NCBI GenBank assembly: GCA_016218805.1
Contig: JACRCW010000078.1
Location: 1 to 38,693, forward strand
Length of the DNA: 38,693 nt
Source: Deltaproteobacteria bacterium
Lineage (GTDB): Bacteria > Myxococcota > JACRCW01
Direction: 5' to 3'
This document shows positions 1-38,693 of this stretch, piece by piece (the first letter of the stretch is position 1; each line of letters starts with the position of its first letter). Position numbers and translations under genes: made by a program. The notes beneath the pieces were generated by a model. That model saw nothing but the letters and a program-made list of their open reading frames with translations. It had not been told where the DNA came from and did not search any database.

Positions 1-284
1 CCGAGCCCGACCCAGGGCCCAAAACCCGCGGCGGTTTCCTCTCGGGTCCAAATATCGTTGTTCGTGCCCCTCACGAACAGAGAACGGTAGCCCCATGAGT
101 CTCGAACGACGACCGGCGGAGAGGTTGCAGTGCCGCCCATGCCGGTTCTTGTCCAGGTACCAAATGGCATCGGCTGGTCCACGCGCACGGTCGCATTGGA
201 TGCGTTCCGGAAGAAGAAGGACACACCCGATGAGATGAGATAGGCCAAACGCAATCGCATGGGGGACCCCTCGGGGTACTGCAT
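1..284 (-). CDS. partial ORF running off the left edge; lectin-like beta-propeller repeat protein (PLL/fucose-lectin-type blade)
   Basis: Manual translation of the minus strand from ATG 284 (or 260): MQYPEGSPMRLRLAYLISSGVSFFFRNASNATVRVDQPMPFGTWTRTGMGGTATSPPVVVRDSWGYRSLFVRGTNNDIWTREETAAGFGPWVGL..., no stop before base 1. GG..tS.P.vv...G...lFVRGTNN.IW...W..L is the typical blade motif. Start uncertain; frame open back to TGA at 432-434. Confidence 0.6.
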   Translation of the reverse strand, partial: MQYPEGSPMRLRLAYLISSGVSFFFRNASNATVRVDQPMPFGTWTRTGMGGTATSPPVVVRDSWGYRSLFVRGTNNDIWTREETAAGFGPWVGL

Positions 285-450
285 GGATGCAGCACTCGCC
301 TCATACTGCAGGCCCAACCCAGTGGAACCGCCCCGATCGGGGGGGTCCGCGCAGCGGAAGGTTCTGGGAACACAACCTGGGACGCGATCAAACCGGTGCC
401 GTGACGCCGTGGGGGTGACGCCGTGGATAGATCAACGCCGGAGGCGCTCG

Positions 451-668
451 GGGTCTGATCGCCCATGGTTGTGGTCCCTGCCGGTGGGGCAGCCACAGGA
501 TCCCAAAGCGCCGAGGTGGTGTGGCACAGCCGCCCCGGCTGTGCCGGTGCATGGCGACGTCACGGGTGTCCCGCTGGCGTCCCGGCCGGGGGCGGCCGGG
601 CCACACCGCGCTGGCGTGCTGGTTGGCCGCAGCAGCGTTGTCGATCCCAGCTCTACAACCACCTCTCA
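451..668. mobile_element. MITE-like element, copy 1 (inverted relative to copy 2; one end decayed)
   Basis: Reverse complement aligns by eye to 10705-10924 with 15 substitutions and one 2-nt indel. End GGGTCTGATCGCCCATGGTTGTGG intact at 451; outer ~8 nt of the other TIR missing; no target duplication visible. Confidence 0.8.
518..607. repeat. inverted REP-like doublet (REPIN-like) inside MITE copy 1
   Basis: GTGG-CACAGCCG-ccc-CGGCTGTG (521-543) and CCCGGCCG-gggg-CGGCCGGG-CCAC (581-604), flanked by GGT/ACC. Confidence 0.75.
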
Positions 669-730
669 AGGGACAGCTTGAATTATCCGGCTTCCGCTTG
701 CGGCCGCTCCCTGATGCCCGGCTTGCCCGC

Positions 731-1435
731 TTACCCCTCCGGCTTGTCCTCTCCACCGGTCCCGCCCTCATCTCCGCCGGTGTTCTCCCCACCCGGCGCC
801 GTCCCACCAAACAACACATTGAGCGAGTACAGCGCCGCCTTGTCCGGGGCCTTGCGGTTGATGACCCGGCCACGCCGGCTGATGGAGAGCAGACGTGCGT
901 ACAGCGCTTTGCTGGCGCGGGCCTTGTCGGCGGCGGGGACCTTCTGTTCAATCTTGCCGGACTCCTGCTTGAGTTCGGAGCTGGTCAGGGCGGCCTGGGC
1001 TCTCTTCACGTCTTCCACCAGGTCCGCCACCATGATGGGGTTCTTCAGTTCCGTGCCATGCTTCTCCAGCATCTTGGCGAGCACCAGGGCCGGGGTGACC
1101 AGGTTGGCGGCGTCACCCGCCGGGAAGTTCATGTTGAAGTAGTTCACCTCCAGCCCCGCGTCGTTCTGGAGGTCCTTGGCCGCATCCCGCGCGGCAATGA
1201 GCTGGGTGCGCGGGTCAGCCTGGCTGAGGGTGGCCACCTTGGTTTCCGCCACTGCGCCAATCCGGTTGGCTGATTCTGACGCTCCAATCTCCACCAGGCG
1301 GTGCGCTTCAACCAACTCCGCTTCTGCGTCCGGGTAGCCCTTGGCCACAAAATCGGCGCGCTGTTCCCACGCCACCGGGGTGAGTTTGAACAGTTGGGAC
1401 ACCAGGTCTGCCTGGGTGAACTTGTGGTCCGTCAC
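731..1435 (-). CDS. hypothetical alpha-helical protein with Gly/acidic C-terminal tail; probably the downstream part of a gene starting near 1559 and frameshifted at 1442-1444
   Basis: 234-aa ORF with protein-like composition and GC3-rich codons; tail GGENTGGDEGGTGGEDKPEG. An upstream frame (DDELLLTADTEPTFDKVLTKLGRR) also looks coding and joins by removing one base. Confidence 0.7.
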   Translation of the reverse strand: MTDHKFTQADLVSQLFKLTPVAWEQRADFVAKGYPDAEAELVEAHRLVEIGASESANRIGAVAETKVATLSQADPRTQLIAARDAAKDLQNDAGLEVNYFNMNFPAGDAANLVTPALVLAKMLEKHGTELKNPIMVADLVEDVKRAQAALTSSELKQESGKIEQKVPAADKARASKALYARLLSISRRGRVINRKAPDKAALYSLNVLFGGTAPGGENTGGDEGGTGGEDKPEG

Positions 1436-1583
1436 CCGAAACCCGCCTGCCGAGTTTGGTCAGCACCTTGTCAAAGGTGGGTTCCGTGTCCGCAGTGAGG
1501 AGCAGTTCGTCATCTCCGCGTCCCGGTTGGGGTTTTGTCTGATCAGCGAGACTGCCCAAACAACCTGCGCGTTGTCCACGCAG

Positions 1584-1806
1584 TGGGAACCCCAAGGCCT
1601 GTCACTGGGAGGGCCAGGAAGTGTCATGGGGGCACACACCGCATGACCTGGGAAGGTCCAAAAGGTGTCATGGGGGCGCACGTGGCATGACATGGGAAGT
1701 CACCCCGGGCTGGTGGGAGGTGGGCTCCGGCCTGGTGGGGAGGTTCCTCCGGGTCCCTGGGTGGGTGGCTACGAGTTGCTGGGATGGGGGTTCCAGGTGA
1801 CTGGGA
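1584..1806. repeat. phased degenerate array, 11 TGGG-anchored units of 21-22 nt
   Basis: TGGG at 1584, 1606, 1627, 1649, 1671, 1693, 1714, 1736, 1758, 1780, 1802; units 2+3 and 4+5 form a ~44-nt higher-order repeat. Confidence 0.8.
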
Positions 1807-1841
1807 GACGCGTCCGCGGCCTGCCTGCGGGCGCCTGCTGG

Positions 1842-4187
1842 CTACGGAATGGTGACCCGCCGCAGCGTGCGCGCCGTGGCGTCATCCGCCACCCAGTAGA
1901 GGAACCCGCCACCCACGGCGATGGGCGGCTGTGCGGTGAGAAGGCCGGGCACCGGCTGCGCGGTGCACGTGGAGGCGGTGCCGGCACCGGTAGCTTCCGC
2001 GACGGTGCAACGGCTCACCGGCTGGCCAGGGGCCCCGGAGAAGTAGATGTGCGTGGCGTCCACAGCCACGTCTGACGCGGGCACGCTTCCGGGTGGGAAG
2101 GTGGCGGTGCACGAGCCCCCCGGGGGCGTACACAGCTCCAGCTGGCTTCCGGAGCGGACCCACGCCACCACGGTGGGGCCGGAGGCGAGTTGCATGAACT
2201 GCAGGTTGGTGACCGGCTGGAAGTAGGGCATCCCGCCACCGGTGGCCCACGGATATTCGAAGACGACGCCCCCGCCCATCCCGGGGACATAGTCATTCCC
2301 CAGCAACAGCGTTCCGCTGGCGCCCTCCTTGGCGGCCAGCGCGCCGGCAAAGCGCAGCGGCGGCGCGGCCGTGGATGGAGTGCAGTTGGGCAGCGCGCAG
2401 GTCTCCAGCGCGGCCGTGGTGCCCGCCGCCGGGTGATCAGACCAGGCCAGTGCGCCCGCCGCCACGGCGACGTGAGCGGGTGCGGGCATCGTCGTGGGCA
2501 CCACGGTGGCGGTGCAACCCGCGGTGGCGGGAGCCTGGCAGAACTGGACCTGGCCGTTGACCACCCACGCAATCCAGTTTCCGTCGGTGGCCAGGTCAAG
2601 TACCGCCGCACCGGCGGGGAAGGTGTGGACCAGCTCACCCATTGCGCCGCCGGAACTGCCCGTTCCCGACGACGCCCTGGCCGCCGAGGACGCGCCGCCA
2701 ACCGAGGACGCGGCGCCGGATGATGAGCGCCCGGTGGTGCTGCTGCCGCCCGCCGCCGAGGAGGACGGCTGCGTGGACGCGGCGGCGGACGACGGCGGCA
2801 GCGTTGAGGTTGCTGCGCCGGAGGACGACGGCGCCGGGGCGGACCGGCTGGTGGAAGACTGGCTGGAAGCGGACGCGCCCGACGACGGCGCCAGGCTGGT
2901 GCCGGACGCGGGCCCCGACGATGACGACACCCCGCCGGAGGAGGAGGAGGACCCTCCGCTCCCGCCGCCATTGCCCTGGGCCTCAAACCCGTCGCAGATC
3001 CCGTCGTGGTCCAGGTCGTAGCGCCGCGGGTCTTCGTTGCTGGGGGTGGGGACCTCACCCGGCTGGCCGCACCCGGCCAACTCTTCCATGTCAAACTGCC
3101 CATCGCCGTCGTCGTCGCAGTCCCGGCTTTCGCACGGCGCGGTGGGGTCCTGCACGCACGCGGCGTGACAGGTCTCCATGCCCATCTGGTCCAGCGCCTG
3201 CAGGTCATCCCCGTCCAGGTCGTTGAACTTGCGCGGGGTGACCGTGAGGCTGATCTCGCGCGGCTCGCCGGAGAGCAGCACGTGCCCAAACGTGATGGGC
3301 AGCCACTCCGGGACGTTGACGTCCACGCGGTACACGCCGGGCACCAGGTCCAGGAACGTGACCGTCTGCAGCAGGTCACCCGCCGTGTCCACCACGGAGA
3401 CCGCGGGTGGGCAGCCGTCCGGCGGGGAGGCACCCAGCGGGCAGGCCGCCGCCAGGTTGGAATCCAACAGCGGCAAGCCTTCACTGGGGGTCGCCCCCGG
3501 CCCCGCGGGCTGATCAAACTGTACGGTCAGCGTCGTCGGCGTGGACACGCACTCCAGCCGAAGGTCACCCAGCTCGGCGGTCTGGCCGGACTCCACGGTC
3601 ACTTCATGCGCGGTGAGAGCGCCGGTGCCCGCCGCCACCACCGTCCAGGTCCACGCGCCCAGGCCGCGCACGGTGAAGGTGCCGTCCGCGGCGGGCACCA
3701 CCAGCACCGGCGTCCCGTCAATGATCACCCGCACGGTGGCCATGTCCACGCAGCCGGGGTTCACCGCCGGAGGGAGGACGCGCCCGTTCAGCGTGGCGGG
3801 GGGCAGCAGGACAATGCGCCCCATGTCCACGCGCGCGCGCTCCTCCTTGCCCGCAGGAACGCGAATGGCCGCCTCCACCACCTTGGCCAGGTCCGCCACA
3901 CCGTCGTGGTCCGGGTCATAGGACATCAGCAGCACGTGGGTGCCCTGGGGCAGGTTGCGCACCGTGAAGCGCCCGTCTGAACGCGTGACCCGTGATTGTG
4001 ACCCCTGCCGCAGCAGCACGCGGCCGCCCGCCAGCGGGCCCTCCTGTGTGGCCCCGGGCGGCGTACCCACCAGCACACCCGTGACGTCCCCCGGTTCCAG
4101 GTCCGGGAACACGTCCTGGCAGTACACGCATCCGCCGCCCACCAGCCCCAGCGCCACCGCCAGCAGCCCATTCCTGTTGCGCAACAT
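1842..4187 (-). CDS. large putative lipoprotein: carboxypeptidase-regulatory-like beta-sandwich domains, DxDxDG Ca-binding-type motifs, Ser/Gly-rich linker, C-terminal beta-propeller-like domain
   Basis: ATG 4187 with GGAGG RBS; MLRNRNGLLAVALGLVGGGC signal/lipobox-like; TRSDGRFTVRNLPQG and PAADGTFTVRGL motifs; DLDGDD, DDDGDG, DLDHDG; long Ser/Ala/Gly stretch. Confidence 0.75.
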   Translation of the reverse strand: MLRNRNGLLAVALGLVGGGCVYCQDVFPDLEPGDVTGVLVGTPPGATQEGPLAGGRVLLRQGSQSRVTRSDGRFTVRNLPQGTHVLLMSYDPDHDGVADLAKVVEAAIRVPAGKEERARVDMGRIVLLPPATLNGRVLPPAVNPGCVDMATVRVIIDGTPVLVVPAADGTFTVRGLGAWTWTVVAAGTGALTAHEVTVESGQTAELGDLRLECVSTPTTLTVQFDQPAGPGATPSEGLPLLDSNLAAACPLGASPPDGCPPAVSVVDTAGDLLQTVTFLDLVPGVYRVDVNVPEWLPITFGHVLLSGEPREISLTVTPRKFNDLDGDDLQALDQMGMETCHAACVQDPTAPCESRDCDDDGDGQFDMEELAGCGQPGEVPTPSNEDPRRYDLDHDGICDGFEAQGNGGGSGGSSSSSGGVSSSSGPASGTSLAPSSGASASSQSSTSRSAPAPSSSGAATSTLPPSSAAASTQPSSSAAGGSSTTGRSSSGAASSVGGASSAARASSGTGSSGGAMGELVHTFPAGAAVLDLATDGNWIAWVVNGQVQFCQAPATAGCTATVVPTTMPAPAHVAVAAGALAWSDHPAAGTTAALETCALPNCTPSTAAPPLRFAGALAAKEGASGTLLLGNDYVPGMGGGVVFEYPWATGGGMPYFQPVTNLQFMQLASGPTVVAWVRSGSQLELCTPPGGSCTATFPPGSVPASDVAVDATHIYFSGAPGQPVSRCTVAEATGAGTASTCTAQPVPGLLTAQPPIAVGGGFLYWVADDATARTLRRVTIP

Positions 4188-4338
4188 GACCCACCTCCAG
4201 GACCCGCGTGTCCGCAGGCGACGACGGTCATGCCGTGGTTTTCCTCCCGTGACAAGACCGCTCCGGCGCGGTGCCCCTACGTGGTAAGCGTGAACACGGC
4301 GGGGCGCGCAGGCGTCCCAGGATGTCACGGAGGCAGGG

Positions 4339-4908
4339 ATGCGGATGTTTGGGGCTGTGGTGATGACGGGTTGCCTGCTGGCAGGCGCGGCCGTGCAGGC
4401 CCGCGAGCTGGCCGGCGTCAAGATGGATGAGACAATGAAGGTGGGGGACGCGGAGCTCAAGCTCAACGGGATGGGCGTGCGCACCAAGAAGGTCGCGTTC
4501 GTCTCGGTCAAGGTTTACGTCGGTGGGCTGTACCTGACCGCGCCGGCCACCAAGGCGGACGCCGCCATCGGGCCGGACGCACCCAAGGCCCTGGTGATGC
4601 AGTTCGTGCGTGACGTGGACAAGGGCAAGCTGGTGGATGCGTGGAAAGAGGGATTTCAGAACAATTCGCCGGACAAGGTTGCCGCGCAAAAGGCCGCCAT
4701 TGACAGGTTCCTGGCGTTTGTTGTGGACGTGAAGGACGGCCAGCGCATCACGTGGCTCTACGAACCGGGCAAGGGCAGCACCATCACCATCGGGGCCAAG
4801 TCCGTCACCGTCGAAGGCAAGGAGTTCGCGGACATGTTCCTGGCCACCTACATCGGCCGGGACCCGCCCACCGCGGATTTCAAGACGGCGCTCCTCGCCG
4901 GGAAGTGA
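4339..4908 (+). CDS. chalcone isomerase-like (CHI-fold) exported protein
   Basis: Signal peptide, LKLNGMGVRTK...VKVYVGGLYL motif, C-terminal YIGRDPPTADFKTALL; GGAGG upstream. Confidence 0.85.
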   Translation: MRMFGAVVMTGCLLAGAAVQARELAGVKMDETMKVGDAELKLNGMGVRTKKVAFVSVKVYVGGLYLTAPATKADAAIGPDAPKALVMQFVRDVDKGKLVDAWKEGFQNNSPDKVAAQKAAIDRFLAFVVDVKDGQRITWLYEPGKGSTITIGAKSVTVEGKEFADMFLATYIGRDPPTADFKTALLAGK

Positions 4909-4930
4909 TCCGGCCGCACGGCCCGCATCC

Positions 4931-5308
4931 TCACAGGCAGGACGCCGGCACGCAGCCCTTCCGGCCGCCGTCCTCCGCCGGATCCCCGCGGCATGCCGCT
5001 CCGCTGCCGCATTGCTCGTCGTTGTCGCACGGGCGCGTGCAGAACCAGTCCTTCGTGTCAGGCTCAAACTCCACCGTGCAGATGATGGCGGCACCGGGAG
5101 CGCGCCCGTAGTTGTCGTCGCATTCGCCGCCGCCGCGTGAGCAGAACTCACCGACCATCTTCTCATTGCCGTTGGAGCACGGCGCCACGCACGAGGCGCT
5201 GGCATCCAGCTCCGGTGCCACGTAGCAGCTGTCCCCGCCGGGCAACGGCGGCGGCCGCAAGGGGCACGCGGACACCAGCAGCAGCGGGAGCAGGGCAGCG
5301 GTTTTCAC
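4931..5308 (-). CDS. small Cys-rich lipoprotein
   Basis: MKTAALLPLLLVSAC lipobox; many Cys including CTRPCDNDEQCGSGAAC. Confidence 0.75.
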   Translation of the reverse strand: MKTAALLPLLLVSACPLRPPPLPGGDSCYVAPELDASASCVAPCSNGNEKMVGEFCSRGGGECDDNYGRAPGAAIICTVEFEPDTKDWFCTRPCDNDEQCGSGAACRGDPAEDGGRKGCVPASCL

Positions 5309-5396
5309 GGGCCCGGCGTTGTACCCCCCCGCCGCCCGCGCACAAACCGGTGCGCGGCACCTATGGCGCGGTGCACCACTCTGCTAGACGCGCCGC

Positions 5397-6899
5397 ATGT
5401 CTCGGCTCCCCGTGGTGGCCATCGTCGGCCGCCCCAACGTCGGCAAGTCCACGCTGTTCAACCGGCTGGCCCGCCGCCGCATTGCCATTGTGGATGACGA
5501 GCCGGGCGTCACGCGGGACCGCCTGTACGCCATGGCCCGCCCGCCGGGGTACCGCTTCCACCTTATCGACACCGGTGGCCTGGACCCGGACAATGCGCAC
5601 GAGTTCTTTGTTGGCATCCGCGAACAGGCCACCGTGGCCATTGAGGAGGCGGACGTCGTCATCCACGTGGTGGATTCGCGCGCGGGGCTGCACCCGGATG
5701 ACCGCTTTGTGGCGGAGCTGCTGCGCAAGCACGGCAAGCCCGCGGTGACCGCCGCCAACAAGAGTGACGCCAAGGACCACGTGGACCTGCTGCCGGAGTT
5801 CTATGAACTGGGCGTGGCGGACGTCATGCCGGTGTCCGCGGCGCATGGGCTGGGCGTGTCTGACCTGGTGGACAAGGTGCTGTCCCTGTTGCCCACGGAG
5901 CTGCGCGCGGAAGCCGAGCAGCGCGCGGCGGATGAGGACGCCCAGCCCCGGGGCCGCGCGGCGCGCCGGGCCGCTGCCGAGGCCGCGGAGGCCGAGGCGC
6001 CGCCGCCGGAGGAAGGCGAGGGCCGCGGCGACGAAGTGCACGCGCCCCCGGAGCTGCGCGTGGCCATTGTGGGGCGTCCCAACGCGGGCAAGTCCAGCCT
6101 GGTGAACGCCATCCTGGGCGAGCCGCGCCTGATGGTCAGCGAGATTGCCGGCACCACACGGGACGCGGTGGACACGCTGGTGGAGCGGGATGGCAAGCGG
6201 TACGTGCTCATTGACACGGCGGGCCTGCGGCGCAAGCGCAGCGTGGCGCGCAAGGTGGAGAAGTTCTCCGTGGTGGCGGCGCTGCACGCGCTGGAGGACG
6301 CGCACGTGGTCTGCCTGGTGCTGGACGGGTACGAAGGCGTCACCGAGCAGGACGAGAAAATCGCCGAAATGGCGTTCAACGCCGGCAAGGCGCTGGTGAT
6401 TGTGGTCAACAAGTGGGACCTGGTGGAGGACGCGGTCCGGCGCCGTGAGGAGTACGCCAAGCGCGTGCTGGATGAGATGGGGTTTGTGGCGTACGCGCCG
6501 GTGGTGTTTGCCAGCGCGCTGCACAAGCAGGGCACGCAGAAGGTGCTGTCCACCGTGGACACCGTGGCGCAGCACCACTTCCGCCGCGTAGGCACCGCGC
6601 GCATCAACAAGGCCTTTGAGCGCGCCGAGGAAGGCCACCACCTCCCCAGCTTCAAGGGCCGCCGCGTCAGCCTGTACTACGCCACGCAGGTCGCCATCGC
6701 CCCGCCCACCATCGTCGTCGCGTGCAACATGCCGGAGGGCATCCACCCCAGCTACCGGCGCTACCTGCAGAACGCCATGCGCGAGCAGTTTGGCTTTGTG
6801 GGAACGCCGCTGAAGATCATCTTCCGCCGGCGCGGAAAGGACATTGGCCGCTCCGGTCACACGCACCGCAAGCGGAGGGATCCCACGCAGCATGGCTGA
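5397..6899 (+). CDS. der: ribosome biogenesis GTPase Der (EngA)
   Basis: Two GTPase domains (GRPNVGKS/DTGG/NKSD; GRPNAGKS/DTAG/NKWD) and KH-like C-terminus (YRRYLQNAMREQFGFVGTP). Confidence 0.97.
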   Translation: MSRLPVVAIVGRPNVGKSTLFNRLARRRIAIVDDEPGVTRDRLYAMARPPGYRFHLIDTGGLDPDNAHEFFVGIREQATVAIEEADVVIHVVDSRAGLHPDDRFVAELLRKHGKPAVTAANKSDAKDHVDLLPEFYELGVADVMPVSAAHGLGVSDLVDKVLSLLPTELRAEAEQRAADEDAQPRGRAARRAAAEAAEAEAPPPEEGEGRGDEVHAPPELRVAIVGRPNAGKSSLVNAILGEPRLMVSEIAGTTRDAVDTLVERDGKRYVLIDTAGLRRKRSVARKVEKFSVVAALHALEDAHVVCLVLDGYEGVTEQDEKIAEMAFNAGKALVIVVNKWDLVEDAVRRREEYAKRVLDEMGFVAYAPVVFASALHKQGTQKVLSTVDTVAQHHFRRVGTARINKAFERAEEGHHLPSFKGRRVSLYYATQVAIAPPTIVVACNMPEGIHPSYRRYLQNAMREQFGFVGTPLKIIFRRRGKDIGRSGHTHRKRRDPTQHG

Positions 6900-7890
6900 G
6901 CCGCCCGCCCCGGCAACGCCCCCGGAGCCGCCGGCCCCGCCGCCCGCTCCCGCCCCGCGTGTCTCCCCGTGGGCGCGCCTGGTGGCCCACGCTGAGTTGT
7001 GGCGGGACGCACTGCACGCGTTCGTGGCGGATGACGGCACCGTCTATGCCGCGGGGATTGCCTTCTACGCGCTGGTCTCCATGGTCCCGCTGGCCGCGGT
7101 GCTGCTCGCCATTGGTGGCAGCGTGCTGGCCGGCGCCGGCGCGGGTGACGCCAGCATGGCGCTGATGGACGACGTCATTGACGCGCTGCGCTACCTGGTC
7201 CCCATTGCCCCGGAACAGGACCTGCGCGCGGTGCTCACCTCGCTGGTGGCGCGGCGCGGTGACATTGGCCTTTTGGGCACGGTGGGGCTGCTCATCGCCG
7301 CCAGCCAGGTGGTCAACGCCATCCGCCGCGCGGTGGCGCGCCCCTTCGGCATTGTCCTGGGCGAAACCCCCGGCGTGCCCCACCCGTCGCTGTGGGAGCG
7401 CGGCGCGCGGGCGGTCATTGAGCTGGTGCTCGGGCGGTTCAAGACGCTGTTCTGGATCAGTGCGCTGGGGTTTGGCGCGGGCGGGCTGCGCGTGGTCACC
7501 GCCACCGTGGCCTCCGTGATCCATTTGCGGCCGCCCCACGTCGTCACGCATCTGCTGCAGCACCCTTTCGTTGCTGGCACGCTGTCGCAGGTGGGTGGGT
7601 TCATCTTCACGTTCGTCGCGTACAACCTGATCCTCATCCACGTCGCCCGGCGGCAGTCCACGTGGGCGGCGCGCGCGCTGGGCGGCATCTGGTTCGCACT
7701 GCTGCAAGCGCTGGCGGAATGGGTCTACCGCACCTACCTGGAGCACTACGCGCGCCTGTCCGCGCAGTATGGCTCCGTCGCCACGCTCGTGGCGGTGGCG
7801 CTGTGGACGTTCTACTTCAGCTGCGTGTTCATGATCGCGGTGGAACTCACCGCCGTGGCCAGCCGCCGCACGGTGAACGCCCCGACGTGA
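6892..7890 (+). CDS. YihY/BrkB-family membrane protein
   Basis: AAGIAFYALVSMVP and YGSVATLVAVALWTFY motifs, multiple TM segments; ATG overlaps der 3' end. Confidence 0.85.
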   Translation: MAEPPAPATPPEPPAPPPAPAPRVSPWARLVAHAELWRDALHAFVADDGTVYAAGIAFYALVSMVPLAAVLLAIGGSVLAGAGAGDASMALMDDVIDALRYLVPIAPEQDLRAVLTSLVARRGDIGLLGTVGLLIAASQVVNAIRRAVARPFGIVLGETPGVPHPSLWERGARAVIELVLGRFKTLFWISALGFGAGGLRVVTATVASVIHLRPPHVVTHLLQHPFVAGTLSQVGGFIFTFVAYNLILIHVARRQSTWAARALGGIWFALLQALAEWVYRTYLEHYARLSAQYGSVATLVAVALWTFYFSCVFMIAVELTAVASRRTVNAPT

Positions 7891-7934
7891 GCGCTTGCCT
7901 GCGCCTTGCTCCCCGTTACCATCGCGCCACGCCC

Positions 7935-8459
7935 ATGGATTCCCCGCTCTTCCGCCGCCGCGCCTTTCTGGGTGCCTGTGCCGGCGCGGGTGGATTGCTG
8001 TTCATGGGCGGTGCGCTCGCGTGGCTGCGCGGCAGCGCGCCCGCCGTGGACGGACTGTTGGCGCTGACCCCGCAGGAACACCGCACGCTGGTGGCGCTGT
8101 GCCGCGCGCTGTTTCCCGCCACGCCGGAGTTCCCCCACAACGCGGATGACGCGGACCTGGCACGGCGCTTTGACCTCTTCCTGGCGGATGAACCGCCGTG
8201 GAACCGTGAGGACCTCAAGAAGGCGCTGTTCCTGTTGGAGTTCAGCCCGGTGCTGGCGTTCCGCGTTTCCACCTTCTCCCGCCTGGACGAACCCGCGCGC
8301 CTGTTGCACTTCGCGTCGTGGCAGCGTTCGCGCGTGCTGTTGCTGCGCCAGGCGGCCGCCGGCTTCCTGCGCATCCTGAGCCTCATGTTCTATGACGACC
8401 GCGCGGCGTGGCCGGCCATCGGTTACGAAGGTCCCATCCACCGGGCGGTGACGCCGTGA
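7935..8459 (+). CDS. gluconate 2-dehydrogenase subunit 3-like protein with Tat-like signal
   Basis: RRRAFL twin-arginine motif, C-terminal AWPAIGYEGP; stop overlaps GMC start (GTGA). Confidence 0.75.
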   Translation: MDSPLFRRRAFLGACAGAGGLLFMGGALAWLRGSAPAVDGLLALTPQEHRTLVALCRALFPATPEFPHNADDADLARRFDLFLADEPPWNREDLKKALFLLEFSPVLAFRVSTFSRLDEPARLLHFASWQRSRVLLLRQAAAGFLRILSLMFYDDRAAWPAIGYEGPIHRAVTP

Positions 8460-9985
8460 CGGTGCTGGACGTCTCCGCGCTGGCCACTCCGCCTGACGTG
8501 GACGCGGCGGTGTGCATCGTCGGGTCGGGCAGTGCGGGGGCCACCGCGGCGTGGGTGCTGGCAGAAGCGGGCCTGGACGTGGTGGTGCTGGAGGAGGGCG
8601 GTGACTTCACGGGCCCGCAGCTCACCGGCCGTGATGGCCCCATGTATGACCAGTTGTACATGGACCGCGGTGCCCGCACCACGAGCGACCTGTCCATCAC
8701 CGTGCTGCAGGGGCGGGTGCTGGGCGGCGGTCCCGTCATCAACGCGTCAGACGTGGTGCCCATGCATGACGGGACGGCGCGCCACTGGGTGAAACGCTGG
8801 GGGCTGACGGATTTCTCGCCGGAGGCGCTGGCGCCGTACCGGGACCGCGCACTACGGGACCTGAGCGTGAACGCGCCGGCGGAGGAGCAGCTCAACACCA
8901 ACAACCGCCTGCTGCGGGAGGGCACGCGCGCGCTGGGCTGGCGCGGCGAAGTGATGGCGCACAACCGCGTGGGCTGCGCCGGGACGGGGACGTGCCTCAT
9001 CGGGTGTCCGCTCAACGCCAAGCGCAACACGCGCTTTGTGGCCATTCCCGCGGCGCTGGAGAAGGGTGCACGGTTTCTCACGCGTGCGCGCGCGGTGCGC
9101 ATTGAGGGCGCTGATTCCGACGTGAAGACGGTCCACGTGTGGCAGTTGGATCCCCGTGGTCACCACGAACGCGCGCTGTTCCACGTCCGCGCGCGCACGG
9201 TGGTGCTGGCGGCCAACGCGCTGGCCAGCGCGCAGCTGCTGTTGCGTTCGGGAATCGGCAACGCCCACGTTGGGCGGCACGTGTCACTGCAGCCGCAGTT
9301 GCCGGTGACGGCGCTGTTCAAGCAGGAGGTGCGCTTCTTCCGTGGCATCCCGCAGGCGTACGCCATCACCCAGCATGAGCGCTTTGATGACCAGCAACAC
9401 GGTTGGTGGGGCTTCCGCATTGAAGCCATCGCCGGCACGCCGGGAATTGTCTCCACGCTGATGCCCATGGGCGGGGCGGAGGGGAAGGCGCTGATGCGCC
9501 GCTATCCGCACGTGGCCGCGGTGCTGTGCCTGCTCCCGGATGACGCCACGTCACGCTTGGAGGTGGAAAGCAACGGCCGCCTGCGCATCCACCACGGCAT
9601 GGACGCGGAGTTGCTGGGGCGGGCGCGGGAGGCGGGCAAGGCGGCCGCGCGGGCGTTCCTGGCCGCCGGCGCGGTGGAAGTGATGATCCCGGCGGTGCCG
9701 CCCGTGGTCATCCGCAAGGAAGCCGATCTGGCGCGTGTGGACGCCATGGATTTTGCGCCCGCCACGGTGCCGTTCCTGTCCGCGCACCAGCAGGGCGGCA
9801 TCCGGTACGCCCCGTCGGAGAGCGACGGCGCCGCGGCGCCGGATGGACGCGTGTACGGGACGCGCGGTGTGTATGCGTTGGATTCCGCGGGTTACCCGTC
9901 TTCCGCCTCCAGCCACACCATGACGCCCATCATGACCACGGCGCGCATGCTGGCGGAACAGCTGGTGACGCTGCTGGGGCGGTGA
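8456..9985 (+). CDS. GMC family oxidoreductase
   Basis: IVGSGSAG FAD motif, QGRVLGGGPVIN, CxGxGxCxxGC, SAHQQGG. Confidence 0.92.
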   Translation: MTVLDVSALATPPDVDAAVCIVGSGSAGATAAWVLAEAGLDVVVLEEGGDFTGPQLTGRDGPMYDQLYMDRGARTTSDLSITVLQGRVLGGGPVINASDVVPMHDGTARHWVKRWGLTDFSPEALAPYRDRALRDLSVNAPAEEQLNTNNRLLREGTRALGWRGEVMAHNRVGCAGTGTCLIGCPLNAKRNTRFVAIPAALEKGARFLTRARAVRIEGADSDVKTVHVWQLDPRGHHERALFHVRARTVVLAANALASAQLLLRSGIGNAHVGRHVSLQPQLPVTALFKQEVRFFRGIPQAYAITQHERFDDQQHGWWGFRIEAIAGTPGIVSTLMPMGGAEGKALMRRYPHVAAVLCLLPDDATSRLEVESNGRLRIHHGMDAELLGRAREAGKAAARAFLAAGAVEVMIPAVPPVVIRKEADLARVDAMDFAPATVPFLSAHQQGGIRYAPSESDGAAAPDGRVYGTRGVYALDSAGYPSSASSHTMTPIMTTARMLAEQLVTLLGR

Positions 9986-9988
9986 GCC

Positions 9989-10549
9989 TCAGGGCGCGGC
10001 GGGGGCTTCTTCGGCGGCCACCGTCTCGGGGTCGTCCGTGAGGGCGGCGGGCGCGTCCTTGGGGTAGCAGCCCGCGGGCAGCTGGCCGCGCAGGTGCGGG
10101 ACCTTCATGAAGCGCAGGTAGATGCCCACCTCCTCGTCCGCAAACTTCCCGGCCAGCGCGCCCACCAGGTCCTTCACCTTGGCGGGCTCCAGCTTCTCAA
10201 TGAAGTCCAGCTCCTGCTCGGTGAGGCCGTTCTCATGCTTGACGCCCAGCTGGTCCATGGCGGCAATCAGCATGGGGTTCTTGCCCACAAGCCAGTTGCG
10301 GATGAGCTCTGAGCACAGGTCCTGCTCGTTCTTGGCGTTGCCCGGCACCTGCGCCAGCTTGGTGTGGAGCTTCTTGATGCGCTCCTCGTTCTTCTGGTGG
10401 AGCTTGGGGAGGATGCTCTTGGTGCTGCTGGCCTTGATGTTGAGCCGGCCAAACAGCGTCTCGCGGACGGACCGCGGTGAGCGCGCCATCATCTCGGCGA
10501 ACTTGGCCTCACTCATGGCACCGACGATCTGGCTGGGATGCAGGGACAT
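9989..10549 (-). CDS. hypothetical protein
   Basis: 186-aa ORF with strong GC3 bias and protein-like helical sequence; no family recognised with confidence. Confidence 0.8.
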   Translation of the reverse strand: MSLHPSQIVGAMSEAKFAEMMARSPRSVRETLFGRLNIKASSTKSILPKLHQKNEERIKKLHTKLAQVPGNAKNEQDLCSELIRNWLVGKNPMLIAAMDQLGVKHENGLTEQELDFIEKLEPAKVKDLVGALAGKFADEEVGIYLRFMKVPHLRGQLPAGCYPKDAPAALTDDPETVAAEEAPAAP

Positions 10550-10696
10550 GGGGACGGACCCGGGCGGGGCCGCGTGGTGCGGGACCCGCCGTCAAAGAAG
10601 GGTGGCGCTTTTCGGGCGGGCGGGCGCGGCAGTCAAGCGGCGCCACCGCCCACGCGGGGTGGTCCCGCCGGCAAGCTCCCTGGGCCGGGTGACGGG

Positions 10697-10924
10697 GGGT
10701 GTGATGCGAGATGGTTGTAGACCGCTGGGATCGACAATGCCGCTGCGGCCAGGTAGCACGCCAGCGCGGTGTGGCCCGGCCGCCCCCGGCCGGGACGCCA
10801 GCGGGAAATCCGTGACGTCGCCATGCACCGGCACAGCCGGGGCGGCTGTGCCACACCACAACGGCTCTTTGGGATCCTGTGGCTGCCCCACCCCCAGGGA
10901 CCACAACCATGGGCGATCACACCC
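10697..10924. mobile_element. intact 228-bp MITE with imperfect ~27-33 bp TIRs and 9-bp target-site duplication
   Basis: Left end GGGTGTGATgcgagATGGTTGTaGaCC; right end (reverse complement) GGGTGTGATcgcccATGGTTGTgGtCC; GGTGACGGG at 10688-10696 and 10925-10933; no transposase; second copy at 451-668. Confidence 0.9.
10768..10857. repeat. inverted REP-like doublet (REPIN-like) inside MITE copy 2
   Basis: GTGG-CCCGGCCG-cccc-CGGCCGGG (10771-10794) and CACAGCCG-ggg-CGGCTGTG-CCAC (10832-10854); arms identical to copy 1. Confidence 0.75.
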
Positions 10925-11020
10925 GGTGACGGGGTGCACCTTGACCGGGACCTTTCCATCGGGGACAAGCACGCATCCCGCGCGCCGGACCGACGGCGCG
11001 CCCGACAGGAGCAGGACGAC

Positions 11021-12322
11021 GTGGCACTGCAGGCCGTGAAGGGCATGAATGACGTGCTTCCCGACGAGGTGGCCCGGTGGCACCGCGTGGAGGCGCTCGC
11101 GCGCGAGGTGTTCGGCGCGCACGGCTACCGCGAGATCCGCCCGCCGCTGCTGGAGGTCACCGAGCTGTTTGAGCGCAGCGTGGGTGACACCACCGACATT
11201 GTGCAGAAGGAGATGTACACGTTTGAAAACCGCAGCGCGGAGCGGGGCGACGCCAAGCGCCTCACGCTGCGTCCGGAGGGGACGGCCGGCGTCGTTCGCG
11301 CGTACGTGGAACACAAGATGTGGGGCCAGTCCGACGAGCACCGCTTCTACTACCTGGGCCCCATGTTCCGGCACGAACGCCCGCAGAAAGGCCGCTTCCG
11401 TCAGTTCCACCAGGTGGGCTGCGAAGCGCTGGGCATGCCCGGCCCCGGCATTGACGTTGAGATGCTGTCCATGCTCCAGCAGTTCCTCACCGCAGCGGGC
11501 GTGGGCGGCCTCTACTTCCAGCTCAACACGCTGGGCTGCCCCACCTGCCGTGCCGCCGGGCTGGCCGCGCTCAAGGCGTATTTTGAGCCCCACCGCGCCG
11601 CGCTGTGCGCGGATTGCCAGCGCCGCCTGGACCAGAACGCGCTGCGGGTGCTGGACTGCAAGGTGGAGGCGGACCAGGCGCTGGCGCGCGGCGCTCCCAC
11701 CGTTCTCTCGTCGGTGCTGGCCTGCACGCAGGGCTGCGGGGACCACTACCGCGCGGTCCGCGCCGGGCTGGACGCGCTGAAGGTTCCCTTCCAGGAGAAT
11801 CCGCTGCTGGTGCGCGGGCTGGACTACTACACGCGCACCGTCTTTGAAGCGTGTTCGTCGGAGCTGGGGAGCCAGTCCGCCGTCACCGGCGGTGGCCGCT
11901 ATGACCGCCTCGTCGAGGAATTCGGCGGGCAACCCACCCCCGCCATTGGCTTTGCGCTGGGCGTGGAGCGCCTGCTCATGCTGCAGAAGGACGTAGTGAG
12001 CGCGCGCGGGCCGGAACTCTCCGTCGTGGTGGCGGAGGAGTCCGCGCGGTCCTCTGCCATGGTGCTGGTGCAGGGACTGCGCGCGCGCGGCACGTGGTGT
12101 GACTTGGATCACTCGGGCAAGAGCGTGAAGAGCCAGATGCGCCGCGCGGACAAGGCGGGGAGCACCTGGGTGCTGGTGTTGGGCGGCCTGGAGATGCAGG
12201 CCGGCAAGGCAACGTTGAAGAACCTGCGCGGGGGTGCGTCCAAGGACGTGGCCCTGGAAATCGATCACATCCAGGCGGTCATCCGGTCAGCAACCCCGGG
12301 TGCCCCCTCCGCCAACCCCTGA
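11021..12322 (+). CDS. hisS: histidine--tRNA ligase
   Basis: KGMND, DIVQKEMYTF, LRPEGTAG, FRHERPQKGRFRQFHQ, LVRGLDYY, GGGRYD; GTG start at 11021 inferred. Confidence 0.97.
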   Translation: MALQAVKGMNDVLPDEVARWHRVEALAREVFGAHGYREIRPPLLEVTELFERSVGDTTDIVQKEMYTFENRSAERGDAKRLTLRPEGTAGVVRAYVEHKMWGQSDEHRFYYLGPMFRHERPQKGRFRQFHQVGCEALGMPGPGIDVEMLSMLQQFLTAAGVGGLYFQLNTLGCPTCRAAGLAALKAYFEPHRAALCADCQRRLDQNALRVLDCKVEADQALARGAPTVLSSVLACTQGCGDHYRAVRAGLDALKVPFQENPLLVRGLDYYTRTVFEACSSELGSQSAVTGGGRYDRLVEEFGGQPTPAIGFALGVERLLMLQKDVVSARGPELSVVVAEESARSSAMVLVQGLRARGTWCDLDHSGKSVKSQMRRADKAGSTWVLVLGGLEMQAGKATLKNLRGGASKDVALEIDHIQAVIRSATPGAPSANP

Positions 12323-12336
12323 GAGGATTGGGCTTC

Positions 12337-13035
12337 ATGGACAAGTCGGCTGTGAGGGCATGGGTGCTGGGTCTGGCGGTGGCCGTCGCAGGCGCGGGTT
12401 CCGCGCACGCGGAAGCCGTGGCGGATGAGGGCCAGCTCAAAGAGGGCCAGCAGGCCCTGATGTTCCAGAGCAAGGTGATCAACTGGGAGGCGGCCAGCAC
12501 CAAGGTGGTGGACATGGCCGCCCTGACCAACGGCAGTAAGAAGGCCGTGATACTTAGCTTTTTCGCTACCTACTGTGAGCCGTGTAAGAAGGAGCTGCCG
12601 TTCCTGGGCCGCATGTACGAAAAGTACAAGGACCAGGGCCTCAGCGTGGTGGTGGTGTCCATTGACCAGAAGCAGGAGGACATCCAAAAGGCCGGTGATC
12701 TGGCCAAGGAACACAACCTGCTCTACCCGGTGGCCTCGGACCGCTTCAATATCGTGGCCAAGCGTTACGGCGTGAAGCGGTTGCCGTGCCTGTATATTCT
12801 GGACGGTGCCGGCAAGGTCTCCATGGTCAACACCGGTTATTCCGAGGAGTTCTCAGGCCAGCTGCTGGCCAACATCCAGACCCGGCTGGGCGTGGCTCTG
12901 GACCCGGCTGCCGTGCCCCATGAGGGCCCCAAGGCGGAGCCCGCCCCGGAAAAGGCTGCGCCACCTGCAGATCCGGTCCCGGTACAGGATTCCAAGGATG
13001 TGAAAAAGGTCAAAGGCAAGCGCAAAGGGAAATGA
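12337..13035 (+). CDS. TlpA/ResA-like thioredoxin (disulfide reductase) with signal peptide
   Basis: FFATYCEPCKKELP CXXC motif, YGVKRLP cis-Pro loop, signal peptide, Pro/Lys-rich tail. Confidence 0.88.
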   Translation: MDKSAVRAWVLGLAVAVAGAGSAHAEAVADEGQLKEGQQALMFQSKVINWEAASTKVVDMAALTNGSKKAVILSFFATYCEPCKKELPFLGRMYEKYKDQGLSVVVVSIDQKQEDIQKAGDLAKEHNLLYPVASDRFNIVAKRYGVKRLPCLYILDGAGKVSMVNTGYSEEFSGQLLANIQTRLGVALDPAAVPHEGPKAEPAPEKAAPPADPVPVQDSKDVKKVKGKRKGK

Positions 13036-13106
13036 TAGACGAACGGGGTAACCCGCCCCCAGCGGCCGCGAGAGAGGCCTCCGGGGGTCACGCAAGGAGA
13101 AGCGCA

Positions 13107-13655
13107 ATGAAGCGGTTCGTGGCAGCTTTGGGATTGGTGGGGCTCTGCGCCACTGCCTGGGCGGGCAAGGATGACGTCCTGTACATTGGCAAGTTTGAAG
13201 CAAAGGGCGTGGCCCAGGACGAGGCCGGAGCCATTGAGAACTCCGCGTGCACCGCGGCAACCCAGGACGGGCGGTTCTCCGTGCGGTGCCGGGACACCAA
13301 CGCCACCGTGATGCAGTTGCGCCAGGCGCAGATGGAACTGGGGTACGCCGAAGGCGCCCAGTACAAGGACGACTGCGGCGGCAAGGAAGGCTGCGCCGGC
13401 GCCATGGCCAAGGGCACGGACGCCAAGTGGGTGCTTGGCGGCACGCTGGCCAAGGTGGCGGAGAAGCAGTACCTGCTGACCCTGATCATCGTCGACCCTG
13501 CCTCCAACGCGCAGGTCAACCGCGTGGAGGAGAAGGTCGCCGGGGATCTGTCCGCGGTGGTGGATCGGGTGCCGGGCGTGGTGCGTCGCGTGCTGACGCC
13601 CAGCCAGCCCGCGCGTCCCGCTCCTGCGGCGCCGGCTCCCGCCACCAAGAAGTGA
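13107..13655 (+). CDS. exported hypothetical protein (alpha/beta fold, CsgG/DUF2380-like architecture)
   Basis: AAGGAG RBS, signal peptide ending AWA, C..GCAGAMAKGTDAKWVLGGTL pattern. Confidence 0.75.
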   Translation: MKRFVAALGLVGLCATAWAGKDDVLYIGKFEAKGVAQDEAGAIENSACTAATQDGRFSVRCRDTNATVMQLRQAQMELGYAEGAQYKDDCGGKEGCAGAMAKGTDAKWVLGGTLAKVAEKQYLLTLIIVDPASNAQVNRVEEKVAGDLSAVVDRVPGVVRRVLTPSQPARPAPAAPAPATKK

Positions 13656-13660
13656 ACCCA

Positions 13661-13727
13661 CTGCGCCACGTTGGCGCAGCGTGACCCCCTTGACCCGGGC
13701 GTGCCGTCGTTCGACGCGCCCGGGTCA
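13661..13727. terminator. two hairpins between convergent genes; probable terminator
   Basis: CTGCGCCA-cgt-TGGCGCAG (13661-13679) and TGACCCGGGCG...CGCCCGGGTCA (13691-13727) followed by GTGTTTT. Confidence 0.55.
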
Positions 13728-14828
13728 GTGTTTTCCGGAATCCGGCCAGCGCAGCAACCGCCGCGCGTTGCCCGCGTAGAACTTGGCCTGCACCTCGCGC
13801 GGCAGGCCAATGCCCTGCACCTTCCAACGCCCCTGGATGGGCGTGGGGTGTTCCAGGTTGCGGTCCAGCGTTTCAAAGAACCGCCAGTGCGCGCGGAAGA
13901 ACACCAGCGCGTCGCTCCACTGCGGTTCGCGCTCGCCCGGCGCGCCCAGCATGAGCCCGCCCTCCGTGACGCCCAGGTCCGTGCCAAACATCACGCGGTC
14001 CTGGAACTCCGTGAAGAACGCCTGCAACAGTTCCCGGGGCTGCCGGCCGATCTCGCCCACGCGCGCGGCCGTGTCGATCCACAGGTTGGGGTGCCGGCGC
14101 ATGCGCTCCGCCGTGGCCGCCACGCTCTCCGGGTCATTCCCAAAGTGCACACCGACAAACACGGTACCCCGGTGGGCCGCCAGCACGTGTTCAGACTGCT
14201 CCAGCAGCCGCGCGCGCGAAGGCACGTCCGCGCCCGCGTAGCTCCAGTCGGGATTCAGGCGCAGCTCGTCGTAGCGCTCGTTGGCGGGGGTCACCGGCTG
14301 CCAGAACGCCGCCGGGTCACCCACGTGGATGAACACGGGTGTGCCGGTCTTGCCGGCCATCTCCCACACGGGGGCCAGCCGCTGGTCATCAATGGCCAGC
14401 AGCCGGCCCGCGGGGTCCGTGATGCCCAGCCCCAGGCCCTTGGGAATCTTGAGGCACGCCGCGCCCATCCGGACGGCCATCCCCACGTCCGCCGCCATGC
14501 GCGCGCCAAAGTCCTCCGCGCGGATGTGGCGGCCCTCCAGGTTGGTGCACACCGCCACGCGGCCGGGGAAGCGCACCGCGGCTTCCAGGGATTGCACCAG
14601 CGTGGGGCCGGGCGGCCCGCCGCTGAGGTTCACCATGCTGGCAACGCCGGACTCCTCCAGGATCTTGAGCGCCAGCCCGTACAGCGGGGCCTGCGTGTGC
14701 ACGTGCACGTCAATGCGCTCCAGCAAAGCGGGGGGAGCGGGCGGTGGCGCCGCGCGTCCCGCGTCCGCCGCGGATGGGCCGGCGGCGCGGCAGGCGAGCA
14801 ACGGCAGCAACACCAGGGCATGTTTCAC
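13725..14828 (-). CDS. amidohydrolase family lipoprotein
   Basis: LLAC lipobox, IDVHVH metal motif, PVFIHVGD, VHFG, MFGTD. Confidence 0.88.
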   Translation of the reverse strand: MKHALVLLPLLACRAAGPSAADAGRAAPPPAPPALLERIDVHVHTQAPLYGLALKILEESGVASMVNLSGGPPGPTLVQSLEAAVRFPGRVAVCTNLEGRHIRAEDFGARMAADVGMAVRMGAACLKIPKGLGLGITDPAGRLLAIDDQRLAPVWEMAGKTGTPVFIHVGDPAAFWQPVTPANERYDELRLNPDWSYAGADVPSRARLLEQSEHVLAAHRGTVFVGVHFGNDPESVAATAERMRRHPNLWIDTAARVGEIGRQPRELLQAFFTEFQDRVMFGTDLGVTEGGLMLGAPGEREPQWSDALVFFRAHWRFFETLDRNLEHPTPIQGRWKVQGIGLPREVQAKFYAGNARRLLRWPDSGKH

Positions 14829-16180
14829 GACGTCACCTCCGGGCCCGCGCGCGTGAAGAGCGCCAGCGTTTCCACTTCGGGCGTCTGCGGGAACAGGTCA
14901 AACGGCTCCAGCGCGGTGAGCGCGTAGCCGTGCGCCAGCAGGTGCTTCCCGTCCCGGCCCAGCGCGCGCGGGTCACAGGCCACGTACACCACCCGGCCCG
15001 GCTGCAACGCAGTGATGGCGGCCAACGCGCCGGCGGAAAGCCCCTTGCGCGGCGGGTCCACAACAACGACATCCGCCCGCTCCACGCGCGGCAGCGCGCC
15101 GGCGGCGTCCGCGCACTCAAAGCGCACCTGGGCCAGGCCCGCGGCGCGCGCGGCCGCCCCACCGGCCGCCACCGCGGCCGCGTTGTCGTCCACGCACAGG
15201 ACCTCACGCGCGCCCGCGCGCGCCAACGCAAAGGTAAACGCGCCAATTCCGCCGTACGTGTCCACCACGCGCGCCCCCCGCAGCGGTCCGGCCAGTTCCA
15301 CCGCACGCTGTACCAGCGCATCCGCCGCGGCGGGGTGCAGCTGCGTGAATGCCTCCGTGCCCACCTGCACCGCCACGCCGGACAGCGTCATGACGACGTG
15401 GTCCACCCCTTCCAGCAGCCGCGTGGCGCCAGGCGCGCGATCCAGGATGGCGTCCCCGCTGCCGGGTTGCAGGTGCTCCGTCACGCCCACCAGCGCGGGC
15501 GCCGCACGTCGCCACGCGGGGGCAAGCACGGTTGCCCACGGTGTGCGGCCGCGCACCACCAGCGTGCCCAGCACCGCGCTGCCGTCCGTGCGGGCCACCA
15601 CGTAGCGCAGCGGTCCCGCGCCGTGCTCCCGCAGCAGCGGCCGCAATGCGTCCACGGCGGACCGGATGGCCGGATGCACGGCCGCGCAGGCGTGGCTGGG
15701 CCAGACGTCATGCGTGCCCGGCGCGTAGGCGCCCAGCACCGGCTCGGCGCCGGAGGTGTCCACCACGTACTTGGCGCGGATGCGCCAGTCCCAGGCGCTG
15801 GGTGCGGCGTGCACGGGGGGCAGGGCGGGGTGGGGCAGGCCTTCGTCCGCAAGGGCGCGCAACACGCGGGCGTGCTTGGCGCGCAGCTGCGCGGCGCCGT
15901 CCAGGCCGGAGAGCGGGCAGCCGGGGCAGCGCGGCGCGTGCGCGCACGGCGCGTCCCGCCGGTCCGGCGAAGGCTTGTGCACGTGGAGCAGCCGTGCGCG
16001 GGTCCACGGGCTGGTGGGGGAGGCCCAGGTCACCTCCGCCGTGACGTCGTCACCGGGGAGCGCGCCGTGCACGGCCACGCGGCGGCCGCCGGTCTCACCC
16101 ACGCCCTGTCCGTGGTCATCCAGCCAGTCCACAACCAGGCGGACAGTGGTACCCACCGCCGGTGCGCGAGTGCGCGTCAC
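14825..16180 (-). CDS. rlmD: 23S rRNA (uracil-5)-methyltransferase RlmD/RumA-like
   Basis: TRAM-like N-terminus, CX5CX2C Fe-S motif, DTYGGIG, VVDPPRKG, YVACDP, DLFPQTPEVE. Confidence 0.85.
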   Translation of the reverse strand: MTRTRAPAVGTTVRLVVDWLDDHGQGVGETGGRRVAVHGALPGDDVTAEVTWASPTSPWTRARLLHVHKPSPDRRDAPCAHAPRCPGCPLSGLDGAAQLRAKHARVLRALADEGLPHPALPPVHAAPSAWDWRIRAKYVVDTSGAEPVLGAYAPGTHDVWPSHACAAVHPAIRSAVDALRPLLREHGAGPLRYVVARTDGSAVLGTLVVRGRTPWATVLAPAWRRAAPALVGVTEHLQPGSGDAILDRAPGATRLLEGVDHVVMTLSGVAVQVGTEAFTQLHPAAADALVQRAVELAGPLRGARVVDTYGGIGAFTFALARAGAREVLCVDDNAAAVAAGGAAARAAGLAQVRFECADAAGALPRVERADVVVVDPPRKGLSAGALAAITALQPGRVVYVACDPRALGRDGKHLLAHGYALTALEPFDLFPQTPEVETLALFTRAGPEVTS

Positions 16181-16830
16181 GGGCCCATGCCCACCCAGAC
16201 TGCGCCGTGTTCGCCAAACTCCTTCTTCCAGATGGGAACGCTCTGCTTGAGGTCCTCAATCACCTGGCGGCACGCGCGGAACGCCGCGTCCCGGTGCGGC
16301 GCCGCCGCGGCAATGACCACGGCCAGCTCACCGATGCGCAGGTTTCCCACGCGGTGGTGACACGCCACCGCCGCGCCGTGGTCCTCCTCCGCCCGTGCCA
16401 CAATGCGCTGCAGTTCGCGCAGCGCCATGGGTCCGTACGCGGAGTACTCCATCCCCGTGACGACGTGGCCGTGCGCATGATCCCGCACCATCCCGGCGAA
16501 CAGGCACACCCCACCCATCCTCGTCGTCGTCACGTCGGCCATCGCCGTGTCGATGCTGAGCGGCGCGTCTCCGAGGGACACGCGTGCCGCCGCACTGCCG
16601 CCCGCCACCGGCGGGATGAGCGCCACCTCGTCGGCATCCTGCAGCGCCACACCGTCCGCGGCGAACTCCTGGTTCACGGCGATCCGGATGGCGTTCCAGT
16701 GTGCCGCCAGCAACGGGTGGCGCTCGCCCAGGGCGCGCTTGAGCGCGGCCACGTCCGGCGGGGCCGGGGAGAGCGTGAGTTCATCCGCCCCCAGGCGTTC
16801 ACGCAGCGCACCAAACAGCAGGATCCTCAT
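16177..16830 (-). CDS. fused molybdopterin synthase MoaD-MoaE (MoaX-type)
   Basis: LFGALRE...AVNQEF...DEVALIPPVAGG (MoaD) followed by FAGMVRD, HRVGNL, APHR, LKQSVPIWKKE (MoaE). Confidence 0.92.
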   Translation of the reverse strand: MRILLFGALRERLGADELTLSPAPPDVAALKRALGERHPLLAAHWNAIRIAVNQEFAADGVALQDADEVALIPPVAGGSAAARVSLGDAPLSIDTAMADVTTTRMGGVCLFAGMVRDHAHGHVVTGMEYSAYGPMALRELQRIVARAEEDHGAAVACHHRVGNLRIGELAVVIAAAAPHRDAAFRACRQVIEDLKQSVPIWKKEFGEHGAVWVGMGP

Positions 16831-16877
16831 GACGTCACCGTTGCATCCCGGCGCATGCCGTGGGACGCACCGTCGTC

Positions 16878-18152
16878 ATGACGGACCGGCGTGCCGAGCG
16901 CAAGGCGCTGTGGGAGCTTGCAGCGCTGTACGCCGCCGAAGGCATCCCCTACGGGTTCTTTGCGCAGGGGCTGCCCGTGCTGTTCCGCGCGCAGGGCGCG
17001 TCCAACACCGTGGTGGGGCTGCTGCACCTGCTCTACCTGCCGTGGACCTTCAAGCCGCTGTGGGCTCCCGTTGTGGATACCTGGCACCTGCCCGCGCTGG
17101 GCCGGCGGCGCACCTGGATCCTGGGCACCCAGCTGGGCGTGGTGCTGTGCTGCCTGGCCGGCGCCGCGCTGCTGGGGTTCTTCCCCGTCGTCGCCGTGCT
17201 GCCCGTGGTGTTCCTGGTCAACGTGCTGGCGGCCACGCAGGACATTGCCGTGGACGGGTACGCGGTCAGCCGCCTCACCGACCGCACGCGCGGCCTGGGC
17301 AACGCCATCCAGGTGTGCGGCTACAAGGCCGGCATGGTGCTGGGCGGCGGCGCCATCCTGTGGGCCGCGGGGTCGTTGGGGTGGCGGGCGGGGTTGTTCG
17401 CCGTGGCGGCGGTGATGGCGGCGCTGGTCCCGGTCTCCGTGTTCCTGCGTGAACCCCCCGCACCGCCGGCCGCGGCCCCGGGCCGGACCTCCGCCGTGGA
17501 GGCCGCGCGCGCCACCTTCCGGCAGCTGTTCCGCGGGCGGAATGCGTGGGCGCTGGCGTGGCTGTGCACCACCGTGAAAGTGGGCGAGGCCGCCGCCTCC
17601 GCCATGCTCAAGCCGGCGCTGGTGGACCGCGGGTTCACCGTCGAGGAGATCGCCATCTGGAACAACACGCTGGGCCTGGGCGCCTCATTGCTGGGCAGTT
17701 GGCTGGGGGGGACGCTGGTCACCCGGGTGCCGCGCGCGCGCGCGCTGGGCACCGCCGTGGCGCTGCAGGCGGCCGGTATTGCCCTGGTGGTGCCGCTGTT
17801 TGGCGCGCCGGGGCACTGGCTGGGCACCGGACTGGTGGTGGAGCACTTCCTGACGGGCATCCTCACCACGGTGCTGTTCACGTTCATGATGGACGCGGTG
17901 GACCCGCGCTTTGGCGGCACGCAGTACTCCACGCTGGCCGCGCTGGTGGTCGTGGGCACAGGCGCGGGGAGCACGCTGTCTGGCGTGATCGCAGATGCCG
18001 TGGGCTACCCGGTGCTGTTTTCCGGCGCCGCGTGCGTCACCGCTGCGCACCTGCTGCTGGTGCCGCGCGCGGAGGCCGCCCGCCGCGCTGCCCGTGACGG
18101 CGTCACGGCGGCAGAAACGAAGAACCCCGCCGGGGGCGGGGTTCCTCTTTGA
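16878..18152 (+). CDS. AmpG-like MFS transporter
   Basis: LPWTFKPLWAPVVD, GRRRTW, AATQDIAVDG, GTQYS; start could be 16860 or 16878. Confidence 0.9.
   Translation: MTDRRAERKALWELAALYAAEGIPYGFFAQGLPVLFRAQGASNTVVGLLHLLYLPWTFKPLWAPVVDTWHLPALGRRRTWILGTQLGVVLCCLAGAALLGFFPVVAVLPVVFLVNVLAATQDIAVDGYAVSRLTDRTRGLGNAIQVCGYKAGMVLGGGAILWAAGSLGWRAGLFAVAAVMAALVPVSVFLREPPAPPAAAPGRTSAVEAARATFRQLFRGRNAWALAWLCTTVKVGEAAASAMLKPALVDRGFTVEEIAIWNNTLGLGASLLGSWLGGTLVTRVPRARALGTAVALQAAGIALVVPLFGAPGHWLGTGLVVEHFLTGILTTVLFTFMMDAVDPRFGGTQYSTLAALVVVGTGAGSTLSGVIADAVGYPVLFSGAACVTAAHLLLVPRAEAARRAARDGVTAAETKNPAGGGVPL
18122..18144 (-). terminator. intrinsic terminator downstream of tRNA-Lys (possibly bidirectional)
   Basis: Perfect 10-bp stem GAACCCCGCC-ggg-GGCGGGGTTC; minus strand continues TTCGTTTC, plus strand CTCTTT. 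Confidence 0.7.
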
Positions 18153-18222
18153 GAGCGGAAGGAATCGAACCTTCAACCGATGGATTAAGAGTCCATTGCT
18201 CTGCCAATTGAGCTACGCTCCC
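18150..18222 (-). tRNA. tRNA-Lys (anticodon CTT), CCA not encoded
   Basis: GGGAGCGTAGCTCAATTGGCAGAGCAATGGACTCTTAATCCATCGGTTGAAGGTTCGATTCCTTCCGCTCTCA folds to a full cloverleaf; anticodon arm ATGGA-CTCTTAA-TCCAT. Confidence 0.97.
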
Positions 18223-18426
18223 ACCGGTAGGGGCGCGGCTTCTACAAGCAGTTCCTTTCCCGCGTCAAGGATGATCTCTCCCCGTGCAGACGCTCCTGGT
18301 GACGCAGCGGCTCTTCCGGACGTTTCCTTCCGGTTGCGGCGGTGCCTCTGGTATCCACCGGAGGCTGAAGTGGGTGCGCGTCATGCGAGCCCCCGTTCTG
18401 CTCGCTGCAACATCGCAGGAGAGTTC

Positions 18427-20280
18427 ATGCCCTCCCCGCTGGATCCTGAAGAAGCCCTCGACCTGCTTGGACTTGACGACGAGGATGCGGCGCAGAAACA
18501 GCCTGAGCCGGACGTGCTGGACGTGGAGTTCCCGCCCATGAGCCCTGTCAAGACGGGCGCGCACCCGTCCGCGGCGGTGACCGGCGGGTCCGCGGCCTCT
18601 GAGGCGGACGCCAAGGGCCGCGCCGCGCCACGCCCCACCACCAATCCCTCCGCCACGCCGGCCGCCCGGCCGGATCCGGACAAGGAACGCCTGCAGCAGC
18701 AGCTCAAGGCGGCGCAGGAGGCGGAGAAGAAGGCGGCGGAACGGGCCAAGCGCGCCGAGGACGAGCTGGCCGCCGCCCGCCGCGAGGCCCCCAAGGGTGG
18801 CGACGGCGGCACCGCCGCGCGCGAGCGCGATGCCCTCAAGCTGGAAGTGGAATCCCTGCGGGCCCAGGTGGCCCGCAGCGGCGCGGGCGCCAGCCGCATG
18901 CTGGGCCTGCCCACTGAGGACGACGAAGGCACCATGCCCAAGGAAGGGCAGCTGGAGACCTTCCCCTACGGGCGCATCCTGGTGCGCGCGCTCAAGGACC
19001 GCTTTTCCGGGCGCCTCAACCTGCGCAGCGGCACCGCCAAGCGCGAGGTGTACTTCGAGGACGGCGCACCGGTGGCGTATTCCTCCTCCGAGCCGGGCGA
19101 ACGCCTGGGCCGCGTGCTGGTGACCAACGGCATCATCACCGAGGACCAGTACCTGGCCGCCGCCCGCGCCATGGTGGAGCGCGGCGCCAAGCTCACCGAG
19201 GCGCTGCTGGAGATGGGCGCGCTGGACAGCCAGCGGCTGCAGACGGAGCAGCGGCAACTCACGCGTGATCAGATTGTCAGCGGGTTTGCGCTGGTGCAGG
19301 GCGCGTGGAGCCTGGAGCCCGGCAAGGGCCCGGCTGACGAGGTGGGCAAGTTTGAGTTCCGCGCCGGCGAGATCTACCTGGCGGGCTACCGCAAGTACGT
19401 GCCCGAGGGGGAAATCAAGACGCTGTTTGCGTCCATCAAGGACTCCTACGTGCGGCCGCGGTCCGAATTCACGCAATTCCGCCCGCACTTGGGCCTGGAC
19501 CAGGACGACGAGCGCATCCTCAAGCTGCTGGGCGAGGCGTACACCGTGGACGAGGCGGTGGAGCGCTCCGGCGTGGCGCAGGAGCGGGGCGCGCGGCTGC
19601 TGGGCGCGCTCAAGATGCTGGGGCTCATCACAGAGTGGAAGCCCGGCGTGCCGGAGTTTGAAGCGCGCCTCAAGGCGGAGAAGCTGCGGCAGGCGGAGGA
19701 GGCGTTGGCGCTCAAGCAGAAACTGCAGGAGCGTGAAGAGCAGCTGTTCTCCGAGATGCAGAAGGGCATCCAGCGTCTGGAAGCCGCCATGCGCGAAGTC
19801 CAGAAGGCGATGGCGGAGCGTCCTGCGGGGCCGGCTGTGTCGGCGGCGCCGCCGGCGGCGGCCTCCGAGGGGGCGGGCCACGGCAAGCCGTCCAGTTCGC
19901 CCGCGCTCACTCCAGCGGCCCAGCGCAAGGAGCCCTCCAGTCCGCCGCCCAGCGCGGAGCCCGCCAAGGTGACGGGGACGTCCACGGACGCCGCCGCCGA
20001 GGATGGCCCGGGACAGGACCGCTACAAGGAGGGCATGCGCCAGGCCGCCGCGGGCCGCCTGGATGAGGCGGAGACCGCCCTGCGCGAGGCGGTGCGCCTG
20101 GATGCCACCAAGCCTTCGTACCTGACGGCGCTGGCGCGCGTGCTGTTGGCCAACCCGCGCTATGAGCGCGCGGGCACGCTGCCGGTGGTGCGCTCATTGC
20201 TGGACCGGGCCGCCGCGCTGGCCCCCGGTGACGCCGAGGTGGCCGCCCTGCTGCAGCGCATCCAGTCCGAGATGACCTGA
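18427..20280 (+). CDS. DUF4388-like domain protein with coiled coils and C-terminal TPR
   Basis: CAGGAG RBS; SGRLNLRSGTAKREVYFEDGAPV, ERLGRVLV...GIITEDQ; TPR-like GRLDEAETALREAVRLD. Confidence 0.8.
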   Translation: MPSPLDPEEALDLLGLDDEDAAQKQPEPDVLDVEFPPMSPVKTGAHPSAAVTGGSAASEADAKGRAAPRPTTNPSATPAARPDPDKERLQQQLKAAQEAEKKAAERAKRAEDELAAARREAPKGGDGGTAARERDALKLEVESLRAQVARSGAGASRMLGLPTEDDEGTMPKEGQLETFPYGRILVRALKDRFSGRLNLRSGTAKREVYFEDGAPVAYSSSEPGERLGRVLVTNGIITEDQYLAAARAMVERGAKLTEALLEMGALDSQRLQTEQRQLTRDQIVSGFALVQGAWSLEPGKGPADEVGKFEFRAGEIYLAGYRKYVPEGEIKTLFASIKDSYVRPRSEFTQFRPHLGLDQDDERILKLLGEAYTVDEAVERSGVAQERGARLLGALKMLGLITEWKPGVPEFEARLKAEKLRQAEEALALKQKLQEREEQLFSEMQKGIQRLEAAMREVQKAMAERPAGPAVSAAPPAAASEGAGHGKPSSSPALTPAAQRKEPSSPPPSAEPAKVTGTSTDAAAEDGPGQDRYKEGMRQAAAGRLDEAETALREAVRLDATKPSYLTALARVLLANPRYERAGTLPVVRSLLDRAAALAPGDAEVAALLQRIQSEMT

Positions 20281-20332
20281 CGCGCGCCGGCGGGGCGGAA
20301 GCCAGAGAAAGACAGCACGGACAGAGAGTACC

Positions 20333-20359
20333 GGTGTGGGGCCGGCGTCCCCGCCGGCC
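20333..20359 (+). repeat. solo REP-like palindrome with GGTGTGG foot
   Basis: GGT-GTGG-GGCCGGCG-tccc-CGCCGGCC between convergent genes; same foot, 8-bp stem and C-rich loop as the REPs in the MITE. Confidence 0.65.
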
Positions 20360-20395
20360 GCCGGCGCAACCCTCTCCACGACCCGGCCCGCCGCC

Positions 20396-21541
20396 TTACC
20401 CGCCCGCGGTCACCGCCCGGCCGATCACCACGCGCTGGATCTCCGAGGCGCCCTCATAAATGCGGGTGACGCGCACATCCCGGTAAATGCGCTCAATGGG
20501 AAAGTCATTCACATACCCGTACCCGCCGTGGACCTGCAGCATGCGGTCCGCCGCGCGCCCGGCCGCCTCCGTCGAGAACACCTTGGCCATTGCGGCTTCG
20601 CGCGTGATGCGCAGCCCGCGGTCCAGCATGGTGGCGCCGCGCCACACCAACAGGCGCGCCGCGTCCAGTTGCATCGCCGTGTCCGCAATGAAGTCCTGCA
20701 CCGCCCCCAGGTCGGCAATCGTCTTGCCAAAGGCCTTGCGCTCCTTCGCGTAACGGACGCCCTCCTGCAGGGCGGCGCGGCCCATTCCCAGCGCCTGCGC
20801 GGCAATGCCCACCCGCCCGCCGTCCAGCCCCGCCATGGCCACCTCAAAGCCCTGGCCTTCGGCGCCCAGCCGCAGGCTGTCATCCACGCGGCAATCCTCC
20901 ATGATCATCTGCACGGTGTTGGAAGAGCGCAGCCCCATCTTGTGCTCCTCCTTGCCCACGCGGAAACCCGGTGTTCCCTGCGGGATGACAAACGCGGTGA
21001 TGCCCTTGGCCCCGCCGTCCGGCGTGGTGCGCGCAAACACCACGGAGAACCCCGCGTGGGCCCCGTTGGTGATCCACTGCTTGGTCCCGTTGAGCACGTA
21101 CCCGTTCCCGTCCCGGCGCGCGGTGGCCTGCAGCGCGGCAGCGTCGGAACCGCTGTGCGGTTCGGACAGGCAGAACGCCGCGGCCTGCAGGTCACCGCGG
21201 CACAGCGGCGTGAGGAAGCGCTTCTTCTGCGCGTCCGTGCCAAAGCGCATCACGCAGTCCGCCCCCAGGTTGATCACCGCCAGGGACACCGCCGTGGACG
21301 CGCACGCCGCGGCGATTTCCTCCATCACGGTGACGTACGCCAGCATGGACGCGCCGGTGCCGCCGTACTCCTCGGGCACCTTGATGCCGTACAGGCCCAG
21401 CGCAGCGGCCTGACGGAGGATCTCCGTCGGGAACGCGCCGGTGCGGTCGCGTTCAGCGGCGGAGGGGGCAACCACGTCACGCGCAAACGCGCGCACGGAG
21501 TCACGCAGCAGCTGCACTTCTTCCGGGAGGGTCAGGTCCAT
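20396..21541 (-). CDS. acyl-CoA dehydrogenase
   Basis: FCLSEPHSGSD, LNGTKQWITN, KMGLRSS, LDGGRVGIA, QVHGGYGY, IYEGASEIQR. Confidence 0.95.
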   Translation of the reverse strand: MDLTLPEEVQLLRDSVRAFARDVVAPSAAERDRTGAFPTEILRQAAALGLYGIKVPEEYGGTGASMLAYVTVMEEIAAACASTAVSLAVINLGADCVMRFGTDAQKKRFLTPLCRGDLQAAAFCLSEPHSGSDAAALQATARRDGNGYVLNGTKQWITNGAHAGFSVVFARTTPDGGAKGITAFVIPQGTPGFRVGKEEHKMGLRSSNTVQMIMEDCRVDDSLRLGAEGQGFEVAMAGLDGGRVGIAAQALGMGRAALQEGVRYAKERKAFGKTIADLGAVQDFIADTAMQLDAARLLVWRGATMLDRGLRITREAAMAKVFSTEAAGRAADRMLQVHGGYGYVNDFPIERIYRDVRVTRIYEGASEIQRVVIGRAVTAGG

Positions 21542-21671
21542 GGCGGCGCTTCCTACAGAAACGCGGGCCGCTGAGAAAGGCGCCGTGAATCCGCCGCGGC
21601 ATTGACACGCCGCAAGGTTGGCTGCATGTGCGCGGGTCCCGACAACCCACGGGGAGGAGGAGGAGGGCGCG

Positions 21672-22673
21672 GTGCGCAACTTCCTGACCACGCTGGATCA
21701 CCCGCGTCATGAGCTGCAGTCGCTGCTGGATTCCGCGCGCAACTTCCGGCGCCAGCCGCACCAGGACGTCCTCAAGGACAAATCCGTGGCGCTGCTGTTC
21801 TTCAACCCGTCCATGCGCACGCGGACCACGTTTGAGCTGGGGCTGCACCAGCTGGGCGCCAAGGCCATCATCCTGGAACCCGGCAAGGGCGCCTGGCCCA
21901 TTGAGTTTGACGACGGTGCCGTGATGGACGGCGAACCCGAGGAGCACGTGCGGGAGGTGGCCCAGGTCCTGTCGCGCTACGTGGACGCCATGGCGGTGCG
22001 CGCGTTCCCCAAGTTCCAGCGCTGGGAGGAGGACCGCGAGGACAAGGTCATCCGCGCGTTTGCGCGCCACGCCACCGTCCCCGTCATCAACATGGAGACC
22101 ATCACGCACCCGTGCCAGGAGCTGGCGCTGATGCTGGCGCTGCAGGACCGCGTGGGCCCCACCGACGGCAAGAAGTTCCTCCTCACCTGGACCTACCACC
22201 CCAAACCGCTCAACACCGCGGTGGCCAACAGTGCGCTCATCATCGCGGCCAAGTTTGGCTTTGACGTCACGCTGCTGTGCCCCACGCCGGAGTACGTGCT
22301 GGATGCGCGCTACATGGATGCGGCGCGCGCCATGGTGAAGGAGCAGGGCCGTACGCTGACCGTCTCCCATGACGTGGAAAGCGCCTACCGCGGCGCGCAC
22401 GTGGTCTACGCCAAGAGCTGGGGGGCCATTCCGTATTTTGGCCGGTGGGCGGATGAGAAACCCATCCGGGAGAAACACCGGCATTTCATGGTGGACATGG
22501 ACAAGATGCGGCTGACGCCGGACGGCCTGTTCAGCCACTGCCTGCCCGCGCGGCGCAACGTGAAAGTCACGGACGAGGTGCTGGATTCGCCGCGCGCCCT
22601 CCACATTGACGAGGCCGGAAACCGCCTGCACGTGCAGAAAGCCGTCCTGGCCCGGCTGCTGGCCAACCGCTGA
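21672..22673 (+). CDS. argF: N-acetylornithine carbamoyltransferase (ArgF')
   Basis: FFNPSMRT, INMETITHPCQELA, TWTYHPKPLNTAVANS, HCLPARRN: AOTCase-type motifs; GTG start with GGAGG. Confidence 0.92.
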   Translation: MRNFLTTLDHPRHELQSLLDSARNFRRQPHQDVLKDKSVALLFFNPSMRTRTTFELGLHQLGAKAIILEPGKGAWPIEFDDGAVMDGEPEEHVREVAQVLSRYVDAMAVRAFPKFQRWEEDREDKVIRAFARHATVPVINMETITHPCQELALMLALQDRVGPTDGKKFLLTWTYHPKPLNTAVANSALIIAAKFGFDVTLLCPTPEYVLDARYMDAARAMVKEQGRTLTVSHDVESAYRGAHVVYAKSWGAIPYFGRWADEKPIREKHRHFMVDMDKMRLTPDGLFSHCLPARRNVKVTDEVLDSPRALHIDEAGNRLHVQKAVLARLLANR

Positions 22674-22685
22674 AGGAGGAACTCC

Positions 22686-23900
22686 ATGGAAAAGAAGAAG
22701 GTCATTCTCGCGTTCTCCGGCGGGCTGGACACCAGCTTCTGCGTGCCCTGGCTGCGCGAGCAGGGATATGACGTTGTCACGCTGTTTGTGGACACCGGCG
22801 GCGTGGATGCGGCGGAGAAGAAATACATTGAAACCCGCGCGCACGAACTGGGCGCGGTGGAACACGTGGTGGCTGACGGTGGACCGGCCATCTGGGACCA
22901 GGTGGTGGTGCCGCTCACGTGGGGCGGCGCGCAGTACCAGGGGCGCTACCCGGTGCTGTGCTCGGACCGGTACGTCATCGTGGAGGAATCCCTCAAGCTG
23001 GCGGATGCGCGTGGGACCCGGTTGTTCGCGCACGGTTGCACCGGGATGGGGAATGACCAGGTCCGGTTTGACCAGACGGTGCGCTCCCTGGGCGATTACG
23101 AGATCCTGGCGCCCATCCGCGAGATCCAGCGGGAGCACCAGGCGGTGCGCGCGTTCGAACAGCAGTACCTGGAACAGCGCGGCCACGCGGTGCGCGCCAA
23201 GACGTCAAAATACAGCATCAACACCAACGTGCTGGGCGTCACCGTGTCAGGATCCGAAATTGACGAGTTCCAGGCCCCCGGCGAGGAGACCTGGGTCCTG
23301 TGCACGCACCCGACCAGGTGGCCGAAGGCGCCGCTGCGGGCCAGCATTGCGTTTGAACAGGGCGTGGCGGTCGCCGTGGATGGCAAGAAGCTGTCCGGGC
23401 CGGAGCTGCTCAAGGCGCTCAACGCCATGTTTGGCGCGTACGGCGTGGGCCGCGGCGTGTACACCGGAGACACCACCATTGGCCTCAAAGGCCGCATTGT
23501 CTTTGAATGTCCGGGAATCACCGCATTGATGTCCGCGCACACCGCGCTGGAGGAAGCCATCCTCACCAACCACCAGAACGGGTTCAAGCCCGTGGTGGCG
23601 CAGCGCTGGGTGGACCTGGCGTACAAGGGGTTCTTCTATGAACCGCTCAAGTACGACCTGGAAGCATTCCTGCGCGAGAGCCAGCGCTCCGTCACCGGTA
23701 CCGTCACGCTGGAGACGCACGGCGGCGCGGTGCACCCGGTCTCCGTGACGTCGGACCACATCCTCAAGGCGCGCCGCGCGGTGTACGCGCAGTCCGCGGA
23801 CTGGGGCGCGGTGGAAGCGGAAGGGTTCATCAAGCTGTTCGGCATGAGCAGCTCGCTGTCGGCGCGCATCAACCCGCGCCGCCGGGACGCCGCGAAGTGA
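22686..23900 (+). CDS. argG: argininosuccinate synthase
   Basis: [35 protein letters not shown]. Confidence 0.96.
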
Positions 23901-25000
23901 ACGATTCCCTGCGCGCGCGGGTCCTGGAGCACCTGCAACGCCTGGTGGCTTTTGACACGCGCAACCCGCCGCGGCGGATGGACACAGCGGGGATCTTTGG
24001 CTACCTGGCGGCGCACATGCCGCGGGACGCCCGGGTGGACGTCAAGGACCTGGGTGACGGCTGCGTGTACCTGCACGCGCGCCGCGGCGAAACCGCGGAG
24101 TTGGTCAATGTGCACGTGGACACCGTGCCCGCGGCGCCGGGATGGACGCGGGACCCGCACGCGCTGCACGTTGCCGGGACACGCGTGGTGGGCCTGGGAG
24201 CGTGTGACATCAAGGGCGCGGCCGCCGCCATGGTTGCCATGCTGCCTCAGGTGGAAGGGCCGTTCGCGCTGCTGTTCTCGTCGGATGAGGAGGCGGGGGA
24301 CAGCCGGTGCGTGCGCACCTTCCTGCGCGAGCACCCCGTGCCGCAGCGCGTGTTTGTGGCGGAACCCACGCGCTGCCGCGCCGTGACGGCGCACCGGGGC
24401 CTGGCCACCGCCAGCGGAACGTTCCGCGGCGTGCCCGGGCATGCATCCGCCGCGCGCGCGCTGCGGGACAGCGCGCTGCATGAGCTGACGCGCTGGGCCG
24501 CCCGTGCGCTGGAATGGGCCGAATTGCAGGAAGGGCAGGGCGCGGAGGAGCTGCGCGGCGCGCGGTTCAACCTGGGCTTTGTGGAAGGCGGCAGCAAGCC
24601 CAACATGATCGCCGGGGAGGCGCGCGTGCGGTTTGGTGTGCGCCCGCCGCCGGGCCGTGCCCCGGCCAGCGTTGTGGACGAAGTGTGCGCCCTGGCGCCG
24701 GACCCCGCGCGCGTGCAGTGGGAGCGCGGTTTTGTGGCGCCGCCGCTCCCGGCCCGGGGCGATGCGTCACGCGCGGTGAAGGTGGCCCGGGAGCTGGGCC
24801 TGCCGGGCCCGGATGGCGTGGATTTCTGGACGGAGGCGGCGCTGTTTTCGGAAGCGGGCGCGGACGCCGTCGTGTTCGGGCCGGGTGACATTGCGCAGGC
24901 GCATACCGCGGATGAATGGGTGGAAATTGACCAATTGATGGAGGCGGCCCGGATGTACGGCCGCATCCTGGGCGCGGGCATTGAGCCGGAAAGGAGCTGA
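23897..25000 (+). CDS. argE: acetylornithine/acetylcitrulline deacetylase (M20 family)
   Basis: [39 protein letters not shown]; operon context. Confidence 0.92.
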
Positions 25001-25001
25001 A

Positions 25002-26324
25002 ATGGGCAGCACCCAGGAGGTTATCGTCCGGTTCCTGCGGAACCTGGGCAGCCGCAAGGAGGTGGAGCAGTACCTCAAGCTGTTCTCCTCCGTGGATGCA
25101 CGCCGGTTCGCGGTGATCCGCGTGGAGGGCGCGGTCCTGCAGGATGACCTGGAAACGCTGGCTTCCGCGCTCACCTTCATCCAACGCGTGGGCCTGACCC
25201 CCGTGGTCATCCATGGTGCCGGGCCGCAGCTGTCACACCAGCTGCGTGACGCCGGCATTGACCCTGAGCGCGTGGACGGCGTGCGCGTGACCACGCCCCA
25301 GGCGCTGGAAATCGCGCGCAAGGTGTTCATCCGCGAAAACCTCCGCCTGGTGGAAGCGCTGGAATCCGTGGGCACCCGCGCGCGGCCCGTCACCAGCGGT
25401 ATCTTTGAAGCCAGACTCGTCGACAAGAAGCGCTTTGGGCTCGTGGGTGACGTCACCCAGGTCCACACGGAGGCCATTGATTCCGCGCTGCGCTCCGGTC
25501 ACATGCCCATCATTGCCTCGCTCGGGGAGACCCCGGCCGGGCAGATTCTCCACGTCAACTCGGACGTGGGTGCCGCGGCGCTGGCGCGCGCGCTGGAGCC
25601 GTTCAAGGTGGTCTTTCTCACGCACACCGGCGGGCTGCTGGATCAGGACCAGCAGATCATCTCCGCCGTGAACATTGAGGAGGACTACGCGGACATGCTC
25701 GCGGAGCCCTGGCTGGACAGCGACACGCGCACGCGGCTGCAGGCCATCAAGGAACTCCTGGACGGGCTGCCCCGCTCGTCGTCGGTGTCCATCACCTCAC
25801 CGGAGAACCTGGTGCGTGAGCTGTTCACGCACAAAGGCGCCGGGACCCTGGTCCGCCGTGGCGAACACATCCGCCTGCACGAATCCATGGAAAAGATCGA
25901 CCGCAATCGCCTCGCGGAGCTGCTGGAGCAGGCGTTTGGGCGCAAGCTGACGGTGGACTACTTCACCCGCAAGGACTTCTACCGCGTGTACCTGTCGGAC
26001 TCGTACCGCGCCACGGCAATCCTCACGCTGGAGGATGGCATTCCGTACCTGGACAAGTTCGCCGTCACCAGTGAGGCGCAGGGCGAAGGCATTGCCAGCT
26101 CGCTGTGGCACTGCATCACGCGTGACAACAAGCAGCTGTTCTGGCGTTCCCGCCTGGATAACGAGATCAACGGCTGGTACTTCCAGAAGAGCGACGGGTC
26201 GTTCCGGACTGACAAATGGGTGGTATTCTGGTACGGCATTCACAATTTCGACACGATTCGCCGCTGCGTGGAGCTGGCCAAGGCCATGCCGCCCACCCTC
26301 AAGCAGCACAGCATTGGGAGCTGA
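25002..26324 (+). CDS. argB: N-acetylglutamate synthase/kinase-type protein (AAK + NAT/DUF619 domains)
   Basis: HGAGPQ, ELFTHKGAGT, NAT motifs YLDKFAV, QGEG, FWRSR; kinase motifs altered (see findings). Confidence 0.88.
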   Translation: MGSTQEVIVRFLRNLGSRKEVEQYLKLFSSVDARRFAVIRVEGAVLQDDLETLASALTFIQRVGLTPVVIHGAGPQLSHQLRDAGIDPERVDGVRVTTPQALEIARKVFIRENLRLVEALESVGTRARPVTSGIFEARLVDKKRFGLVGDVTQVHTEAIDSALRSGHMPIIASLGETPAGQILHVNSDVGAAALARALEPFKVVFLTHTGGLLDQDQQIISAVNIEEDYADMLAEPWLDSDTRTRLQAIKELLDGLPRSSSVSITSPENLVRELFTHKGAGTLVRRGEHIRLHESMEKIDRNRLAELLEQAFGRKLTVDYFTRKDFYRVYLSDSYRATAILTLEDGIPYLDKFAVTSEAQGEGIASSLWHCITRDNKQLFWRSRLDNEINGWYFQKSDGSFRTDKWVVFWYGIHNFDTIRRCVELAKAMPPTLKQHSIGS

Positions 26325-26325
26325 G

Positions 26326-27237
26326 ATGGCACGGCTGCGCATCGGCCTGGTGGGGGCCCGGGGCTACGTGGGCTCGGAACTGGTGGCGCTGGTGGAGGCG
26401 CACCCGGCGCTGGAGCTTGCGTGGGCGGCCAGCCGCAGTGGGGCCGGAACGGTGGGCCACGTTGCGCTGGAGGAGCTGACGCCGGCGGACGTGGAGCGCC
26501 GTGGCGCGGACGCAGTGGTGCTCGCGCTGCCCAATGGGCAGGCGGCGGCGTGGCTGCCGTCGCTGGAAAAGGTGCCCGTGGTGGTGGACCTGTCCGCGGA
26601 CCAGCGGTTCAATGACGCGTGGGTGTACGGATTGCCGGAGTTGCACCGCGCCCGGATCCGCTCCGCGCGGCGCATTGCCAACCCCGGCTGCTACGCCACC
26701 GGCATCCAACTGGGTCTGGCCCCATTGCTGCCGCTGCTGGCCGAAACACCGCACGTGTTTGGCGTCTCCGGCTACAGCGGCGCGGGTACCACCCCGGCTG
26801 ACAAGAACAACCCGGAGAAACTCCGGGACAACCTCATGCCCTATTCGCTCATTGACCACGCGCACGAACGCGAAGTGAGCCACCACCTGGGGCGTCCGGT
26901 GCACTTCATGCCGCATGTGGCGCCGTTCTTCCGCGGCATCACGCTCACCATGTCCATGGTGCTGCGGCAGCCCCGGGACCGTGACGCGCTGCGGGCGCTG
27001 TTCCAGGAGCGCTATGGTGCCGAGCCGCTGGTTCGCATCGTTGACGATACGCCGCTCGTCCGCGACGCGGTGGGCAGCCACCGGGTGACCCTTGGCAGCA
27101 TCACCACCGCCGGACCGCGGGCGGTGCTGGTGGTGACGCTGGACAACCTGCTCAAGGGCGCGGCCACGCAGGCTCTGCAGAACATTAACCTCGCGCTGGG
27201 GCGCGACGAATTCGAAGGGATTCCCATCCATGGTTAA
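26326..27237 (+). CDS. argC: N-acetyl-gamma-glutamyl-phosphate reductase
   Basis: GARGYVG, VDLSAD, IANPGCYAT, SGYSGAG, DNLLKGAATQA. Confidence 0.96.
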   Translation: MARLRIGLVGARGYVGSELVALVEAHPALELAWAASRSGAGTVGHVALEELTPADVERRGADAVVLALPNGQAAAWLPSLEKVPVVVDLSADQRFNDAWVYGLPELHRARIRSARRIANPGCYATGIQLGLAPLLPLLAETPHVFGVSGYSGAGTTPADKNNPEKLRDNLMPYSLIDHAHEREVSHHLGRPVHFMPHVAPFFRGITLTMSMVLRQPRDRDALRALFQERYGAEPLVRIVDDTPLVRDAVGSHRVTLGSITTAGPRAVLVVTLDNLLKGAATQALQNINLALGRDEFEGIPIHG

Positions 27238-28564
27238 GCCGCTGTGGGACAAGGGCGCTGCATCACCGGATGACCGCATGCAACGCTTCTGCGCGGGTGA
27301 CGACGTGAGTTGGGACCGCGCGCTGTTCCCGCATGACATCCGCGCGTCGCGCGCGCACGTGCGCGGGCTGCTCCGCATTGGCCTGCTCACGGAAGCGGAA
27401 TGCGCGGCATTGTGCAACGGCCTGGATGAGCTGCATGCGGCGTTTGGCGCGGGCACGTTTGTCCTGGACGCGCGCTATGAGGACGGCCACACGGCGATTG
27501 AGGCGTTCCTGGGCGAGATGCTCGGCGAAACCGGGCGCAAGGTGCACACCGGGCGCAGCCGCAATGACCAGGTGCTGGTGGCGCAGCGGCTGTACCTCAA
27601 GGAGGCGCTGACCACGCTGCTGACCGAGGAGCTGGACATTGCCGGCACCTGCCTGCAGCGCGCGCGGCTCACCATGGACGTGCCCATGCCCGGGTACACG
27701 CACATGCAGCGCGCCGTGCCGTCGTCCGTGGGGGCGTGGTTTGCGGCGTTTGCGGAGGGTTTCACGGAGAATGCGTTTGTGGCGCTGGCCGCGCGGGACG
27801 CCGCGGATGCGTGCCCGCTGGGCACTGCAGCTGGCTACGGGGTGAACCTGGCGCTGGACCGGCAGGGCGTGGCGCAGGAACTGGGCTTTTCCCGGGTGCT
27901 GGTGTCCCCCATCTACGCGCAGAACAGCCGCGGCAAGGTGGAGCGGCTGGCGCTGGAGGCGCTGCACCAGGCGCTGCTGGACACGCGGCGGCTGGCCTGG
28001 GATCTCGCGCTGTTTGTCACGTCCGAGTTTGCGTTTGCGCGGCTCCCGGAGGCGTTTACCACCGGTTCCTCCATCATGCCCAACAAGCGCAACCCGGACG
28101 TCGTGGAGCTGCTGCGGCAACTGGCGGCGGTCACGTCCGGCGCGCTGGCGGAGCTGGACGCCACGCTCTCCCTGCCGTCGGGCTACCAGCGCGATCTGCA
28201 GGGGACCAAGGCGCCCGTGATTCGCGCGCTTTCCCGGGGATTGGACGGGCTTTCGCTGCTGCCGCGCCTGCTGGACGGCGTGGAATTTGATGCGTTGCGG
28301 ATGAATGTGGCCATTTCGCCGGAGATGTTTGCCACGGACCGGGCCATGGAGCTGGCGCGCAGCGGCGTGCCGTTCCGGGACGCGTACGGGCGGGCGGCCG
28401 TGGAGATTGTTGGGGCGGCGGCGGTGACGGCGGAACAGAGCCTGGCGGCGCGGGTGTCCCTGGGCGGGATGGGAAACCCGGGCCTGGACGTGGTGGAGAA
28501 GCGGCTGGCGGAAGCCACCGCGGCCGCGGATCAGCGCAGCGGCACGGGCGAATCCGGACGGTGA
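27230..28564 (+). CDS. argH: argininosuccinate lyase
   Basis: HTGRSRNDQV, MPGYTHMQRA, GSSIMPNKRNPD, GVPFRDAY. Confidence 0.96.
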   Translation: MVKPLWDKGAASPDDRMQRFCAGDDVSWDRALFPHDIRASRAHVRGLLRIGLLTEAECAALCNGLDELHAAFGAGTFVLDARYEDGHTAIEAFLGEMLGETGRKVHTGRSRNDQVLVAQRLYLKEALTTLLTEELDIAGTCLQRARLTMDVPMPGYTHMQRAVPSSVGAWFAAFAEGFTENAFVALAARDAADACPLGTAAGYGVNLALDRQGVAQELGFSRVLVSPIYAQNSRGKVERLALEALHQALLDTRRLAWDLALFVTSEFAFARLPEAFTTGSSIMPNKRNPDVVELLRQLAAVTSGALAELDATLSLPSGYQRDLQGTKAPVIRALSRGLDGLSLLPRLLDGVEFDALRMNVAISPEMFATDRAMELARSGVPFRDAYGRAAVEIVGAAAVTAEQSLAARVSLGGMGNPGLDVVEKRLAEATAAADQRSGTGESGR

Positions 28565-29766
28565 CGCCGGCGCTGGCCGCGGTCCAGGTACAGCGCCGGC
28601 CCCGCGTCACGCCGCATGTCCTTCACCGCCAGCGCCAGCTTCCGGAGCGGCTCCAGCACGGCGGTGGGGGTGGCCGGCGCATCCAGGATGGATTTCGCGG
28701 TGATTGTCTGGTCCGGAGCACCCGGGCCGTCCTGGAGCCGGCCCAGGATATCCGCGGAAAACGCGGGTTCCTCCCGCCAGGACGCATTCCAGGCAAACAC
28801 CGGCTGCCCCGGGCGCTGCCATTGCAGGACTTCCAGCCAGGCGTCATCCACGGCGCTGGTGCTGAACAGCACAAGGAGCCCGGGCTCCAGGGACCCGCGC
28901 GCCGGGTACTCCACCACCGGGCGGGACAGCCGCTCGGCCAGGGCGGCGGCCAGCGTGGCACTCCCGGGAAGCGCCAGCGAATACACCGTTGACGGCGTCA
29001 CTCCCAGCGCGTCCAGCGCGGCCAGGGCGCCGTCCACCCCCAGCCGGCGGTGGGCGGCGGAATCCGCGGGTTGCCCGTGGCGCCCGCCCAACGGGCCGGA
29101 GGTATCCACCAGGAATCCGCCATTGACCACAAAATGCCAGCCCCGCAGGTCCGTCCCGTCCAGCGGTGTCGCGGTCCGGGCCACGTCGTAACGCGCCAGC
29201 ATGTGGTCCAATTCGTGGGCCAGCGGGAGCATTTCCGGGTCTTTCTCCCGCAACAGGTTGGGGACCAGCGCGCGCGCCGCGTCCACGTCGCGGCACATGA
29301 GGTGGTTGAATGCCAGCAGGTAGCGCAGGTTGAAACTCTCGCGCAGCAACACCGGGTCCGCGGCCAACAGGAACCCGCGCGCCTCGTCGTGGCGCCGCAG
29401 GTCCTCCAGGGAACAGGACAGCTCGGTGAGGATGTCCTCATTGGTGGGCTTGAGGCGGTGTGCGTACAGGAACAGGCAGGCGGCCACCTCCGGCCGGCCA
29501 TCCTCCAACAACTCATAGCCCGTCTTGAACAGCAGTTTCACGTCGTGGGGGTCGCGCGCCAGCTTGTCCATGGGCTCCCACCAGGCCCGCCGTTCCCACT
29601 TGCGGCCCACCTGCGCCAGCGCCGCCAGCACCGCCCTCCATGCCGCCGCGTCCAACTCCGTGCCCGGGTATTCCAGCAACGGCGACAGCAGGTCCCACGC
29701 CTTGGCGTGCTCGCCCGCCTTGTTGAGCTCCGTGGCCTCGGCGGCGCGTTGTGACGGGTCCGGCAT
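28531..29766 (-). CDS. hypothetical protein with N-terminal TPR-like helical repeats
   Basis: Long ORF with coding-like codon bias; helical-repeat pattern; convergent 34-nt overlap with argH. Confidence 0.75.
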   Translation of the reverse strand: MPDPSQRAAEATELNKAGEHAKAWDLLSPLLEYPGTELDAAAWRAVLAALAQVGRKWERRAWWEPMDKLARDPHDVKLLFKTGYELLEDGRPEVAACLFLYAHRLKPTNEDILTELSCSLEDLRRHDEARGFLLAADPVLLRESFNLRYLLAFNHLMCRDVDAARALVPNLLREKDPEMLPLAHELDHMLARYDVARTATPLDGTDLRGWHFVVNGGFLVDTSGPLGGRHGQPADSAAHRRLGVDGALAALDALGVTPSTVYSLALPGSATLAAALAERLSRPVVEYPARGSLEPGLLVLFSTSAVDDAWLEVLQWQRPGQPVFAWNASWREEPAFSADILGRLQDGPGAPDQTITAKSILDAPATPTAVLEPLRKLALAVKDMRRDAGPALYLDRGQRRRHRPDSPVPLR

Positions 29767-29864
29767 GTGCGTGGTGGTCCTCCGCGCACAGCAGTCGCAC
29801 GGCGTCGGCACCCGCGCAACCCGGCGTGCCTGCGGCGCCGCGGGCCGTTTGCTAACGCTTGACC

Positions 29865-30875
29865 ATGGACCCGCTCATCCTGGACGTCCGGCCGTTGGGG
29901 TTCCCGTGGGAAACCGTGGACCCGTTCCTGTTCTGCGTGCACCACCAGGACGCGTACCCCGCGGGGACGGAACGGCTGGGCCCGCCTCCAGCGGCGTTGC
30001 ACGGGCGTGACCTGGGCCAGGACTTCCAGGTGCGTGACGGGTGGCGCATGTACCACGGCGAAGTGGTCCCCGGTTTCCCGCAACACCCGCACCGCGGGTT
30101 CGAGACGGTGACCATTGTCCGCCGCGGCCTGGTGGATCATTCTGATTCCCTGGGTGCGGCGGCGCGGTTTGGTCACGGTGATGTGCAGTGGCTCACCGCG
30201 GGCACGGGCATTGTGCACAGCGAGATGTTCCCGCTGCTGGAGCAGAACCAGCCCAATCCGCTGGAGCTGTTCCAGATCTGGCTCAATCTGCCGGCGGCGG
30301 ACAAACACGCGGAACCGCATTTCTCCATGCTGTGGGCACCTGACATCCCCGTCGTGGAGTCCCCCGGGGCCCGCGTCACCGTCGTGGCGGGGACGCTCGC
30401 GGGCCAGCGCGCGCCGCCGCCGCCGCCGCGGTCGTGGGCCCGCCGGCCGGATTCGGACGTGGCCATCTGGAGCGTGCGCCTGGACGCCGGCGCCACGCTG
30501 CACCTGCCGCGCGCGGCGGGGGAGCGGACCGCGCGGACGCTGTACTTCTTTGCCGGCCCGTCGGTGGCGGTGGGGGACCACGTACAGCGGGAACCCGGCG
30601 CGCTGTTCATCCGCGCGGACCGTGACGTGACCCTCACCGCGGGCGACGGCACCGCGGAGCTCCTGCTCCTGCAGGGACGTCCCATTGGCGAACCGGTGGT
30701 GCAATACGGGCCATTTGTGATGAACACGCCGGAGGAGATCCAGCGGGCGTTCCAGGACTACCGGCGGACGCAATTCGGCGGGTGGCCGTGGCCGGAGAAT
30801 GACCCGGTGCACGGCCGGCAGGCGGGACGCTTTGCCCGCCACGCGGACGGCCGCGTGGAGCGCGCGGCCGAATAG
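29865..30875 (+). CDS. pirin family protein
   Basis: DPFLF, GFPQHPHRGFETVT, QWLTAGTGIVHSE, QIWLNLP, YGPFVMNT. Confidence 0.95.
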   Translation: MDPLILDVRPLGFPWETVDPFLFCVHHQDAYPAGTERLGPPPAALHGRDLGQDFQVRDGWRMYHGEVVPGFPQHPHRGFETVTIVRRGLVDHSDSLGAAARFGHGDVQWLTAGTGIVHSEMFPLLEQNQPNPLELFQIWLNLPAADKHAEPHFSMLWAPDIPVVESPGARVTVVAGTLAGQRAPPPPPRSWARRPDSDVAIWSVRLDAGATLHLPRAAGERTARTLYFFAGPSVAVGDHVQREPGALFIRADRDVTLTAGDGTAELLLLQGRPIGEPVVQYGPFVMNTPEEIQRAFQDYRRTQFGGWPWPENDPVHGRQAGRFARHADGRVERAAE

Positions 30876-31002
30876 GTCAGGCAAATGCTATAGAAAACAG
30901 CCAACTGTGGCAGATCTCGCAACAAGTTCCGCCACAGGTCGGATAACCTGGGCATCGGTAGGATGCCGTATGCGGCTTCCCCACCCCACGCCCGGATGGT
31001 CC

Positions 31003-31566
31003 ATGCAATCGCTCCTTCGCTCCAAGACGCTTCTCACCTGGCTGGTCCTAGCCATTCCGCTGGGGGTGGCTGGGACGTGGCGGTGGGTGGAGCCCGCTCC
31101 GGCGGCTGAGGCGTCCCTGGAGGACGCATCAGAAGGCGGGGCGCGGCTGGTGACCAGTGTGACGCTGACCGCTGAGCGCGTGACGCCGGAGGTCCGCAAG
31201 AGCAGCCGCGCGGCTGGGGTGGCGCGCAAGGATCCGCGGCCCACGCTGAACGCTCCGGTGGATCCAGCGCGGAGTGTGGCGCGCGGGCGTGGCGTGGCAA
31301 CGCTGCGCGCGTACGGGAGTTCCGGGAAAGGTGACCTTTCGCGTGACGCGCAGGCGGAACAGGACGCGGACCGCGCGGTGCGGGTGATGGAGCTGCAGAC
31401 GCGGCTGGAGCGCGTAGTGCGCGAGCTGGAGCGGACGCACCGGTCAGAGCGCGTGTCCGCCTTGCTGGCGCGTGCACGCGCCGCCCAGGGCGAGCTGGCC
31501 GCTGGCCGCGATGCCACGCCCGAGGTGGAGCGTCTTGAGCGGGCCGCCACTGCCCTTCGGCCGTAG
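31003..31566 (+). CDS. hypothetical protein with N-terminal membrane anchor
   Basis: Hydrophobic LLTWLVLAIPLGVAGTW, helical C-terminus; start uncertain. Confidence 0.55.
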   Translation: MQSLLRSKTLLTWLVLAIPLGVAGTWRWVEPAPAAEASLEDASEGGARLVTSVTLTAERVTPEVRKSSRAAGVARKDPRPTLNAPVDPARSVARGRGVATLRAYGSSGKGDLSRDAQAEQDADRAVRVMELQTRLERVVRELERTHRSERVSALLARARAAQGELAAGRDATPEVERLERAATALRP

Positions 31567-31668
31567 GCCGGCCGCCGGACACCGCCCGTCCCGACGAGAC
31601 ACACGGGGCGCGTTTCTTGACCGCGGGTGCCGGGGCTGCCTAGCGTCGCGGCCGGAGGTCATCCCGTC

Positions 31669-31935
31669 ATGGCATTGATCGATTCCCCCGAACTGGCCAT
31701 GCGTCTGGCGCGCGCGATTGCGTCGGACATCTCGCTCTACAACGAAGCGAAGATCGTGGGCGGCATCCAGAACGACAACCTGTTTGAATCCCTGGACGCT
31801 GAACTTGCCGAGGGCCGCGAGCTGTACAAGAGCCGCGTGACGCCGGACCTGTACGGGCGGACCAACTATTTCGACCGCGCGATTGTTGACGTGCTGATGC
31901 GCGGAAAGGGTCACATCAAGTCCAAGATATGGTGA
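31669..31935 (+). CDS. small hypothetical protein (RLARAIASDISLYN motif)
   Basis: GGAGG RBS, 88 aa, strong coding signal, overlaps rluD start. Confidence 0.85.
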   Translation: MALIDSPELAMRLARAIASDISLYNEAKIVGGIQNDNLFESLDAELAEGRELYKSRVTPDLYGRTNYFDRAIVDVLMRGKGHIKSKIW

Positions 31936-32966
31936 ACCCGTCGGACGACGACGAGGACGAGGCCGCACCGGAAGCCGCGGTCCTGCTCATCCACAATGTG
32001 CTCATTCCCCCCGCGGCGCCCGCGGCGCGGCTGGACCGTTTCCTGGCGGATGCGCTGCCCGCGCTGTCACGCGCGCGCATCCAGTCCCTGATGGAGGCGG
32101 GGCGCGTGCTGGTGGACGGCCAGCCCGCCCGCGCAAGTCAGAAGGCGCGCGGTGGGCAGCGCGTGGAAGTGCGCGAACCGCGCCCGTTGCCAGTGGCGCT
32201 GCTGCCGCAGGACCTGCCGTTGTCCATCCTGTACCAGGACGCGGACATCGTCGTGGTGGACAAAGCCGCGGGGCGCGTGGTGCACCCGGCGCTGGGCAAC
32301 CCGGACGGGACGCTGGTCAACGCGCTGTTGTTCCACGTCAAGGACCTCGGCGGCATCAGCGGCGAACTCCGCCCCGGCATTGTGCACCGCCTGGACCGGG
32401 ACACCTCCGGGGTGCTGGTGGTGGCCAAGCATGATGCGGCGCTGGTGGCGCTGCAGCGGCAGTTCAAGGATCGCACCACGGAAAAGCGGTATCTCGCGTT
32501 GGTGCGCGGGGTGCCAGCGCCCTCGGCGGGAACGTGGTGCACGCCGTTTGGGCGCCACCCGGTGCAGCGGCAGAAGTTCACCGCGCGCGCCGGTGACCGC
32601 CAGGCGGTGACGGACTGGCGCACGCTGGCCACGGGCAGCGGCGGCATCAGCGCGGTGGAACTGGTGCTGCACACCGGGCGGACGCACCAGGTCCGCGTGC
32701 ACCTGTCTGAGCACGGGCTTCCCATCCTGGGTGACGACGTGTACGGCGGCCGCGCCGCGGAGCTGGCGCCGCGGCAGATGCTGCACGCGGCGCTGTTGTG
32801 CCTGGACCAGCCGGTGCGCTGCGGGCGGATGCGCTTTGTGGCGCCGCTGCCGGCGGACCTGGAGGACACCGCGCAGCGCTTTGGGCTGTTGGATGCGGTG
32901 CGCGCGTGGGCCACCGGTCTGGCGGACGGGGAGAAACCGCTGCGGAAACGCGCCTTGCGGCGGTAG
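31929..32966 (+). CDS. rluD: RluA/RluD family pseudouridine synthase
   Basis: S4 domain RLDRFLA..SRARIQ, RPGIVHRLDRDTSG, TGRTHQVRVH, RQMLHA. Confidence 0.92.
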   Translation: MVNPSDDDEDEAAPEAAVLLIHNVLIPPAAPAARLDRFLADALPALSRARIQSLMEAGRVLVDGQPARASQKARGGQRVEVREPRPLPVALLPQDLPLSILYQDADIVVVDKAAGRVVHPALGNPDGTLVNALLFHVKDLGGISGELRPGIVHRLDRDTSGVLVVAKHDAALVALQRQFKDRTTEKRYLALVRGVPAPSAGTWCTPFGRHPVQRQKFTARAGDRQAVTDWRTLATGSGGISAVELVLHTGRTHQVRVHLSEHGLPILGDDVYGGRAAELAPRQMLHAALLCLDQPVRCGRMRFVAPLPADLEDTAQRFGLLDAVRAWATGLADGEKPLRKRALRR

Positions 32967-33031
32967 GAGCCGCTGCCTATAAGCCGCGCCCCTGCCCGGG
33001 CGTCTGCCCGCGGTCACAAAGGTGCCACGCC

Positions 33032-34894
33032 ATGAAGGTGCTCGGCTACAACGGCGGCCTGTACGGGTATCCCTCCAAGTTCGGCGCATCGCACAATTCG
33101 GCGGCCGCCCTCGTCGTGGACGGTGAAGTGGTGGCCGCTTGCGAAGAAGAGCGCTTCAACCGTGAGAAACATTCCGGGGTATTCCCGCGCCTGGCCATTG
33201 AGTACTGCCTGCGCGAAGGCGGCGTGCAGCGGGTCGAGGACCTGGACCTGGTTTCGTATTTCTACTCGTTTCCCCTGATGTACCGGCCGGACGTGTACAC
33301 ACAGAACGCGCACGGGCTGGGGCTGCCGCACAAGGTGGGGCTGTGGACGTCGCTGTCCACCATGCGCGTGGTGAACAACGTGTTCGGCTACACGGATGAA
33401 CTGTCGCGCGAAGACTTTGAACACCAGTTGCGCTGCCGGCTGCGCGACGACCAGTACGCCGTGACGTCGCACCACATGTGCCACCAGGCCAGCGCGTTCT
33501 ATGACTCGCCGTTTGAGCGCGCGCTGGTGCTGTCCATGGACGCGCAGGGCGAAAGCACCTCCGCATTGGTCACGCGCGCGGTGGGCACCCGGTTTGACGT
33601 GCTGCGGGACACGCTGCTGCCCAACAGCCTGGGGTACCTGTACACGTTCATCACCACCCTGCTGGGCTTTGACTGGCATGATGAATACAAGGTGATGGGC
33701 CTGGCGCCCTACGGGGACCGCAAGCGTTTCCGTGAGTTCTTCCGTTCGCTGGTGGTGCTGGGCCCGGAGGGCCGGTACGACGTGGACCAGGCGGCCATCA
33801 CGCAGCTCATGCTGGGGCAGTGGACGCAGAGCTGGGACCTGGTGTTCCCCCGCCGTACCACGGACGTGCTGGGGCGGCGGCGCCGTCCGGATGAACCGGT
33901 GGAACAGCGCCACATGGACGTGGCGGCGGGGCTGCAGGAGTGCCTGGAGGAAACGGTGATGCACGTGCTGCGTCACTTCCGCAAGGAAACCGGCGAGCAG
34001 AACCTGTGCATGGCGGGCGGGGTGGCGCTGAATTCCACCATGAATGGGGTGATTGCGCGCAGCGGGCTGTTTGACGGCGTGTGGGTGCACCCGGCCGCGC
34101 ATGACGGTGGCACGTCCGTGGGGGCCGCGCTGTACGGGTACCACAACGTGCTCAAGCAGCCGCGGCATTATCCGCAAGCCAGGCACCGCTACCTGGGACC
34201 CGGTTTTGACCGCGGTGACGTGGACAGCGCGCTGCTACAATACGGCGGAAAGATCCACCACCAGCGCCGGGAGGATCTCATCTCCCACACGGCGCGGGCG
34301 TTGGCGGAGGGGAAGGTGGTGGGGTGGTACCAGGGGCGCATGGAGTGGGGTCCGCGCGCGCTGGGCAACCGCAGCATCCTGGCGGACCCCCGGCGGGATG
34401 ACATGAAGGACGTTGTGAACAGCGCGGTGAAGCTGCGGGAGGGATTCCGGCCTTTTGCACCGGCGTGCCTGGCGGAGAAGGCGCGTGACTGGTTTGACAT
34501 GACGGGATTGCCGGACAGCCCGTACATGCTGTTCGTGGTGCCCGTTGTCGACGACAAGCGCGCGCGCATTCCGGCGGTGACGCACGTGGACGGCAGTGCG
34601 CGGGTGCAGACCGTGACGGAGGCGGAGAACCCGCGCTTTCACGGTCTCATTTCAGAGTTTGAGCGTCTCACCGGTGTTCCAGTTGTCATGAACACCAGTT
34701 TCAACGTGAAGGGCGAACCGATTGTGAACACGCCGGCGGATGCCATCCGCTGTTTCCTGGGCACCATGATTGACGTGCTGGTGGTGGACGACGTGGTGAT
34801 TGAGAAGCGGCCGGAGGTGACGGAGGCGCTGCGCCGCCAGCGCGGAAGCGTCCACACCGGGCGGGTGGTGGACGGCCGCATTGACGCGGTTTGA
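33032..34894 (+). CDS. NodU/CmcH-family O-carbamoyltransferase
   Basis: EEERFNREKH, HHMCH, EYKVMGLAPYG, MAGGVALN, EWGPRALGNRSIL, FRPFAP, HVDGSARVQTV, NTSFN. Confidence 0.93.
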   Translation: MKVLGYNGGLYGYPSKFGASHNSAAALVVDGEVVAACEEERFNREKHSGVFPRLAIEYCLREGGVQRVEDLDLVSYFYSFPLMYRPDVYTQNAHGLGLPHKVGLWTSLSTMRVVNNVFGYTDELSREDFEHQLRCRLRDDQYAVTSHHMCHQASAFYDSPFERALVLSMDAQGESTSALVTRAVGTRFDVLRDTLLPNSLGYLYTFITTLLGFDWHDEYKVMGLAPYGDRKRFREFFRSLVVLGPEGRYDVDQAAITQLMLGQWTQSWDLVFPRRTTDVLGRRRRPDEPVEQRHMDVAAGLQECLEETVMHVLRHFRKETGEQNLCMAGGVALNSTMNGVIARSGLFDGVWVHPAAHDGGTSVGAALYGYHNVLKQPRHYPQARHRYLGPGFDRGDVDSALLQYGGKIHHQRREDLISHTARALAEGKVVGWYQGRMEWGPRALGNRSILADPRRDDMKDVVNSAVKLREGFRPFAPACLAEKARDWFDMTGLPDSPYMLFVVPVVDDKRARIPAVTHVDGSARVQTVTEAENPRFHGLISEFERLTGVPVVMNTSFNVKGEPIVNTPADAIRCFLGTMIDVLVVDDVVIEKRPEVTEALRRQRGSVHTGRVVDGRIDAV

Positions 34895-34900
34895 CCCGCG

Positions 34901-35662
34901 TCAAAAGAAATACCAGCGCGCTCCCACCTGGAACCCCACGTCCGCGGAAAGCCCGGGAAACAGGTCCAAAGTGGCCGTGGGTTGCACGTACAGCTCCAGG
35001 GGAAACTTCTGCAGTTGCAGGTCCAGGCCGGCCACGCCCTGCGCGCCAAGCGTCCCGGGGAACGCTTCGCCCTGGGGAGCGTAGAGGAAGACGGGGCGCC
35101 AGCAGGTCCGCGGGTCCAGCGCGCTGGTCAGCGTGGGGCTTTGCGGCGGTTTTGGCTCGCAATGCGGGACCTGATCCGGAATGCCCCTCAACATCAGCGG
35201 CCACCAGGCGCCGCGGGCGCCGCCGCCCACGTAGGTGCTCAGCTTGAAGTCCTCGCGTTGCAGGATGGTGTACGGGTGCCAGACCACGTGTCCGGCAATG
35301 TCCACCTCGGGCCCCAGCCAGCCGTAGGTGACGCCAATGTCCGCCTGGAAGCCAATGGTCTGCGTGAAATAGACCTTGGTGGTGAACCCCAGCGGCCGCC
35401 CCAACGCAAACCCGAACCCGATCTTCCGTCCCTGCGGTCCGCGTCCGGGGGCGCGCTCGTCGCGGTGCTCAAACTTCTTGTAGTTGGTGAGGTACGGGTC
35501 GTCCTCGGGCGTGGCGGTCTTGGCGGCGGGTGCCGGCGCCTCCGCGGCGGGGGGCGGTGTCTCGGCGGCCGGCGGGGTTGGCGCGGCGGGGGCGGGCGCG
35601 TCCTGGGAGCGGGCGCCGCCGGCGACGAGCAGTAGGACCAACGGCAGGGTTGCGCGCTTCAT
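34901..35662 (-). CDS. putative outer-membrane beta-barrel protein
   Basis: Signal peptide, Pro/Ala linker, alternating beta-strand pattern (GFGFALGRPLGFTTK), C-terminal GARWYFF. Confidence 0.78.
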   Translation of the reverse strand: MKRATLPLVLLLVAGGARSQDAPAPAAPTPPAAETPPPAAEAPAPAAKTATPEDDPYLTNYKKFEHRDERAPGRGPQGRKIGFGFALGRPLGFTTKVYFTQTIGFQADIGVTYGWLGPEVDIAGHVVWHPYTILQREDFKLSTYVGGGARGAWWPLMLRGIPDQVPHCEPKPPQSPTLTSALDPRTCWRPVFLYAPQGEAFPGTLGAQGVAGLDLQLQKFPLELYVQPTATLDLFPGLSADVGFQVGARWYFF

Positions 35663-35757
35663 CGGGGGCGGCACCCTACCAGCAAACGTCGCGGCGGCAA
35701 GCGTGCGCAGCGACGGGAGGCTTGCGCGCGGCGCGGCCCGCCTCTACCGGGCTGCGC

Positions 35758-36468
35758 GTGCGTCACGGTTCCCTGCTGGCGTGGCTGGTGCTCGCTTCGT
35801 GCGCGCGTGTCGACGTGCGCGAAGGGATCCCCGCGCAGGCGTTGGCGCGGTCCCACCGCGCGCGGCCGCTGGACGGCGTGGTGGTGGCGGCGTCGCTGCT
35901 GGGGCGCCTCCCGCCGCCGCCGTCGCTGTCAGGGGGGCTGGGGAGCCTGGTGCCCTCGCCGTGGTCGGAGTTGGCGTCGTCGTTGCCGCTGGTGGGCGCG
36001 CTGGTGGGCTCGGAGGCGGGCGCCGCCTGGATGGAGGACGCGCGGCGCCATGATGCGCTGACGCCCCGCCTGGTGGAGAGTTTCCTGGGGCGGCCGGGGA
36101 CGCCGCTGCAGGCCGCGCGGCCGTGGTGGGCGCTGTCGGACGAAAGCGCGGCGATTGCCGGTGCACGCGCATCCGGCGCCGCATGGTTGCTGTGGGTGGA
36201 GGCCGCGGTGGGTCCGGATGACGGCGGGGATCCGTTGCCGGGCCGCCTGGCCGCGGCGGCGCAGGTTTCGCTGCTGGATCCCTGGACGGGTGAAACGCAG
36301 GCGCGCGCCTGGGACCGCGTGTCCATCCCGGTGCGCGGCGGGCGGGACGCGCTCCCCGCCACGCTGCGCCGCTGCGGCAGCTACCTGGGCCAGCGTCTGC
36401 GCACGCAGGTGGGCCTGCCGCCGCTGCCAGCGCCGGATGACGACGGAGAGGATGTTGCTGGGGAGTGA
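35758..36468 (+). CDS. putative lipoprotein, hypothetical
   Basis: GTG start, LLAWLVLASC lipobox-like; fills the gap between neighbouring genes. Confidence 0.55.
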   Translation: MRHGSLLAWLVLASCARVDVREGIPAQALARSHRARPLDGVVVAASLLGRLPPPPSLSGGLGSLVPSPWSELASSLPLVGALVGSEAGAAWMEDARRHDALTPRLVESFLGRPGTPLQAARPWWALSDESAAIAGARASGAAWLLWVEAAVGPDDGGDPLPGRLAAAAQVSLLDPWTGETQARAWDRVSIPVRGGRDALPATLRRCGSYLGQRLRTQVGLPPLPAPDDDGEDVAGE

Positions 36469-36471
36469 GGT

Positions 36472-37056
36472 TCAGCCGTTGAAGATCTGCTTGAACTGCG
36501 CTTCCACGTCCGCTTCCTTCATGCTCTTGGCAATGGCTATCTCGCGGATGAGCAGGCTCTTGGCGGTGTCCAGCATCTTGCGCTCGCCAAAGGACAGGTC
36601 CTTGTCGTTCTTGAGCAGGTAGAGGTCCCGCAGCACCTTGGCCACCTCAAACACGCTGCCGGTCTTGATCTTCTCCATGTACTCCCGGTAGCGGCGGTTC
36701 CACGTCGTGGAATCCACGGTCTTCTCCTTGCGGTTCTTGAGGATCGCAAAGACCTGTTCCACTTCCTTCTCGCTGATGATCTCGCGCAGCTTGACGGAGG
36801 ACACGTTGGAGGTGGGCACGTAGACCTTCATGCCGTTCTCCAGGATTTGCAGTACGTACACGGTCTGCTTCTGCCCGCCGAAGTCCATCTCCTGGATCGC
36901 GACAACCTCGGCCACGCCGTGGGACGGGTAGACCGCCTTGTCGCCGATCTTGAAGGTGTCCATGGGGCGGAACGGACCGGGGACGTTTTTTGCCGCCGCA
37001 CCCGTGACCGGTGCCACTGCCGCCGCCGCCGCGCTGGACTTCTTGGACGAACTCAT
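36472..37056 (-). CDS. carD: CarD-family RNAP-binding regulator (CdnL type)
   Basis: FKIGDKAVYPSHGV, WNRRYRE, KDLSFGERKMLD; no AT-hook tail; ATG 37056 has AAGGAG RBS (alternative start 36963). Confidence 0.93.
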   Translation of the reverse strand: MSSSKKSSAAAAAVAPVTGAAAKNVPGPFRPMDTFKIGDKAVYPSHGVAEVVAIQEMDFGGQKQTVYVLQILENGMKVYVPTSNVSSVKLREIISEKEVEQVFAILKNRKEKTVDSTTWNRRYREYMEKIKTGSVFEVAKVLRDLYLLKNDKDLSFGERKMLDTAKSLLIREIAIAKSMKEADVEAQFKQIFNG

Positions 37057-37379
37057 CCGTGCTCCTTGGAAACCAAAACTGCTCGAGACCACCATCTTGT
37101 ACCGCCCGGGTGGGCCGCTGTCTCGAAAAGGGGCAGGGCCCATATATGAATCACCTTGGAAATTCAATGGTTATCTTTCACATGCACCCATCCCATCCAA
37201 ACGGTTGATCTCCCACGGCGATCTGCGCGCGCCACCCGCACGCCGCGGCGCCCGTGGGGTCGCGCTCCTCCTGCGGGCCTCCGCCCGAAACGTCAACGCA
37301 ATCAGCCGCTTGGGCAACGCGCTCGTTGACACGCCCCGGGGCCAATCCTACGTAGAAGGTGAGGCCGCCACCCGGTCTT

Positions 37380-37403
37380 GGCAACCCCCGAGGCAACCCC
37401 CGA
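37380..37403 (+). repeat. perfect 12-bp tandem repeat ending at the hrcA start
   Basis: GGCAACCCCCGA at 37380-37391 and 37392-37403; last A is the A of ATG. Confidence 0.8.
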
Positions 37404-38458
37404 TGACGGGCGAAATCACTCTGAATGACCGCGAGCAGTTCATCCTCACCGCCGTCATTGAGGACTACATCGCCACGGCGGAGCCGGTGGGCAGCCGCAC
37501 CCTCACCAAGCGCCCTGACGTGGCGGTGTCCGCGGCCACCATCCGCAACATCATGGCGGACCTGGAGGAGATGGGCCTGTTGACGCAACCGCACACCTCG
37601 GCGGGGCGGGTGCCCACAGAGCGCGCGTTCCGCTTCTACGTGGACACGCTGGTCACGCTCCGCCGCCCCACCGTGCGCGAACGCGACCAGCTGGAACACC
37701 CCGTGAAGACCGCGGGCGACGTGCAGCAGGCCACCGAGCTGGCCACGCGGCACCTGAGCTCGCTGAGCCACCTGACGGGGGTGATGCTGGCGCCGCGTCC
37801 CTCGGGCCTGCGGTTGCACCACGTGGAGTTCATCCGCCTCCCGGATGAGCGCATCCTGGTGATTGTGGTGGATACGTCCGGCCAGGTGCACAACAAGATC
37901 CTGGTGCCGGAGCAGGGCCGCCCGCTGGACCAGCGGCAGCTGGAGGAGCTGGCCGGCCCGCTCAATGAGCACTGCCGCGGCCTGACGCTGGATGAGGCGC
38001 GCGTGCGCATTCTCGACGAGATGCGGCAGACCGGTGCGGCCATGAGCCAGCTGGTGGCACAGGTGCTGGACCTGGCGGGCCGGGCGGCAAGCCCGGCGGG
38101 GCGCAGCGCCGGGGACGTGTTCCTGGCGGGTGAGACGCGCGTGCTGGACAGCCCGGAGTTTGCGGGGGCGGACCGGATGCGGTCACTGCTGCGGGCGTTT
38201 GAGGAGCGGCAGGGCATCATCAGCCTGCTGGACCGCATCCAGGCGGCGGAGGAGGTGCGCGTGTTCATTGGCGAGGAGACGCGCTACCGCGAGATGGCCC
38301 AATGTGCCGTGGTGGCGGCGCCCTACGGCGGGGCAGGCACGCCGCTGGGGTGCATTGGCGTTATTGGCCCCATGCGGATGGACTACGCGCGCGTGGTGCC
38401 GCTGGTGGAACTCACCGCGCAGGCGCTGACCCGCTTCCTGAGCCCGGATCGCCGCTGA
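37403..38458 (+). CDS. hrcA: heat-inducible transcription repressor HrcA
   Basis: YIATAEPVGSR, SAATIRNIMADLEEMG, PHTSAGRVPT, GVIGPMRMDY. Confidence 0.97.
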   Translation: MTGEITLNDREQFILTAVIEDYIATAEPVGSRTLTKRPDVAVSAATIRNIMADLEEMGLLTQPHTSAGRVPTERAFRFYVDTLVTLRRPTVRERDQLEHPVKTAGDVQQATELATRHLSSLSHLTGVMLAPRPSGLRLHHVEFIRLPDERILVIVVDTSGQVHNKILVPEQGRPLDQRQLEELAGPLNEHCRGLTLDEARVRILDEMRQTGAAMSQLVAQVLDLAGRAASPAGRSAGDVFLAGETRVLDSPEFAGADRMRSLLRAFEERQGIISLLDRIQAAEEVRVFIGEETRYREMAQCAVVAAPYGGAGTPLGCIGVIGPMRMDYARVVPLVELTAQALTRFLSPDRR

Positions 38459-38559
38459 GGGGGGATCTGCTCCCGGCCACGCTTGTGGATCTGCGCGGCA
38501 GAATTCTGGCTTGATTTTACGTCGCTATTCGGGCGCTTGGGATCACGCCGCAAAACTGC

Positions 38560-38588
38560 TTGACGCATCCACCTGGTGCATGTAGAAG
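38560..38588 (+). promoter_or_regulatory. candidate sigma70-type promoter
   Basis: TTGACG (38560-38565), 17 nt spacer, TAGAAG (38583-38588); imperfect -10. Confidence 0.4.
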
Positions 38589-38693
38589 GCGCCCCCCACC
38601 TCGTAGAACCTGCTGGTTCTGGGAGGGGGGACGCCGGAAGCGGCGGGTTCCGTGGTCTTTGGCAGCTGCACAGGGAAGGAAGGCAGAGACAGC

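Follow-up and report, generated by a model that had tools for sequence, protein, structure and literature searches.

Why should a four-letter word recur at an almost constant spacing in the gap between two genes, and what, if anything, would read it? The question is raised by a short array near one end of the 38,693-nt stretch of DNA analysed here (hereafter the window), which is contig C31 of a 6.4-Mb genome with 70% GC. The word TGGG starts at positions 1584, 1606, 1627, 1649, 1671, 1693, 1714, 1736, 1758, 1780 and 1802, and the gaps of 22, 21, 22, 22, 22, 21, 22, 22, 22 and 22 given in the first-pass annotation were reproduced exactly. Three more copies, at 1721, 1762 and 1785, are out of phase, and 10 of the 11 units have A or G as their fifth base, directly after TGGG. 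The array had also been described as nearly filling its intergenic gap; actually, it covers only 222 bp of the 406 bp between the open reading frames (Table 1), this gap being 328 bp when measured from the inferred true start of the neighbouring gene at 1513.

Table 1. Features at the array-bearing end of the window
Feature	Position	Strand	Remarks
Phased array, 11 anchors	1584..1805		TGGG on the plus strand, CCCA on the partner-gene strand; mean period 21.8 bp
Two related 43/44-bp dimers with short inverted repeats	1609..1696		Arms 1623-1631/1639-1647 and 1666-1672/1686-1692
Weak terminator-like hairpin at the gene-proximal array end	1565..1583	-	Absent from the paralogous array
Partner gene open reading frame, 234 aa	731..1435	-	Belongs to an all-helical family without a name; C-terminal tail of low complexity
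Frameshifted 5' end of the partner gene	1436..1513	-	ATG at 1513; homologues P0002 and P0005 have N-termini that match the other-frame stretch
Flanking lipoprotein-like gene with CarboxypepD_reg domains	1842..4187	-	Stop codon 36 bp from the array

It had further been proposed that anchor and spacing are kept while the unit bodies diverge. This is correct for the anchor and the spacing, and the bodies have indeed diverged (mean identity 31%, expected 28%), but they are not independent of each other. The units of the two related dimers match at 12/17 and 13/17 positions, and the five gene-distal units mostly have 7-10 of 17 positions in common. The bodies are local duplicates with point mutations rather than acquired spacers. 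Inverted-repeat arms of 7-9 bp are confined to four units of the array. When searched against their own genome, the unit bodies gave counts close to those of shuffled controls, save for two GC-rich bodies, and the window array itself found no match among the 40 related genomes searched. A scan for sigma-70 sites returned none, and no RNA run was listed as carrying the locus among public sequencing runs. The G-quadruplex score of the plus strand is moderate (maximum 1.52); this reading was set aside because strand skew differs between loci. Tandem Repeats Finder reported just 2.2 copies for the window array, which makes it unsuitable for a census of such degenerate arrays.

Chance does not produce comparable arrays. 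In the shuffle control suggested by the first-pass annotation, the longest TGGG chain in 1000 dinucleotide shuffles of positions 1584-1810 was 5, reached in 1/1000, against 11 in the real array. Chains of any 4-mer at any period from 8 to 41 likewise did not exceed 5 in 60 shuffles, and three genome-length order-4 Markov sequences contained no TGGG chain longer than 3. Neutral decay was simulated as uniform decay with local duplication, at four local-duplication rates and with the observed overall identity as target. Since four contiguous invariant columns were obtained in none of 16,000 runs, the anchor and its phase are constrained.

The main point of the locus, overlooked in the first-pass annotation, is the linked gene family. 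The array lies 70 bp upstream of a minus-strand gene (731-1513), hereafter the partner gene, and many homologues of this gene, whose loci in other genomes were chosen by protein alone, also border an array. The own subfamily of the partner protein was found in 6 of 401 genomes, plus two metagenome loci. After duplicate removal, four of five loci carry an upstream array and none a downstream one (upstream z of 9.1 for the window, 8.3 for L001, 11.7 for L008, 5.6 for L012 and 0.3 for L011). Five distant hits were devoid of an array in the side test, one of them giving a 43-bp signal with another test window. For the sister subfamily, present in 22 of 401 genomes, 40 matches were listed and 30 treated as loci; removal of three from the own genome and of one duplicate left 26 loci, 25 of which were testable on each side. 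A downstream array (z>=4) was found in 16/25 of these, upstream arrays and control-lag signals both in 0/25, and no array at all was seen in 9/25, counts that, as for the own subfamily, overstate independence, the loci being kin within one phylum. Within the own genome, the subfamily profile was run on the 5070 predicted proteins, and five of the next six hits border an array, against a background of 167/5070 (P 2e-7). Four of the ten strong own-genome members have no array within about 400 bp: one has its array at 820 bp, one has none and two are off the array list. The first-pass annotation had suggested looking among relatives for a plain decaying repeat with no conserved period or gene linkage; what is found there is the reverse, with period and linkage holding where the sequence does not. 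Collectively, these data show that the array is genuine, constrained and gene-linked.

Anchors differ from locus to locus (CCCA, GATCA, CAAA, CCCGG, TGAGG, GCGAC, GTTAC and others) while the gaps stay at 20-23 bp, and the homologous arrays range from near-perfect repeats to arrays as degenerate as that of the window. The closely related loci L011 and L012 have a proximal leader in common, and a clear 21-bp array is present only in L012, which makes them a natural loss/gain pair. Other periods were observed upstream of two sister-subfamily genes, namely 55 bp in L046 (z 22) and 15 bp in L045 (z 13).

Comparison with homologues places the true start of the partner gene at the ATG at 1513, the first codons being out of frame. 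Contigs from three runs of a single study have identical letters at this place, and the frameshift is therefore no peculiarity of the present assembly. Since the 5' end is broken, the window copy may be decaying, or the array may be served by a paralogue. The gene is frameshifted in three of the five own-subfamily loci, and the arrays persist there. In L012 and L014 (the latter being the same locus as L008) the frameshift falls within the first 65 codons, and intact genes are found in L011 and L013.

The partner protein has few relatives, with 11 found at E<=0.001 among 1.84 billion representatives and one and three proteins retrieved by word-index searches. Pfam, PHROG, PADLOC and NCBIfam contain no family for it; NCBIfam PQLLE matches two of 12 family members, with E down to 1.8e-5 but far under its cut-off, and a search for literature on PQLLE found none. 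Profile comparison shows the own and the sister subfamily to be homologous (hhalign probability 97% over 196 columns, the sister alignment being composed of four of the five array-bordering profile hits and two blastp relatives). Ten proteins of this genome belong to the merged family at E<1e-20, and the hhalign probability of the family against eight other array-adjacent orphan groups is at most 17%. The structure model is all-helical, with long helices and no strands (pLDDT 78.8, pTM 0.45). Foldseek found nothing in the PDB at E<=0.001, and a wide structural search returned only generic helical bundles (best Z 9.8). Avd/IVS bundles are among the fold matches (2gsc, Z 8.9, rmsd 2.8 with 93 aligned; 2rld, 8.4; 4dwl, 8.2), at Z values tied with those of unrelated bundles and below the meaningful level for helical bundles. 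Neither family scans nor the fold search revealed a recognisable DNA-binding domain in the window protein. The own subfamily is not basic overall (29 K+R vs 33 D+E), and several sister-subfamily proteins have K/R-rich ends. The conserved columns are L, G, R, F, A and D, without a catalytic pattern.

The rest of the window is a housekeeping chromosome, with genes for a Der-type GTPase, HisRS, CarD and HrcA. Domain scans took in 29 of its 34 predicted proteins, and no transposase, integrase or reverse transcriptase was found among these 29. The lipoprotein-like gene that flanks the array was not seen beside the homologous loci read. In the minus frame 317-3 there is what we take to be a lectin-type propeller repeat, though it has no Pfam match. 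Positions 451-668 and 10705-10924 are two copies of a MITE-like element, which is non-coding, about 220 bp long and bounded by terminal inverted repeats; the genome has 19 copies of it, many of them located at contig ends and some with flanking duplications of about 9 bp. At G000:C9:11520-11703 (L016), a 184-bp fragment of the partner gene, 92% identical, is bounded by an end of this element, and a 48-bp piece matching window positions 1829-1876 lies nearby in permuted order. Contig C23 starts with a sequence 99.6% identical to positions 1-229 of the window, and C23:2305-2522 resembles window positions 229-452.

The window array is not unique in its genome. A collinear copy without trace of the partner gene lies at G000:C161:10726-10945, between what are presumably a transporter-like and a repressor-like gene. 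In a MAFFT alignment of the two copies, the anchors are identical at 40/44 positions and the remainder at 103/178, a comparison somewhat inflated because the anchors were defined on the window copy. Genome-wide, 93 intergenic stretches passed the period score; 28 of them border any of 24 helical orphan genes, which were listed from the same output, and 65 border none. Matches elsewhere in the genome were found for 21 of the 28 gene-linked arrays, a few of them being weak GC-rich hits. In 16 array pairs the homology stops at or near the array, gene fragments being retained in one pair. In other genomes, gene-less copies were found in two of six tests, the four others giving no sister copy. In an unbiased count, 50 of 94 intergenic tandem arrays have a period of 20-23 or 41-45 bp, with clusters at 21-22 and 42-44, and arrays are enriched in convergent gaps (19/76 vs 125/952, p 0.004). 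Several arrays on contigs C15, C1, C10, C96, C167 and C54 also border what look to us like Uma2-type nucleases, AAA ATPases and DUF559 nucleases. Another group of related helical genes, each followed by a phased array, was observed at G000:C54:79327-80079, C133:97251-98000, C19:66243-66962 and C78:6829-7608. One gene of this group has a sub-threshold match to DUF6261, and in a further copy, on C44, the array has survived but the gene only in fragments.

A one-turn rhythm was sought inside the units with seven sequence signals in four bands (28 tests) and column-permuted controls. In one of these tests, purine/pyrimidine power at 10-11.5 bp reaches 8.6 vs 4.3 in controls across 80 genome arrays, with 50 of 80 above control (p 9.5e-5). 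In the window array the maximum lies at 11.0 bp (p 0.007-0.011), in its C161 copy at 10.75 (p 0.056). In other genomes, 6 of 17 arrays reach p<0.05, and the signal is not seen in L008 or L012, the two own-subfamily arrays tested. The A/T signal in the same band is 3.7 vs 4.2 in controls. The one-turn signal is thus modest and after-the-fact, seven signals having been tried, and could alternatively come from units built of an older 10-11 bp duplication.

As the preferred explanation, to which we give somewhat less than an even chance, the array could be a DNA docking platform that is read on one face of the helix by the partner protein. The array would then be the DNA half of a two-part module. 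A short anchor every two helical turns would place all anchors on one helix face, and the 17-18 bp between them would act as spacers whose length matters while their sequence drifts. Because of the gene-array linkage, the neighbouring protein is the first candidate reader. This helical bundle would oligomerise on the array, with each anchor taking one unit, and the resulting compact nucleoprotein patch of about 200 bp could control or insulate transcription at the locus. Each paralogue would have its own anchor, and the gene-less copies would be either extra docking sites or relics after gene deletion. We infer the DNA-acting nature of the reader, its identity with the neighbour and the effect on transcription from this pattern. 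Of the two possibilities offered in the first-pass annotation, phased protein-binding sites and a transcript cut into small RNAs, putative binding sites agree with the kept period and linkage, the constrained anchors and the one-turn sub-period. The docking platform is further consistent with linkage on a side that is kept within each subfamily (upstream in 4/5, downstream in 16/25), with the conservation of anchors in the paralogous copy, with the failure of neutral decay in 16,000 runs, with the K/R-rich ends of several sister proteins and with the site geometry described for sopC (PMC3177203) and P2 C (PMC2995052). On the other hand, 4-5 bp is a small recognition word, the partner has no recognisable DNA-binding domain and its gene is frameshifted in three of five own-subfamily loci even though the arrays remain; most arrays (65/93) are without a listed partner, and 9/25 sister loci and 4/10 strong own-genome members are without a nearby array.

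A broader proposal, which we regard as rather unlikely, is that the locus represents a widespread and undescribed class of modules, in which helical-bundle proteins would each read their own two-turn-spaced word, polymerise on it and dock remotely on gene-less arrays, so that dozens of orthogonal pairs would organise or silence DNA in one genome. Whatever their reader, one in two intergenic tandem arrays of this genome has a period of two or four turns, and such arrays are tied, across a phylum, to at least one protein family without a name. If the proteins do read their own arrays, this would be a new mode of DNA recognition, with a helical bundle moving stepwise over spaced words of 4-5 bp, and it would provide natural orthogonal pairs and a directly testable function for many orphan genes. 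The present locus contributes a protein family of its own, and with it arrays that change side from one subfamily to the other, array copies devoid of the gene and a sub-period of one turn.

The same observations have to be weighed against readings in which the neighbouring protein is no reader at all. An ordinary decaying minisatellite, with a period due to slippage bias and a linkage due to tolerance in accessory islands, would account for the internal duplications, for the many young, near-perfect repeats among the genome's arrays and for the broken partner gene, but its neutral version never combined an invariant anchor with random-like bodies. Moreover, it leaves aside the side-specific linkage (16/25 vs 0/25) and the clustering of intergenic periods at 21-22 and 42-44, and is already disfavoured, to the point of being very improbable. 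Alternatively, gene and array could together form a small selfish unit, the array being the part copied or recombined to new sites, in autonomous and non-autonomous versions comparable to RAYT and REP. The matches of 21 of the 28 gene-linked arrays elsewhere in the genome (a few of them weak), the homology that ends at or near the array in 16 pairs with gene remnants in one, the gene-less copies in other genomes (2/6 tests), the scattered occurrence (in 6 and in 22 of 401 genomes) and the frequent frameshifts all point in this direction. We nevertheless hold it to be improbable: the protein lacks a catalytic pattern, the 29 window proteins scanned include no mobility enzyme of the three types sought, the flanks of the pairs show neither common ends nor target duplications, and a sister copy was missed in 4/6 of the tests made on other genomes.

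It is also conceivable, though unlikely, that the geometry of the array is read by a host factor, such as a nucleoid protein or a topoisomerase (compare gyrase on BIME-2 and other periodic sites), and that the helical genes merely travel along. Such a reader would suit the majority of arrays without a listed partner (65/93), the enrichment in convergent gaps, anchors that differ everywhere and the one-turn rhythm. Pure shape reading, however, leaves the exact anchors and the tight linkage to one family unexplained, and the motif of strong gyrase sites is a 10.75-bp oscillation of GC content (PMC6379681), of which the A/T signal of the arrays shows nothing above control. Alternatively, the array could be transcribed and cut or bound as RNA, with one 21-22 nt unit per subunit, as a guide or scaffold RNA. 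TIGR arrays likewise lie upstream and/or downstream of their gene, and they differ from locus to locus (PMC12045711). A weak terminator-like hairpin closes the window array, and Avd-family bundles occur among the fold matches, albeit with Z values (8.2-8.9) below the meaningful level. Eleven base pairs is also the repeat of A-form helices. The small-RNA possibility fares poorly in the sequence itself: bodies have changed by duplication and point mutation, not by replacement, several homologous arrays repeat almost perfectly, with nothing variable in them, strand skew is inconsistent between loci, folding of either array strand is not better than that of shuffles (z -0.67 and 0.60) and Rfam has no match in window positions 1-2500. 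A search of the array against phages and plasmids, suggested for the unit bodies in the first-pass annotation, gave nothing better than E 3, taken as chance, and we consider the RNA reading quite improbable.

The docking platform can finally be compared with known systems. As judged from tests of membership and a limited literature search, the array-gene pairing belongs to no family tested, and its function is proposed from its organization. The literature searched, mostly at the level of listings, contained no description of gene-linked 21-22 bp arrays; a possible link of Porphyromonas hagB/hagC to upstream repeats was not confirmed there and was not used as evidence. Like TIGR-Tas, CRISPR and VIPR loci, the array has a constant word alternating with variable sequence beside one gene, TIGR arrays occurring on either side (PMC12045711). 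Unlike them, its variable parts are drifted duplicates, its partner has no Nop, Cas or Vipr match, and its period is 21-22, as opposed to 18/36 for TIGR, 60-79 for CRISPR and 5 for VIPR. The single anchor and blank folding signal differ from the TIGR units of 36 nt with dual repeats or stem-loops and box C/D, and Pfam finds no Nop domain in the window protein or in the 12 family members. For CRISPR, whose repeats are long and nearly identical, separated by unique spacers and accompanied by cas genes, the anchor of 4-5 bp, the lack of cas families among the proteins scanned and the blank Rfam search speak against membership. A preprint (bioRxiv 10.64898/2026.10.21.760802) describes periodic clusters at 60-79, 18 and 5 nt and 66 clusters off these bands, with periods of 10, 8 and 7 described; the part of it available does not mention DUF6261. 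Four related DUF6261 (PF19775)-like genes of this genome border similar phased arrays. However, the DUF6261 profile matches 0/12 partner-family members, hhalign gives probabilities of 0.9% and 0.2% between the partner family and this group, and language-model look-alikes (scores 0.86 and 0.88) are leads only. In the literature searched, DUF6261 appears in two unrelated papers, with a single mention in either.

REP/BIME elements are palindromic hairpin units whose partner, RAYT, is a tyrosine transposase. The arrays resemble them in being intergenic, often after stop codons or between convergent genes, and in having both gene-linked and gene-less copies. They differ in their non-palindromic units, in their fixed two-turn period, in forming many small families of 2-7 copies and in a partner without transposase match. 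In iteron plasmids (R6K gamma, P1, F), blocks of iterons lie on either side of rep, the gene of a winged-helix initiator, and these direct repeats are conserved over most of the 17-22 bp unit. The iteron comparison made in the first-pass annotation breaks down on two counts, the partner gene and how much of the unit is conserved: the window partner is a long helical bundle without winged-helix or HTH match, the core is just 4-5 bp with bodies near random identity, and the array stands in GC-rich surroundings on a housekeeping chromosome. The likeness that stands is that direct sites without a palindrome recur at intervals of about 22 bp next to a cognate gene, as in iterons and in the operator of P2 C, whose direct half-sites are 22 bp apart (PMC2995052). 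The type Ia partition site sopC has its sites at 43-bp spacing, or four turns, on one DNA face, each with a 16-bp inverted repeat (PMC3177203). Unlike sopC, the array has no 16-bp palindrome but inverted arms of only 7-9 bp in four units, its anchor is a direct repeat of 4-5 bp, it is chromosomal and one genome carries many unrelated anchors. No ParA or ParB was found among both neighbours and 27 other window proteins, the contig ending 730 bp past the partner gene. Like sopC with SopB, it is a chain of sites on one face, with whole-turn spacing (mean period 21.8 bp), beside the gene of the presumed binder, and part of it consists of 43/44-bp dimers with short inverted repeats.
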